In this document: one piece after another, positions 1 through 64,000 of the stretch
How positions within the stretch are numbered: position 1 is the first letter of the stretch
Layout: the number at the start of each line of letters is the position of its first letter
NCBI GenBank assembly: GCA_048500355.1
Contig: JASNYD010000006.1
Span: 480,211-544,210, forward strand
Origin: Kofleriaceae bacterium
GTDB taxonomy: Bacteria; Myxococcota_A; Polyangia; Haliangiales; Haliangiaceae
Reading direction: 5' to 3'
DNA length: 64,000 nucleotides
Translations under genes and position numbers: made by a program
Notes under the pieces: generated by a model
The model's input: the letters and a program-made list of their open reading frames with translations, nothing else
Told to the model about the DNA's origin: nothing
Databases searched by the model: none

Positions 1-1353
1 CAGGAGCGCGATGTTGCCGCCGGGGTGGATCAGCCGGAGCTCGAGATCGGCGATGCGGTTGTGGTTGACGGTGACGATCACCTCCACCTCGCGCACGGTC
101 GCCCCCGGCAGCCCGCCCAGCTCGACCTTGGCCTCGGCCTCGCCGTTGTCGGGCACCGGGTAGTCGATCGGGTCGAACCCGGTCTCGAGCCGCCGCCGCC
201 GCGGCTCGAGCGGGCGCAGCCGGGACGCCGGCAGCTCGCCGGTCAGCCCGGGCTCGGGGCCGCCGGTCACCCGCAGCCTCATGCGGGCGTTGCCGTTGTT
301 CTCGTTGTGGTCGAGGACGAGATCGTTCCAGCCCGCGACCAGCTCGACGTCGACCGTGCGATCCTGCGGCCCCGAGAAGAACTCGTCGCTCACCCGCTCG
401 CCGTTGACGTAGAGGCGGTGGCCGTCGTCGGACTCGACGCGGACGCGATAGGTCCCGGCCGCGATCGCGTAGAACTGCCCCGACCAGCGCAGCGACCAGT
501 AGTCGCCGGGGCCGATGCCGAGCCCCTGCGGGGCGCCGGTGCCGAAGCTGGCGTCGACCAGCGGCGCCGTCGAGATCGTCCGCTCCGGCAGGCCCTGGAA
601 GACGGTGTGGTCCCACCCGGCCAGCACCGTCCCTCGCAGGTGATCGACGCGGGCGCGCAGGCGCGGCCCGGCGAGCGGGACCGGCGTGGGGCTCGTCCCC
701 GGATAGAGCTGGACGTCGAAGCGCGAGGCGCCGATGCCCTCGACCACCGCCAGCCGGATCGGGTGCCAGCCCTCGGTGGCGGCGGTGAACGTCCCGGTGC
801 CGACGCCGAAGCGCGCGTTGACCACCCGGGTGAAGGCGCCGCCGGGCGGGGCGAGCTCGACGAACCCGGTGTCGTCGGCGTCGACGACGAACGTGGTCGC
901 GCCGGCGTCGAGCCACACCTCGCCCTCGGCCCAGTAGGTCCAGGTGTCGCCGGAGTCGAGGCCGACGCCGACCGGATCGCCGACGAGCGGCCGCACCCAC
1001 ACCCCGGTCCCCGCCGGCGGCCCGCTGGTGACGTCGGTCCAGGTCGCGGCGTCGGCCTCGGTGAAGCGCTGGGTGTTGGCGGCGTACGCGATCAGGCCGC
1101 CGGCGTGGTAGGCGGCCGGCGCCAGCGCGCCCCACGGCTCGATCACGAGCCCGTCGCGGACGGCGCCGACCACCGCGAAGTGCTCGAGCGAGTCGTCGCG
1201 GACGACGACGATCCGGTTGCCGGCGTCGTCGCGTCCGGCGTCGACCTCGACCCCCGGATCGCCCGACGGCGAGAACGAGCAACCCGCGGTCAGGGCCGCC
1301 AGCGTCCACGCGCCCGCCCCGATCCTGCACCACCGCGACGCGACAGGCGACAT
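1..1353 (-). CDS. Partial (3'-truncated at the window edge) secreted lipoprotein with a PA14-like domain and a C-terminal proprotein-convertase P-domain-like segment
   Basis: Hand translation of the minus strand from ATG at 1353 gives MSPVASRWCRIGAGAWTLAALTAGCSFS (lipobox), then ...GTYRVRVESDDGHRLYVNGERV... (PA14-like) and ...VTVNHNRIADLELRLIHPGGNIALL (H.R..DL...L..P.G P-domain motif). The ORF runs off the left edge. The track does not list it because it has no in-window stop. Confidence 0.45.
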   Translation of the reverse strand, partial: MSPVASRWCRIGAGAWTLAALTAGCSFSPSGDPGVEVDAGRDDAGNRIVVVRDDSLEHFAVVGAVRDGLVIEPWGALAPAAYHAGGLIAYAANTQRFTEADAATWTDVTSGPPAGTGVWVRPLVGDPVGVGLDSGDTWTYWAEGEVWLDAGATTFVVDADDTGFVELAPPGGAFTRVVNARFGVGTGTFTAATEGWHPIRLAVVEGIGASRFDVQLYPGTSPTPVPLAGPRLRARVDHLRGTVLAGWDHTVFQGLPERTISTAPLVDASFGTGAPQGLGIGPGDYWSLRWSGQFYAIAAGTYRVRVESDDGHRLYVNGERVSDEFFSGPQDRTVDVELVAGWNDLVLDHNENNGNARMRLRVTGGPEPGLTGELPASRLRPLEPRRRRLETGFDPIDYPVPDNGEAEAKVELGGLPGATVREVEVIVTVNHNRIADLELRLIHPGGNIALL

Positions 1354-1524
1354 GTCCGCCATTCTCGGCGCGAGCCCCGCCCGGTGACAACTGGCGAATG
1401 CGCGTCACGATCTGGCCGGCGACCGGCGGTGAGCGCGCTCACAGCCCGCGGACCGCGGCGATCGACCCGCCGACGTCGGGCAGGCCATCGGGCCGGCCAT
1501 CGGGCCGGCCGTCGGGCAGGCCGA

Positions 1525-9279
<7,755 letters not shown>

Positions 9280-9536
9280 GATCCCTCGTGGGGGCTCGAC
9301 CCCGCCGCCGGCACCTCCCCGTCGAGGTGCGGGCGCGGGTGAACCTCCCGGCCGATGCGCTCGCATCGTAACACCCGCCGCGCGCGGCCCGCGACGCGCC
9401 GCGGCCCAAAACGCGCGACGACCGCGTCCGCCGGTTGCGGGCGCGGTGACGCCTGGGGTAACGAGGGTCGATGGTCCCGCCGGTCGTGCCGGACGCTCTT
9501 CCGGACGCCCCGCACCCGGCGCCGGCGCAGCCGGTG

Positions 9537-10265
9537 ATGACGGTGCTGTTCGAGGACGACGAGCTGGTGGCGGTGGCCAAGCCACCGGGGCTCGCCGTCG
9601 TCCCCGAGCGCGGGGCCGACCCGGCCGGCTCGCTCCGCCACCGGCTCGAGGCCGCGCGCCGGGAGCCGCTGTGGGTGGCGCACCGCATCGACAAGGACAC
9701 CTCGGGGGTCGTGGTGCTGGCGCGGACGGCGGCCGCCCACCGCTGGCTCAACGACGCGTTCGCCGCCCGCCGGGTGCACAAGCGCTACGTCGCGTTCGCG
9801 GCCGGCGACCTGCCGGGGACGCGCACGGTCGACGTCCCGCTGGTCGAGGCCCGCCGCGGAAAGGCCCGACCGGCGGCGCCCGGGGAGCGCGGCAAGCCGT
9901 CCGTGACCCGGTTCGTCGCCACCGCGCGCTGGCGGCGCCCGCCCGGCGCATCTCCCGCCGACCCGGCGACCGCGGCGGTCACCTGCCTCGACGCCTTCCC
10001 CGAGACCGGCCGCCATCATCAGATTCGCGTCCACCTGCGCAGCCTGGAGGCCCCGATCGTGCTCGACCCGCTCTACGGCAAGCGGACCTTGCGCGGCATG
10101 CTGACCGGCGCGCCGTGCACCCGCCTCGCCCTGCACGCGGCGCGACTCGAGCTCACCCGCCCCGACGGCCGCCCGCTCGCGATCGAGGCGCCGCTGCCGC
10201 CCGATCTGGTCGCGCTCGCCGCCTGGCTCGACGCGACGTGGCGACGGCAACCCGAGGGCGCCTGA
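9537..10265 (+). CDS. RluA-family pseudouridine synthase
   Basis: Motifs HRIDKDTSGVVVLAR (catalytic Asp) and GRHHQIRVHL. Start taken at MTVLFEDDELVAVAKP (internal ATG of track ORF 9471..10265). Its stop TGA overlaps and couples to the next gene. Confidence 0.85.
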   Translation: MTVLFEDDELVAVAKPPGLAVVPERGADPAGSLRHRLEAARREPLWVAHRIDKDTSGVVVLARTAAAHRWLNDAFAARRVHKRYVAFAAGDLPGTRTVDVPLVEARRGKARPAAPGERGKPSVTRFVATARWRRPPGASPADPATAAVTCLDAFPETGRHHQIRVHLRSLEAPIVLDPLYGKRTLRGMLTGAPCTRLALHAARLELTRPDGRPLAIEAPLPPDLVALAAWLDATWRRQPEGA

Positions 10266-10267
10266 CG

Positions 10268-11212
10268 ATGCAGAGCTGGCTGCTCGAGCTGATCGTGTGC
10301 GGAGGCTGCGCCGGGCGCCTGGCCGTGGTCCCGGGCCGCGCGCCGCTGGTGGCGTGCCGGCGCTGCGGCGCGCGCTACCCGGTGCTCGGCGGCGTGCCGG
10401 TGGTGGTGCCCGACCCCGCCGGCTACCTCGCCGGCTACCGCGACGCGACGCTGGCGGCCCTGGCCGAGCGCGGCCGGGCGACGCGCGCCGCGGTGGCCGT
10501 CGTCGACGCCTTCGCCGGCGCGGCGCCGCGCACCGAGCCCCTGGCCTTCGGCGACGACTGGGTGGCGGCCGAGGTCGCGCCCGAGGTCCGGACCGCGGGC
10601 GGCGCCGCGACGCCGACGCCGGCGCCCGGTGACGACGCCGCGCGCGCCGCCTTCGCCCGCTTCCTGGACGCCGCCGGCGATCGCGCGGTCGATCGGGCCG
10701 TGCTCGCCGCGCTGCCGGCGCGGCCGCGCACGGTGGTGGAGGTCGGCGCCGGCGCCGGCGTCCTCGCCCGCCGCCTGGCCGCGGCCCCCGGCGTCGAGCG
10801 CCTCGTGGTCGCCGATCTGTCGCTGCGCGCCGCGCTGCGCGCGCCGGCGCGTCGCCCGGCCGCCGGCCGGCGCCGGCGCGCCGCGGTCGCCGCCGCCGTG
10901 CTCGACGCCGAGGCCCTGGCCCTGGCCCCGCGCTCGGTCGACGCCGTGGTCGCCGTCGAGATCGTCGATCTGCTGGCCGCGCCCGAGCGCCTCCTGCGCG
11001 CCGCCGCCCGCGCCCTGCGCCCGCGCGGTCGCCTGATCCTGGCCACGCCCGACCCGTCGCTGGGCACCGGCGACGACGCCCGCCTGCGGGCGCTGCTCGC
11101 CGCGGAGGGCTGGCGCGTGGTCGCCGACCGCGCCGGCTTGCCCTGGATCCGCGTCCACGGCCCCCGCCACGTCCAGGTCTACTTCGTCGACGTGCTCGCG
11201 GTCGTCCGCTGA
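10268..11212 (+). CDS. Trm112-like zinc-ribbon N-terminus fused to a class I SAM-dependent methyltransferase
   Basis: MQSWLLELIVCGGCAGRL...CRRCGARYPV (Trm112/DUF343-like) then VVEVGAGAGVLARRLA (SAM motif I). The ATG at 10268 follows the RluA stop (TGAcgATG). It ends convergently, overlapping the ATP-grasp gene by about 34 bp. Confidence 0.7.
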   Translation: MQSWLLELIVCGGCAGRLAVVPGRAPLVACRRCGARYPVLGGVPVVVPDPAGYLAGYRDATLAALAERGRATRAAVAVVDAFAGAAPRTEPLAFGDDWVAAEVAPEVRTAGGAATPTPAPGDDAARAAFARFLDAAGDRAVDRAVLAALPARPRTVVEVGAGAGVLARRLAAAPGVERLVVADLSLRAALRAPARRPAAGRRRRAAVAAAVLDAEALALAPRSVDAVVAVEIVDLLAAPERLLRAAARALRPRGRLILATPDPSLGTGDDARLRALLAAEGWRVVADRAGLPWIRVHGPRHVQVYFVDVLAVVR

Positions 11213-12336
11213 CGGCGGCGGGGCCGGGGCTTGACCGGCCGCGCCGGGCCGCGGGCCAGGGCCATGCGCGCGAGCTGCTCGATCGTCTCCTCGAACGTCC
11301 GGCCGCTCTTCTCGGCGCACAGCATGAAGCCGGTGCCCTCGGCCAGGTTGGGGTTGGGGTTGACCTCGAGCACGTAGGGCTCGCCGTCCTCCTCGATGCG
11401 GAGATCGACGCGGGCGTAGTCGCGGCACTCGGTGATCTTGTAGGCGGCGAGCGCCACCTCGCGGATGCGGTTGCCCAGCCGCCGCGGCAGCCCCTTGGCC
11501 GGGACCTGGACGTCGAGGGCGTAGAAGTCGGGCGACAGCGGATCCCACTTGGCCTCGTAGGTGAGGATCTTGGGGTTGAACTCGTCGCCCTCGCGCTCGT
11601 CGAACTCGAGCTCGAGCAGCGGCAGGACCTCGGGCGGATCGTTGCCGAGGATCGCGACGTGGATCTCGCGGCCCTCGATGAAGCGCTCGACCAGCGCCGA
11701 CTGCTGGTACTCGCGGAGCACGCGCTCGACCTGGACCTCGAGCTCGGCGTGCTCGTGGCAGACCGCGTCCCTGTGGATGCCGCCCGAGGCGTCCTCGCGG
11801 GCCGGCTTGACGATCACCGGGTACTGGACCTCGAGGTTCTTCGGCACCGGCAGCTCGCGCACCAGCGTGTACTCGGGCGTCGGCACGCCCTGCGACTCGA
11901 GCAGGACCTTGGTCCGGAACTTGCGCTGGCAGGTGAGCAGGCAGCCCGGGGTGGCGCCGGTGTACGGGACCTGGAGGAGCTCGTAGAGCCCGGCGACGTA
12001 GGCCTCCTGCACCGGCTTGTCGTTGAAGAACTCGACCAGGTTGAAGACGGCGTTGGGCTTGAACGTGCGCAGCGCGCCGAGCAGCTCGTCGAAGCTCTCG
12101 CTGATGTTGACGCCCTTGACCTTGTAGCCGCGCCCGCGCAGCGCGTCCATGATCGCGTCGAGCTCGTCGGCGTCGGTGCCGATGTCGGCCGCGGTCTCCG
12201 TCGGGTTCCACGGCAGGGGCTGCGGGTCCTTGAACTTCTCGTACGGATCCTCGCCCACCGAGTTCCAGAGCACGAGGATCCGCTCGCCGGAGCCGGACCT
12301 AGTTCTTCTTGCGGGTCGATTTCTTGCGGGCGGCAC
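11179..12336 (-). CDS. ATP-grasp amide ligase, D-alanine--D-alanine ligase (Ddl)-like family
   Basis: 385 aa. RILVLWNSVGED..., ...YPVIVKPAREDASGGI..., ...EGREIHVAILGN..., ...YVLEVNPNPNL... match the Ddl-type ATP-grasp fold. Its start overlaps the end of the upstream C39-like gene (12299..12336). Confidence 0.8.
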   Translation of the reverse strand: MPPARNRPARRTRSGSGERILVLWNSVGEDPYEKFKDPQPLPWNPTETAADIGTDADELDAIMDALRGRGYKVKGVNISESFDELLGALRTFKPNAVFNLVEFFNDKPVQEAYVAGLYELLQVPYTGATPGCLLTCQRKFRTKVLLESQGVPTPEYTLVRELPVPKNLEVQYPVIVKPAREDASGGIHRDAVCHEHAELEVQVERVLREYQQSALVERFIEGREIHVAILGNDPPEVLPLLELEFDEREGDEFNPKILTYEAKWDPLSPDFYALDVQVPAKGLPRRLGNRIREVALAAYKITECRDYARVDLRIEEDGEPYVLEVNPNPNLAEGTGFMLCAEKSGRTFEETIEQLARMALARGPARPVKPRPRRRQRTTASTSTK

Positions 12337-13255
12337 GGGGTTTCCTCCGTCGGCGCTTCTGATCGGACGCGTACAGGGGCTGGACGCCCTCGCGCGCGGC
12401 CGACCACAGGCTGAGCAGGATCGCCAGATCGGTCAAGGCGCGGCGCGTGGACGCCGCCGGGACCACCAGGCCGTAGGTGTCGGCCACGAACTCGAGGTTG
12501 CGCGCGACCCGCTTGACCTCGTCGCGCTCGACGGCCCCGTGCCAGTAGACGACGCGGTCGAGCAGGAGCTCGCCGTGCCGGCGCAGGAGCTCGCCCATCG
12601 ACAGCGCGCCGACGTGGAGCGGCGAGCGCGGCCGGCAGATCTCCATGAGGTCGGCCAGGTAGTCGTCCCAGCACGAGCCGAGGTCGCGGTGCTCGGGCCG
12701 GCGCAGGAAGCGGGCCCGCTGCACGGAGAACCGGGCGCGCAGGTCGCGGCGGAAGCGCGGTCGGACCGGGTGCAGGTCGTAGTAGACCGGCAGCTCGAGG
12801 GTGTGGGCGAGGCGCTTGCCGACCATGGCCCGGAGCTCGGCGAGCTGCTCGTGGTCCTCGTAGCGCCAGCGGGCCTCGAGCTCCTTCCAGGTGACGACCG
12901 CCACCACCGGCTCCTCGCGCGAGTCGAGGATCACGAACTTGCCGCTGGCGTGGTGGACCACGGTGATCCAGTGCTCCCACGCGTCGACGCACAGGAGCGT
13001 CGGGTAGCCCTCGGTGAGCTGCTTGACCAGCGCCTTGCGGGCCAGCCGCTCCTCGGTGGCCTCGATGAGCGGCATGTCGCAGGCGTGGGCGCGGGCGGCC
13101 CGCGCCAGCCGGACCTCGTCGGTCCCCGACCACCAGTGGGTGCGGGCCAGCTTCGTGAGCTGCGCGGGATCGGCGAGCACCCCCAGCACCGTCAGCGCGT
13201 GCTTGAGCGCGTACGGGCCGCAGGTGAAGTCGTTGGGCTGGCGATAGAGCCCCAC
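12299..13255 (-). CDS. Papain-fold C39-like peptidase / BtrH-like acyltransferase domain protein with a basic C-terminal tail
   Basis: The N-terminus YRQPNDFTCGPYALKHALTVLGV (Q-x5-C-G-P oxyanion/Cys motif) and EHWITVVHHASGKFVILDS (His ... Asp) match the catalytic triad layout of C39-like and BtrH-like papain-fold proteins. The C-terminus is KRRRRKPRAARKKSTRKKN. Confidence 0.7.
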   Translation of the reverse strand: MGLYRQPNDFTCGPYALKHALTVLGVLADPAQLTKLARTHWWSGTDEVRLARAARAHACDMPLIEATEERLARKALVKQLTEGYPTLLCVDAWEHWITVVHHASGKFVILDSREEPVVAVVTWKELEARWRYEDHEQLAELRAMVGKRLAHTLELPVYYDLHPVRPRFRRDLRARFSVQRARFLRRPEHRDLGSCWDDYLADLMEICRPRSPLHVGALSMGELLRRHGELLLDRVVYWHGAVERDEVKRVARNLEFVADTYGLVVPAASTRRALTDLAILLSLWSAAREGVQPLYASDQKRRRRKPRAARKKSTRKKN

Positions 13256-13273
13256 GTCCGCACCATAGCGGAA

Positions 13274-14854
13274 TCAGGCGCCGGCCGGGCGATCGCGGCC
13301 ACGTCGTTGGCGCCCGACGATCGCCGCGAGCGCGAGCGCGAGGCCGCCGGCCAGCGCGCCGCGCCCGCCTTCGCCGCCGCCGCCGTCGCAGCAGCCGCCG
13401 GGGCTCGCGCCCGGCTCGACCCCGCCGTCGCCGCTTCCGGCCGCGCCGTCGCCGCCGGGCCCGGCGTCGATCGCCACGCATCCGCCCGCGCAGTGCTCGA
13501 ACGCGCCCAGGTCGAGCGGTCCGTCGACCGGACGGGCGACGGCGGCGCGGTGGACGACGTACTGCTCGCTCACCGCCGGCACGCCGGCGGCCAGGGGGGC
13601 GCCGACGTCGCGGGCCATGGCGTCGGCGCGCAGGCGGAGATCGCCGCCGGCGACGTCGACGAAGCCGGGGTCGCTGCCCTCGAGCCGGCCGCCGAGATCG
13701 GTGATGGTGCCGGTGGCGCCGGCGAACGAGGTCGTGAACCCGGGCTTGATCCAGTTCCAGCCCCAGGCCACGTCGCCGTCCTGGGCCACCAGCTCGACGT
13801 TCCCGCCGGGCGCGGTGGCATGGAAGATGTTGCCGCGGACCTCGGCGCGCTCGCCCGGCGACGACAGGCGGAACAGGGTCGTGCGATCGGCGCGCGTCGA
13901 CACCACGGTGTTCTGGTAGAAGTGGAGCGTGCCCTGGCGGTAGGCCCCGAGGTTGCCGCTGTCGCCGCCGTAGTGGACGATCTGGCGGTTGCCCTCGCCG
14001 TCGCCCTCGACCAGGACGTTGCCGTAGACCAGCGTGGTGCGGTACGCGGGCAGGGTCGACAGCGTCGACGAGTCGACCAGATCGAGCTGGCGGTTGCCGT
14101 CCTCGATCCAGTTGTAGCGGACCACCAGCCCGGCCGAGCGGTCCTTGAGGTTGTTGCCGCTGGCGCCGGGCGCCAGCGGCCCGTACCAGTTGTACTGGAA
14201 GACGATGCCGCGGGCCTCGGTGTAGCTGTTGTGGACGTAGATGTCGCCGACCACGCCGTTGCCGTGGACGTGGTTGCCCTCGATCACCACGTCGCTGGCG
14301 GCGCTCGACACGAACAGGCCGTTGGCGGAGTCGCGCAGGACGCAGCCGCGGATCGTGACGTGGGCGCCGTTCTCGATGTGGATCGCGGCGGCGTTGCCGG
14401 CGTAGCGCTGGGTGGCGCCGGCGGCGTCGCGGAAGCCGTGGTCGGGGTGACCGCCGCGGACGTCGAGACCCTCGAGGACGACGTGGCTCGGGGCGTCGGC
14501 CGGCGCGTTCGAGCCGCCGACCTTGATCACGCTGCGGACCTGGTTCCAGTAGCTGAGCTGGGCGCGGGTGGTCGCGTCCTCGCCGTCGATCACCGGCAGC
14601 TCGCCGCCCGGCCCCGGCACCCCGCGCACCACCAGCGGCGCGGCGGCGGTGCCGCCGTTGCCGACGACGAACTTCGCCCGGTACGGCGTCGGTCGCCAGG
14701 CGATCTCGACCACGTCGCCGGCGCCCAGGCGCTCGAACGGCACCTCGCCGACCTCGGCCAGCGCCTGGCCGGGGCCGACACGATAGGTCTCGGCGGCGGC
14801 GGGCGCCGCGGTCAGCGCCGTCAGCGCCAGGACGATCGAGCCGCGCATTCGCAT
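13274..14854 (-). CDS. Secreted right-handed beta-helix (pectate-lyase-like) protein with a MYXO-CTERM-like tail
   Basis: Start at the internal ATG MRMRGSIVLALTALTAAPAAA (signal peptide). Repeated ...VIEGNHVHGNGVVGDIYV..., ...VRYNWIEDGNRQ..., ...GNVLVEGDGEGN... are parallel beta-helix repeats. The C-terminus is GGCCDGGGGEGG...ALAGGLALALAAIVGRQRRGRDR (Cys motif, TM, Arg cluster). Confidence 0.75.
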   Translation of the reverse strand: MRMRGSIVLALTALTAAPAAAETYRVGPGQALAEVGEVPFERLGAGDVVEIAWRPTPYRAKFVVGNGGTAAAPLVVRGVPGPGGELPVIDGEDATTRAQLSYWNQVRSVIKVGGSNAPADAPSHVVLEGLDVRGGHPDHGFRDAAGATQRYAGNAAAIHIENGAHVTIRGCVLRDSANGLFVSSAASDVVIEGNHVHGNGVVGDIYVHNSYTEARGIVFQYNWYGPLAPGASGNNLKDRSAGLVVRYNWIEDGNRQLDLVDSSTLSTLPAYRTTLVYGNVLVEGDGEGNRQIVHYGGDSGNLGAYRQGTLHFYQNTVVSTRADRTTLFRLSSPGERAEVRGNIFHATAPGGNVELVAQDGDVAWGWNWIKPGFTTSFAGATGTITDLGGRLEGSDPGFVDVAGGDLRLRADAMARDVGAPLAAGVPAVSEQYVVHRAAVARPVDGPLDLGAFEHCAGGCVAIDAGPGGDGAAGSGDGGVEPGASPGGCCDGGGGEGGRGALAGGLALALAAIVGRQRRGRDRPAGA

Positions 14855-14888
14855 GGGCCCGAGCCTAGCCCGGGCGGCCCGCGCCAGG

Positions 14889-15335
14889 TCAGGGCTCGTG
14901 CTTGTCGTCCGGCCCGTGGTCGTGATCGTGACCATGACCGTGGTCATGATCGTGGTCGCAGTCGGGCCCGTGCTCGTGCGCGTGGGCCGCGATCTCCTTC
15001 TTGACCTGCTCCATGTCGAGCTCGCGCGCCTTCTCGACGAGCTGGTCGAGGGCCGCCGCCGGCAGGGCGCCGCTCTCGCGGAACAGCAGCACGCCGTCGC
15101 GGAACAGCATCAGCGTGGGGATGGCCTGGATGCCCGCCGCCGCCGCCAGCTCCTCCTGGGCCTCGGTGTCGATCTTGCCGAAGACGACGTCGGCGTGCTT
15201 GGTCGACGCCGCCTCGAAGATGGGGGCGAACATGCGGCACGGGCCGCACCACTGGGCCCAGAAGTCGAGCAGGACGATGCCCTCCTTCTCGATGGTGGGC
15301 TGGAAGTTGTCCAGGTTGATCTCGACGGTAGCCAT
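14889..15335 (-). CDS. Thioredoxin with a His/Asp-rich metal-binding C-terminal tail
   Basis: WCGPC active site (LLDFWAQWCGPCRMFAP). The C-terminal tail is HAHEHGPDCDHDHDHGHGHDHDHGPDDKHEP. Confidence 0.9.
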   Translation of the reverse strand: MATVEINLDNFQPTIEKEGIVLLDFWAQWCGPCRMFAPIFEAASTKHADVVFGKIDTEAQEELAAAAGIQAIPTLMLFRDGVLLFRESGALPAAALDQLVEKARELDMEQVKKEIAAHAHEHGPDCDHDHDHGHGHDHDHGPDDKHEP

Positions 15336-15378
15336 GGATACGACCTCGGTTGGGTCCCGGGACCATACGCCGAGTTGC

Positions 15379-16047
15379 TCAGGCCAGCCAGCGGCGCTCC
15401 AGCGGCTTCACCCGGTAGCGGGCCCGGACCTGGTCGAGGGGGTCGGCCCACTGCTCCTCCCACACCACCCCGAGGAGCGGCGCGGCGTCGCGGCCGACCT
15501 GGTAGGCCTCGCGCAGCGAGTGGCGCAGGGCGCCCCATCGCCGCTCGAGGACGAGGTGCTTGAGCGTCCCGAAGCCGACCACCATCGCCGAGACCGGCAG
15601 GCGGAGCTGCCCCCACGAGAAGGCGTGGATGACGACCTCCTCGTGGCCGGCGATGCCGAGGCCGAGCAGGGCGTGCCAGACGTCGTGGGTCTGGCGGAAG
15701 CGGCGCATCAGGTACGCCATGTCCGCGTCCTCGACGTGGCGGGTGGCCGCGGCCTGGTAGTCGGCGGTGATGCCGTTGTCGTCGAGGTGGCGGGCGTAGG
15801 CGCCGCCCAGGGTGGTCGCCGGCAGCCGGCGCAGGGCGTCGAAGTCGACGTGCTCGCTCGACAGCTCGGGCCGGGCGGCGAGGAGCCGCCGCCCCTCGAC
15901 GTCCCCGGCGAGCTCGGCCAGGAGCGCGCGGTAGCGCGGCCGCCCGGTGATCTCCTCCACCCGGTGGATCTCGTGGGTGCGGGTCGAGTCGGCGAGGACG
16001 CGGGCCACCGCCCGCCCCACCAGGTAGCTGTCGCGCGCCAGGCTCAT
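15379..16047 (-). CDS. Coq4-family protein (ubiquinone biosynthesis Coq4-like)
   Basis: Start at the internal ATG (MSLARDSYLVGRAV...). HDVWHALLGLGIAGHEEV matches the Coq4 HDxxH-x11-E zinc motif. The R-rich part of the track ORF upstream of this ATG is rejected. Confidence 0.7.
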   Translation of the reverse strand: MSLARDSYLVGRAVARVLADSTRTHEIHRVEEITGRPRYRALLAELAGDVEGRRLLAARPELSSEHVDFDALRRLPATTLGGAYARHLDDNGITADYQAAATRHVEDADMAYLMRRFRQTHDVWHALLGLGIAGHEEVVIHAFSWGQLRLPVSAMVVGFGTLKHLVLERRWGALRHSLREAYQVGRDAAPLLGVVWEEQWADPLDQVRARYRVKPLERRWLA

Positions 16048-16482
16048 CTGGCGAGCATGCCACGGGATGGCCCCGGCGCCCGGCGCGCGGTCGGGCCGCC
16101 ACGCCGACCCCACGCCGCGGTCTCGCCGCGCGGCACGCTCGGTGACCGGGACGTCGCGTTCTGCCTCGCCCGGGGGCGCGGCGGCGAACCTGCCCCAGGG
16201 CTGCACGATGTGCAGCGACCGTACACGAGGCGCGGGCTGCGGCGGCGGCATGTGCCGGGGGCGAGGCGCCGGGGCGATCCGCCTCATCAACGATACGGCG
16301 GGAGGCGCGCGGCGACCCGACCGACGCCGGGCACGGCGCTTGCCACGTCCCGGCGCATACCTGCACCCTGTCGTGCTCGGCTGACTCGACGTGCCGCCTG
16401 GCATGCGGCGACGGGCCGTTCATGGCCGTGGTCGAGGGCGGGAGCTGTCCGCGCTGACCGGCAGGCCGACCGACCGCGCCGA

Positions 16483-17238
16483 TCAGGCGAGCGCGGCGTG
16501 GAGCAGGAGCGCGCCGGTGACCAGGAGCAGGCCGGCGACCGCGCCGCGGAAGGCGCGCTCGCTCACCCGGGCGTGGACCCGATCGCCCAGGAGCATGCCG
16601 ACCGCCATGGCCGGGACGAGCGTGAGCGAGGTGGTGAGCGAGTCGGCGTGGAGGTGGCCCCGCACGGCGAGCCGCGACAGCACGATGACGTTGAGGACCA
16701 GCCACATGACGGCCAGGGTGGCGCGCAGGGCCGCCTTGCTGGTCAGGTTGCGCGCGATCACGGCGACCGCGAGCGGGCCGCCGGTGGCGAAGAGGCCGTG
16801 GACCACGCCGGCGCCGAGGAGCAGGCCGCGCTGCGCCGCCGGCGGCAGGCTGGTCGGCGCGGCGGCCGCGCCCCGCGCGCGCACATGCGCGCCGAGCTCG
16901 AGGAGCGCGACCACGATCACCAGGCCGGCGAACAGCGCCCGCGCCCGCTCGGCGTCGACCACCCACGCCAGGGCGGTGCCGGCCGCGAGGCCGGCGAGGA
17001 TCATGGGCAGGATCGCGACGCCGAGCGCGCGCCAGGCGATGGCGCGGCGGCCGCGCAGGGCGAGGGCGACCGACAGCCCGAGGTTGAGCGGCAGGAACCA
17101 GGCGAGCAGCGCCTCGATGCCGAACCAGCGGGCGCCCAGCGAGAGGGCGAGCACGGTGCCGCCGAAGCCCGCGACGGCCTCGACGAAGGCGCCGGCGCCG
17201 AGGACGAGGGAGAGGAGGAGGAGGTCGTCGGTGGACAT
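16483..17238 (-). CDS. TauE/SafE (DUF81) family sulfite/anion exporter membrane protein
   Basis: 251 aa, all hydrophobic helices with Gly-rich motifs ([10 protein letters not shown] ... [11 protein letters not shown]) typical of TauE/SafE 4+4 TM proteins. Confidence 0.8.
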
Positions 17239-17249
17239 CGCGGGGTGTG

Positions 17250-17610
17250 GGGCTCGGGTCCGGGTTCGGAGTCGGGTTCGGAGTCGGGCTCGGGTTCGGA
17301 GTCGGGCTCGGGTTCGGAGTCGGGCTCGGGTTCGGGTTCGGGTTCGGGTTCGGAGTCGGGCTCGGAGTCGGGTTCGGGTTCGGGTTCGGAGTCGGGCTCG
17401 GGTTCGGTTTCGGGTTCGGTTTCGGGCTCGGGTTCGGGTTCGGGCTCGGGTTCGGGTTCGGTTTCGGGCTCGGGGTCGGTTTCGGGCTCGGGTCTGAATG
17501 ACCCGCTCACCCTGAGCGAAGCCCCGAAGGGGCGGAGTCGAAGGGGCTCGGGTTCGGTTTCGGGCTCGGGTTCGGGTTCGGGTTCGGGCTCGGGGTCGGG
17601 AGGTGGGTTC
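17250..17610. repeat. Hexanucleotide tandem repeat (GGGTTC/GGGCTC/GGAGTC/GGTTTC)n, about 55 units, interrupted by a roughly 50 bp unique hairpin-containing spacer
   Basis: Directly visible: ggctcgggtccgggttcggagtcgggttcggagtcgggctcgggttcgg... runs from just after the TauE start to about 17610. The spacer at about 17495-17545 (tgaatgacccgctcaccctgagcgaagccccgaaggggcggagtcgaagg) has two short inverted repeats (cgctca-ccc-tgagcg and cccc-gaa-gggg). It sits between the kinase 3' end and the TauE 5' end. Confidence 0.9.
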
Positions 17611-17706
17611 GGGAGGCGGGGATGTTCCACCGTTCGCCCGGAGCGAGGCCTGGAGGGCCGATGTCGAAGGGCGGCGGGCGGCGTGTCGGGCCGATGCCGG
17701 ATCGGG

Positions 17707-19707
17707 TCAGGGCGCGTCGAGGGCCTCGACGTGCTTGAGGTCGCGGTCGGAGGGGACGTCGATCACCACGGTGCGGGTGACGCCGAGGCGCGGGTTGGAG
17801 AAGTGGATGCGGTGGCGGCCGGGCGTGAGCTCGAGGGTCTCCGGCGTCTGCCGCGGCGTGGGGTCGTCGTCGACCGTGAAGTCGGCCCACGGCGTCGCGC
17901 CGATCGTGACCCTCCGGGTGAGCGTCGCGGCCGCGTCGATCCCGGCGTCGAGCGGCGCGCTGCCGTCGGGCGGCGGGCGGCGCGGGCCGGCGTCGCCGCC
18001 CGGGACCACCGCCACCACGGTCGGGCTCGCGGCGTCGACCGTCACGCCCGGCGGCGGCTCGCCGGTCAGCCCGTCATCCGCGGTCGCGGCATCGGCCGGC
18101 GCCACCGCCGCGGCGTCGAGCGCGATCGCCAGCAGCCCGGCGTCGACGGTCGGCGTGGCGGCCCGCTCGCCGCGCCAGCTCCGCCACGTCACCACCACCA
18201 GCAGCGCCACGACGAGGAGCGCGAGCGCCGGGCCGAAGCGGCGGAGCGGCGCCGGCCCCGCGGACGGCGTCGCTGGCGACGACGACGGTGACGACGACGC
18301 GGACCGCGACCCGGACGCCGCGGACCACGACGCGGACGGCGCGGACGCCGCGGACCGCGACGCGGACGCCACGGACGCCACGGACGCCACGGACGCCGCC
18401 GACACCGACGCCGCCGCCGACACCGACGCCGACGCCGCCGGCCCCGCCGTCGGCGCCCCCGCGGGCAACGCCACCTCCGCCCCGGCCGCGCCGGGACGCG
18501 CCGCGCGGGCCGCCGCCGAGGGCAGCGCGCTCGCGCCCGGCGCCGCCACCACCGACGTCCGCGGCTGGGCCGCCGCCGCCGCCTGCGCCCGCGCCGCCAG
18601 CGTCGCCTGCGCCGCGCGCGCCGCCTCCTGCGCCGCCGCGTCCTCGGCCGCCACGATGGCGTCGAGCTCGGGCGCGGTCAGCGCCATCGACTTCATCGTC
18701 GCCGGATCGAGCTCGGCGTCGCCGCCGGCGCCGGCGCTCGCGCCCACGCCGGCGCCGCCGCCTCCGCCGACCGCGAGCGGCTCGCCCTCGACCTTGCCCG
18801 CGTCCTCGCCCCACACCTCGGCGAGCCAGTCGGCGAGCTGACGCGCCGGCGCCGGCCCCGGATCGGCGGCGCGCGCCTCGACCAGGTAGCGATCGAGGGC
18901 CTCCAGCAGGTGCCGCGCGTCGGCGAAGCGCTCCGCCGGATCGCGCCGGGTCGCCCGCTCGATGACCTCGACCAGCGCCGGCGGCGCCTCGGGCAGCGGC
19001 GGCAGGACGCCGGCCCGCGTCGCCTCGAGCAGCTCGCCCTTGCTGCGGAAGCGCCGCACCCGCTGGCCGGCGACCATCTCCCACAGCACCAGGCCGAGCG
19101 CGTACAGGTCGGCGCGGGCGTCGGTGGGCTCGTAGCGCGCCTGCTCGGGCGCCATGTAGGCGACCGTCCCGCGCACGTCGCCGCCGGGATCGCCGGCCAG
19201 CGCGGCCACGCCGAAGTCGGTGAGCTTGACCTCCCCCGACCACGACAGGAGCACGTTGCGCGGCGTCACGTCGCGGTGGACCACCCCCAGCGGCGTGCCG
19301 TCGGGCGCGCAGCGGCGGTGGGCGTGATCGAGGGCCTGGCAGCACTCGGCGGCGACGAACGCGGCCAGGAGCGGCGACAGCGGCGCGCTGGCGCGGCGCA
19401 GGGTCTCGCCCAGGTCGCGACCCTCGACGTGCTCCATCGCCAGGAACGCGGCGTCGCCGACCCGGCCGAAGTCGAACACCGGCACGATGTTCTGGTGGTT
19501 GAGCGTCATCGACAGCCGCGCCTCGCGCACGAACAGCTCGAGGAACGTGGTGTCGCCGGCGCGCTCCGGCCGCACCCGCTTGATGACCAGCCGCTTCTCG
19601 AGGCCGGCCACCACCCGCCGCGCCAGGTAGATGTCGGCCATGCCGCCGCGCCCGAGCAGTCGGAGCAGCTCGTAGCGTCCGAGCACGGTCGCGGACATCC
19701 CCCGCAC
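17707..19707 (-). CDS. Ser/Thr protein kinase (Hanks-type) with Ala/Ser-rich linker, one TM helix and an extracytoplasmic C-terminal domain
   Basis: [11 protein letters not shown] (G-loop), VIKRV (Lys), [13 protein letters not shown] (catalytic loop), KLTDFG (DFG), AYMAPE (APE). The low-complexity linker is [22 protein letters not shown] segment [15 protein letters not shown] is followed by about 180 aa. Confidence 0.85.
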
Positions 19708-19745
19708 TATAGCGCGCCCGGTTGACCGCCTCGCGGGCCCGGCCG

Positions 19746-20816
19746 ATGATGAGGCGAGTGCGCGCCCTCGTCCTGGCCGCGGCCGGCCTCGTCGTCGCCG
19801 CCGTCGCCCCGCCCGGGGTGGCGCGGGCCGCGCCGGCCGCCGACCTCATCCTGTACTGGGCGCCGCCCGACGCGCCGGCGGTCGTGCGCACCCGCACCCG
19901 CGACGCCGCCGAGGCCAGCGGCGCCGCCTTCGTCGATCGCTCGCCGCCGCCGCCGCGCCCGGCCGACCCCACGCGCATCGCCGCCGCGATCACCGCCTAC
20001 GACCAGCTCCGCTTCGACGAGGCGGTCGAGCTGCTCGATCAGGTCGCCGCCGAGCTCGACCGCACCGGCGCCGCCGGCCTCGACGTCGCCCGCCTCGCCG
20101 AGCTCTTCCTCTACCGCGGCCTGGCCCGCATCCAGCTCGGCCAGCCCGAACGGGCGTGGGACGATCTCCTGGTCGCCGCCCGCATCGATCCGACCCGCGT
20201 GCTCGACCCGGTGCGCTTCCCGCCCCGCGCCATCGAGCAGCTCGAGCGCGCCCGCGCCGAGGTCGCCGCCGCCCCCCGCGGCGTCCTCCGCGTCACCGGC
20301 CCCGCCGGCTGCGTGATCTCGATCGACGGCGCCATCAGCGGCGACGGCCGCGCCGAGCTGCCGCACGGCGCCCACTGGATCGACGCCGCCTGCCCCGAGC
20401 ACGCGCCGTGGGGCCGCCGCGTCGTCGTCGATCGCACCGCGGTCGAGGTCGTGGTCGTGCCCACGCCGCTCGTCCCGCCCGACGACGACGCGGCGCTGGT
20501 CCAGGCCCGCGCCCTGGGCGCCGCCAGCGTGGTCGAGGTCGTCGTCCTCGGCGGCGCCGCCCGCGTCCGCCACCGCCGCGCCGACGGCCGCGAGCTGGCG
20601 CGAGCGCTGGTCACCGTCGACGGCGAGGTGGTGGCCGCCACCGTCGACCGCCTGCTGCGCCCGCCGCCGATCCGGCGCGCCCCGTGGTACCGCTCGCGCT
20701 GGGCGTGGGCCGCCGGCGGCGCCGCGGTGGCGGCGGCGGTGCTGGTGCCGATCGCGCTGCGCGACACCGGGCCCGGCGATCGCGTCATCCGCCCCACGGG
20801 GTGGCCGCGGTGGTGA
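19746..20816 (+). CDS. Secreted hypothetical protein with a PEGA-like domain and a C-terminal TM helix
   Basis: Signal peptide MMRRVRALVLAAAGLVVAAVAPPGVARA. VLRVTGPAGCVISIDGAISGDGRAELPHGAHWIDAACPEH resembles PEGA. C-terminal helix WAWAAGGAAVAAAVLVPIAL. It is divergent from the kinase. The exact start (19722/19746/19749) is uncertain. Confidence 0.5.
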   Translation: MMRRVRALVLAAAGLVVAAVAPPGVARAAPAADLILYWAPPDAPAVVRTRTRDAAEASGAAFVDRSPPPPRPADPTRIAAAITAYDQLRFDEAVELLDQVAAELDRTGAAGLDVARLAELFLYRGLARIQLGQPERAWDDLLVAARIDPTRVLDPVRFPPRAIEQLERARAEVAAAPRGVLRVTGPAGCVISIDGAISGDGRAELPHGAHWIDAACPEHAPWGRRVVVDRTAVEVVVVPTPLVPPDDDAALVQARALGAASVVEVVVLGGAARVRHRRADGRELARALVTVDGEVVAATVDRLLRPPPIRRAPWYRSRWAWAAGGAAVAAAVLVPIALRDTGPGDRVIRPTGWPRW

Positions 20817-22275
20817 GGGCGACGCCTCCCCCGGCCCGGCGCCGCGCCGGCGCGGTCGCGGGCCTCGCCGTGGCCGCCGGCGGCGGCCTCGCCCTCGCCG
20901 CGTGCGGCCCCGACGACGTGGTCGTGGCGCCGGTCATCGACGGCCCGGCCGCGGGCAGCGACGCCGCGGCCTTCCCCGACCTCGACGAGCTGGTGATCAC
21001 CCTCGCCCGCGCCGGCTCGACCGCCGATCTGCTGTCGGCCACCTTCACCCGCGGCCAGACCGTCGAGCTGCGCGGCGCGCCCGAGGGCGACGAGCTGGTC
21101 GTCCACCTCACCGGCCGCCTCGGCGGCCAGGAGGTGGCCTACGGCCGCACCTGCGCCTTCGCCCTGCGCGCCGGCGAGCCGCCGCCGGCGCCGCACCTGT
21201 GGTTCGCGCGCACGGTCAAGTGGGGCGAGCTCGACGCCTCGCCGGCGCCGGTCCGCCGCGACGGCCGCGCCGTCGCCTACCGCGACGGCAGCGCCCTGTT
21301 CGTCGGCGGCCACGACGCCGCCGGCGAGCCGGTGACCGCGGTCGAGCGCTTCGATCCGCGCGCCGGCGCGCTCACCACCGTCGCCGACCTGGCGCCGCGG
21401 CGGGCGCCGGTGGTGGCGAGCCTCGGCGACGGCCGCCTGCTCGTGGCCGGCGGGATCGACGGCGCCAGCGACACCGCGTCCGATCGCCTGGAGGTGCTGG
21501 AGCTCGACGTCACCGGCGCCGGCCGCGTCGACACCTTCGTCGACCAGCGTCTGGCCCGCGCCGGCGCCACCGCCGTCACCCTGACCGACGGCCGGGTCGT
21601 GATCTTCGGCGGCGGCGCCGTCACCGGGCCGCCGCTGGCGGCGCCGGTCGAGATCGCCGCCGACGGCGCGACCGTCGCCGTGCGCGACCTGCGCGCGGCC
21701 ATGGCCGTCCCCCGCCGCGGCGCGACCGCCACCCGGCTCTCCGACGACCTCGGCGCCCCGGTCCTCGTCTCCGGCGGCGTCGACCTCGACGGCCAGCCCG
21801 TGGCCCTGGCCGAGCTGTGGCGGCCGCTGCGCGAGGACTTCGCCGACCCGCAGGCGTTCGCGCCGGCGATGCGCGTGCCGCGCCACCGCCACGCCGCGCC
21901 CCGCATGCCCGACGGCAGCGTGCTGGTGATCGGCGGCCTCGACGCCGCCGGCCAGCCGGTGCGCGCCCTCGAGCTGTTCACCCTCGACGGCGGCTTCGTC
22001 GACGCTGGCCTGCTGCCGCCCGGAGCCGGCGTCGTCGACGCCACGGTCACCGCCCTGCCCGACGGCCGCATCCTGGTCGCCGGCGGACGCGAGACCGCGG
22101 ACGGCGAGCCGGTGCAGGGCGGCTTCATCGTCAACCTCGACCCCCTCGACGGCTCGGTCGACGCCATCAGCACCGACCGCCTCGAGCGCGTCCGCGCCGG
22201 CCACGCCGCCACCGCCCTGTGCGACGGCACGATCGTCGTGCTCGGCGGCACCGAGCTGGCCAGCCCGGTCGAGCG

Positions 22276-24165
<1,890 letters not shown>

Positions 24166-24317
24166 CGACGCCAGACGCCGCGAGCCGGGAGTGTGGCCGC
24201 CCTGGCCGGGTGTACGAGCGCTGCACAGCCCTGGGGGCAGGGTCCCTCGCCGGCACGACCGAACCCCGCGACGCGACAGGGCGGGCCGGTGGTACCGTGG
24301 TTGCAGTGCTCCGCGTC

Positions 24318-24995
24318 GTGACCGTCCGGTTCGGGATCGCCGCCCTCGCCTTCGCCGCCCTCGCCGGCTGCCCGGTGGGCCACGGCGACGACGACGTCAC
24401 CGAGGACGCCGGCGCCGACGGCGACGCCGACACCGGGGCCGGGGTGCGGGTGACCTGGGCGGTCCGGCCGGAGGTGCCCGGGCCGGCCTCGGCCGCCGTG
24501 ACCGTGAGCGAGCTGCGCCTGCAGTGCAGCTCGCTGCGCCTCATCGGCGACGTCGCGCCGCCGGGCGACCCGCGCACCACGCGCGGCGCGATCGACCTGC
24601 GCTGGCGCCGCGACCAGGCGCCGATCCCGGTGGCGATGGCGAGCGCGCCGCCCGGGCTCTACTCGCGCCTCGAGCTGGGCGTCGGCGGCGCCGACGAGCA
24701 CCTGACGATCAAGGGCGAGGCCACGGTCGGCGGCGTCACCCGGCCGTTCGAGATCGAGGACGAGCGGCGGCACGGCGTGACCCTGGCCCTGGCGCTGACG
24801 CTGGCGCCCGGACGGAGCGCGACGATCCCGGTCACGATCGACGTCGGCGTCGTCCTCGCCGCGGTGCCCTTCGCCGACCTCGACGTCGACGACGGCACCC
24901 TGGTCTTCGACGACGACGACCCCCGCCTCGACGCGGTGTGGGCGGCGCTGGACCTCGCGATCACCGTGCCGCCGGTCGCCGGCGCCGCGCCCTGA
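24318..24995 (+). CDS. Hypothetical lipoprotein
   Basis: I prefer a GTG start giving (M)TVRFGIAALAFAALAGCPVGHGDD (lipobox LAGC). The ATG at 24210 would add a 36-aa non-signal extension. Acidic N-terminal region, no recognisable domain. Confidence 0.45.
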   Translation: MTVRFGIAALAFAALAGCPVGHGDDDVTEDAGADGDADTGAGVRVTWAVRPEVPGPASAAVTVSELRLQCSSLRLIGDVAPPGDPRTTRGAIDLRWRRDQAPIPVAMASAPPGLYSRLELGVGGADEHLTIKGEATVGGVTRPFEIEDERRHGVTLALALTLAPGRSATIPVTIDVGVVLAAVPFADLDVDDGTLVFDDDDPRLDAVWAALDLAITVPPVAGAAP

Positions 24996-25001
24996 TCCGG
25001 C

Positions 25002-26735
25002 CTACGCCGCGCCCACCGGCCCGGCCTGGGGCCCGCGCACCAGCTTGCCGGGGAGCGCGCCGGTCGGCTCGCCGCCCTCGACGATGGCCACGCCCCGGCA
25101 CAGGGTCAGGTCGTAGCCGCGCGCCCGCTGCACCAGGCGCCGCCCGCCCGCCGGCAGGTCGTAGGCGACCTCGGGATCGGCGAAGGCGAGGTGGTCGTAG
25201 TCGATGACGTTGACGTCGGCGCGGTAGCCGGGCGCGAGCACGCCGCGGTCGCGCAGGCCGTAGAACCAGGCCGTGTCGCGGGTCTGGCGCTGGACCACCA
25301 GCGGCAGCGGCAGGCGGTCGCCGCGGCGGCGATCGCGGGTCCAGTGGGTGAGCATGAACGTCGGCATGCCGCCATCGCAGATCGCGCCGCAGTGGGCGCC
25401 GGCGTCGGACAGGCCCATCTTGATCCGCGGGTGCAGGTGCAGCTCGCGGGTCATCGACAGGTCGCCGTAGGCGTAGTTGAACAGCGGGAAGTACATGAGC
25501 GCCTTGCCGTCGCGCGCGCACAGCGCGTCGTAGGCGACCTCGAGCGGCGGTTTGCCCAGGCGCTTCGCCCGCGCCGCCACGCTGTCGTCGGCGGTCGGCT
25601 CGTAGTCGATGGCGTCGCCCTGGGGGTACATCTTGGAGAACGCGCGCATGATGAAGTTGCCGAACGGCCCGGCGTCGCCGGGGGCCTCGGCCAGGATGCG
25701 GGCCCGGACCTCGGGGCGGCGCAGCGCGGCCAGGAGCTCGGCGCGCGGGCCGCGCGCCAGCTCGACGAACGTGGGGTGGGTGGCGAACGGGTGCGCGGTC
25801 AGCTCCCAGCCCATCAGCACGCCGATCGAGCGGCCGGCGGCCTGGGCCCAGACGTCGAGGCCGTCCGCGGCGCAGGCGTCGAGCTGGCGCAGGCACTCGC
25901 GCCACAGCTCGGGCGCCCAGTCGGTCTGGTTGAGGTTGAAGACGACGCGCACGCCGAGGGCGGCCAGCTCGCGCATGTAGCCGAAGGCCTTGGGGGCGTC
26001 GGTGTGCTCGATGACGTTCTGGAAGACGCCGTGGCCGGCGCGGCGCATGGCGCGGCCGATCTCCATGAGCTCGGCGACCGCGGCGTGGGTGCCCGGCACC
26101 AGCTCGCCGTCGATGGTCTTGTGCAGCGACGTGCGCGAGGTCGAGAAGCCGAGGGCGCCGGCGCGCAGGCCGTCCTCGACGATGCGGGCCATGGCCGCGA
26201 CCTCCTCGGGCGAGGCGTCGACCTCGTTGCCGCGCTCGCCCATGACGTAGGCGCGCACCGGGCAGTGCGGGACCTGGGTGCCGACGTCGAGGACGCGGGG
26301 CTGGGCGTCGAGCACGTCGAGGAACTCGGGGAAGCTCTCCCAGCCCCAGCGGATGCCCTCGTGCATCGCCGAGCCGGGGATGTCCTCGACGCCCTCCATG
26401 AGGCCGATCAGGTAGTCGTGCTTGTCGGGGGCGGCCGGGGCGAAGCCGACCCCGCAGTTGCCCATGATGACGGTGGTGCAGCCGTGCCACCCCGACGGCG
26501 TCAGGTACGGATCCCACGACGCCTGGGCGTCGTAGTGGGTGTGCATGTCGACGAAGCCCGGGGTCACGATCTTGCCGCGGGCGTCGACCTCGCGGCGGCC
26601 GGGGCCGATCGCGTCGGCGCCGCCGGGCGCCGCCACCGCGACGATGCGCTCACCGTCGATCGCCACGTCGGCCTCGCGGCCAGGGGCGCCGGTGCCGTCG
26701 AAGACCAGGCCATTGCGGATGACGACGTCGTGCAT
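25002..26735 (-). CDS. D-aminoacylase / N-acyl-D-amino-acid deacylase family amidohydrolase
   Basis: Start at the internal ATG MHDVVIRNGLVFDG. PGFVDMHTHYD (metal-binding HxH) and the overall ...AIDGERIVAV..., ...GKIVTPGFVD... layout are typical of D-aminoacylase-type amidohydrolases. Confidence 0.85.
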   Translation of the reverse strand: MHDVVIRNGLVFDGTGAPGREADVAIDGERIVAVAAPGGADAIGPGRREVDARGKIVTPGFVDMHTHYDAQASWDPYLTPSGWHGCTTVIMGNCGVGFAPAAPDKHDYLIGLMEGVEDIPGSAMHEGIRWGWESFPEFLDVLDAQPRVLDVGTQVPHCPVRAYVMGERGNEVDASPEEVAAMARIVEDGLRAGALGFSTSRTSLHKTIDGELVPGTHAAVAELMEIGRAMRRAGHGVFQNVIEHTDAPKAFGYMRELAALGVRVVFNLNQTDWAPELWRECLRQLDACAADGLDVWAQAAGRSIGVLMGWELTAHPFATHPTFVELARGPRAELLAALRRPEVRARILAEAPGDAGPFGNFIMRAFSKMYPQGDAIDYEPTADDSVAARAKRLGKPPLEVAYDALCARDGKALMYFPLFNYAYGDLSMTRELHLHPRIKMGLSDAGAHCGAICDGGMPTFMLTHWTRDRRRGDRLPLPLVVQRQTRDTAWFYGLRDRGVLAPGYRADVNVIDYDHLAFADPEVAYDLPAGGRRLVQRARGYDLTLCRGVAIVEGGEPTGALPGKLVRGPQAGPVGAA

Positions 26736-26854
26736 CCGCCCATGGTGCGCGAGCCGGCCGCCCCCGTGCAAGCCCGCCGTGCCCCGCCGGGGTCCGCCGC
26801 CGCCGTCGTCCCCGCCCCGCGCGCGCGGCGCGACGGCGGTGGTAGGGTCGCGCG

Positions 26855-28963
26855 GTGGCACGACGTCACGCCCACCGCGCCGGCGACTGGTCGTCGGTGG
26901 CGGTGCGCCTCGACGAGATCATCAGCGCCCACGGCGGCGCCGATCCGTTCGAGGAGGCGCTCACGCTCCTGGTCGCGCGGCTCGCCCACGAGGCCAGCGG
27001 CGGACCGCCGGCCGGGTTCGTCGGCGGCGCCGCCGGCGCGCCGGCGCGGGTGAACGAGCTGGTCGCGGCGGCGGCGGCGCGGTGGCCGGGCGTCGTCGAG
27101 CCCGGCCGCACCACCGGCCTCGGCGGCGCGGCGCTGGCGCGGTGCGCCGCCGTGCTCGACGGCGTGGCGCTGCTCGGCGACGAGCTGGTCGGCCTCGACG
27201 CCGTCTTCGAGCACCTGGTGGCCCACGTCGCCAAGGGCCAGAAGGGGCAGTTCTTCACGCCCCGCCACGTCATCGCCGAGGTGGTCGCGATGCTGGCGCC
27301 GCGGCCGGGCGAGCACGTCGTCGATCCGGCCTGCGGCTCGGGCGGCTTCCTGTGGCACGCCCTGGCGGCCGCGCCCGGCTGCGTGGCGTGGGGGTTCGAC
27401 GTCGATCCGCGCGCGGTGCGGGTGGCGCGAGTCATGCTCGCCGCCCACGGCGCGCCGGTCGGGCGGGTGGCCTGCGTCGACAGCCTGCGCCGGCCGGCGC
27501 TCGAGGACCACGCCCGCGGCCATGGCGCGCCCCGCGGCTTCGACGTCGTCCTGACCAACCCGCCGTTCGCCGGCGACGTCGGCCGCGCCTTCGACGGCGC
27601 CTACGAGCTGGCGCGCGGGCGGGTCGAGCGCGACGTGCTGTTCGTCGAGCGCGTGGTCGAGCTACTGCGCCCGGGCGGGCGCTACGCCATCGTCCTGCCC
27701 CACAACAAGGTCGGCGGCGCGACCTGGAGCCACGTCCGGCGCTGGCTCCTGGCGCGGACCGAGGTGGTGGCGGTGCTCGGGCTCGGCCGCCCCACCTTCC
27801 TGCCCCACACCAGCCAGAAGGCGTGCGTCGTGATCGGCCGGCGGCGCGCCCGCGCCCTGGCGGCGCCGCCCGCTGGCGAGCGGGTGCTGTTCTTCGTCAG
27901 CGAGCGCGCCGGCAAGGACGCCCGCGGCCGGCTGGTGCGCGACGCGAGCGGCGCGATCGATCACGACCTGGGCGCGGCCGGCCCGGCGGTGCGGGCCCGG
28001 CTCGCGGCGGCGGCGGCGCGGGCGGCGACGGCGACGGCGGCGCGGGCGCGGGCGACGGCGACGCGGGCGCGGGCGGCGACGGCGGCGCGGTGGCCGGGCG
28101 GCGCGCGCCCGCGGCCCGCGCGACGACCGCGCCCCCCGGGCGCCGCCGCCGGCCGCGTGATCACGCGGCGGGTCGGCGAGCTCGGCCCCGCGCTGGTGCT
28201 GGCCCCCGAGCGCTTCGACCCGCGGCGCGCGGTGACCGTGGCCGGCGCCCGCCGCCTCGGCGAGCTGGTGGAGGTGGTGAGCGACACCGTCGACGCCCGC
28301 GCCCTGCCGGCGGACGCGCCGGTGCTGGTGCTCGACACCGGGCACGCCTGGGAGGGCCTGGTGCTGGCTCGCCACGCCCCGGTGACGGCGCGCGACCTGG
28401 GCAGCGCCAAGCGGCGCCTGGCGCCGGGCGACGTCATCATCTCGCGCCTGCGGCCGTACCTGCGGCAGGTCGCGCTCGTCGACGACGACCTGTTCGCGCG
28501 GGCGCCGGGCGGCAACCTGGTGGTGGCCTCGACCGAGTTCTACGTGCTGCGGCGGCGAGGCGGCGGCAGCGGCGCGGGCGCCGACCGCACGACCGGCGGG
28601 ACCGGCGGCAGCCGCGAGGCGGGCGGTGCCGGCGGTGCCGGCGCGGATCGCGGTCGGCGCGCGCCCGCCGCCCTCGACCCGGCGGGCCTGGTGCCGTACC
28701 TGCTGTCGGCGCCGGTGCAGGCCGCGCTCGCCGCCGGCCAGGAGGGCGGACACCACCCCCGCTTCGAGCGCGCCCAGCTCGAGGACCTGCCGGTGTCCGA
28801 CGCCCTGGTGCGCCGCGCGGCGGCGATGGCGCGCGCGGTCCGCGACCAGGCCGCGAGCTTCGGCGCCGCCGTGGCCGGCGGCCGCGCGCTGATCGCCACC
28901 GTCGAGCGCGAGCTGGCGCCACCACCGCGGCGACGCCCCACGCCGCGCCGCTCGACCCGGTAA
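26855..28963 (+). CDS. Solitary N6-adenine DNA methyltransferase, HsdM-like catalytic domain fused to an HsdS-like target-recognition domain (M+S fusion)
   Basis: GQFFTPRHV (HsdM N-terminal motif), VVDPACGSGGFL (SAM motif I), VLTNPPFA (motif IV NPPF). The C-terminal ...ISRLRPYLRQVALVDDDL...STEFYVLRRR resembles type I S-subunit TRDs. The linker is low-complexity AAAARAATATAARARATATRARAATAAR. No HsdR or endonuclease gene is adjacent. The start could also be the GTG at 26897/26903. Confidence 0.8.
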   Translation: MARRHAHRAGDWSSVAVRLDEIISAHGGADPFEEALTLLVARLAHEASGGPPAGFVGGAAGAPARVNELVAAAAARWPGVVEPGRTTGLGGAALARCAAVLDGVALLGDELVGLDAVFEHLVAHVAKGQKGQFFTPRHVIAEVVAMLAPRPGEHVVDPACGSGGFLWHALAAAPGCVAWGFDVDPRAVRVARVMLAAHGAPVGRVACVDSLRRPALEDHARGHGAPRGFDVVLTNPPFAGDVGRAFDGAYELARGRVERDVLFVERVVELLRPGGRYAIVLPHNKVGGATWSHVRRWLLARTEVVAVLGLGRPTFLPHTSQKACVVIGRRRARALAAPPAGERVLFFVSERAGKDARGRLVRDASGAIDHDLGAAGPAVRARLAAAAARAATATAARARATATRARAATAARWPGGARPRPARRPRPPGAAAGRVITRRVGELGPALVLAPERFDPRRAVTVAGARRLGELVEVVSDTVDARALPADAPVLVLDTGHAWEGLVLARHAPVTARDLGSAKRRLAPGDVIISRLRPYLRQVALVDDDLFARAPGGNLVVASTEFYVLRRRGGGSGAGADRTTGGTGGSREAGGAGGAGADRGRRAPAALDPAGLVPYLLSAPVQAALAAGQEGGHHPRFERAQLEDLPVSDALVRRAAAMARAVRDQAASFGAAVAGGRALIATVERELAPPPRRRPTPRRSTR

Positions 28964-29086
28964 CGGCTCGTTACCCGCGCGGGGTGCCGTGGTCACGGAC
29001 CGTTACCTGGACGCTGGCGCTCCGGCGCGAAGCCGGTGAGATCGCACGCGGCGACGACGGGCACGCACGCTGCAAACGTTGCGCGC

Positions 29087-30280
29087 ATGCGCGCCCTCGC
29101 CACCCTCCCCCTCCTCGCCTCCTCCCTGGTCGCCGCCTGCGGCGACGCCCCCGTCGATCCCGCGCCGGACGCCGGCGCGCCGCTCCTCGCGCCGCCGCCG
29201 CCCGGCGCCGGCCGCCAGCTCGCCATGACCGTCGCCATCGCGCCCGGCCAGGAGATCGAGCAGTGCCAGTACGTGATCGTCGACGAGGCGATCGAGATCT
29301 CGCGGTTCGAGCACGCCTACACCACCGGCTCGCACCACCTCCTGCTCTACCAGACCGCGCTGGCGCCCGCCGCGGTCCCGCGCGAGCGCTTCGACTGCAC
29401 CGGCGCGCCGCTCACCGAGCTGGGCGTGTCGGGGATCGCCTACGCCGCCCAGGTCCCCGCCGGCGAGCTCGCCTATCCGGCCGACGTCGCCCTGCGCGCG
29501 GCGGCGGGCTCGGTGCTCCTGGTCCAGACCCACTACCTCAACGCCGGGGTCGCCGCGCTCGACGCCGAGGTCCGCCTCAACCTGTGGTACGCGCCGGCGC
29601 CGGCGGCGATCGAGGCCGGCACGCTGTTCTTCTACGACTGGGCGATCGTGGTGCCGGCGGGCGGGACCGCGACCGCGCACATGCGCTGCCAGCTCCCGGG
29701 CGACGTCCAGCTCCTGTTCGGGATGTCCCACATGCACCGCCGCGGCGTCGGCTACCGCGCCGTGCTCGAGCCGGCCGACGGCGGCGCGCCGGTCGAGCTG
29801 TTCGCGACCACGGCGTGGGAGGGCGTCGAGCCCCTGCGCTACCAGCCGGCGCGGCCGGCCGGCGCGGGCGCGGTCATCGACTACCGCTGCGACTTCGCCG
29901 GCGAGCCCGGGCGCACGATCATCGAGGGCCCGTCGGCCGACGCCAACGAGATGTGCATGTTCATCGCCTCCTACTACCCGCGCCTCGACCCGGCGACCGA
30001 GCTGTGCGCCGGGCCGGGCTCGGGCCCGGTCTTCACCGGCGCCCGGACCTGCGCCGAGACCGTGAGCTGCGTACGCGCCGCGGGCGCCGACGAGGTCGCC
30101 GCCGAGACCTGCCTGGTCGACACCTGCGCCGGCTCGAGCCCGGCGGCGGTCGAGCTGATGAAGTGCATCAACTTCCAGTGCGGCGAGGCGTGCGCGGTCC
30201 CCGGCACCGCGGCCTGCGACCAGTGCGTGATCAGCACCTGCGGCGAGCCGTTCGGCGACTGTCAGGCCGCGAGCTGCTGA
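29087..30280 (+). CDS. Lipoprotein with PHM/DBH-like (copper type II ascorbate-dependent monooxygenase) His/Met copper-site signature and a Cys-rich C-terminal tail
   Basis: Start at the internal ATG MRALATLPLLASSLVAACGD (lipobox). In track numbering: HH at 100-101 (GSHHLLLY), H166 (VQTHYLN), H232/H234 (MSHMHRRG), M306/M308 (NEMCMFIASY). Spacings of 65/66/72 match the CuH (H,H,H) / CuM (H,H,M) spacing of peptidylglycine alpha-hydroxylating monooxygenase. The C-terminus has about 12 Cys (CAETVSCVRAAG...CINFQCGEACAVPGTAACDQCVISTCGEPFGDCQAASC). Confidence 0.55.
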   Translation: MRALATLPLLASSLVAACGDAPVDPAPDAGAPLLAPPPPGAGRQLAMTVAIAPGQEIEQCQYVIVDEAIEISRFEHAYTTGSHHLLLYQTALAPAAVPRERFDCTGAPLTELGVSGIAYAAQVPAGELAYPADVALRAAAGSVLLVQTHYLNAGVAALDAEVRLNLWYAPAPAAIEAGTLFFYDWAIVVPAGGTATAHMRCQLPGDVQLLFGMSHMHRRGVGYRAVLEPADGGAPVELFATTAWEGVEPLRYQPARPAGAGAVIDYRCDFAGEPGRTIIEGPSADANEMCMFIASYYPRLDPATELCAGPGSGPVFTGARTCAETVSCVRAAGADEVAAETCLVDTCAGSSPAAVELMKCINFQCGEACAVPGTAACDQCVISTCGEPFGDCQAASC

Positions 30281-30355
30281 GGCCGCGAGCTGGGCCCGCG
30301 AGCCGCCGAGGCCGCGACCTGCCGAGGCCGGGGCGAGCTCCGGTGGCCCTCCGGG

Positions 30356-30393
30356 GTGGCCGGATTCCGGCCGGGTGGCCGGATCCCGGCCGG
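30356..30393. promoter_or_regulatory. Two tandem near-identical palindromes (ggccgga-t-tccggcc and ggccgg-atc-ccggcc) in the intergenic region
   Basis: Directly visible: gtggccggattccggccgggtggccggatcccggccgg. They lie downstream of the monooxygenase-like gene and about 130 bp upstream of the metalloprotease ATG. Candidate operator pair or terminator hairpins. Confidence 0.35.
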
Positions 30394-30454
30394 CCTCGCG
30401 TCCGGATCTCGGACACCGTAGCCGCAAGCCCGCGAGATCGGTAGCACGCCCGCC

Positions 30455-30470
30455 TGGTCCGGCCCTTGCT
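30455..30470 (+). promoter_or_regulatory. Candidate sigma-54 (-24/-12) promoter upstream of the metalloprotease gene
   Basis: cTGGTCCggcccTTGCTc against consensus TGGCAC-N5-TTGCW. GG and GC are correctly spaced (12 nt) and the element lies 50 bp upstream of ATG 30521. Confidence 0.3.
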
Positions 30471-30520
30471 CTGCCCCCGCGCGAACCACACCCGCGCCGA
30501 GCGCGGAACGGAGAGCGCAC

Positions 30521-33454
30521 ATGGGCTGGACGAACTGGATGACGATGACGCTGGTGCTGGCCGCGGTCGCGGGCTGCACCGAGGGAGTGATCGTGGGCGG
30601 CGGCGGCGGGTCGCGGTACGACCGCGAGGTCAAGGGCGGCAACCTCCACCACGCGGCGGTCGAGGGCGCGAGCCGGACCGACCTCGATCTCGGGCGCGTC
30701 CTGGCGAGCGCGCCGGCGCTGGCGCCCGCGGTGGGGCCGCTGGCGGCGGGTGACTTCACGATCACCACCGCCACCTCGCGCGGGGCGACCGGGCGACCGC
30801 TGATCCACGCGATGGCCCAGCAGCACGTCGGCGGCGTGCCCATCGTCGACAGCCACCTCTACCTGACGGTGGCGCCGGGGCCGGGCCAGGGCGAGGGCCA
30901 GCTCGTGGCGTCGAGCTACCGCCTCTTCCACGGCGCCGACGTCGACGTGACCCCGTCCGTCGATCGCGCCCGGGCCGAGGCCCGGGCCCGCGCGGTGCTG
31001 CGCGCCCCGGCCGACGCCGCCGTGCGCGAGGCGCGGCTGGTGATCCGCGAGCGGAGCGGCGCGCTCGCCCTGGTGTGGGACGTGACCCTCGATGGTCACG
31101 ACGGCCGCGCCCTGATCCACGCCAGCGGCCCGCGCGCCGGCACCGCCGACGTGCTCGACGATCGGGTGTACGAGACCAGCGGCACGGTGTCGGCGTGGGT
31201 CGCGGTCGGCGGCGCCCCCGGCGCCGGCGGCGAGCCGCGGCTGGTCGCCCAGGCCGACACGATGGTCCTCGCCGGCGAGGTGTCGACCTCGACCGCCGGC
31301 GACGGTCGCTACCTCCTGGCCGCGCCGGCCGGCTCGATCGTGACGACGACCGTCGCCGGGCTCGCGGCGCTGGTCACGGACGTCGGCGGGCTCGCGGTCG
31401 AGGCCTCGGCCCCGGCCGCGCCGGAGGTCGACCTGACCCTGGGCGGCGCCAGCGAGCGCGAGCTGGCCATGACCACCGCCTACCACTTCACGACCGCGGC
31501 GCGCCGCTTCCTGCTCGCCAACGGCGTCCCCGCCAGCGTGCTGGGCGCGCCGCTCGCCACCCGGGTCAACCTGGCCTCGACGTGCAACGCCTACTACTCG
31601 CCGGCGGGGCGCACGATCAACTTCTTCCGCGCCGGCGGCGGCTGCAACAACAGCGCCGAGGCCAGCATCATCGCCCACGAGTACGGCCACTTCGTGGACG
31701 ACACCTTCGGCGGCATCACCGACGGCGGGCTGAGCGAGGGCTGGGGCGATCTGCTGGCCTGCTTCCTCCTCCGCGATCCGGTGATCGGCGGCGATCTGTT
31801 CCACTCGAGCGGCCAGCTCCGGACCTGCGACAACGACTACCGCTACCCGCGCAGCGGCCACGACAGCGTCCACGAGCTGGGGCAGGCGTGGTCCGGGTTC
31901 GCCTGGCACGCCCGCGCCGGCCTCATGGCCGCGCACGGCGCCGAGGCCGGCGAGGCCCGCGCCCGCGCCCTGATCATGCCGTCCCTGGTCACCAACGCGC
32001 CCGACATCCCGGCCGCGGTGCGCGAGGTCTTCCTGCGCGACGACGACGATGGCGACCTGCGCAACGGGACCCCGAACTGGGACGTGCTCCTGGCCGCGGC
32101 CGAGCGCCACGGCCTGCGCTTCGCCGTCGACGTCGACCACGGCCCGCCCGGCGCCGTCACCGATCTGATCGCGACCGCGGTCACCCCCACCACCGTCACC
32201 CTGCGCTGGACCGCGCCCGGTGATGACGGCGATCACGGCACCGCCGCGCGCTACGAGCTGCGCTGGGCGCTCGAGCCCATCGACGAGGCCAGCTTCGCCG
32301 CCGCCGCTCACCTGCCGGCCCCGGCGCCGCTGCCGGCGGGTCACCTCCAGACCACGACCGTGTCGGTGCCGCCGGTCGAGCGGCTCTACCTGGCGCTGCG
32401 CGCCATCGACGAGCTCGACCACGCCGGCGCGCTCTCGAACGTGATCGAGGTCGAGCTGCCGGCGCCCCGGGTGATCTGGAGCGACGGCGCCGAGGCCGGC
32501 CTCGGCCCGTGGCAGGCGACCGGGCTGTGGCACGTCAGCGAGCGACGGGCGGCGGCGGGCCAGCGCGCCTTCCGCTACGGCGACGACGCCACCGGCACCT
32601 ACGACACGCCCGGCCGGGCCAACCAGGGCGCGCTGCTGTCGCCGATCATCGACCTCGACGCGGCCGTCGCGCCCCGCCTGACCTGGCGCGAGCATGTCGA
32701 CGTCGAGGAGTCGACGACCTACGACCTGCTCCGGGTCGAGGTCTTCGACGTCGACGATCCTTCGATCGCGGTCAGCGGCGAGAAGCTCCACGGCCGCACC
32801 GCCGGGTTCACGCCGCGCCTCGTCGACCTGAGCGGGCTGGTCGGTCGGCGGGTCCGGATCCGCCTGTGGTTCGACACCGTCGACGCGGCGATCAACGACG
32901 GCGAGGGCTGGTACGTCGACGAGCTGCGCGTGCTCGGCGACCAGGGGCCGGCGCCGGAGCCGCCCGCCGGCGGCCGCCTCCTCGTCAACGAGCTGCTCGC
33001 CGATCCGCCGGCCGGCTACGACGCCAGCGGCGACGGGATCGCCAGCCCCACCGCCGACGAGTTCGTCGAGCTCGTGAACATCGGCGACCGGCCGCTCGAC
33101 CTCGGCGGGGCCACCATCACCGACGACGTCGCGGTGCGCGGCACGTTCCCACCCGGGACCGTGCTGGCCCCGGGCGAGGTCCTGGTCCTGTTCGGCGGCG
33201 GCGTGCCGGCGCTGCCCGGCGTCCGCACCATGGTCCTCGGCCCGCTCGCGCTCAACAACGGCGGCGACACCGTGACCATCCGCGGCGCCGGCGGCGAGGT
33301 CCTGGCCCAGCTCGCCTACGGCAGCGCCGCCGGGGACGACCAGTCGCTCACCCGCGCGGTCGACCACGACCCCGAGGCCCCGCTCGTCAAGCACCGCACG
33401 CTCTCGTCCGCCCCGGCCTCACCCGGCCGGCGCGCCACCGACCCCGTGCCCTGA
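30521..33454 (+). CDS. Secreted HEXXH zinc metalloprotease lipoprotein (gluzincin, M4/M36-like) with fibronectin-III-like and C-terminal lamin-tail (LTD) domains
   Basis: Lipobox MTLVLAAVAGCTEG. IIAHEYGHFVDDTFGGITDGGLSEGWGD (HExxH plus downstream Glu). TVTLRWTAPGDDGDHGTAARYELRWA (Fn3-like). LLVNELLADPPAGYDASGDG...EFVELVNIGDRPLDLGGATITD (LTD motif). Confidence 0.8.
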   Translation: MGWTNWMTMTLVLAAVAGCTEGVIVGGGGGSRYDREVKGGNLHHAAVEGASRTDLDLGRVLASAPALAPAVGPLAAGDFTITTATSRGATGRPLIHAMAQQHVGGVPIVDSHLYLTVAPGPGQGEGQLVASSYRLFHGADVDVTPSVDRARAEARARAVLRAPADAAVREARLVIRERSGALALVWDVTLDGHDGRALIHASGPRAGTADVLDDRVYETSGTVSAWVAVGGAPGAGGEPRLVAQADTMVLAGEVSTSTAGDGRYLLAAPAGSIVTTTVAGLAALVTDVGGLAVEASAPAAPEVDLTLGGASERELAMTTAYHFTTAARRFLLANGVPASVLGAPLATRVNLASTCNAYYSPAGRTINFFRAGGGCNNSAEASIIAHEYGHFVDDTFGGITDGGLSEGWGDLLACFLLRDPVIGGDLFHSSGQLRTCDNDYRYPRSGHDSVHELGQAWSGFAWHARAGLMAAHGAEAGEARARALIMPSLVTNAPDIPAAVREVFLRDDDDGDLRNGTPNWDVLLAAAERHGLRFAVDVDHGPPGAVTDLIATAVTPTTVTLRWTAPGDDGDHGTAARYELRWALEPIDEASFAAAAHLPAPAPLPAGHLQTTTVSVPPVERLYLALRAIDELDHAGALSNVIEVELPAPRVIWSDGAEAGLGPWQATGLWHVSERRAAAGQRAFRYGDDATGTYDTPGRANQGALLSPIIDLDAAVAPRLTWREHVDVEESTTYDLLRVEVFDVDDPSIAVSGEKLHGRTAGFTPRLVDLSGLVGRRVRIRLWFDTVDAAINDGEGWYVDELRVLGDQGPAPEPPAGGRLLVNELLADPPAGYDASGDGIASPTADEFVELVNIGDRPLDLGGATITDDVAVRGTFPPGTVLAPGEVLVLFGGGVPALPGVRTMVLGPLALNNGGDTVTIRGAGGEVLAQLAYGSAAGDDQSLTRAVDHDPEAPLVKHRTLSSAPASPGRRATDPVP

Positions 33455-33462
33455 CCTCGGAG

Positions 33463-33483
33463 CGTGTGAAGGAATCACACGCC
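33463..33483. terminator. Perfect 8-bp stem hairpin (gcgtgtga-aggaa-tcacacgc) between convergent genes
   Basis: Seen in sequence 9 nt after the metalloprotease stop and about 57 nt before the convergent VWA gene stop. Likely a bidirectional intrinsic terminator. No U-tract, as is usual in high-GC genomes. Confidence 0.5.
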
Positions 33484-33539
33484 CTGGTCTCGGTGGAGGC
33501 TGGCGAGTCCCGTCGCCGGGCCACGGCGGCCGCCGCAGC

Positions 33540-35009
33540 TCACGGGCCGTAGAGCGTGCCCTGCGGGGCGCGCTCCTCGATCAGCCGCAGCATCGCCGCC
33601 GCCAGCTCGACCTCGGGCGTGAGCGTCGGATCGGCGAGCGCGGCGGCGTCGGCGGCGAAGCGGTCGTGGGCGGCGCGCATGATCGTGGTGGCGAGCGCCG
33701 GATCACCCGCGTACGAGGCCGCGGCGTCGTGCATGCCCGACACCAGGAGGGCCAGCGCCGTGGTCCGGGCCGTCGCCTCCTGGGCGAACCAGTGGCCGCG
33801 CTCGTCGAGGGGCGCGCCGTCGCGGCTCGCGCGCAGCGTGGTCACCCGCGGCACGCCGGCCGGGTTGACCCACCGCAGCTCGGCGTCGGCGTAGGCCAGC
33901 GCCAGGGCGCCCTCCTCGGCCTCGACCAGCGACACCAGCAGGGCGCCGCGGCGCTTCGACAGGAACACGGTCGCGACCTCGAGCCGGGGCTCCTCGCCGA
34001 AGCCGACCGGAAAGCCGTAGCCCTGCTCGATCGCCAGGCCCGCGCTGTGGCGGACCTCGACGCCGAGATCGTAGGCGATGGGCGACGCGAACCACGGCCA
34101 CTCGTCGGCCATGAAGCTCGCCACGTCCTCGGCCCGCTGCATGCTGAAGGCGTTGGCGCCGCGGACCTTGGCCATGCTCTGCAGCACCTCGGGGCCGACG
34201 CCGAGGCCCAGGGCCAGGACCGAGATGTGGACGCCGTCGGCGGCGCCCCGGCTGACCAGGTCGTCGAACGCGGTGGGCGAGGTCGGGCCGACGTTGGGCT
34301 GGACGTCGGTGAACAGCACCACCCGCACGTGCGGGCGACCGGCGGCCCGCGCCTGCCGCCCCAGCTCGTAGGCGCGCACCAGCCCGCCGTGCATGTCGGT
34401 CGCCCCGCCCTCGCGCAGGCCGTCGACGACGCCCCGGATCGCGGCCTTGTCGGCGCCGCTGGTCAGGCCCAGGGGCGTGCGCACCGAGCTGCCGTAGGTG
34501 ACGATCGCGACCTGATCGCCGCCGTCGATCGCGTCGACCAGCCCGTGCATCAGCCGCCGCGACAGGTAGCCGGGAGTCGGGTACTCCTCGCCGCCGCTGC
34601 CCCAGCCCATGGAGCCCGACACGTCGACCGCGAAGATGAAGGTGGTGGCCGGGCGCTGGAACAGCTCGGGCACGACGTTGGACGACAGCCCGACCTGCAG
34701 CCAGCCCCGCGGGTCGCCGTCGCGGTCGGGGGCCACCCCCAGCGCGGTGCGCAGGCACAGGGTGTCGTTGCACGGCGCGCCGGTCAGCCCGAGGTCGTGC
34801 TCGGCGAACATGGCCTCGACCAGGAGCGCGGCCGCCGGCGGGATCTGTCCGTTGGCGATGAGCTCGCGGGCCAGCTTCAGGTCCTTGACCCCACCCGGGG
34901 TCGCGCCGAAGTCGCCGCCGCCGGAACCGTGGAGGTCGCCACCGCAGGCCGCGGCCAGGGCGAGGAGCGGGGCCAGGAGGATGGAACGCGCGACGCGGTG
35001 GTGTCTCAT
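33540..35009 (-). CDS. von Willebrand factor A (VWA) domain lipoprotein
   Basis: Start at the internal ATG MRHHRVARSILLAPLLALAAACGGD (lipobox). FIFAVDVSGSMG (MIDAS DxSxS), ...VAIVTYGSS..., ...VVLFTDVQPN.... The R-rich track N-terminal extension is rejected. Confidence 0.8.
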   Translation of the reverse strand: MRHHRVARSILLAPLLALAAACGGDLHGSGGGDFGATPGGVKDLKLARELIANGQIPPAAALLVEAMFAEHDLGLTGAPCNDTLCLRTALGVAPDRDGDPRGWLQVGLSSNVVPELFQRPATTFIFAVDVSGSMGWGSGGEEYPTPGYLSRRLMHGLVDAIDGGDQVAIVTYGSSVRTPLGLTSGADKAAIRGVVDGLREGGATDMHGGLVRAYELGRQARAAGRPHVRVVLFTDVQPNVGPTSPTAFDDLVSRGAADGVHISVLALGLGVGPEVLQSMAKVRGANAFSMQRAEDVASFMADEWPWFASPIAYDLGVEVRHSAGLAIEQGYGFPVGFGEEPRLEVATVFLSKRRGALLVSLVEAEEGALALAYADAELRWVNPAGVPRVTTLRASRDGAPLDERGHWFAQEATARTTALALLVSGMHDAAASYAGDPALATTIMRAAHDRFAADAAALADPTLTPEVELAAAMLRLIEERAPQGTLYGP

Positions 35010-35173
35010 GCGCCCTCCCCCTCGCACCCGCCGTACCAGCCCACCGCGGGACGGTCCGCGTACTTGGCGGCCGCGGGTCGAGCGCGTGGCCCGGGGACAG
35101 GACATCGATGTCGCGCTCGCGGTCGGGGGCCCCGCCGCCGTGCGCGCCCTCGCCGCCGGATATACTCGGCGCG

Positions 35174-38100
35174 ATGAGCGAAGGCCCAGGCGCGAGGTCC
35201 TCCCGGCGTGGTTCGGCCACCGCACGCCGCCGGCGCAAGGTGGCGTGGGCGCACCGCCTGCGCCGGGTCGGGATGGCGTGGCAGAACGCGATCGAGATCG
35301 TCCGCGCCGGCCGGCTGACCGCCCCCTACGGCGCGCCGTTCGCGATCGCCCACGAGACCCCGATCTACAAGCTCCGGCACTACCGCGCCGACGACGTACC
35401 GGCGCGCGGCGCGCCGCTCCTCCTGGTGCCGCCGCTGATGGTCGCCTCCGAGGTCTACGACATCGCGCCCGACATCAGCTCGATCAACTACCTGACCCGG
35501 GCCGGCGTCGACGTCTGGCTCACCGACTTCGGCGCCCCCGAGCGCGAGGCCGGCGGCATGGAGCGGACCCTCGACGATCACGTGCGGGCGGTGTCCGACG
35601 CCGTCGACCGGGTCCGCGCCGCCACCGGCCGCGACGTCCACCTCGCCGGCTACTCCCAGGGCGGCATGTTCGCCTACCAGGTGGCGGCCTTCCGCCGCTC
35701 CGCCGGCCTGGCCTCGGTCATCACCTTCGGCAGCCCGGTCGACATCCACCGCACCGTGCCCATCGCCGACCAGCTCGTCGAGCGCATGGTCGCCGGGCTG
35801 CAGCGCGCGGTCACCCTGCCCCTCGATCACATCGACGGCCTGCCCGGCTTCCTGACCTCGACCGGCTTCCGGCTGCTGAGCGCGCGCAAGGAGATCGGCC
35901 AGCTCTTCGACTTCGTCAGCAAGCTGCACGATCGCTCGGCGCTGGAGAAGCGCGAGGCCCGCCGCCTGTTCCTCGGCGGCCAGGGCTTCGTGGCCTGGCC
36001 GGGGCCGGCGCTGCGCAAGTTCATCGACGAGATCATCGTCGCCAACCGCATGACCTCGGGCGGCATCGTCATCGACGGCCACGCCGTGACCCTGGCCGAC
36101 ATCAGCTCGCCCATCCTCTACTTCCTGGGCGAGCGCGACGAGATGGGCCGGCCGGCGGCGGTGCGCGGCATCCGCAAGGCGGTGCCGGCGGTCGAGGCGC
36201 TGTACGAGGTCCCGGTCAAGGCCGGCCACTTCGGCCTGGTGGTGGGCTCGACCGCGCTCGCGATCACCTGGCCGACCGTGGTCGAGTGGATCCGCTGGCG
36301 CGACGGCGACGGCCCGCCGCCGGTGCGCGCGGTGCCGGTGCCGACGCGGGACGCCGGCGGCGCCGCCGGGCGCGGCGCCCGGGACGAGGACGACGACGGT
36401 CGCGACGAGGCCGACGACGAGGCCGACGCCGGCGTCGACGACGACGACATCGAGGCCGCGTTCGGCGAGCTGCAGTTCGACCTCGAGCTGGTGCAGGACG
36501 TGATCGGCAACACCGCGCGCGCCGTCCTCGACCGCATCGGCGACGTCAGCACCGATCTCGGCGACTACCTCGACAACCTGCGCTGGCAGGTGCCGCGCCT
36601 GCGCCGCCTGCGCAACCTGCGCGACGACACCGCGATCTCGCTGGGGCGGACGCTGGCCGATCAGGCCCGCACCATCCCCGAGCGCACGTTCTTCCTGTGG
36701 AAGGACCGGGCCTTCACCTACGCCGAGGCCAACCGCCGGGTCGACGCCGTTGCCCGCGGCCTCATGCAGTGCGGGGTCCGCCCCGGGCTCCGGGTGGCGG
36801 TGCTGATGGGCGGGCGGCCCAGCTACTTCTCGGCGGTGACCGCGCTGTCGCGGATCGGCGCGGTGGCGGTCCTGATCGCCCCCGCCACCCCCGACGCCGC
36901 GCTCGGCCGCGCCTTCGACGTCGGCGAGTGCGAGGCCGTGATCGCCGATCCCGAGCTGGCGCCGCGGGTGCGGGCGGTGTGGGCCGGCAAGCTGCTGGTG
37001 CTGGGCGGCGCCCACGACGCCCGCGCCCTGCCCGCCGGCGCCGTCGACCTCGAGGCCATCGATCCGGCGGCGCAGCCCCCGCCCGCCTGGTACCGTCCGG
37101 ATCCCGGACGCGCTCGCGATCTGGCCCTGGTCTTCGTCTCCGGCGGCGCGTTCTCGGCGCCGCGGGCCAGCCGCATCACCAACCGGCGCTGGGCGTTCTC
37201 GGCCCTGGGCGCCGCCGCCACCTGCACCCTGTCCAACCGCGACACCGTCTACTGCTGTCTGCCGCTCCACCACCCGACCGCGATGCTGGTCGCCGCCGGC
37301 AGCGCCCTGGCCGGCGGCGCCCGCCTCGCCCTGGCCTCGGAGTTCCGCCCCGACGTGTTCTGGCGCGAGGTCCGCCGCTACGGCGTGACCGTCGTGTACT
37401 ACGCGGGCGAGCTGTGCCGGCCGCTGGTGCTGGCGCCGCCGATGCTGGGCGAGCACAACCACCCGATCCGCCTGTTCGCCGGCTCGGGCATGCGCCCCGA
37501 TCTGTGGCGCAAGCTGCTCGACCGGTTCGGCCCGGTCGGCGTGCTCGAGTTCTACGCCTCGACCGAGGCCTCGGCGGTGCTGGCCAACGCCTCGGGGCAG
37601 AAGGTGGGCGCCGTGGGGCGCCCGCTGCCGGGCAGCCCGGAGCTGGCGATCGCCGCCTACGACTTCGACGCCGACGAGCTGATCCGCGACGCCGCCGGCC
37701 GGCTGGTGCGCGCCCGCGTCGACGAGCCCGGCATGCTGGTGACCCGGCTCGACTCGCCGCGCGGCATCGCCGACGTCGCCCACCTGCCGCCGGCCCGTCT
37801 GCTGCGCGACGCCTTCGCCCCCGGCGACACCTGGTTCTTCTCCGGCGACATCCTGACGATCGACGGCGACGGCGACTACTGGTTCGTCGATCGCTGGGGC
37901 GACACGATCCGCACCGCCGCCGGACCGGTCACCACCCGCCGCATCGAGGACGCGCTGCACGGCGTGCCGGCGGTGCTGGCATGCGCGGCGGTCGGCGTGA
38001 CCATGACCGGCGAGCCGGGCGAGGTGCCGGCCGCCGCGTTCGCGCTCACCGCCGGCGCCGCGCTCGATCTCGCCGCGCTGTCGGCGGCGGTGGCGACTCT

Positions 38101-38341
38101 GCCCGAGCACATGCGCCCGCGCCGCCTGCGCCGGGTCGAGGGCATCCCCATGACCGACGGCTTCCGCCCGCTCAAGAAGCCCATCCAGGATCTCGGCTTC
38201 GCCGACGGCCCCGACGTGTGGGCGTGGGACGCCGCCACCGCCAGCTACCGCGGCACGGCGCGCGCCGCCGCCGCCGAGCCCGCCGCCACCGCCGAGCCCG
38301 CCGCCGACCGCGTGGGCCCGTCCACCGACCTGCTATCCTGA
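35174..38341 (+). CDS. Bifunctional PhaC-like alpha/beta-hydrolase (lipase, Ser nucleophile) fused to an AMP-dependent acyl-CoA synthetase (Rv1683-like architecture)
   Basis: N-terminal half: LLLVPPLMVASEVYDIAPDIS...INYL...GVDVWLTDFGAP and nucleophile elbow AGYSQGGMFAY (PHA-synthase N-terminal/ABH fold with Ser, not Cys). C-terminal half: AMP-binding motifs (FVSGGAFSAPRAS, YAGELCRPL, WFFSGDILTIDGDGDYWFVDRWGDTIR). An acidic linker sits between the halves. I put the start at MSEGPG (35174); MAWQNA (35273) is an alternative. Confidence 0.85.
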   Translation: MSEGPGARSSRRGSATARRRRKVAWAHRLRRVGMAWQNAIEIVRAGRLTAPYGAPFAIAHETPIYKLRHYRADDVPARGAPLLLVPPLMVASEVYDIAPDISSINYLTRAGVDVWLTDFGAPEREAGGMERTLDDHVRAVSDAVDRVRAATGRDVHLAGYSQGGMFAYQVAAFRRSAGLASVITFGSPVDIHRTVPIADQLVERMVAGLQRAVTLPLDHIDGLPGFLTSTGFRLLSARKEIGQLFDFVSKLHDRSALEKREARRLFLGGQGFVAWPGPALRKFIDEIIVANRMTSGGIVIDGHAVTLADISSPILYFLGERDEMGRPAAVRGIRKAVPAVEALYEVPVKAGHFGLVVGSTALAITWPTVVEWIRWRDGDGPPPVRAVPVPTRDAGGAAGRGARDEDDDGRDEADDEADAGVDDDDIEAAFGELQFDLELVQDVIGNTARAVLDRIGDVSTDLGDYLDNLRWQVPRLRRLRNLRDDTAISLGRTLADQARTIPERTFFLWKDRAFTYAEANRRVDAVARGLMQCGVRPGLRVAVLMGGRPSYFSAVTALSRIGAVAVLIAPATPDAALGRAFDVGECEAVIADPELAPRVRAVWAGKLLVLGGAHDARALPAGAVDLEAIDPAAQPPPAWYRPDPGRARDLALVFVSGGAFSAPRASRITNRRWAFSALGAAATCTLSNRDTVYCCLPLHHPTAMLVAAGSALAGGARLALASEFRPDVFWREVRRYGVTVVYYAGELCRPLVLAPPMLGEHNHPIRLFAGSGMRPDLWRKLLDRFGPVGVLEFYASTEASAVLANASGQKVGAVGRPLPGSPELAIAAYDFDADELIRDAAGRLVRARVDEPGMLVTRLDSPRGIADVAHLPPARLLRDAFAPGDTWFFSGDILTIDGDGDYWFVDRWGDTIRTAAGPVTTRRIEDALHGVPAVLACAAVGVTMTGEPGEVPAAAFALTAGAALDLAALSAAVATLPEHMRPRRLRRVEGIPMTDGFRPLKKPIQDLGFADGPDVWAWDAATASYRGTARAAAAEPAATAEPAADRVGPSTDLLS

Positions 38342-38352
38342 GCCGGCGCCCG

Positions 38353-39192
38353 ATGATCCTGGCCTGCACCGCCTGCTCGCTCCGCCACGATGTCTCCGGG
38401 TACGGCGCCGGCCAGCTCTTCCGCTGCCGCTGCGGCCAGGTGCTGGCCATCGACGCCGCGCCGGCGCAGGCCGGGCTCCTGGCCTGCCCGCGCTGCGGCG
38501 CCGGCGTGGCGCCGACCGACCGGGCGTGCGGGCACTGCCAGGCCCCGCTGCTCCTGCGGAGCTGCCCGCGCTGCCTGGGGCGCGCCTTCCACGAGCACAA
38601 GCACTGCCCGGCGTGCGGCACCGCGCTCGACGTCGCCGCGGTCGGCGAGGCCACCGCCGAGCGGCCGTGTCCACGCTGCCCCGCGCCCATGCACCCGCGC
38701 CGCGTCGGCGATCTCGTGATCGACGAGTGCCTGACCTGCCACGGCGTCTTCCTCGATCACGTCGCGGTCCAGCGGGTGGTGACCGATCGCCAGCAGGCCC
38801 GGGCCGAGGCGATCCTGGCCACGGTGCCGCGGGCCGAGGTCGCGCCCACCCACGCCGGCGGGCGGATGTACGTGAAGTGCCCGATGTGCGGCACGCTCAT
38901 GAACCGCAAGCAGTTCAGCGCCGGCTCGGGGGTGATCATCGACGTCTGCCGCGCCCACGGCGCCTTCTTCGATCCCGGCGAGCTGCCCCACGTCATCACG
39001 TTCGTCATGAGCGGGGGCCTCGAGCAGGCGCAGCGGAAGGAGCTCGAGCGCGAGCGCGCGGCCATCCGGCGCGAGCGCGACAACGCGCAGTTCGCGGCCA
39101 TGATGGCGGCGCGCTCGTCGACGCGCGCCCACGGCGAGACCCGCGACCGCTCGGGCGCGCTGGTCGATCTGCTGCTCGCGCTGTGGCGCTAG
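38353..39192 (+). CDS. Zinc-ribbon protein (TFIIB-type zf domains), about 279 aa
   Basis: ATG (MILACTACSL) 12 nt after the lipase/ACS stop. Repeated CxxC...CxxC units: CTACSLRH...CRCG, CPRCGAG...CGHCQ, CPRCLGRAFHEHKHCPACG, CPRCPAPMHPRRVGDLVIDECLTCHGVFLD, CPMCGTLMNRK...DVCRAHGAFFDPGEL (zf-TFIIB-like). This is the only credible part of the 1527-aa track ORF 34609..39192. Confidence 0.7.
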   Translation: MILACTACSLRHDVSGYGAGQLFRCRCGQVLAIDAAPAQAGLLACPRCGAGVAPTDRACGHCQAPLLLRSCPRCLGRAFHEHKHCPACGTALDVAAVGEATAERPCPRCPAPMHPRRVGDLVIDECLTCHGVFLDHVAVQRVVTDRQQARAEAILATVPRAEVAPTHAGGRMYVKCPMCGTLMNRKQFSAGSGVIIDVCRAHGAFFDPGELPHVITFVMSGGLEQAQRKELERERAAIRRERDNAQFAAMMAARSSTRAHGETRDRSGALVDLLLALWR

Positions 39193-39279
39193 CGAGGCCT
39201 TCGGTGCGCGCCGACGCGTGCGCGCCCGGCCGCGGCGCGAGAGGAAGGACGCGCGCGGCCATCTGTGTGGTGAGACGGG

Positions 39280-39352
39280 GTGAGGGCGGTAGGACTCGAA
39301 CCTACAACCAGCGGATTAAGAGTCCGATGCTCTACCATTGAGCTACGCCCCC
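39280..39352 (-). tRNA. tRNA-Lys (anticodon CTT)
   Basis: The minus-strand sequence GGGGGCGTAGCTCAATGGTAGAGCATCGGACTCTTAATCCGCTGGTTGTAGGTTCGAGTCCTACCGCCCTCACC folds as a cloverleaf (7-bp acceptor with one G-U, D arm GCTC/GAGC, anticodon loop CTCTTAA, T arm GTAGG/CCTAC). No CCA is encoded. Confidence 0.8.
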
Positions 39353-39381
39353 GGACTTCTAAGCTATCCTCTTGTTTTCAG

Positions 39382-39455
39382 TGAGCTCGGGGCGACTCGA
39401 ACGCCCGACCTACGGGTTCGAAGCCCGGCGCTCTATCCAACTGAGCTACGAGCCC
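39382..39455 (-). tRNA. tRNA-Arg (anticodon TCG as read; one mismatch at the top of the anticodon stem)
   Basis: The minus-strand sequence GGGCTCGTAGCTCAGTTGGATAGAGCGCCGGGCTTCGAACCCGTAGGTCGGGCGTTCGAGTCGCCCCGAGCTCA has a D arm GCTC/GAGC, anticodon stem CCGGG with loop CTTCGAA (T33, anticodon TCG, A37) and T arm GGGCG/CGCCC. It lies 29 nt upstream of tRNA-Lys on the same strand. Confidence 0.75.
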
Positions 39456-39475
39456 TCGCGACGAGGCCGGCCGGA

Positions 39476-39504
39476 TAGATAGAGAACCCGCCGCGCGGTG
39501 TCAA
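39476..39504 (-). promoter_or_regulatory. Near-consensus sigma-70 promoter for the tRNA-Arg/tRNA-Lys operon
   Basis: The minus strand reads TTGACA-ccgcgcggcgggttctc-TATCTA (17-nt spacer). The -10 element ends about 20 nt upstream of the tRNA-Arg 5' end. Confidence 0.55.
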
Positions 39505-39788
39505 GGGACCGGCCGCCGAAGTGCAGGCGCACGGCCTGCCGACCGGGGGATGGCCCCCGGATCGGGGGACGGCGCCTGTGGGTCAGCGCCCACACCGTGA
39601 GCATCACCCCACGTTTCGCTGGGGGGGAAGTCACCAGGAAGCGCCTGATTTTTCAGGGGTTCGAAGCAGAAAGGGGCTTCAAGAAGCGGCCTGACCGCTA
39701 TATCATGCTGCCGACATTGCCCGTGAGAGGCACCGCGGTCGCTCGGGAGGCGACCACGGTGTTCGACCAGACCGGGGAGGCCATCGCC

Positions 39789-42700
39789 GTGTTTAGCAAA
39801 GACTCGCGCATCAACATCCTGCTCACCCTCATGTTCCTCGCGCTCTCCGCGTGCGGCGGCTTCGGCTCCGGCTGCGGCTGCTCGCAGCAGCCCTTGCCCC
39901 CGGGAGGACTGCCCAGGGATCAGACGGTGGAAGGCGGCGGCCAGATCCGCGTCACCCGCGCCGGCTTCGAGAAGCTGACGTCGGTGGTCCCGGCGATCCT
40001 CAACGACTCGCTCGGCGGCGGCATGTGCATCGGCCGCACCAGCTTCCTCGGCGCCGACGTCTGCTACCAGACCACCGGCCCCAACGGGATGTGCGCCCCG
40101 GGCTGCTACGTCGCGATCAACGTCACCCAGACCCGGCTCACGGTCACCAACCAGAACACGCTCAACGTCTACGTCCGCGCCAACGTCAACACCGCGGTCC
40201 GCATCGACCCGCCGCTCTTCAGCGCCTGCACGATGACCGTCACCGCCAACAACCTGTCGGCGGACCTCGACATCGGCTTCGCCATCGACCCGGCCACCGG
40301 CGAGCTGCGCATCCGGCTCAACCGCATCAACGACTACAACATCTCCGGCGTCAACTTCTCCGGCTGCTCGGTGCTGAGCTGGATCGGCGACCTCGCCGTC
40401 AGCCTGCTCGACTCGTTCCTGGGCCGCTTCATCGTCGACCTGCTGACCCCGACCATCAACGACCTCATCCAGGGCTTCCTCCCGGACCCGCTCGGCATCG
40501 AGGGCATGGTGGACATCGGCCAGCTCATGGCCGGCGTCTCCCCCGGCACCGAGGGCTTCATGGAGGCGCGGATGGTGCCCGGCGGCTACGTGCAGCTCGG
40601 CGGCGGCGGCATGTCGCTCGGCCTCATCACCGGCCTCAACGCCGACCAGGATCCGTCGACCCGCACCCCGGCGCTCGACAGCGAGCCGGCGTACTGCGTC
40701 CCGCCGCTGCCCGCGCCCAACTTCGCGGCGCCGCCGGCCTCCTTGCCGGCCAGCTCGCGCGGCACGTTCACCCTCCTGCCCGCCGGCGCGTTCGTCGGCA
40801 ACCCCGAGCCCGCCGACGATCTGGCCATCGGCATCTCCGAGACCACCCTCGACCTCGCCGGCCACCACCTCGTGACCTCGGGCGGCATGTGCCTGGGCGT
40901 CGGCACCGGCCTCGTCGACCAGCTCCGGCTGGGGACGATCGGCCTGCTGGTGCCGTCGGTGGGCGAGCTCGGCGACGGCAGCGAGCCGCTGCTCCTGGTC
41001 ACCCGGCCGCAGCGCGCGATCGACTTCACGATCGGCGACGGCACCGAGGCGTCACCGGCGATCACGATCCACATCGACGACTTCGAGGTCGACTTCTACG
41101 GCTTCGTCTTCGAGCGCTACACCCGCGCCTTCACGATGTCGCTCGACCTCAACGTCGGCATCAACCTCGAGTTCATCCAGCAGCCGGGCATGCCGGCGCA
41201 GGTGCGGCCCATCCTGGTCGGCCTGACCTCGTCGAACATCGGCATCACCGTCCTCAACAACGAGTTCGTGCGCGAGACCCGCGACCAGCTCGAGGCCGTG
41301 CTGCCGACGGTGTTCGACCTCGCCCTGCCGCTCCTCGGCAGCGGCATCGGCCCCATCGACGTCCCCGACTTCGCCGGCTTCACCCTCAACAACCTGCGGG
41401 TGCAGAAGGTCACGACCAGCGAGGACGAGTTCATGGCCATCTACGCGTCGCTGGGCGCGTCCATGATGATGCGCGACCGGGTCGAGACCTACCCCTCGCT
41501 GCAGCCGGTGATCGACGCCCTCGACCGCGAGACCGCGGTCGCGGCCTGGCCCGACGTGGTCCTGCTCGACCTCGCCCTCGACCCCGGCACCGGCGCCACC
41601 GTGGGCGGCACCGGTGCCCGCGCTCGCCTGCGCGCGGTCGACGTGCCGGCGCCCGAGGACGTGCGCGCCGCGCTGCTCGCCAAGGACCCCACCGGGCTGC
41701 CCCACGTCACGATCGACGTCGACACCCACGACGCCCTCGGCCGCCAGCTCGAGTGGAGCTGGAACCTGAACGGCGGCCTGTTCCGGCCGTTCACCACCGC
41801 CGCGCCCCTGGTCATCGCCGACCGCGCCTTCGCCTGGCAGGGCAAGTACACGATCGGCCTGACCTCGCGCGTGGTCGGCGACTACCGCACGACCGCGCCC
41901 GAGACCGTCGAGGTCCCGGTCGTGATCGACTCGGCGCCGCCGAAGATCCACGCCGACCAGGCGCGCTGGCGCGGCACCCGGCTCCACGTGCCGGCCACCG
42001 ACGCCGTCTACGACGCCGACGAGCTGCAGTGGGCGTGGGGCCGGCCCGGCGACGACGAGCCGTCGACCGACTGGGCCAAGGACGCGTCGATCGACCGCGC
42101 CACCGCCGCCGACCTCTCGCTCGACGACGAGCTCCTGGTGTTCGTCCGCGATCCCAGCGGCAACGTCGGCCAGGCGCTGGCCAAGAGCGGCTTCCACGGC
42201 CAGCCCGGCGAGAGCGGCTGCAACTGCAGCGCGCCCGGCCAGGGTCCGAGCGCCGGCTCGCTGCTGCTCCTGGCCCTGGTCGGAGCGTGGCTGCTTTTTC
42301 GCCGTCGCGCCGCGACCGTCGCCCGGGTCGTCGCGCGCGCTAGCTCGGGTCGGGCCCTGTCGCAGCTCGCGCTCTTCGTCGGCGTGAGCGTGGCCGCCTC
42401 GCTGGTCCCCGGCTGCTCGTGCGGCAACAGCGCCGGCCAGGCCTGCGAGATCACCGAGGACTGCGCCAACTTCGAGTGTCCGTCGGGCCAGATCGCGATC
42501 TGCTTCGAGGGCGAGTGCTTCTGCACCGACGACGTGCCCTACGGCAAGATCGGCTCGTTCTCCGACGTCGCGGTGGCGCCCAACGAGGACGCCATCGTCA
42601 GCGCCTACGCCGCGTTCCACGGCGACCTGGTGGTGGCACGCTTCTCCGGCGCCGGCCGCATCCCCAACGAGGCCTGGGAGTGGGTCGACGGCGTCCCCGC

Positions 42701-43766
42701 CGGCCCGGTGGCCCTGCCCGACTCCGACGTCCGCGGCGGCATCCTCGAGCCCGGCGACGACGTCGGGCTCTACACCAGCGTCGCGATCGGCGCCGCCGAC
42801 GTCCCGATGGTCTCGTACCACGCCCGCGAGGACGCCTCGCTCAAGTTCGCCGCCAAGTACGGCGGGGCCTGGCACAACCACGTCGTCGACTCCGGCACCG
42901 GCGACGTCGACCCCGAGATCGGCGGCGAGGCGGCCGGCATGTTCACCTCGATCAGCCTGGGCAGCGACGGCCGCCCCGGCATCGCCTACATGGCCACGCA
43001 GTCGCAGGGCGGCGGCATCGTCACCGCCGAGGTCCGCTTCGCCCAGGCCACCACCGCCCAGCCCATGAGCTCGGCCGACTGGACCGTCACCGTGCTCGAC
43101 ATGATGACGCTGCCCCCGGCCGATCCCAACGCCGTCGACATCTACCCGCTGCCGGGCGGGGTCGGCCTGTTCGTCGAGTCGACCCGCGACCTCGACGGCC
43201 ACCCGGTCGTCGTCTACTACGATCGCCAGAACGGCGACCTCAAGATGGTGCGCGGCAACGCCACCGGCTTCGCCGCCCCCGTGGTGCTGGCCGGGCAGAC
43301 CACCGACGACGGCTGGTACCCCTCGGTGTCGGTGGACGCCGCCGGCGTCCCCCACGTCGCCTTCCAGGGCGCCGACCACGACGACGTCTTCTACCTGAAC
43401 ACCGGGACCATGACCCGCGAGATGGTCGACGACGGCTACCGCATCGTCGGCACCACCCCCGACGGCCTGCCCAAGCCCGAGTACCACTTCGTCGGCTCCG
43501 ACACCCAGATCGTCATGACCCCGGCGACGCCGTACGTCATCTACCAGGACTCGACCACCCACGAACTGCTGGCGGCGTCCAAGAACGGCGACACCTGGCG
43601 GCCCGAGCCCATCGCCGGCGCCGAGGCCACCTTCGTCGGCGCCTACGGCTTCTTCGCGTCGGCGGCGCTCGGCACCTCCCAGATCACGGTCTCGACCTGG
43701 GTCCTCCACCAGGCGCTCAACGACAACTGGGTCGAGGTCTTCCGCCTGCCGATCGGCCCGCAGTAG
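39789..43766 (+). CDS. Large lipoprotein ORF that appears to be two surface proteins in one frame: an N-terminal lipoprotein ending in a MYXO-CTERM-like motif, joined without a stop to a second lipoprotein with its own lipobox
   Basis: The track ORF 39498..43766 is 1422 aa. I put the start at the GTG giving (M)FSKDSRINILLTLMFLALSACGG (lipobox; alternative ATG 39705). At about 42220-42310 the protein reads ...GESGCNCSAPGQGPSAGSLLLLALVGAWLLFRRR (MYXO-CTERM-like). With no stop it continues AATVARVVARASSGRALSQLALFVGVSVAASLVPGCSCGNSAG, a second signal peptide and lipobox. The second half has Cys-rich and propeller-like repeats. A low-GC leader and promoter-like region lies at 39560-39790. Confidence 0.55.
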   Translation: MFSKDSRINILLTLMFLALSACGGFGSGCGCSQQPLPPGGLPRDQTVEGGGQIRVTRAGFEKLTSVVPAILNDSLGGGMCIGRTSFLGADVCYQTTGPNGMCAPGCYVAINVTQTRLTVTNQNTLNVYVRANVNTAVRIDPPLFSACTMTVTANNLSADLDIGFAIDPATGELRIRLNRINDYNISGVNFSGCSVLSWIGDLAVSLLDSFLGRFIVDLLTPTINDLIQGFLPDPLGIEGMVDIGQLMAGVSPGTEGFMEARMVPGGYVQLGGGGMSLGLITGLNADQDPSTRTPALDSEPAYCVPPLPAPNFAAPPASLPASSRGTFTLLPAGAFVGNPEPADDLAIGISETTLDLAGHHLVTSGGMCLGVGTGLVDQLRLGTIGLLVPSVGELGDGSEPLLLVTRPQRAIDFTIGDGTEASPAITIHIDDFEVDFYGFVFERYTRAFTMSLDLNVGINLEFIQQPGMPAQVRPILVGLTSSNIGITVLNNEFVRETRDQLEAVLPTVFDLALPLLGSGIGPIDVPDFAGFTLNNLRVQKVTTSEDEFMAIYASLGASMMMRDRVETYPSLQPVIDALDRETAVAAWPDVVLLDLALDPGTGATVGGTGARARLRAVDVPAPEDVRAALLAKDPTGLPHVTIDVDTHDALGRQLEWSWNLNGGLFRPFTTAAPLVIADRAFAWQGKYTIGLTSRVVGDYRTTAPETVEVPVVIDSAPPKIHADQARWRGTRLHVPATDAVYDADELQWAWGRPGDDEPSTDWAKDASIDRATAADLSLDDELLVFVRDPSGNVGQALAKSGFHGQPGESGCNCSAPGQGPSAGSLLLLALVGAWLLFRRRAATVARVVARASSGRALSQLALFVGVSVAASLVPGCSCGNSAGQACEITEDCANFECPSGQIAICFEGECFCTDDVPYGKIGSFSDVAVAPNEDAIVSAYAAFHGDLVVARFSGAGRIPNEAWEWVDGVPAGPVALPDSDVRGGILEPGDDVGLYTSVAIGAADVPMVSYHAREDASLKFAAKYGGAWHNHVVDSGTGDVDPEIGGEAAGMFTSISLGSDGRPGIAYMATQSQGGGIVTAEVRFAQATTAQPMSSADWTVTVLDMMTLPPADPNAVDIYPLPGGVGLFVESTRDLDGHPVVVYYDRQNGDLKMVRGNATGFAAPVVLAGQTTDDGWYPSVSVDAAGVPHVAFQGADHDDVFYLNTGTMTREMVDDGYRIVGTTPDGLPKPEYHFVGSDTQIVMTPATPYVIYQDSTTHELLAASKNGDTWRPEPIAGAEATFVGAYGFFASAALGTSQITVSTWVLHQALNDNWVEVFRLPIGPQ

Positions 43767-43814
43767 CCGGAGGAACGTGAACCGGCGGCGAGTCGGGAGT
43801 ATGCTGTCGGGAGC

Positions 43815-44501
<687 letters not shown>

Positions 44502-44552
44502 CGCCGGCCCGCGGCGGCGCGACGCCGAGGGGCGGGCTGGCTGGCGGGCTGG

Positions 44553-45242
44553 CTAGGGCAGGCGCAGCTCGGCGCCGACGGTGACCGTCAGGCCGAGCTG
44601 ACCGCTGCCGCCGACCGCGCGGCCCAGCCAGGCGCGGCCGGCCTGGGCGCTGGCGCCGGCGCGCAGCGCGACGTCGCCGCGGACGGCGCGGGCGACCCCA
44701 GCCCCGGCCTCGAGGCCGAGCCCGATCCCGGTCACGTCGTCGGCGGCGAAGCGCAGCACCCGGCCGAAGGCGCCGCCGTGGACGAAGGGCACGAACCCGC
44801 GCTGGCCGCGGAGGTCGCGGCGCAGGCCGACGATCAGATCTCCGGAGAAGCCGGAGGCCACGCCGTGATCGCAGCTCATGGCGTCGGGCGGCGTGCGGCC
44901 GCAGCCGGCGGTGGGCGCGCCGAACGTGAAGCCGACGCCGGCGTCGAACCAGACCTGGTCGTCCATGCGGTAGAGGTAGCGGCCGCCGACCCGCATGCCC
45001 CCGGGCGTGGCGCCGCCGCCGCCGACCAGCCCGAGCTCGGCGGCGAGGCCGACCTCGGCGGGCGCCCGGGCGGCGCGCTCGACCCGGGGCGGGTCGTCGG
45101 TCAGGCTCTCGGTCGGGTCAGGGGGCCGGCCGACCTCGGCGGCCGCCGCCACCGGCAGCCCCACCATCGCGGCCAGCCCGCCGGCGAGGGCGAGCCGCCT
45201 GCGCCGCGCCGGCGCGGCCCCGGAGACGTTCTTCCGCAGCAT
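44553..45242 (-). CDS. Secreted hypothetical Gly-rich protein (possible small beta-barrel OMP)
   Basis: Signal peptide RRRRLALAGGLAAMVGLPVAAAAEV. Alternating Gly/aromatic beta-strand-like pattern ending ...LGLTVTVGAELRLP. No domain recognised, so a spurious ORF cannot be excluded. Confidence 0.4.
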   Translation of the reverse strand: MLRKNVSGAAPARRRRLALAGGLAAMVGLPVAAAAEVGRPPDPTESLTDDPPRVERAARAPAEVGLAAELGLVGGGGATPGGMRVGGRYLYRMDDQVWFDAGVGFTFGAPTAGCGRTPPDAMSCDHGVASGFSGDLIVGLRRDLRGQRGFVPFVHGGAFGRVLRFAADDVTGIGLGLEAGAGVARAVRGDVALRAGASAQAGRAWLGRAVGGSGQLGLTVTVGAELRLP

Positions 45243-45290
45243 GTCGCGAGGCTAGGCCGGTGAGCGCACGTCGGCCAGTTTTCGGCTACT

Positions 45291-46145
45291 GTGCGCGCCA
45301 TGTTGCGATCCGCATCGTCGTCGCTGGCCCTGCTCGCGCTGATCGTGGGCGCCGCCGGCTGCCCCAAGCCGCGCACCTCCGCGGCGACCCAGCCCACGCC
45401 GGTCGCGTTCGACCCGGCCCAGTCCGACCCCAAGGCCGTCGAGGTCGTCGACGCGGCGGTCGCCGCGCTGGGAGGCGCCGAGCGCTGGGAGGCGCTCAAG
45501 GAGCTGACGTTCGGCGTCATCTACAAGGATGGCGCGGCCGTGAAGGCCGAGTTCAGCCACTCCTGGGACCGCTGGAACGGGCGTCACTACTGGGTCGCGG
45601 TCGACATGACGACGACCGGCGGCAAGGCCGAGGACGTGAAGCGGATGCAGGTCAAGCACGACCTGTTCGACGCCGACGCCACGCCGTGGGTCGCCTACGA
45701 CGGCCAGCCCCTGTCGCGGGCGCAGGGCGCCGAGCAGGCCAAGCGGGCCAAGGAGTCGCTGATGCAGGACCTGTACTTCCTGACCATCATCTACAAGCTC
45801 AAGGATCCGGGCGTGCGCCTGGCCATCGACAACGCCGAGGTCACGGTCGAGGGCTCCGAGACCTGCCGGCCGTCGTGCACGTCGATCCGGGTCACGTTCG
45901 ACCCGGCGGTCGGCAAGGACACCTGGTACGTCAACTACAACAACGAGACCAAGCTGCCGCAGGTCATCGAGCGCAAGATGGGCGCGGGGCGGATCGGGTA
46001 CGAGCTGCAGGGCTGGAGCGAGGCCGGCGGGCTCAAGTGGCCGCAGCGGCTGCAGAACCTCGGCCTGCGCACCGAGGTCGTCGAGTACCGCGGCGTCGCC
46101 GTGGGCTCGCCCGACGACGCCACGTACATGCCCACCATCCGCTGA
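45291..46145 (+). CDS. Hypothetical lipoprotein
   Basis: MRAMLRSASSSLALLALIVGAAGCPKP (lipobox). Lys/Asn/Tyr-containing composition unlike GC-driven antisense ORFs. No known domain. Confidence 0.65.
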   Translation: MRAMLRSASSSLALLALIVGAAGCPKPRTSAATQPTPVAFDPAQSDPKAVEVVDAAVAALGGAERWEALKELTFGVIYKDGAAVKAEFSHSWDRWNGRHYWVAVDMTTTGGKAEDVKRMQVKHDLFDADATPWVAYDGQPLSRAQGAEQAKRAKESLMQDLYFLTIIYKLKDPGVRLAIDNAEVTVEGSETCRPSCTSIRVTFDPAVGKDTWYVNYNNETKLPQVIERKMGAGRIGYELQGWSEAGGLKWPQRLQNLGLRTEVVEYRGVAVGSPDDATYMPTIR

Positions 46146-46158
46146 GGCAGGAGCCGTC

Positions 46159-47109
46159 ATGCCGCCCAAGCCCCTGGTCTACAACGCCACCCTCGTCGAG
46201 CGCGTCGATCTCACCGACGCCCTCACCCTGTTCCGCGTCCTGCCCGACGACCGCCCGGCGACCGGGTGGTTCACGCCCGGCCAGTACTGCGTGCTGGGGA
46301 TGAACAACGAGGCGCGGCCCGAGCTGGGCTCGGTGCGCCGCTCGATGTCGATCGCGTCGGCCCCCGAGGCGCCGGGACCGATCGAGTTCTACATCCGCTA
46401 CGTGTCCAAGCCGGAGTCGGACAACCCGCTGACCCACCTCCTGTGGAAGCTGCGGGACGGCGACCGCCTGTACATGCGCCCGGTCGCCGCCGGCGTGTTC
46501 ACGATCAAGGACACCGTCGGCGACGACGATCCACGGCTGCGGGTGATGGTGGCGGCCGGCACCGGCTCGGCGCCGTTCGTGTGCATGGTGCGCAGCGAGC
46601 TGCTCCGCAACCCCCAGGCCGATCTGTCGCGCTACGTGCTCCTGCACGGCGCCTCGTACCCGTCGGACCTCGGGCACCGCGACGAGCTGCAGGGGATGGT
46701 CGAGCGCAACGGCCTGCGCTACTGGGGCACGGTGAGCCGGCCCCAGGCCGGCGACGGCTGGACCGGCGACACCGGGCGGGTCGAGGGCTTCTTCGCCGGC
46801 GATCGCCTGGCCGACCTCGAGCGCCGGCTGGGCCTGGCCCCCGGCGAGTTCCTGCCCACCAGGGCCGTGATCCTCATCTGCGGCCTGCAGGGCACGATCG
46901 GCACCACGATCACCAACCTGTGCCAGCGCGGCTTCGTGCCCGACCACAAGCGCATGCGCGAGGCGCTGGGCGTGCCGGCCGAGGCGCCGGCCACGCTGTT
47001 CTACGAGCAGTACGACACCGAGCCGGTGATCGACATCAAGGACCCGGCGGTGGTCGATCCGCTCAAGGCCCAGCTCGCGGCCGGGCTCGCCCGCCTGTCG
47101 GGCTCGTGA
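46159..47109 (+). CDS. Ferredoxin--NADP+ reductase (FNR/Fpr family, FAD/NAD(P)-binding oxidoreductase)
   Basis: RSMSIAS (RxYS-like FAD-binding motif), MVAAGTGSAPFVCM (NADP-binding G-T-G-x-A-P), two-domain FNR layout, C-terminal ...FYEQYDTEP. Confidence 0.85.
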   Translation: MPPKPLVYNATLVERVDLTDALTLFRVLPDDRPATGWFTPGQYCVLGMNNEARPELGSVRRSMSIASAPEAPGPIEFYIRYVSKPESDNPLTHLLWKLRDGDRLYMRPVAAGVFTIKDTVGDDDPRLRVMVAAGTGSAPFVCMVRSELLRNPQADLSRYVLLHGASYPSDLGHRDELQGMVERNGLRYWGTVSRPQAGDGWTGDTGRVEGFFAGDRLADLERRLGLAPGEFLPTRAVILICGLQGTIGTTITNLCQRGFVPDHKRMREALGVPAEAPATLFYEQYDTEPVIDIKDPAVVDPLKAQLAAGLARLSGS

Positions 47110-47828
47110 CCGCCCCGGTCGCGTTCGTCGCCGGGGCCACCGGCTTCGTCGGCCGCGCCGTGGTGCCGGCGCTGGTGGCGCGCGGCGCGCGGGTCGTGGC
47201 CCACGTCCGCCCCGACTCGCCGCAGCTCGCGGCGTGGCGCGAGCGGTTCGGCGCGCTGGGCGCCGAGGTCGACGCCACGCCGTGGGCGGCCGCGGCCCTG
47301 ACCGCCACGCTCGCCGCGCTGGCGCCGACCCACGTCTTCGGCCTGATCGGCACCACCCGCAAGCGGGCGCGCGCCGACGGCGTGGCCGGCGACATCTACG
47401 AGACCGTGGATCTGGGGCTGACCCGGCTCCTGGTCGAGGCCGCGGCCGCCGCCGGCTCGCGGCCGCGCGTGGTCTACCTGTCCAGCGTCGGCGCGTCGGC
47501 GACGGCGCGCTCGCCGTACCTGCGCGCGCGCGCCCGCGCCGAGGATGCGGTGCGGGCCAGCGGCCTGCCGTGGGTGATCGCGCGGCCGTCGCTCATCGTC
47601 GAGGGCGAGGGCGACGGTCGCGACGACGCGCGCCCCGGCGAGAGGGTCGCGGGCGTGGTCGCCGACGGCCTGCTCGCGGTCGCCGGCGCCCTCGGCGCCC
47701 GCCGCCTGCGCGCCCGCTACCGCTCGACGACGCCCGCGGTGCTGGCCGCGGCCCTGGTCGACCTCGCCCTCGACCAGCCGGCCGGCACCATCGCCAGCGG
47801 CGACGACCTGCGCCCGCGGCGCGGCTGA
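47106..47828 (+). CDS. NAD(P)H-binding atypical SDR (NmrA/epimerase-like) protein
   Basis: GTG start overlapping the FNR stop (cGTGAcc). VAFVAGATGFVGRAVVPALVARGARV is a Rossmann GxxGxxG motif. About 240 aa. Confidence 0.7.
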   Translation: MTAPVAFVAGATGFVGRAVVPALVARGARVVAHVRPDSPQLAAWRERFGALGAEVDATPWAAAALTATLAALAPTHVFGLIGTTRKRARADGVAGDIYETVDLGLTRLLVEAAAAAGSRPRVVYLSSVGASATARSPYLRARARAEDAVRASGLPWVIARPSLIVEGEGDGRDDARPGERVAGVVADGLLAVAGALGARRLRARYRSTTPAVLAAALVDLALDQPAGTIASGDDLRPRRG

Positions 47829-47835
47829 CCGATCC

Positions 47836-48507
47836 TCACGCCCGCGGCACGAAGCGGAAGGAGTCGACGAAGCGCTCGCCCTCGGCCTGGAAGGCCCGGG
47901 CGCTGTCCATGTGGACGACCAGGATCTGGTAGAGGGTGCCGTCGCGGAGGAACATCTTGCCGTAGCCGGTGGCGCGCTGGCCCTGGGGGCGAGCGGTGAA
48001 GCGGAACCTGCGGCCGGTGGCGCCGTCGAGCTCGACGGCCGCGCTCTCGACGAGGGTGCCGCCCATGTTGGCGAGCATGCCCTGGAGGCCATCCTCGAGG
48101 GCCCGCTCGAGGTCGAGGTCACCGTCCTTGTCGAACGAGGGCGTGGCGACGACCATCATCGCGCCCGGCGCGTTCGCCGAGGAGAACATGAACGTCTGCG
48201 CGGTGAGGACGCCGATCGCGGTCGGCACCTGCTGCTCGCCCCGGGTCGGCGTACGCGCGGCCTCGACGGCGAAGCCGAGCGTGTCGTCCTGGAAGGGCCT
48301 GACCGCGGGGCTCGGCCGGCCGGCGGCGGACGTGCGGGACGCGACCGGATCGGCGGCGGGCTTGCCGGCGGCGCTGCCCGCGGCCGGCGCCGATCCGGAC
48401 GCCGAGCCGGCGGCGGGCCGGGCGGGCTTGTCGCGGCCGCAGGCGGCGGCGAACGGGATGACCAGGGCGGCCAGGAGGACGAGACGGGCAGACATCATCG
48501 GGATCAT
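47836..48507 (-). CDS. Hypothetical lipoprotein, last gene of the minus-strand cluster
   Basis: Start at the internal ATG MIPMMSARLVLLAALVIPFAAACG (lipobox). Ala/Ser/Pro-rich linker followed by a roughly 150-aa domain. Confidence 0.55.
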   Translation of the reverse strand: MIPMMSARLVLLAALVIPFAAACGRDKPARPAAGSASGSAPAAGSAAGKPAADPVASRTSAAGRPSPAVRPFQDDTLGFAVEAARTPTRGEQQVPTAIGVLTAQTFMFSSANAPGAMMVVATPSFDKDGDLDLERALEDGLQGMLANMGGTLVESAAVELDGATGRRFRFTARPQGQRATGYGKMFLRDGTLYQILVVHMDSARAFQAEGERFVDSFRFVPRA

Positions 48508-48680
48508 GGTGCGGCTCCTTGGGGTTCGCGCCGCGGGATTGCAGCCGGCGGGCCAGCCGCAACCGCGCGACGCGCCAGGGCCGGGCGCACCGCCGGTGGA
48601 CAGCGATGGCGGCGCGGTCAAGGCTGGCGGACAGGCCTGGCCGCTGGCCCGTCGCCCTGTCGCCGGCCGCGCCCGCGATC

Positions 48681-49589
48681 CTAGCGCGCGACGTACCGCC
48701 GGGCGTCGCCGGGATCGATGCGGAAGGCGCGGCCCTCGATCAGCTCGCCGACCGCGATGCGGAGGTTGGGCAGCGCCATGGGCCCGCGGCGGACGGGCCG
48801 GCCGAAGCGGCGAGCGAGCGAGCGGTAGGCGTCGGAGGTGGCGGAGCGGAAGCCGGTGATCGCGCCGCTGCTGGTGAAGGTGAGCGCGCGCTCGGCGGCG
48901 CGAGCCTGGAGGTCGGCGGAGGTGCGGGGCGACGCGATGAGCAGCGGCCAGCTCACCGCCGGCAGCGTGGCGACCCGGTTGGTGCCGGCCGGCAGGGCGA
49001 GCCCCGACGGCACGACCGCGGCGTCGGCCTTGCCCAGGCCGAGGGCGGCGAGCGCGCTCAGCACGTCGGGCGAGACCTCGACGCGCAGGAAGTCGGGGCG
49101 CAGCTCGCCGCCGAGCAGCGCCTCGTTGACGAACGCGGCCTCGCGGCCGCCGATCGCCGGCGTGAGGACGGTCTTGCCCTCGAGGCCGAGCACGCTGTCG
49201 ATCTGACCGCGCGCCACCAGATCCCAGGTGGTGCGGGTGTCGCCGCCGCGCACCGCTACCGCCAGCACGGCGTGGCTGCCGCCGACGGCTGCCAGGTAGG
49301 TGGCGTCGGCCACCGCCAGGTCGATCTCGCCCTTGCGCAGCGCCGCGGCGAAGTCGCTGGCCCGGCCGTACACGCGGCCGACCGCGTCGTCGCCGCCGAT
49401 GTGGCGCGCCAGCCGCGTCGCGAACTCGAGGCGGGCGCCGGTGCCTTCGAACGGCGTCGACGGCACGAACACCCCGACCCGCACCGGCTCGGCGGCGGCG
49501 ACCCCGGCCAGCCCGAGCGCGAGCAGCGCGACCACGACCGCGGCGACGGCGGCGGCGCGGGGCGGTCGCCCGATCGGGTCAGCCCTCAT
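48681..49589 (-). CDS. Periplasmic substrate-binding protein, PhnD/SsuA-like PBP2 family
   Basis: Start at the internal ATG MRADPIGRPPRAAAVAAVVVALLALGLAGVAAA (signal peptide). ...VRVGVFVPSTPFEGT...GEIDLAVADATYLA... is a two-lobed PBP pattern. Its ATG overlaps the upstream TPR gene stop (ATGA). Confidence 0.6.
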   Translation of the reverse strand: MRADPIGRPPRAAAVAAVVVALLALGLAGVAAAEPVRVGVFVPSTPFEGTGARLEFATRLARHIGGDDAVGRVYGRASDFAAALRKGEIDLAVADATYLAAVGGSHAVLAVAVRGGDTRTTWDLVARGQIDSVLGLEGKTVLTPAIGGREAAFVNEALLGGELRPDFLRVEVSPDVLSALAALGLGKADAAVVPSGLALPAGTNRVATLPAVSWPLLIASPRTSADLQARAAERALTFTSSGAITGFRSATSDAYRSLARRFGRPVRRGPMALPNLRIAVGELIEGRAFRIDPGDARRYVAR

Positions 49590-52033
49590 CGGCCACCTCC
49601 CCAGATCCGCTCCTTGGCCGCGATCCACTCGTCGAGCGGGCCGAAGCGCACGCCCTCGCGGCGCGCCCGCCGCCACGCGTCCAGGGCCTTCGCGCCGTCA
49701 CCCTTGCGATCGTGGGCCACGCCGAGGTTGACCAGCGCCTCGGGCAGCCGGGGCGCCAGCCGGTCGAGCGCGGCGATCGCGGCGTCGAGCCGGCCCTCGG
49801 CGACGTCGAGCACCGCCAGGTTGTGGTTCACCTCGTCGAGCCCGGCCCGGGCCTCGGCCTTGCGCGCCGCGGCCAGGAACTTGCGGGCCGCCGCGAGCTT
49901 GCCGCCGCGGTAGGCGTCATCGGCGGCGGTGAGCGCCACCACCCGCGTGGCGGTGGCGAGGAGCTGACGGGTGGCGCCGGTGGCGCCGCGATCGAGCGCG
50001 GCCAGCCGCTCGAGCGCCTTGGCGGCGCGCCGCGGCTGCAGGCCCTCGACGAACGCCAGCAGCACCGGCACCGCCGTGGTGTCGGCGGGCGCCGGGAACG
50101 GGCAGCTCACCTTCGCCACCGCCTTGAGCCGCGTCACCGCCCTGTCGCGATCGCCGGCGGCGACCGTGGCCAGCGCCAGGTCGCAGCGCAGGGCGGTGAG
50201 GGCGTCGCCGCTGGCGCCGGCCGCCGCGTCCTCGAGGAAGCCGACCGCGCGCGTCGCCTGGCCGGCGCGCAGCGCGGCCAGCCCGGCGGCGTGGCGCGCC
50301 ACCGCCAGCGCGGCGCCGTGGCGGACCTCGAGGTCGCCGCCCGCCCTGCGGGCGGCCGCGACGGTGCCAACCAGGGCGTCGACCGCGTCGGCCGGCCGCC
50401 CGCCGGCGACCTCGACCGCGGCCAGCTCGATCGCCGCCTCGGCCGCCGCCGCCTCGCCCTTGCCGAGCTGGATCGCCCGCGCCAGCGACTCCCGCGCCGC
50501 CGCGTCGCCCCGCGCCGCCCGCACGCGCCCCAGCAGGATCAAGGTCGGCGCGTCGGGCCGCGCCTCGGCCGCCCGGGTCAGGGCCCCGTGGGCCCGCTCG
50601 AGATCGCCCAGGAGGTACGCGCACAGCCCGAGGTTGCGCCAGACCGGCGGCGTCCCGTCGACCTCCGCGGCGCGCTCGAGGTCGGCGGCGGCGCCGGCCA
50701 CGTCGCCGCCGTCGAGCTTGGCCACCGCCACCGCCAGGAGCGCCTGCGACAGGAGCCGCCGCGCCCGCGGCGTCGGCGCGCGCATCGCCACCGCGAGGTG
50801 GGTCGCGGCGCTCGCGGCGTCGCCGCGGCGCAGCGCGGCGTCGCCGACGACGGTCCGCAGCTCGGCGCTCTCGGCGAACGCGGCCAGGGCCGGCGCCACG
50901 CGGGCCTCGACCTCGGCGGCGCGCCCGGCGTCGAGCAGCGCCTCGCCGAGCTCGAGCCAGTACGTTCGATCGGCGCCCGCCGGCGCGGGCGGGCCGATGC
51001 CGTCGAGCTCGGCCAGCGCCGCCGCCGGGTCCTTGCCCAGCCGCAGCACGCGCGCCAGGCGTACCGCGAAGCGCCGCCGCCCGGGCTCGATCGTCCGCGC
51101 CCGCTCCAGCGACGCCCGCGCCGCGCTCAGGTTGCCGCGCGCGGCCTCGGCCTCGCCGAGGAGCGCGTGGCCGGCCGCGGTCGCGGTCTGCGCCGCGCCG
51201 AGGTACGAGCGGGCCAGGCGCAGAGCCTCGGCGGGGTCGCCGAGCTCGAGCGCGCACTGTCCGCGCACCAGCAGGACCTCGATCGGCGCCGACGCCACGC
51301 CCGACAGCTCGACCAGGAGCGGCCTCGCCTCGCGACAGTCGAGGGCGGCGACGCTCCACGCCAGGCCCAGGCGCGCGCTCATCCAGTCGCGGTGACGGGC
51401 GACCAGGCCCGCGTAGAGCTCGCGGGCCTCGCGCGGCCGGTAGGTGCGCAGGTAGGCCTCGGCCAGATCGAGGCGGTGCCGATCGTCCTCCTTGCTCAGC
51501 TCCGCCGGTCGCGTGCGGAAGTAGGCCTCGAGCGCGGTCGCCGCCTCCCCCCAGCGCGCGACGTCGGCGTAGTGGTGGCCGAGCAGGACCTGCGCGCCGT
51601 ACTTGTCGGGCGCCCGGCCGACGACCTGCTCGAGCAACGGCACGCCCTCGCCGAGCTCGCCGGCCAGCACGAGCTGGGTGCCCAGGGCCTCGAGCACGTC
51701 GACGTTGTCGGGCGCCAGCTCGCGCGCCTTGCGCATGAGCGCGACGCCGCGGGCGTGCTCGCCGCGGGCGGCGTGGACCGCGGCGCGCAGCCCGTAGGCC
51801 TCGAGCCGGCGCGGGTTGAGGGCGAGCGCCTGGTCGAGGGCGCGGGCGGCCCCGCCGAGGTCACCGGCGCGCAGCGCCCGCCGGCCCTCGTCGACCAGCG
51901 CGGCGCTCTCGTCCTCGACCTGGGTCGGCCGCTGCGCCCACGCCGGCCGCGCGCCGGCGGCGAGCCCGGCGCCGACGCCGACCGCCAGCGCGACCGCCAG
52001 CACGACCCTAGCGACGGTAGCCGAGGCGCGCAT
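49586..52033 (-). CDS. Secreted TPR-repeat protein (about 815 aa)
   Basis: Start at the internal ATG MRASATVARVVLAVALAVGVGAGLAAGARPAWAQ (signal peptide). Repeated ...AEALRLARSYLGAAQ..., ...LGEALLDAGRAAEA... helical TPR-like units throughout. Confidence 0.75.
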   Translation of the reverse strand: MRASATVARVVLAVALAVGVGAGLAAGARPAWAQRPTQVEDESAALVDEGRRALRAGDLGGAARALDQALALNPRRLEAYGLRAAVHAARGEHARGVALMRKARELAPDNVDVLEALGTQLVLAGELGEGVPLLEQVVGRAPDKYGAQVLLGHHYADVARWGEAATALEAYFRTRPAELSKEDDRHRLDLAEAYLRTYRPREARELYAGLVARHRDWMSARLGLAWSVAALDCREARPLLVELSGVASAPIEVLLVRGQCALELGDPAEALRLARSYLGAAQTATAAGHALLGEAEAARGNLSAARASLERARTIEPGRRRFAVRLARVLRLGKDPAAALAELDGIGPPAPAGADRTYWLELGEALLDAGRAAEVEARVAPALAAFAESAELRTVVGDAALRRGDAASAATHLAVAMRAPTPRARRLLSQALLAVAVAKLDGGDVAGAAADLERAAEVDGTPPVWRNLGLCAYLLGDLERAHGALTRAAEARPDAPTLILLGRVRAARGDAAARESLARAIQLGKGEAAAAEAAIELAAVEVAGGRPADAVDALVGTVAAARRAGGDLEVRHGAALAVARHAAGLAALRAGQATRAVGFLEDAAAGASGDALTALRCDLALATVAAGDRDRAVTRLKAVAKVSCPFPAPADTTAVPVLLAFVEGLQPRRAAKALERLAALDRGATGATRQLLATATRVVALTAADDAYRGGKLAAARKFLAAARKAEARAGLDEVNHNLAVLDVAEGRLDAAIAALDRLAPRLPEALVNLGVAHDRKGDGAKALDAWRRARREGVRFGPLDEWIAAKERIWGGGR

Positions 52034-54125
52034 AGACCTCTCTCCCTTCTCCGGGCACGAGCAGCAGGCTGCCGGTCGAGCGATCGAAGTCCTCGGCGGC
52101 CGGCACCTGCTCGCGCTGTCCGAGGAGGTTGCGGACGCCGACGGTGACGTCGAGCCCGGCGAACAGGGAGGGCGCGTACGCCACCAGCGACAGCCCGACG
52201 TAGCGGGCGGCCTCGACCGCGCCGCTGTCATCGCGGGTCGGCCGCGGCCCCAGCGCGTGGACCTCACCCGAGAGGTGGACGAGCTCGGCCACCTTCGGGG
52301 ACGACACGCCGAGCACGCCGGACAGCCGCGGCGCGCCCGGCACCGGCGCCGCGACCGCCGCGCCGCCGCCGTCGGGCGCGACGAAGCCCTCGACGCGCGT
52401 GTAGGCGCCGCCGCCGAACGCCAGCCAGCCGCCGGCGGTGCGGAAGCTGCCCTCGAGCTCGACGCCGGTCGAGCGCAGATCGCGGACGTTCTGGAACTGC
52501 AGGCGAAGATCCTCGGCCACCGGGTCGGGATCGAGGTCGATCTCCTCCTGCTCCACGATGCCGGTGGCGTCCCAGCGGAACGCCGACGCCCGCACCGTCA
52601 GCCCCGGCAGGGGCCGGCCCCACAGCACCACCTCGTAGCTGCGGATGACCTCGGCGCCGATGTCGGGGTTGGCCGCGAAGTCGGTGCCGTCGTCGAAGAA
52701 GCCCTCGTAGGCGCTGGGGTTGCGGAAGCCCTCGGAGTAGAGGAGCTTGACCCCGTAGCGGTCCTGCTTGCTGGCGAACAGGGCGGCGCGGGGCGAGATC
52801 CGGTCCTCGAGGATCGAGTTGCGGTCGGCGCGCACGCCCGCGGTGAACGCGAGCCACGGCAGCGGCGCGCCGTCGAGCTCGACGTAGAGGCCCTGGGTGT
52901 CGAGCGGGGTCTCGACCACCACGCCGTTCTCGCGGTCGCCCTGGTAGTACGACTCGCTCGAGGTGTCGATGAGCGTGACCTCGGCGCCGGTGGTGATCCC
53001 GAGCCGGTCGCGGTCGAGGAGCTCGACGCGGGCCCGGGCCTCGGCCCCGTACCACAGGGCGTCGCCGATGTCGGTGAAGGTGCCGCTGCCGTCGTCGGCC
53101 ACCAGGAAGTCGCGGAAGCGGTACCGGTTGACGTAGGCGCGGGCGGTGGCGATCACCCGACTGCCCAGCTCGCGGGTGTAGCCACCCTCGGCCATGAGCT
53201 GGGTGTCGTAGTTGCGGTTGCCGGGGTTGCCGACCTCGGTCTCGTAGGGGGCGAACGGAAGCTCGCGCCGGCGGCGGAAGAACCGGAGCTGGCCGAACGC
53301 CCCGTGGTAGCGCCCGACCACGCCGGCGGCCACCGCCTCGGCGCCGTCGGCCGAGGTCGGCCTGCCGAGCTCGGCGACGTCGAGGGTCTCGCCGCCGCGG
53401 GTCAGCGCCGCCACCGTGCCGCGCACCTGCTCGTCGACCGCGCCCAGGGCGAACCCGGCGGCGGCCGACGCCGAGGCGAACTGCCCGGCCGACAGCCGCC
53501 CCCACATCCGCGGCGACTCCGAGGCGCCGCGGGTGACGACGTTGATGATGCCGAAGAACGCGTTGGTGCCGTACACCGACGACACCGGGCCACGGATGAC
53601 CTCGATCCGCGCGATCTCGTCGATCGTGAGGAAGCCGTCCCAGCCGAGGCCGGCGAAGCCGCCCCACGGCTCGTTGACGGTGGCGCCGTCGACGAGCACC
53701 AGCAGCCGGCTGTTGAAGTCGCCCAGCACCTGCAGCCCGCGCACGCCGACTCGCTCGGTCATGTGGTCGTCGGTGACGAACACGCCGGCGACCCCGCGCA
53801 GGGCCTCGGCCACGGTGCGGTAGCCCATGCGCCGCAGCCGGTCGCCGGACACGACGGTGACCGCCGAGGCCACGTTGCCCAGCGACTGCTCGCGCTTGGC
53901 CGCGCCCACCACCACGTCCTCCTCGGCCGCGGCCGCCGCCACCACGGCGATCGTGGCCGCGCCGGTGTCCTCCTCGTCGGGCAACGGCGGCAGGTCGTCG
54001 ATCTCGACCCGCGGCACGTCGTCGCCCGGCGGCGCCTCGGCCCCGGGCCCGGCGGCCGCCGGCGCCGGGACCACGGTGGCGAGGGCGGTGACCACGGCCA
54101 GAGCCCCGCGCGCCGAGCGGGGCAT
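52008..54125 (-). CDS. TonB-dependent outer-membrane receptor
   Basis: ATG with GGAGG 8 nt upstream (MPRSARGALAVVTALATVVPAPAAA signal). Plug-domain motifs VTVVSGDRLRRMGYRTVAEALRGVAGVFV and DGATVNEPWGG...IEVIRGPVSSVYGTNA. C-terminal barrel ending ...YARLGYRR. Its ATG overlaps the stop of the upstream PP2C gene. Confidence 0.85.
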   Translation of the reverse strand: MPRSARGALAVVTALATVVPAPAAAGPGAEAPPGDDVPRVEIDDLPPLPDEEDTGAATIAVVAAAAAEEDVVVGAAKREQSLGNVASAVTVVSGDRLRRMGYRTVAEALRGVAGVFVTDDHMTERVGVRGLQVLGDFNSRLLVLVDGATVNEPWGGFAGLGWDGFLTIDEIARIEVIRGPVSSVYGTNAFFGIINVVTRGASESPRMWGRLSAGQFASASAAAGFALGAVDEQVRGTVAALTRGGETLDVAELGRPTSADGAEAVAAGVVGRYHGAFGQLRFFRRRRELPFAPYETEVGNPGNRNYDTQLMAEGGYTRELGSRVIATARAYVNRYRFRDFLVADDGSGTFTDIGDALWYGAEARARVELLDRDRLGITTGAEVTLIDTSSESYYQGDRENGVVVETPLDTQGLYVELDGAPLPWLAFTAGVRADRNSILEDRISPRAALFASKQDRYGVKLLYSEGFRNPSAYEGFFDDGTDFAANPDIGAEVIRSYEVVLWGRPLPGLTVRASAFRWDATGIVEQEEIDLDPDPVAEDLRLQFQNVRDLRSTGVELEGSFRTAGGWLAFGGGAYTRVEGFVAPDGGGAAVAAPVPGAPRLSGVLGVSSPKVAELVHLSGEVHALGPRPTRDDSGAVEAARYVGLSLVAYAPSLFAGLDVTVGVRNLLGQREQVPAAEDFDRSTGSLLLVPGEGREVYARLGYRR

Positions 54126-55756
54126 CAGCTCGCCTCCGCGCGCTGCCGCCCGCTGGCCGCCGGCGGGTCGTACTGGCACAGCACGAACGTGATGTCGTCC
54201 TGGGCCACGGTGCCGGCGGCGAAGCGCTCGATCGCGTCGCGGACCTCGTCGCGCAACCCCGCGAGCGCCGCCGGGTCGGCCGGCAGCGGCCGTCCGACGA
54301 ACAGGCTGCGCAGCCGGCGATCGCCGAACAGCTTGCCGCTGGTGGCCTGGCGCTCGACCACGCCGTCGGTGAAGGCCACGAACAGGTCGCCGGGATCGAG
54401 CTGCAGCGTGCCGCGGCGGATCTCGCGGCGGACGATCCGGTCGCCGAGCGGGTTGCCGCTGGCGGCGATGATCGTGCCGTCCCCGAGCAGGCGGTCGGGC
54501 CGCATCCGCATCACGTACGGGAAGTTCTGACCGGCGTTGGCGTAGTGGAGGACGCCGGTGGTGGCGTCGAAGACCGCGGCGAACGCGGTCATCAGCAGCG
54601 AGTGCTCGCCGACGTTGCGGATCGCGGCGTCGATCGCCCGCAGCACCTGCTCCGGCACCAGCAGCTTCTCGTCGACCTCGGCCAGCGACTCGACCGCGCC
54701 GCGCGCGGTGCCGGCCAGGATCGCCGAGTGCACGCCGTGACCGGTGGCGTCGCCGATGACCATCAGCAGGCGCCCGCCCGCCATCGGCCGGTACGTCCAC
54801 CAGTCGCCGCCGCAGGTCGAGGCCGGCTCGCAGTGCCCGACGATCTTGAACGGGCCGTGCTGGACCAGCTCGGGCGGCGGCAGCATGCCCTGCTGCACCG
54901 ACCGCGCCAGCGCCAGCTCGCGCTCCATCGACGCCTTCTGCGCCTGCTCCGCCATCAGCTCGCCGAGCCGGCCGGCCATGAAGTTGAAGTTGCGGGCGAG
55001 GACGCCGATCTCGTCCCGGCGCTCGACCGGCACCTGCTGGTCGAGGGAGCCCTGGGCGATGCGCTCGGCGGAGATGGCGAGCTCGCGCAGCGGCCGGGCG
55101 GTGCGCACGCCGAGGAGCGCGGCCACCACCACGCCGACGGCGAGCAGGGCGAGCGCGATGATCCACACCGTCCGCGCCGAGTCGCTGGCCCGCTGGTCGG
55201 CGGCGGCCAGCGCCGCGGCCAGCTCGGCCTCGAGCTCGGCGGTGGACACGCCCAGCCGGAGCTGGCCGACGACGCCGTCGCCCAGCCGGATCGCGGTGGC
55301 GTAGATCCAGTCGGGCCGGTCGGCCGCCACCGGCTCGCGCTCGACCAGGCCGGGCCGGGTCCGGGTGTCGGCGAACCGCGAGAAGTCGAGCTCGGGCGCG
55401 CCGTCGGAGGCGTGGATGACCTCGCCGGTGGGGGTGCCCACGACCACCCACTGGATGCGGGGGTACTCCTTCAGCTTGGCGCTCACCAGCGGGGCGACCT
55501 CGCCGAACGCCTGCTGGGCCAGGGGGATGGCCGCCGCCGCCGCGATGGCGCTGGCGACCAGCTCGCTCTCCCGCTTGATCGCGTCGTTGCCCGACGCCCG
55601 GCGCGCCGCGCCCTCGGTGCGCGCCAGGCCACGGACGTTCTCCGAGCCGAAGTACGCCGAGGCCCCGACCGCGGCGGCGACCACCACCGAGGTGGTGAGC
55701 ATGAGCTTGACCGAGAGCGGCACGGCGGCGCGCTCCCCGCGGGTGGGGACCCCCAT
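54125..55756 (-). CDS. HAMP-domain membrane-anchored PP2C-type (SpoIIE/RsbU-like) serine phosphatase
   Basis: Start at the internal ATG MGVPTRGERAAVPLSVKLMLTTSVVVAAAV (TM1). Second TM VWIIALALLAVGVVVAALLG is followed by HAMP (RPLRELAISAERIAQGSL). PP2C motifs: GGDWW, VIGDATGHG, FTDGVVE. The R-rich track N-terminus is rejected. Confidence 0.85.
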   Translation of the reverse strand: MGVPTRGERAAVPLSVKLMLTTSVVVAAAVGASAYFGSENVRGLARTEGAARRASGNDAIKRESELVASAIAAAAAIPLAQQAFGEVAPLVSAKLKEYPRIQWVVVGTPTGEVIHASDGAPELDFSRFADTRTRPGLVEREPVAADRPDWIYATAIRLGDGVVGQLRLGVSTAELEAELAAALAAADQRASDSARTVWIIALALLAVGVVVAALLGVRTARPLRELAISAERIAQGSLDQQVPVERRDEIGVLARNFNFMAGRLGELMAEQAQKASMERELALARSVQQGMLPPPELVQHGPFKIVGHCEPASTCGGDWWTYRPMAGGRLLMVIGDATGHGVHSAILAGTARGAVESLAEVDEKLLVPEQVLRAIDAAIRNVGEHSLLMTAFAAVFDATTGVLHYANAGQNFPYVMRMRPDRLLGDGTIIAASGNPLGDRIVRREIRRGTLQLDPGDLFVAFTDGVVERQATSGKLFGDRRLRSLFVGRPLPADPAALAGLRDEVRDAIERFAAGTVAQDDITFVLCQYDPPAASGRQRAEAS

Positions 55757-55787
55757 GGTGCGATCCTCGGGACGATGTACGTGGATG

Positions 55788-56384
55788 TCAACCCTCGCCG
55801 GTGACATTGCCCCGACCGGTCTCGCGCATCCGCGTGACGGCGGCGGCGAACAGCGCCTCGAGCGCGTCCGGAACGTCGCCGCCCTCGAGCAGGCGCAGCG
55901 CGGCCGCCACCGCCTCGATCGTCGACACCTGCTCCGGCCGCGGCGCCTTGCGCATGCGCGCCGCACCACCCGTGGTGGCCAGCGCCAGCACCGGCAGGCC
56001 GCGCAGCGCCGGCAGCCGCTGCCGCATGCGGCGCGCCTGGTGCCAGGTCGCGTCGAGGAACACCAGCGCGCGTGGCCTGGGCGCCGGCGGCGCCGACCAC
56101 GGCTCGCCCTCGGGGTACACCAGCCAGGTGTCGGGGCCGAGCTCGAGATCGAGCCCGCGGCGCTCGGGCCCGGACACGTCGCGCAGCACGCTGCCGGCCA
56201 GCGCCAGGTGGACGAGCCGCCCCGAGTTGCTGGCGCGGAGCCGCTCGGTGTGGTGGCGGAGGAGGATGACGCGGGTCGCGGTCTCGAGCCGAGGGACCGC
56301 CGGGCACAGGCAGTGCTCGAGGCGGAACAGGCAGCGAGGGCAGCGTCCGGGCGGGACCGACACGGGGAGGGGCGTGTAGCACAT
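55788..56384 (-). CDS. DTW-domain protein (tRNA acp3U transferase TapT/TuaA-like)
   Basis: Start at the internal ATG MCYTPLPVSVPPGRCPRCLFRLEHCLC (Cys cluster). VILLRHHTE and VFLDATWHQARRM (the D-T-W motif). 199 aa. Confidence 0.8.
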   Translation of the reverse strand: MCYTPLPVSVPPGRCPRCLFRLEHCLCPAVPRLETATRVILLRHHTERLRASNSGRLVHLALAGSVLRDVSGPERRGLDLELGPDTWLVYPEGEPWSAPPAPRPRALVFLDATWHQARRMRQRLPALRGLPVLALATTGGAARMRKAPRPEQVSTIEAVAAALRLLEGGDVPDALEALFAAAVTRMRETGRGNVTGEG

Positions 56385-56511
56385 CGCCGGCGCGCGCCGG
56401 GCGGCGGCCCTCGCTCCCGTCGGCCGAGGGCCCACCTCCGGATCGCGACAGCGGTGTCCGGAACCGCGCCTCGGCCCGGCCAGACGCTGCCAGGTGTCGC
56501 GGGCTTGCGGG

Positions 56512-56527
56512 TGGCACCGCGGTTGCT
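56512..56527 (+). promoter_or_regulatory. Candidate sigma-54 promoter (TGGCAC-N5-TTGCT), very close to the OMP gene ATG
   Basis: gTGGCACcgcggTTGCTttgggatggagccATG is a 10/11 match to TGGCAC-N5-TTGCW. The -12 element lies only about 14 nt from ATG 56541, implying a leaderless or very short leader or a downstream real start. Confidence 0.4.
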
Positions 56528-56540
56528 TTGGGATGGAGCC

Positions 56541-57188
56541 ATGCTCGCCGCCCGCACCCTCGCCGCCGGAGCCGCCCTCCTCCTCGCCGTCGCCGCCGCC
56601 CCCCGCCTGGCCGCGGCCGACGGCAGCTACTTCACGATGGGCGTGGGCCCGGGCGACGTGAGCGACCAGCTCCGTCAGTACACCGACACCACCGTCCGCA
56701 TCCGGCTCGGCTTCGGCCACCGCGTCGGCAACCTCGCGGTCGAGGGCTTCCTCGCCGGCGACATCTTCGACGATCGCATGATCACGGAGGCGACCTCGGT
56801 CGGCGTCGACCTCAAGTACCTCCTGCCGCTGTCGGAGCACCTCCAGGGCTACGTGCGCGGCAGCGCCAGCCGCATGAGCACCCGGCTCGGCGGCGACGGC
56901 TACGGGTACGGCGCCCCCGACTGCTACGGCTGCAGCTCCGGCCGCGACTACGCCGGCCGCGGCCTCGGCGCCGGCGCCGGCCTCCAGCTCCGCGGCAAGG
57001 TGCGCGCGATCGGCTTCCTGTACTGGCCGCTCTTCTTCGTCCCGGCCGGGCCCAAGGTCAACGCCGCGCTCTACGTCGACCACGGCCTCGACTTCTACCG
57101 CCTCCACCCCGGCGATGCCGGCGGCCCCACCGTCGACGCCAAGCTCTCCCGCTGGACCTTCGGCTTCCACGTCGGCCAGGACTTCTGA
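56541..57188 (+). CDS. Small outer-membrane beta-barrel protein (OmpA-like/porin family)
   Basis: MLAARTLAAGAALLLAVAAAPRLAAADGSYF (signal peptide). Alternating aromatic/Gly strands, C-terminal ...RWTFGFHVGQDF (terminal Phe typical of OMPs). Confidence 0.6.
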   Translation: MLAARTLAAGAALLLAVAAAPRLAAADGSYFTMGVGPGDVSDQLRQYTDTTVRIRLGFGHRVGNLAVEGFLAGDIFDDRMITEATSVGVDLKYLLPLSEHLQGYVRGSASRMSTRLGGDGYGYGAPDCYGCSSGRDYAGRGLGAGAGLQLRGKVRAIGFLYWPLFFVPAGPKVNAALYVDHGLDFYRLHPGDAGGPTVDAKLSRWTFGFHVGQDF

Positions 57189-57269
57189 CCCGCGTGCGCC
57201 GTCGGGCGACGCCGGACTCGGCCGGGCGCGACCGCGTCGCGCCGCCCCTCGGGACCCGACGCGACGCCG

Positions 57270-59701
<2,432 letters not shown>

Positions 59702-59702
<1 letters not shown>

Positions 59703-62497
59703 CACGCGACCTCCCGCCGCGGCCGCGTCGCGCCGCGGGCCCGCGCCCGGGCGCGGCGCCCCCCCACGCCCGCACCGGCGAGGAGCAGGAGCGCGACCAG
59801 CGCCGCCGCCGCCGCGCCGCCGCCCCCGCCGGCCTGGCAGCCGCCGCCCCCGCCCGCGGTGACGTACTCGTCGCGGCGACCGGCGTCGGGCGCCGGCACC
59901 GGCGGCACGTCGCAGGTGCCGCGGGTGCAGACCTCGCCGGCGCCGGGGCAGACCACGCCGAGGCACGGATCGCGCTCGCACTGCTGGGTGTCCGGGTTGC
60001 ACGCCTGCCCCGCCGGGCACACCCGCCCGGTGCACGGATCGCGCACGCACACGCCGTCGTCGTCGTCGCACAGGTAGCCCGGCGGACACGGGCCGTCGCA
60101 CGGATCGGCGACGCACTGGCCGAGCTCGCAGCGCTGGCCGGCCGGGCAGTCGAGGGCGCCACAGCTCGTGACGCAGGCGCCGCCGGTGCAGTACTCGGCG
60201 GCGCCGGTGCAGCTCACGCCGTCGCACGGGTCGCTCTCGCACACCCCGCCCACGCACTGCTGGCCGGCGGTGCAGTACTCCGGGAAGGTGGTGCAGTCGT
60301 CGGGGCGGCACTCGCCGAGCGCGCCGACGCAGACCTGGCCCGAGGGGCAGGTGACGCCGTCGCAGGCCCGCACGCAGCAGCCCTCACCGGTGCAGCCGCC
60401 GCCGGGCTGGCACACCTGGAGGTCGCCGCCGGGCAGGGTCGGACACGTCACCTCGTAGCAGACGTCGACGATGCAGAACCCCTGCGAGCAGGTGCGCCCG
60501 GCCGGGCACGGGAACTCGCCGCCGGCGCACGGCGGCGCGCACTGGCACTGGGTGCAGGTCTGGCCCGACGGGCACAGCGCCGGCGGCTCCTCGTCGGTCT
60601 GACCGTCGCAGTCGTTGTCGTCGCAGTCGCAGCGCTCGGGCTCGGACGGCGTGCCGCCCTGGCACACGTACGCGCCGCCGACGCAGCGCAGCACGCCGGG
60701 CATGCACAGCGGGGTGCCGTCGGGCGCGAGGTTGCACGGGCCCATGTCGGGCACGCCGTTGTCGACGACGCCATCGCAGTCGTCGTCGAAGTTGTTGCAG
60801 ACCTCGGGGCCGCCGCCGACGCTGCCCTCGCACTCGAGGACGCCGTTCACGCACACGGTCTGGCCGACGCCGCACGAGCTCGAGCAGTCGGCGCCGCCGG
60901 TGTCCTCGTCGACCAGCACGTCGCAGTCGTTGTCGATCGTGTCGCAGGTCTCGTCGGTGGGGCCGATCTCGCCCAGGCACGCGCCCCAGGTGCCGCCGCC
61001 GCCAGGTGGGCAGACCTGGATGCCGGGCTGACAGGGGCCGGTGTTGGGGTTGCCGCCGGGCAGGTTCGAGCACGAGCGGCTGAAGCCGTCGACCACCCCG
61101 TCGCAGTCGTTGTCGAGCCCGTCGCAGGTCTCGGCCGAGCCGCCGACGGCGGTGCAGCCGACCCAGGCCCCCAGCTCGCAGGTCTCGGTGCCGCGCACGC
61201 ACTCGCCGACGTCGGTGCCGCAGTCGCGGACCAGCCCCTCGTCCACCAGCATGTCGCAGTCGTCGTCGAGCCCGTTGCACAGCTCGACGTCGCCGCAGCC
61301 GACGCACGCGCCCTCGTCGATCGAGCCGTCGCAGTCGTCGTCGAGGTTGTTGCAGACCTCGGTGGTCGCCGGCTGCCCGGGGTTGGTGATCTGACACTCG
61401 GTGCCGTTGCCGGCGGCGTTGCAGACGCGAACGCCGGTGCCGCGGCAGATCCCCAGCCCGCCGTCGTCGCAGACCATCCCCTTGTTGGGGAAGTCCTCGT
61501 CGACCAGCGTGTCGCAGTCGTCGTCGAGGTCGTTGCACGACTCGAAGCGGATGGCGTCGGCGATGATCTGCGAGATCGCGAGCTGCAGCTCCTCCTCGTT
61601 CTGGGCGTAGGCGCCCTCGTTGACCCCGGGCACGTTGACCGCGCCGCCGGCGTGGGCCAGGCCCTCGATCTGGGCGTCGCCGGGCGTCTGACCGAAGCCG
61701 ATGGGCTTGGTCTCGATGCGGTAGGTCTGGCCGCCGACGTTCGTGGTCAGGAGCGCGGTGGCGGCGGCGGTGGTGTTCGCGAAGGTCGTGCAGGTCTCGT
61801 CGCCGTCGGTGAGCATGATGACGATGTAGGGGCGGCACTGCGCGCCCGACGGCAGGAAGACGTCCTTGTAGGGGTCGTTGGCGATGGGCGCGAAGCCGGG
61901 CGCGCCGCTGGGCCACAGCTCGGTGCCGTTGGTGGCCTGCAGGCCCTGGAAGTAGCGCTGGGCGGAGCGGAGCGTGCCGGCGACCGGCGTCCAGCCGGCG
62001 CTGTACAGCTCGGGGTTCGACGTGATCGCGTTGCCGCAGGTGCCGCACGAGAAGTCGTTCCAGCGGGCGAGGTCGCCGCCGTTGCCGTCGACGAGCCCGA
62101 CCAGGATCTCGCCGCGGGCGTCGTTCGACATCGTCGCGGTGCAGCCGCTGCCATTGCTGGGGTCGCACGCGCTGCAGTCGATCGCGCTGGCCGAGCAGCC
62201 GTTGGCGCAGTTGGTGTCGGTGGTGGTCGAGCGGAAGCGGCCGAGCCCCAGCACCATGTCGCCGTAGCTGTTGGCGATGTTGTAGATGGCGCACTTGGCG
62301 TGGTCGAGCCGCGAGTTGCCGGCGCCGGCGCAGCTCGCCGGCCCCGACGTGGTCGCGGAGTCCATCGACCCCGAGGTGTCGACCATCAGCAGCACGTAGG
62401 GCTTGAGCGCCTGGCCCGACTGCGCCTCGGCCCGCGCCGTGACCAGTCCCAGGACGACGAACGTGGCTACCCCGAGCCACGCGAGAGGGCGTCGCAT
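59702..62497 (-). CDS. Secreted VWA-domain (PilY1/tip-adhesin-like) protein with Cys-rich DDDCDG modules, an EGF-like Cys-rich stalk and a MYXO-CTERM tail
   Basis: Signal peptide MRRPLAWLGVATFVVLGLVTARAEAQ. YVLLMVDTSGSMDS (MIDAS). Modules CNDLDDDCDTLVDED, CNNLDDDCDGSIDEG, CNGLDDDCDMLVDEG, CDGLDNDCDGVVDG, CDTIDNDCDVLVDED, CNNFDDDCDGVVDNG. C-terminus GGGGGCQAGGGGG...ALVALLLLAGAGVGGRRARARARG. Confidence 0.8.
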
Positions 62498-62621
62498 CCG
62501 GCCATCCTAGGGCAGCGGCGCGCCCGACCGACAGCGCGATGCGGCGCCGCTACCCCACCGCGCACCGTCGGCGGGCCGCCAGGCTGTAGGTGGACGGGCG
62601 AGATCCGGCCCGCGGCGCCGA

Positions 62622-63878
62622 TCAAGCGAGGAGCGCGCGCGCGATCACCTTCAGCACCAGGATCGGCTTCACGCCCTCGAAGATGGGCAGCACCAGCGCG
62701 TCCACGACGTAGCGGCTGATCGGGTACTCCTCGGCGTAGCCCCAGCCGCCGTGGAGGAGCTGGCCGGTCTGGGTGACCTCGACCGCCACGTCGCAGGCGA
62801 ACAGCTTGGCCTGGGCGGCCAGCGGCGCGGCCGCGCGCTCGTCGCCGTCCATCGCCACCGCCGCCTCGTAGGTGATGGCGCGAGCGGCGGCCAGACGGCA
62901 GGCCATCCGGCCCAGGTGGTGCTGGGTCAGGCCGAACTCGATGATCGGCTTGCCGAACTGGCCGCGGCTCGCCACGTACTCCGCGGTGCGCTCGAGCGCG
63001 GCCTGGGCCACGCCGCAGGCGCGACCGCCGGTCTGCAGGCGCCCGGCGGCGAAGCCGGCCATCTGCAGGTAGAAGCCCTTGCCCAGGCCGCCGGCCTCGC
63101 CGACCAGGTTGGCGGCGGGCACGAACCAGTCCTCGAAGGCGAGCGTGAACGAGTGCATGCCGCGGTAGCCGGGGGTGCGATCGGCCTTGCCGCTCAGGCG
63201 GCCGCCGCCGGGCTGGGTCGCCGCGAAGTCGTGGCCGTCGAAGCGCGGCTTCTCGACGATGAACAAGGACAGCCCGCGCGCGCCCTTCGTCGGATCGGCG
63301 TCGGTGCGGGCGAGCACCGCGATGACGTCGGCCCGCCCGGCGAAGGTGCACCAGGCCTTGGCGCCGTCGAGGACGTAGCCGTCCTGGCCGTCGCGGGTCG
63401 CCGGCTGGGCCCGGCAGGCCACCGCCGCCACGTCGCTGCCGACGTTGGGCTCGGTGACCGAGATCGCGACCATCAGCTCGCCGCCGCCGATGCGCGGCAG
63501 CCACGTCCGCTTCTGGGCCTCGGTGCCGCCGGCGAGCAGCGCCTTGGCCAGGATCTCGGGGCGAGTGATGAGCGAGCCGGCGCTGGCCAGGGACGCCCGC
63601 GATAGCTCCTCGGTGGTGAGGATCATGGCCAGGTTGCCCAGCTCGTGGCCGCCGTAGGCCTCGGGGATCGACAGGCCGAAGTAGCCGAGCTCGGCCATGG
63701 CCGCGATGAAGCGGTCGGGCACCAGCTCGTCGTGGCGGTGGATGTGCTCGGCGTGGGGCGCGACCTCCTTGTCGGCGAACGCGCGCACCGAGCTCCGGAC
63801 CTCGGCCAGGGTGGGCTCGAGCGGCCACGGGTTCCGACCGCGGGCGGCGGCCACCTCGCGGCCGATGGCGCGGATCAC
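62622..63878 (-). CDS. Acyl-CoA dehydrogenase
   Basis: ...ELGYFGLSIPEAYGG..., MVAISVTEPNVGSD, ...YAEEYPISRYVVDALVLPIFEGVKPIL... are canonical ACAD motifs. The track start is a GTG; the in-frame ORF continues without a stop to the window edge, so the true N-terminus is uncertain. Confidence 0.85.
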   Translation of the reverse strand: MIRAIGREVAAARGRNPWPLEPTLAEVRSSVRAFADKEVAPHAEHIHRHDELVPDRFIAAMAELGYFGLSIPEAYGGHELGNLAMILTTEELSRASLASAGSLITRPEILAKALLAGGTEAQKRTWLPRIGGGELMVAISVTEPNVGSDVAAVACRAQPATRDGQDGYVLDGAKAWCTFAGRADVIAVLARTDADPTKGARGLSLFIVEKPRFDGHDFAATQPGGGRLSGKADRTPGYRGMHSFTLAFEDWFVPAANLVGEAGGLGKGFYLQMAGFAAGRLQTGGRACGVAQAALERTAEYVASRGQFGKPIIEFGLTQHHLGRMACRLAAARAITYEAAVAMDGDERAAAPLAAQAKLFACDVAVEVTQTGQLLHGGWGYAEEYPISRYVVDALVLPIFEGVKPILVLKVIARALLA

Positions 63879-64000
63879 CGCCTCGTTGCCCAGCCGGTGG
63901 AGCGCGGCGCGGGTGGCGGTGTCGTAGGCGGCGTCGATCCCGAGCTCGACCGCGATCGGATCGAGGCGGTCGCGCGCGCCGCGCGCGAGCTCGGCGACCG

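Follow-up and report, generated by a model that had tools for sequence, protein, structure and literature searches.

Amide-bond formation and cleavage are combined in glutathionylspermidine/trypanothione synthetase-amidase, in which an ATP-grasp-type synthetase and a CHAP thiol amidase act in opposition on one conjugate. Operons encoding an ATP-grasp enzyme, a transglutaminase-like thiol peptidase and an alpha-E domain have been predicted to be bacterial peptide-tagging systems (PMC3495828), and CtaG and BtrH, papain-fold proteins of the C39/BtrH clan, are transacylases rather than hydrolases (PMC7183216). The locus considered here lies in a Kofleriaceae window (the whole stretch of DNA analysed, 64,000 nucleotides) and pairs a Ddl-like ATP-grasp ligase with a standalone C39-like cysteine peptidase; our literature search found no description of this pair, in agreement with the initial annotation, which had not recognised a described system.

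The two genes are the distal members of a run of four co-directional genes on the minus strand, all of which are real and have a strong coding signal (GC3 0.95-0.97):

14889 to 15335, minus strand: thioredoxin with a His/Asp-rich C-terminal tail (TIGR01068), outside the conserved module
13274 to 14854, minus strand: secreted right-handed beta-helix protein of 526 aa (PF13229), adjacent to the conserved module and outside it
12299 to 13255, minus strand: standalone two-domain cysteine peptidase/amidase of 318 aa (open reading frame, with an exact protein match in public assemblies)
12866 to 13255, minus strand: N-terminal catalytic domain of the peptidase, residues ~1-130, with Gln6 (oxyanion hole), Cys12, His95 and Asp111
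12362 to 12808, minus strand: C-terminal helical domain of the peptidase, residues ~150-298, with a conserved W238-H239-G240 motif
11179 to 12336, minus strand: Ddl-like ATP-grasp amide ligase of 385 aa, or 364 aa from the GTG at 12273 (PF07478, 112 bits), with a basic C-terminal tail
12273 to 12336, minus strand: peptidase/ATP-grasp junction, a 38-nt overlap or a 25-nt gap according to the start codon (sequence read directly)

The gaps of 34 nt (thioredoxin to beta-helix) and 18 nt (beta-helix to peptidase) are as first annotated. At the third junction, a start at GTG 12336 produces the overlap with the peptidase gene and a start at GTG 12273, which is NCBI's choice for the 364-aa protein P0121, produces the gap; overlaps or very short gaps between these two genes also occur in orthologous loci. 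Scans found neither promoter-like nor terminator-like sites, a result that is uninformative at 75% G+C, and a single transcript was not confirmed. Seen by eye, the tail of the beta-helix protein passes from a Gly/Cys-rich part with a GGCC motif through a hydrophobic stretch to a basic RQRRGR.

Tight co-directional spacing in the window and the lack of a terminator-like site between the genes would be consistent with a four-gene operon, in which the pair would modify the cell wall or the exported beta-helix protein, assisted by the thioredoxin. However, the beta-helix and thioredoxin genes adjoin the pair solely in contigs of the same species (L001, L002 and L004), and both are missing from the neighbourhoods of the orthologues L171 (80% identical) and L172 (75% identical), as from every other locus examined; they are chance neighbours of the pair. 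Furthermore, with its catalytic Cys at residue 12 the peptidase cannot accommodate a signal peptide, and the ligase depends on ATP, so both enzymes must work in the cytoplasm. The comparative data thus largely refute the four-gene reading, which we consider very unlikely, and they do not support the earlier proposals that the four genes form a unit and that the pair is linked to the beta-helix protein or the thioredoxin. Action on an exported substrate is likewise unsupported. The identities given to the two neighbours fared better: the thioredoxin has a WCGPC active site in translation, reaches 104.6 bits with TIGR01068 (cut-off 96.8) and ends in the poly-HD tail described, and the beta-helix domain is matched by PF13229, but the MYXO-CTERM label was not borne out, as at E<=10 no NCBIfam model matched the 64-aa tail and the MYXO-CTERM model did not match the whole beta-helix protein either.

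What persists across genomes is the two-gene pair, and the suggested check of gene-neighbourhood conservation therefore came out in favour of the ligase and papain-fold protein and against the two other genes. In a comparison of 80 genome loci made from the peptidase side, the peptidase tree split into clades that match gene context. Clade A, which includes the window, has the ATP-grasp gene directly downstream and co-directional (12 loci), and clade B has it divergent upstream; clade C, which with 58 of these 80 loci is the largest in Kofleriaceae, lacks an ATP-grasp gene within 6 kb. The two genes are divergent and 37 nt apart in a Gemmatimonadales member, and convergent in a member on a contig of 53% G+C. 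The ligase-side comparison covered 80 metagenomic loci of the ATP-grasp clade (G+C 28-73%), 64 of them assessable: the peptidase gene was directly divergent upstream of the ATP-grasp gene in 39, at a spacing of 53-183 nt, and lay within 3 kb in a further two, while 23 had no peptidase at the locus. NCBI-named taxa with the pair belong to Ignavibacteriaceae/Bacteroidota, Gemmatimonadota and Myxococcota.

The pair is therefore conserved across at least three bacterial phyla, by a linkage that is ancient and cross-phylum, yet not universal. Divergent transcription from a shared spacer of ~50-180 nt is the ancestral layout, and the co-directional layout of the window is a derived, Kofleriaceae-type variant. 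Because adjacency outlasts changes between co-directional, divergent and convergent orientation, in three phyla and from 28% to 75% G+C, the data support a functional link between the ATP-grasp enzyme and the papain-fold protein as a ligase/thiol-peptidase pair. Two other gene families recur at these loci. One monophyletic ATP-grasp subclade is without the cysteine peptidase, and in four loci its ATP-grasp gene is followed by that of a zinc metallopeptidase, Peptidase_Mx (PF15887, 32.1 bits, cut-off 27), while an isochorismatase-family hydrolase gene comes after the peptidase gene in 13 Ignavibacteria-type loci. No conserved third gene able to encode a target stands beside the pair in the loci examined.

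Our analysis of the peptidase revealed the four residues of a papain-type centre, Gln6, Cys12, His95 and Asp111, to be invariant (100%) in 27 close and 45 cross-phylum homologues, so that the catalytic motifs quoted in the initial annotation are real. With this intact catalytic centre the enzyme looks active; it has a papain fold, and its AF2 model has a pLDDT of 85. Its resemblance to C39/BtrH proteins holds by fold, but the comparison of Peptidase_C39_2 with BtrH_N brought neither model above threshold: scores stayed below the Pfam gathering thresholds for PF03412 (15.1 against 22 bits) and PF11814 (18.4 against 25 bits), the BtrH_N threshold (PF14399) was not reached, and all PF13529 and PF14399 matches in a family-wide scan had E-values of 4e-4 or weaker. 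Judged by these profiles, the peptidase appears to belong to no Pfam or NCBIfam family and to have only sub-threshold matches to the C39 clan. Precomputed database annotation lists PF13529 for P0115 and weak or faint C39-family matches for the distant P0408, and some Ignavibacteria members are named 'C39 domain-containing' by NCBI. All of the close homologues, at least 658, are named 'hypothetical', and a profile search gathered 900 clusters at 50% identity, of 270-320 aa, standalone and free of fusions. The catalytic domain is followed by the helical domain of ~150 aa, for which a fold search gave no match and which presumably recognises the substrate, and then by a polybasic tail.

The ATP-grasp protein P0121 is publicly annotated as D-alanine--D-alanine ligase, and its match to Dala_Dala_lig_C (PF07478, 112 bits against a cut-off of 24) upholds its description as Ddl-like. 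Both facts would be consistent with an ordinary housekeeping D-Ala-D-Ala ligase that lies beside an unrelated protease by chance. In contrast, every NCBIfam Ddl model scores at about half its cut-off (best scores 126.9 against 243 bits for NF002378 and 123.2 against 245.65 for TIGR01205), identity to E. coli DdlB is 25%, and mur/fts genes are absent around the ATP-grasp gene, both in the window, where it lies among genes for the peptidase, a methyltransferase and a pseudouridine synthase, and in every locus examined. The residues that bind ATP/Mg or take part in catalysis are kept (K97, K144, E180, K215, R255, D257, E270 and N272), and the enzyme looks active. The D-Ala-binding set, made up of the E15/S150/Y216 triad, H63, S281 and L282 in DdlB numbering, is altered across the family to H63N, S150A, Y216W, S281T/V and L282G/A, and the position of E15 holds D, E or N; the DdlB sequence used as reference agreed with its known residue numbers. 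Together with the recurrence of the pairing in three phyla, these differences make a housekeeping ligase beside a chance neighbour scarcely credible. The ATP-grasp is a branch that has diverged within the D-Ala-D-Ala ligase lineage. A D-Ala substrate is neither supported nor excluded, but the DdlB residues that contact D-Ala are replaced. Its closest PDB sequences are VanA and Ddl (E 4e-21 with the single sequence, 5e-37 with the family profile), the next nearest solved relative is an L-amino-acid ligase, and the motifs 'LVLWN' and 'FNLVEFF' set its N-terminal domain apart.

The chemistry, the opposed action of the enzymes and the nature of their substrate are inferred from these observations, and we consider it probable, with some reserve, that the locus encodes a two-gene cytoplasmic amide-ligase/amidase module acting on one peptide-like substrate, rather than a four-gene cluster. 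The ATP-grasp would use ATP to turn a carboxylate into an activated acyl-phosphate, which it would couple to an amine in an amide (peptide-type) bond, the substrate being something other than a D-Ala/D-Ala pair, and the C39-like peptidase would hydrolyse the same bond or trim the ligase product. Such a synthetase/amidase pair would set the level of a peptide-like adduct, which could be a small amino-acid conjugate or, alternatively, a residue attached at a peptide or protein terminus. The solved relatives of the ligase, Ddl/Van and then the L-amino-acid ligase, and the isochorismatase-family hydrolase of the 13 loci hint at a substrate that is a small amide. Since Ddl-type ligases act on single amino acids whereas peptides or proteins are the usual targets of C39-type domains, the two hints of substrate size pull apart.

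If the peptidase were a transacylase like CtaG or BtrH, the two enzymes would act in sequence rather than in opposition. The ATP-grasp would then build a carrier-bound amide and the papain-fold enzyme pass the acyl group on towards a natural product, as in CtaD/CtaG or BtrJ/BtrH. Sub-threshold BtrH_N matches in 11 of the 27 peptidase family members would be consistent with this, as would CtaG itself, which has a similar length and likewise a catalytic Cys near the N-terminus (C11; PMC7183216). However, neighbours vary by locus and include no conserved gene for PCP/ACP, a decarboxylase or another biosynthetic function; PCP/ACP was found neither among the called genes of L001, L085, L086 and L089, where ORFs of <70-80 aa were left uncalled, nor among the recurring neighbour families. 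The wide, mostly vertical distribution resembles core physiology rather than a secondary-metabolite cluster, and one subclade has a zinc metallopeptidase instead, which does not suit thiol-based acyl transfer. Since Peptidase_Mx takes the place of the cysteine peptidase there, a hydrolytic partner is favoured over an acyl-transferase partner, and we regard the biosynthetic reading as quite improbable.

Peptidase_Mx as an alternative partner would also be consistent with reversible protein tagging, in which the ligase would attach at least one residue to a particular protein, at its C-terminus or on a side chain, and the peptidase would take this addition off again, as in RimK-type tailing or the tubulin TTL/vasohibin cycle. 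The conserved extra helical domain of the peptidase could be a protein-recognition module, and operons of an ATP-grasp and a thiol peptidase have been predicted as tagging systems (PMC3495828). Against this, the ligase falls in the Ddl branch, where the enzymes characterised so far act on small substrates, and lies outside the RimK/TTL branch (RimK matches at E 0.005 or worse), and the pair has no conserved adjacent third gene for a target; we regard tagging as rather unlikely. A specific form of it, to which we give a low probability, is an undescribed multi-phylum system of reversible post-translational tailing. Here the Ddl-derived ligase would extend one end of a particular cytoplasmic protein by an amino acid or short tail, which the C39-like enzyme, recognising that protein through its helical domain, would clip off again. 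If true, bacteria would have in this pair an analogue of the tubulin tyrosination/detyrosination cycle, assembled from different enzyme families.

For the favoured ligase/amidase module, the logic is most likely like that of known synthetase/amidase pairs, built from two undescribed families, which makes it a good enzyme-discovery lead rather than a new principle. That the pair has been kept together in Myxococcota, Gemmatimonadota and Ignavibacteriota suggests that these phyla have an amide-linked metabolite or protein modification in common, and with two small, soluble enzymes, straightforward biochemistry could find the substrate. The label D-alanine--D-alanine ligase, carried by many of the best 120 of 1861 ATP-grasp homologues at E<=1e-3 (NCBI or JGI), is very probably wrong for this clade, which matters for surveys of cell-wall and vancomycin-resistance genes. 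The peptidase side adds a family of 900 clusters, almost always called 'hypothetical', that has no Pfam or NCBIfam model and includes a domain with no known relative in fold.

Compared with described systems, the ATP-grasp is most like Ddl/VanA (PF07478), its closest solved relatives, with which it shares ATP/Mg and catalytic residues, but it differs in its ~25% identity, in scores below every NCBIfam Ddl cut-off, in changed substrate-binding residues, in its N-terminal domain, and in having a peptidase partner instead of a mur/fts cluster. Unlike the C39 domains of PCAT transporters (ComA, PCAT1, LahT) and the C39-like endoisopeptidase PeiR, the peptidase is standalone and cytoplasmic, carries an extra helical domain of ~150 aa and falls below the Pfam thresholds of PF03412, PF13529, PF11814 and PF14399; no ABC exporter or Gly-Gly leader/precursor-peptide gene is fused to it in the 900 clusters or conserved nearby. 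The CtaD/CtaG (closthioamide) and BtrJ/BtrH (butirosin) pairs work by a thiotemplated route that requires genes for PCP/ACP and a decarboxylase, and no such gene is conserved among those called around the present pair; this ATP-grasp is Ddl-like and its phyletic pattern looks vertical rather than that of a mobile gene cluster. Glutathionylspermidine/trypanothione synthetase-amidase is alike in the proposed logic of an amide ligase against a papain-clan thiol amidase, but there the activities are fused in one protein with a CHAP amidase and another ATP-grasp family, and here they lie on separate proteins, the proposed amidase being C39-like; Pfam families of CHAP amidases and GSP-synthetase-type ATP-grasps were absent from our matches, no homology beyond the superfamily level was detected, and the resemblance is functional only. 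The predicted peptide-tagging operons and the eukaryotic TTL/detyrosinase cycle use circularly permuted or TTL-type ATP-grasps and TGL peptidases, in contrast to the C39-like enzyme and the lack of an alpha-E protein here, but they share with this pair the concept of an ATP-grasp tag reversed by a papain-superfamily peptidase.

The four minus-strand genes that the initial annotation had grouped into one cluster were recovered as open reading frames in the window:

14889-15335, minus strand: thioredoxin ORF, TIGR01068, with a His/Asp tail
13274-14854, minus strand: beta-helix protein, 34-nt gap from the thioredoxin gene; PF13229 is its sole Pfam match
12299-13255, minus strand: papain-fold protein, 18-nt gap from the beta-helix gene
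11179-12336, minus strand: ATP-grasp protein; start at GTG 12336 or at an alternative GTG, 12273

Their GC3 values (0.95-0.97) are typical of real genes at the G+C content of the window (~75%), and identical contigs in public assemblies carry the same calls. The coordinates confirm both gaps, and the single overlap proposed with them depends on the start of the ATP-grasp gene: it spans 38 nt from GTG 12336, and is replaced by a 25-nt gap from GTG 12273, the start of the 364-aa NCBI version. The thioredoxin passed the TIGR01068 equivalog model (104.6 bits against a cut-off of 96.8) and carries the His/Asp tail first described for it. The MYXO-CTERM label of the beta-helix protein, assigned from its appearance alone, was not upheld, as no NCBIfam model matches the tail. 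None of the four proteins matched a PADLOC anti-phage defence model, an Rfam scan of the relevant intergenic regions detected no riboswitch or other RNA family in the window, and promoter and terminator scans of the region were empty, such scans being uninformative at this G+C content. Two features of the flanks were also recorded: a tandem GGGTTC hexamer (17250-17493; ~40 copies, 81-87% match) that lies just past a TauE-family gene (16483-17238, minus strand) and whose open frames read (Pro-Glu)n or (Gly-Ser)n, and a very long ORF for a TPR-rich protein (1525-9585, minus strand; ORF length 2686 aa, against 2584 aa in the public call), upstream of the region and beyond a divergent plus-strand pair of pseudouridine synthase and methyltransferase genes (9471-11212).

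The relatives of the window are Kofleriaceae/Haliangiales within the Myxococcota, and its protein-level identity by tblastn to contig L004, which belongs to the MAG PRO4 of an uncultured 'delta proteobacterium', is 97-99%. The close spacing of the four genes had suggested a single transcript, and the observation itself is real; however, the thioredoxin and beta-helix genes adjoin the ligase and peptidase genes only in three same-species contigs (L001, L002, L004), and in the orthologues L171 (80% identical) and L172 (75% identical) the pair is retained next to different upstream genes. On synteny, the four-gene operon was rejected as a functional unit, a model to which we give very little credence. 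The real unit is a two-gene module, with the thioredoxin and beta-helix genes outside it, and the initial annotation drew it too wide.

Among the best 80 genome loci for the peptidase family, gene context follows the peptidase tree. In clade A, which comprises the window's peptidase and its 58-65% identical orthologues, the ATP-grasp gene always follows immediately in the same orientation; in clade B it is directly upstream and divergent; and in clade C, the largest in Kofleriaceae, there is none within 6 kb and a different context is conserved. Clade C loci (L014-L083; e.g., L030, 4574-6909) show, in order, a SulP permease (minus), UPF0047/YjbQ (plus), a 249-aa and a 131-aa protein (both plus, neither with a Pfam match), the peptidase (plus), a beta-lactamase-fold protein (minus) and a Ser/Thr kinase (plus). 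Several genomes carry one copy of each kind, and the clade A/B and clade C/D copies are therefore paralogues. At more distant peptidase loci the ATP-grasp gene was found divergent at 37 nt (Gemmatimonadales), convergent with the peptidase (a locus of 53% G+C) or 3 kb away, and three further loci had no ATP-grasp gene nearby.

In clade D, a 487-aa protein and an AstE/AspA-type deacylase (PF24827) precede the peptidase, co-directional and nearly gapless (L070, 3527-6861; L081, 3527-6864). The 487-aa protein was examined as a candidate hidden ATP-grasp: hhalign gave a probability of 0.3% against the ATP-grasp profile, and Pfam and PDB returned nothing; its sole NCBIfam match is a faint, RimK/MptN-like one (E 0.025). 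This context may represent a second kind of ligase/hydrolase setting for the same peptidase family. Additional ligase genes were seen at other loci. In a clade B locus (L085), the Ddl-like ATP-grasp gene is overlapped at its 3' end by another ATP-grasp gene (7590-8414), this one RimK/glutathione-synthetase-like. In two related genomes, the opposite strand just upstream of the pair carries a type 2 ATP-grasp gene of the circularly permuted kind (PF14403; L007, 1745-3217; L009, 4319-5800), whose product is the ligase in the predicted alpha-E/TGL tagging system; this proximity is probably coincidental.

The association was also evident from the ligase side, where searching metagenomes with the ATP-grasp profile yielded 80 loci of 28-73% G+C, named by NCBI as Ignavibacteriaceae/Ignavibacteriales/Bacteroidota and Gemmatimonadota; neighbor counts there rest on HMM and tblastn results. 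Of the 64 loci with enough flank, 39 had, by the peptidase-family HMM, a divergent peptidase gene directly upstream at a distance of 53-183 nt, and two more had one within 3 kb. From this prevalence it follows that a divergent pair with a common short control region is the ancestral layout, and the co-directional, near-overlapping arrangement of the window is a derived variant. One monophyletic ATP-grasp subclade has no cysteine peptidase, and a Peptidase_Mx HExxH zinc metallopeptidase gene (PF15887) lies directly downstream instead (L101, L102, L120, L122); such a swap of one hydrolase for an unrelated one speaks for the ligase depending on a hydrolytic partner.

Some neighbors are lineage-specific additions, as is the second ATP-grasp gene of L085. 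In 13 low-G+C Ignavibacteria-type loci (L153-L170 group; e.g., L169, 363-929) the peptidase gene is followed, in the same orientation, by one for an isochorismatase-family hydrolase (PF00857). L150 and L165 each have a tandem of two Ddl-like ATP-grasp genes with a GNAT acetyltransferase gene behind it and no peptidase gene nearby. The shared intergenic region yielded no riboswitch or other RNA family in 15 related loci either; the only riboswitches there were cobalamin ones (L148, 8160-8306; L153, 8595-8784, minus strand) upstream of a TonB-dependent receptor/DUF6580/HAD operon, which runs convergent to the ATP-grasp gene in Ignavibacteria-type loci; the riboswitches belong to that operon and appear unrelated to the pair.

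The ATP-grasp protein is annotated by both NCBI and JGI as a D-alanine--D-alanine ligase, and its closest relatives are indeed the Ddl and Van ligases, so that the earlier description as Ddl-like stands; yet against each Ddl model it scored at roughly half the cut-off. Alignment with E. coli DdlB (25% identity), using a reference sequence whose landmark residues agree with published numbers, indicated that the ATP/Mg and catalytic residues K97, K144, E180, K215, R255, D257, E270 and N272 are retained, and that D-Ala-contacting residues are replaced clade-wide (H63N, S150A, Y216W, S281T/V, L282G/A). No mur or fts genes occur near the ATP-grasp gene. Because of these scores, replaced contacts and context, we read the protein as a Ddl-lineage amide ligase, predicted to be active on a substrate other than that of Ddl. 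A housekeeping Ddl is rejected, that explanation being the least credible of all those weighed here, and the public annotation is misleading.

Gln6, Cys12, His95 and Asp111 of the peptidase are invariant across 27 close relatives and a set of 45 sequences spanning three phyla, and the enzyme is for that reason very probably active. It belongs to no curated Pfam or NCBIfam family: Pfam gave only sub-threshold matches to the C39 clan (DUF3335, Peptidase_C39, C39_2, BtrH_N, DUF6885), NCBIfam gave none, and a search of PDB sequences with the family profile found no match at E<=10. The family has at least 658 close homologues, and a profile search against 1.84 billion representatives returned 900 clusters at 50% identity. 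The listed members are small proteins, mostly of 260-300 aa, and named almost without exception 'hypothetical protein'; the best 150 include no larger fusion protein, and the named homologues all come from MAGs, with no cultured host. With its catalytic cysteine at residue 12, the protein has no room for a signal peptide and would be cytoplasmic. Polybasic Arg/Lys tails occur on both core proteins of the window (12299-12361 and 11179-11250, also ATP-grasp residues 1-19) and on Kofleriaceae orthologues, and are absent from Ignavibacteria and Gemmatimonadota orthologues.

Both catalytic centers are intact and the linkage of the pair is ancient. In the model that we favor, which we hold to be somewhat probable in its general form of a coupled ligase and hydrolase, both presumably cytoplasmic enzymes would act on one product. 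The ligase would make an amide bond via an acyl-phosphate, a route that is, to our knowledge, general to all ATP-grasp ligases, and the C39-like enzyme, by way of a Cys12 thioester, would attack that bond or trim the product. Ddl ancestry and an amidohydrolase neighbor hint at a small substrate, and the C39 fold with its extra helical domain hints at a peptide or protein. A version in which the pair tags proteins seems unlikely, and a transacylase pathway of the CtaD/CtaG type more unlikely still, as no carrier protein is conserved among the neighboring genes called, which in our own calling start at 70-80 aa.

Neither protein of this widely conserved, uncharacterized module falls within Ddl, Peptidase_C39, BtrH_N or CHAP by the membership criteria of those families. 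Full-text literature searches returned no description of a ligase and C39-like peptidase pair, in agreement with the initial view that this is not a described system, though an earlier computational mention may exist. The module is a worthwhile lead for enzyme discovery. Together, the ligase and peptidase would control how much of a peptide-like adduct is present, by analogy with glutathionylspermidine synthetase/amidase, which they resemble in working as an ATP-grasp/thiol-peptidase pair, as do the predicted ATP-grasp/TGL tagging operons (PMC3495828) and CtaD/CtaG (PMC7183216).

Follow-up and report, generated by a model that had tools for sequence, protein, structure and literature searches.

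Peptidylglycine alpha-hydroxylating monooxygenase (PHM) and dopamine beta-hydroxylase (DBH) are the textbook examples of non-coupled binuclear copper monooxygenases. In animals, PHM makes amidated peptide hormones and DBH makes noradrenaline, and PHM holds the C-terminal glycine of its substrate through R240, Y318, and N316. To our knowledge, essentially all mechanistic work on PHM and DBH has been done on the animal enzymes. A full-text literature search for bacterial PHM/DBH homologs returned no study, no characterized bacterial member, and no biochemistry for any member of the family described below. According to a PNAS paper from 2026, peptide amidation in bacteria is carried out by an alpha-KG iron enzyme and by an MNIO enzyme, and PAM/PHM enters that paper as a comparison only, via a Chlamydomonas sequence in a tree (PMC12912966). 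Here we describe a bacterial gene, located in a 64,000-nt stretch of DNA with a G+C content of ~76% (the window), whose product shares homology with PHM and DBH that spans the two beta-sandwich domains.

The gene (Table 1) is a complete plus-strand CDS of 397 amino acids plus stop. The frame of the ORF at 29036/29087-30280 has a GC3 of 0.98 and a GC2 of 0.57 and is the sole frame with coding-type composition within the flagged region. An upstream GTG at 29036 gives an alternative ORF of 414 amino acids; we took the ATG at 29087 as the start because the homologs begin at the same place, M1 being nearly invariant in an alignment of 46 of them. Counted from this ATG, the His residues lie at positions 76, 83, 84, 149, 198, 215, and 217 and the Met residues at positions 1, 47, 199, 213, 216, 289, 291, and 358. 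An earlier, sequence-only reading of the window had singled out HH100/101, H166, H232/234, and M306/308; it had picked the right residues, but each number is 17 too high for the start that it gave because the count had begun at the GTG. No paralog of the PHM-like gene was found in the window, and a scan for consensus promoters and terminators was empty.

Table 1. Positions in the window of the PHM-like gene, its predicted parts, and its downstream neighbors
Feature	Position	Strand	Basis
PHM/DBH-like copper monooxygenase lipoprotein CDS	29087..30280	+	ORF, codon-position GC, homologs, family profile, AF2
Predicted lipoprotein signal peptide MRALATLPLLASSLVAA plus lipobox Cys18 (29138-29140)	29087..29140	+	Sequence, Cys18 conservation
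Pro/Ala-rich flexible tether, residues 19-40	29141..29206	+	pLDDT ~50 over residues 1-30; no secondary structure before residue 42
N-terminal beta-sandwich, CuH domain, ~residues 41-172	29207..29602	+	PHM alignment, ligand conservation, Pfam Cu2_monooxygen in 7/46 relatives
H83/H84 codons	29333-29338	+	Align with PHM H107/H108
H149 codon	29531-29533	+	Aligns with PHM H172
C-terminal beta-sandwich, CuM domain, ~residues 173-307	29603..30007	+	Pfam Cu2_monoox_C, PHM alignment, Cys co-loss
H215/H217 codons	29729-29737	+	Align with PHM H242/H244
M289 codon	29951-29953	+	Aligns with PHM M314
Family-specific Cys-rich five-helix tail, residues 308-397, 12 Cys	30008..30277	+	Predicted fold, Cys covariation
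GC-rich inverted repeat, ~80 nt past stop codon, 15-nt arms, 87% complementary, without T-tract	30358..30391	+	Inverted-repeat search
Putative lipoprotein metalloprotease, 977 amino acids, LTD domain, 240 nt downstream	30521..33454	+	Motif, Pfam

Taken as a single sequence, the protein appears nearly invisible to standard annotation. Pfam gave Cu2_monoox_C at 15.3 bits (cutoff, 23; E = 0.014) with no match to the N-terminal domain, NCBIfam gave no match, and a phmmer search of the PDB returned noise only. Database searches yielded 81 homologs of the protein, many with precomputed Cu2_monoox_C matches. The profile of an alignment of 46 homologs with identities down to 24% (A1) matched rat PHM in the PDB with an E value of 1.8e-18 (70.2 bits, profile positions 56-303) and human DBH with an E value of 7.5e-17 (64.9 bits, profile positions 51-315); matches to both enzymes over both domains support the PHM relationship that had been proposed. 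When the 46 relatives were searched individually, Cu2_monoox_C was found in 45 (best E value, 1.8e-14) and Cu2_monooxygen in 7. An AF2 model built with A1 (mean pLDDT, 92.8; pTM, 0.88) predicted two all-beta domains (strands 42-168 and 178-297), then a helical C-terminal domain, with the N-terminal 30 to 40 residues disordered. The best 31 Foldseek matches in the PDB were all PHM or DBH (E values of 1.7e-15 to 5e-12), with ~290 aligned columns and TM-scores up to 0.65 normalized on PHM; DBH appeared at rank 8, and after the PHM/DBH set the E value jumped to ~5e-5 for generic jelly-roll proteins. As modeled, the fold would be the two-domain fold of PHM and DBH. A chance arrangement of His and Met residues in an unrelated fold might be entertained from the single sequence, whose Pfam match is subthreshold and whose PDB search is empty, but the profile and structural E values to PHM (1.8e-18 and 1.7e-15) and the invariance of the ligands across the family refute this explanation, to which we assign a negligible probability.

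When the 46-homolog profile was aligned with PHM, the predicted CuH ligands H83, H84, and H149 fell on PHM H107, H108, and H172, and the predicted CuM ligands H215, H217, and M289 fell on H242, H244, and M314. The surrounding motifs also aligned: HH with H107/H108, Q-x-H-Y with Q170/H172, H-x-H with H242/H244, and E-M-C of the family with E313/M314/C315. The spacings of 65 (H84 to H149), 66 (H149 to H215), and 72 (H217 to M289) residues are those noted previously. In 206 full-length sequences, each of the CuH ligands is kept in 205, and H215, H217, and M289 are kept in 203, 205, and 203, respectively; conservation of the six ligands in orthologs, which had been suggested as a check, is thus at least 203/206 for every position. 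The PHM/DBH-type CuH/CuM His-Met signature that had been claimed for this protein therefore stands, since all six ligands align with PHM and are conserved in the family. The sequence-only reading had left the Met ligand as residue 306 or 308. Residue 306 (M289; 203/206 conserved) is the ligand, whereas residue 308 (M291) is variable. Five of the seven His residues of the protein are invariant ligand positions, and the 20 invariant columns among the 46 aligned homologs include the lipobox Cys, the six proposed ligands, and five further Cys residues. Q147, the equivalent of PHM Q170, is Q, E, N, or D in all but two of the 206 sequences, which have Ser. R219, two residues past CuM ligand H217, is family specific and kept in 175 of 206 sequences; it is our best candidate for a substrate contact, offered as a best guess.

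Three disulfides of PHM have counterparts in the two beta-sandwich domains. By profile alignment, C60-C104 in the CuH domain corresponds to PHM C81-C126, and C268-C290 in the CuM domain corresponds to C293-C315, the latter pair showing co-loss with a phi of 1.0. The third pair, C201-C307 in the CuM domain (co-loss phi of 0.7), was matched to C227-C334 by its spacing from the Met ligand (18 versus 20 residues), as C307 and C334 lie outside the aligned region. The other two PHM disulfides are absent.

In the A1 profile alignment, PHM R240, N316, and Y318 have M213, M291, and I293 as their counterparts; in the 206 sequences, these columns vary and mostly contain hydrophobic residues. Because the carboxylate and backbone anchors of PHM have been replaced by variable hydrophobic residues, the substrate is probably not a C-terminal glycine or a hormone-type peptide. 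No Pfam match to a PAL/NHL-like lyase was present among the 27 window ORFs scanned, the protein itself has no lyase-like domain, and no PAL-like family was among the recurrent neighbors listed (best 25 of 83 families). No DOMON domain was found in the protein or in the 46 relatives. We therefore place the protein in the PHM/DBH superfamily (copper type II ascorbate-dependent monooxygenases; PF01082 plus PF03712) but in neither the PHM nor the DBH subfamily, since the glycine anchors of PHM are not kept and there is no DOMON domain and no PAL-like lyase match among the window ORFs scanned. The protein might instead be a small-molecule hydroxylase resembling DBH or tyramine beta-hydroxylase and acting on a periplasmic amine or aromatic metabolite. 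The DBH match nearly equals the PHM match (64.9 versus 70.2 bits; Foldseek rank, 8), and hydrophobic residues in place of the peptide anchors would suit such a substrate, but we judge this improbable given the missing DOMON domain, the lack of any consistent proximity to genes for the biosynthesis or catabolism of such compounds, and the fact that nothing sets amine or aromatic substrates apart from others.

The N terminus, MRALATLPLLASSLVAAC, is a short, basic, hydrophobic signal that ends with a lipobox, and MRALATLPLLASSL-VAAC satisfies the pattern [LVI][ASTVI][GAS]C. Cys18 is invariant in A1 and is Cys in 197 of the 206 full-length sequences, in agreement with the lipobox predicted earlier at the end of a short signal. 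The core begins ~22 residues past the lipobox Cys.

At the other end of the protein, the tail has exactly 12 Cys residues between positions 322 and 397, where about 12 had been counted before. Modeled alone, the tail formed a separate five-helix domain (pLDDT, 93.5). The presence and absence of tail Cys residues in the 206 sequences resolved them into six pairs with phi values of 0.9 to 1.0, which correspond to inferred disulfides 322-392, 328-342, 347-397, 360-385, 365-377, and 369-380, and the same covariation analysis recovered the PHM-type pairs C268-C290 and C201-C307. Cys counts in the tails of the family are almost always even (6, 8, 10, 12, or 14). The tail had no match in Pfam or among PDB sequences, no Foldseek match to PDB folds better than an E value of 3.6, and no likeness to the DBH dimerization domain by any search; a tail profile run against 5.8 billion proteins retrieved only fragments of its own family. 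We considered Csp-like Cu(I)-thiolate storage by the tail, and rejected it in view of the six covarying Cys pairs, the even counts, and the short helices. Most likely, the tail is a disulfide-stapled structural or docking module in an oxidizing compartment and not a thiolate metal cluster or store.

These data also bear on whether the protein is an enzyme at all. A noncatalytic copper-binding lipoprotein, with the PHM fold and metal sites but no oxygen chemistry, could serve in copper buffering, delivery, or sensing in the envelope; the lost PHM substrate-binding residues, the absence of a conserved partner or of a substrate-related or reductant gene nearby, and other putative metal-binding proteins in the window (MopE motifs, albeit 27 kb off) would be in keeping with such a role. 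However, both sites are kept in >98% of the 206 sequences, down to 24% identity, and the weak Met ligand typical of an O2-activating CuM, the Q170 equivalent, and the EMC motif are all retained. Two distinct sites are needless for simple copper binding, and the tail cysteines act as disulfide pairs and not as free thiolates. We consider a purely copper-binding role unlikely.

What defines this family is that lipobox, core, and tail occur together. When the A1 profile was searched against 1.84 billion representative proteins (clusters at 50% identity), it matched 9767 at an E value of ≤1e-3, 4944 at ≤1e-10, and 1009 at ≤1e-30; other superfamily clades presumably contribute to the weakest tier. 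Lengths among the best 150 matches are mostly ~380 to 440 amino acids, with alignments running through the end of the tail, and some matches are shorter fragments or longer fusions. Fusion partners in the longer members (alpha/beta hydrolase, collagen-like linker, and DNA_alkylation) are inconsistent, and some of these fusions may be gene-calling artifacts. A collection with one genome per species yielded 198 loci. Of these, the best 80 are mostly labeled Myxococcales, Polyangia, Kofleriaceae, Haliangiales, Polyangiaceae, or Sorangium, and the remainder of the 80 carry the generic labels delta proteobacterium, Proteobacteria, and Pseudomonadota. One of the loci belongs to the cultured strain Sorangium cellulosum So ce56 (NC_010162.1, ~9.430 Mb), and several Sorangium genomes have two copies. 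One locus, L010, from an “uncultured delta proteobacterium” metagenome-assembled genome (MAG), is 97% identical to the PHM-like gene of the window. Bacterial PHM-like enzymes had been called rare and poorly characterized; they are indeed uncharacterized, but 1009 clusters at ≤1e-30 and loci in 198 species genomes do not make a rare family.

The ORF that follows the PHM-like gene encodes HEYGH at residue 386, followed by SEGWGD, and has a lipobox-like N terminus of its own, an fn3-like stretch, and a lamin-tail domain (Pfam LTD, 1.1e-12; a weak M36 match at an E value of 0.0078 is below the Pfam cutoff). Resting on the HEYGH motif, the previous label of secreted metalloprotease is reasonable as a putative one. 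To survey gene context, we examined the contigs of six homologs, searched the window neighbors against 89 loci by tblastn, and clustered 646 neighbor ORFs all against all; the 89 loci, clustered at 60% identity, represented 30 lineages, from which 56 immediate neighbors were scanned with Pfam. A PHM-like gene followed by the protease occurs only in L010 (the same species) and in L011 and L015, whose PHM-like proteins are 72 to 76% identical to that of the window. In L001/L013 (76% identical), an unrelated He_PIG/beta-helix protein occupies the protease slot, while the flanking methylase, VWA, and AMP-binding genes are still syntenic. The protease is missing beside the relatives L001/L013, L007, L014, L017, and L018, at 67 to 76% identity, and beside all distant ones, and the more distant relatives have unrelated gene contexts. 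None of the 83 Pfam families in the 56 neighbors from 30 lineages occurred more than three times, and the largest neighbor clusters reflect synteny among Sorangium strains only. The inverted repeat between the PHM-like gene and the protease is a candidate terminator and possibly marks the transcript end. Elsewhere in the window, MopE motifs at 57270-62497, 27 kb away, mark other putative metal-binding proteins.

This survey addresses the function put forward in the sequence-only reading, in which a surface PHM-like enzyme works with the adjacent metalloprotease in an amidation-like C-terminal oxidation of exported or released peptides. The two genes are on the same strand and 240 nt apart, both products have lipoprotein-type N termini, the pairing is kept in L010, L011, and L015, and the catalytic machinery is PHM-like. 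Against this, the pairing is confined to those three close relatives, no shared partner emerged across the 56 neighbors and 30 lineages, and an inverted repeat separates the two genes, so the functional link to the protease fails. The amidation-like chemistry fares no better, with M213, M291, and I293, all variable in the family, in place of the glycine anchors and no PAL/NHL lyase match among the scanned window genes. We therefore regard protease-assisted amidation as very improbable. Because the protease adjacency is not family-wide, no neighbor recurs, and an inverted repeat lies between the genes, the PHM-like gene behaves as a stand-alone unit, and protease-coupled peptide modification is without comparative support. 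Genomic context gives no clue to substrate or function.

We conclude that the protein is probably a non-coupled two-copper monooxygenase of the PHM/DBH superfamily, anchored by lipid outside the cytoplasm, with a substrate other than C-terminal glycine and a reductant that is unlikely to be ascorbate. By analogy with the animal enzymes, after processing by signal peptidase II it would hang from a membrane on a Pro/Ala tether of ~20 residues; each copper would undergo one-electron reduction, O2 would bind at Cu(I)M, and a copper-superoxo species would take a hydrogen atom from a substrate C-H bond, with a second electron arriving from CuH by long-range transfer to give the hydroxylated product. 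Myxobacteria are not known to make ascorbate; a periplasmic redox protein or small molecule is a more likely reductant. A c-type cytochrome fused to the distant myxobacterial relative P0080 is a hint that, in bacteria, this fold can receive electrons from protein redox partners. We hypothesize, tentatively, that this protein is the first example of a clade, widespread in Polyangia-type myxobacteria, of ascorbate-independent, membrane-anchored enzymes in which the tail is the module where a periplasmic redox partner docks or passes on electrons and that these enzymes hydroxylate an envelope or extracellular substrate.

If this docking-module hypothesis were true, the clade would make non-coupled binuclear copper monooxygenases tractable in a bacterial model. 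A bacterial version that is compact, encoded by one gene, and present in culturable Sorangium would give ready access to ascorbate-free electron delivery; it could reveal a new substrate class for PHM/DBH chemistry and could be used to test ideas on the bacterial origin of neuroendocrine enzymes. As a practical matter, context is silent on the substrate, so function must come from experiment. On this hypothesis, the three shared disulfides would also point to descent of the animal neuroendocrine enzymes from a bacterial-type ancestor that was already extracytoplasmic.

Among described systems, the protein is most usefully compared with PHM (EC 1.14.17.3; PDB 1PHM, 1OPM, and 1SDW), the PAM catalytic core. 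Like PHM, it has two beta-sandwiches, a CuH site with three His ligands, and a His-His-Met CuM site; the motifs HH, Q-x-H-Y, H-x-H-x-x-G, and E-M-C; three of the five PHM disulfides (C81-C126, C227-C334, and C293-C315); and an extracytoplasmic or luminal location. Unlike PHM, to which it is ~18% identical, it does not keep the peptidylglycine anchors R240, N316, and Y318, has no PAL partner, and has a predicted lipoprotein anchor in place of the secretory-granule or transmembrane context of PHM, and its family has an extra 90-residue, six-disulfide helical tail. The same core and ligands are found in DBH, tyramine beta-monooxygenase, and MOXD1 (PDB 4ZEL), and the DBH profile match reaches slightly further (profile positions 51-315) than the PHM match. 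As in DBH, there is an additional C-terminal domain beyond the core; in contrast to DBH, tyramine beta-monooxygenase, and MOXD1, the protein is without an N-terminal DOMON domain, and its tail does not resemble the DBH dimerization domain. For the tail only, Vanabin2 (PDB 1VFI), a disulfide-rich helical metal-binding protein, offers a comparison. Lytic polysaccharide monooxygenases are a functional analogy only: they are secreted or surface bacterial copper oxygenases that need an external electron donor but differ in having a single copper, a histidine brace, and an unrelated fold, with no match here by Foldseek. Among bacterial proteins, P0080 (from a Myxococcota MAG) and P0081 have the same two Pfam domains and the same ligands and are 24 to 29% identical; P0080 differs from the family in having an N-terminal cytochrome c domain (CSTCH motif; Pfam Cytochrome_CBB3, E = 0.0011) and in being without the Cys-rich tail. 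Within the PHM/DBH fold, this protein is distinguished by joining a PHM-like lipoprotein core to an orphan tail with six inferred disulfides.

The PHM-like family is represented in several genomes by two paralogues at distant chromosomal sites (L035/L036 in Sorangium cellulosum So ceGT47, L034/L078 in So ce388, L046/L075 in So ce131, L028/L033 in a Polyangia MAG, and L016/L084 in a Myxococcales MAG), showing that the family has diversified within genomes. In two family members, P0180 (641 aa) and P0214 (617 aa), the tether that joins the lipobox to the catalytic core is made up of collagen-like G-x-y repeats, consistent with this region being a variable spacer that keeps the enzyme off the membrane. 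We also observed a weak recurrence of alpha/beta-hydrolase esterases with the family: a PHB-depolymerase-type esterase is encoded directly downstream of the PHM-like gene in two related MAGs (L021:7588-8574 and L022:7416-8567), and the 703-aa member P0089 has an Abhydrolase_1 domain fused at its C-terminus (residues 445 to 688), a fusion that could reflect gene-calling read-through.

At a number of Sorangium loci (L030, L032, L036, L037, L042, L044, L048, L051, L054, L060, L065, and L088), a lipoprotein with Exo_endo_phos and lamin-tail (LTD) domains is encoded a few genes downstream, ~4 to 5 kb from the PHM-like gene. Its LTD is 38 to 44% identical to the one at the C-terminus of the putative metalloprotease encoded downstream of the PHM-like gene in the window. 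The two Sorangium genes probably lie near each other because closely related strains share gene order, not because they are functionally linked.

Other features of the window are listed below. The N6 DNA methylase ORF has a long, low-complexity, Ala/Arg-rich middle section. Since its counterpart in the syntenic locus L001 consists of two separate genes (398 and 226 aa), this ORF may be a fusion or may have been mis-called in very GC-rich DNA. Past the stop codon of the PHM-like gene, short direct repeats rich in G+C make up the intergenic stretch at 30270-30412; their units are 13 to 23 nt long, each present in 2 or 3 copies. The 1,422-aa ORF had no Pfam match at an E value of ≤0.001. Two very large ORFs contain repeated Cu-binding_MopE "putative metal-binding" motifs (E values of 3e-21 and 7e-16), and a GH115_C-like domain is present in one of them as well. 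The two ORFs overlap by ~600 nt in the present calls, so at least one of them was probably given an incorrect start. Both are 27 kb away from the PHM-like gene, with no obvious link to it.

Additional ORFs and repeats in the window
Feature	Position	Strand	Length	Remark
N6 DNA methylase ORF	26855-28963	+	702 aa	Upstream of PHM-like gene
Inverted repeat	30358-30391			Within the direct-repeat region
ORF	39498-43766	+	1422 aa	Strong coding composition, GC3 0.97
MopE-motif ORF	57270-60311	-	1013 aa	Repeated Cu-binding_MopE motifs
MopE-motif ORF	59702-62497	-	931 aa	Repeated Cu-binding_MopE motifs

A further architecture was found outside the window in P0080, a 593-aa Myxococcota MAG protein distantly homologous to the PHM-like lipoprotein (29% identity). 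In this protein, both Cu2 monooxygenase domains are fused to a c-type cytochrome domain at the N-terminus, which has a CSTCH motif and matches Cytochrome_CBB3 in Pfam (E value of 0.0011). It is possible that this cytochrome domain serves as a built-in electron donor in place of ascorbate.
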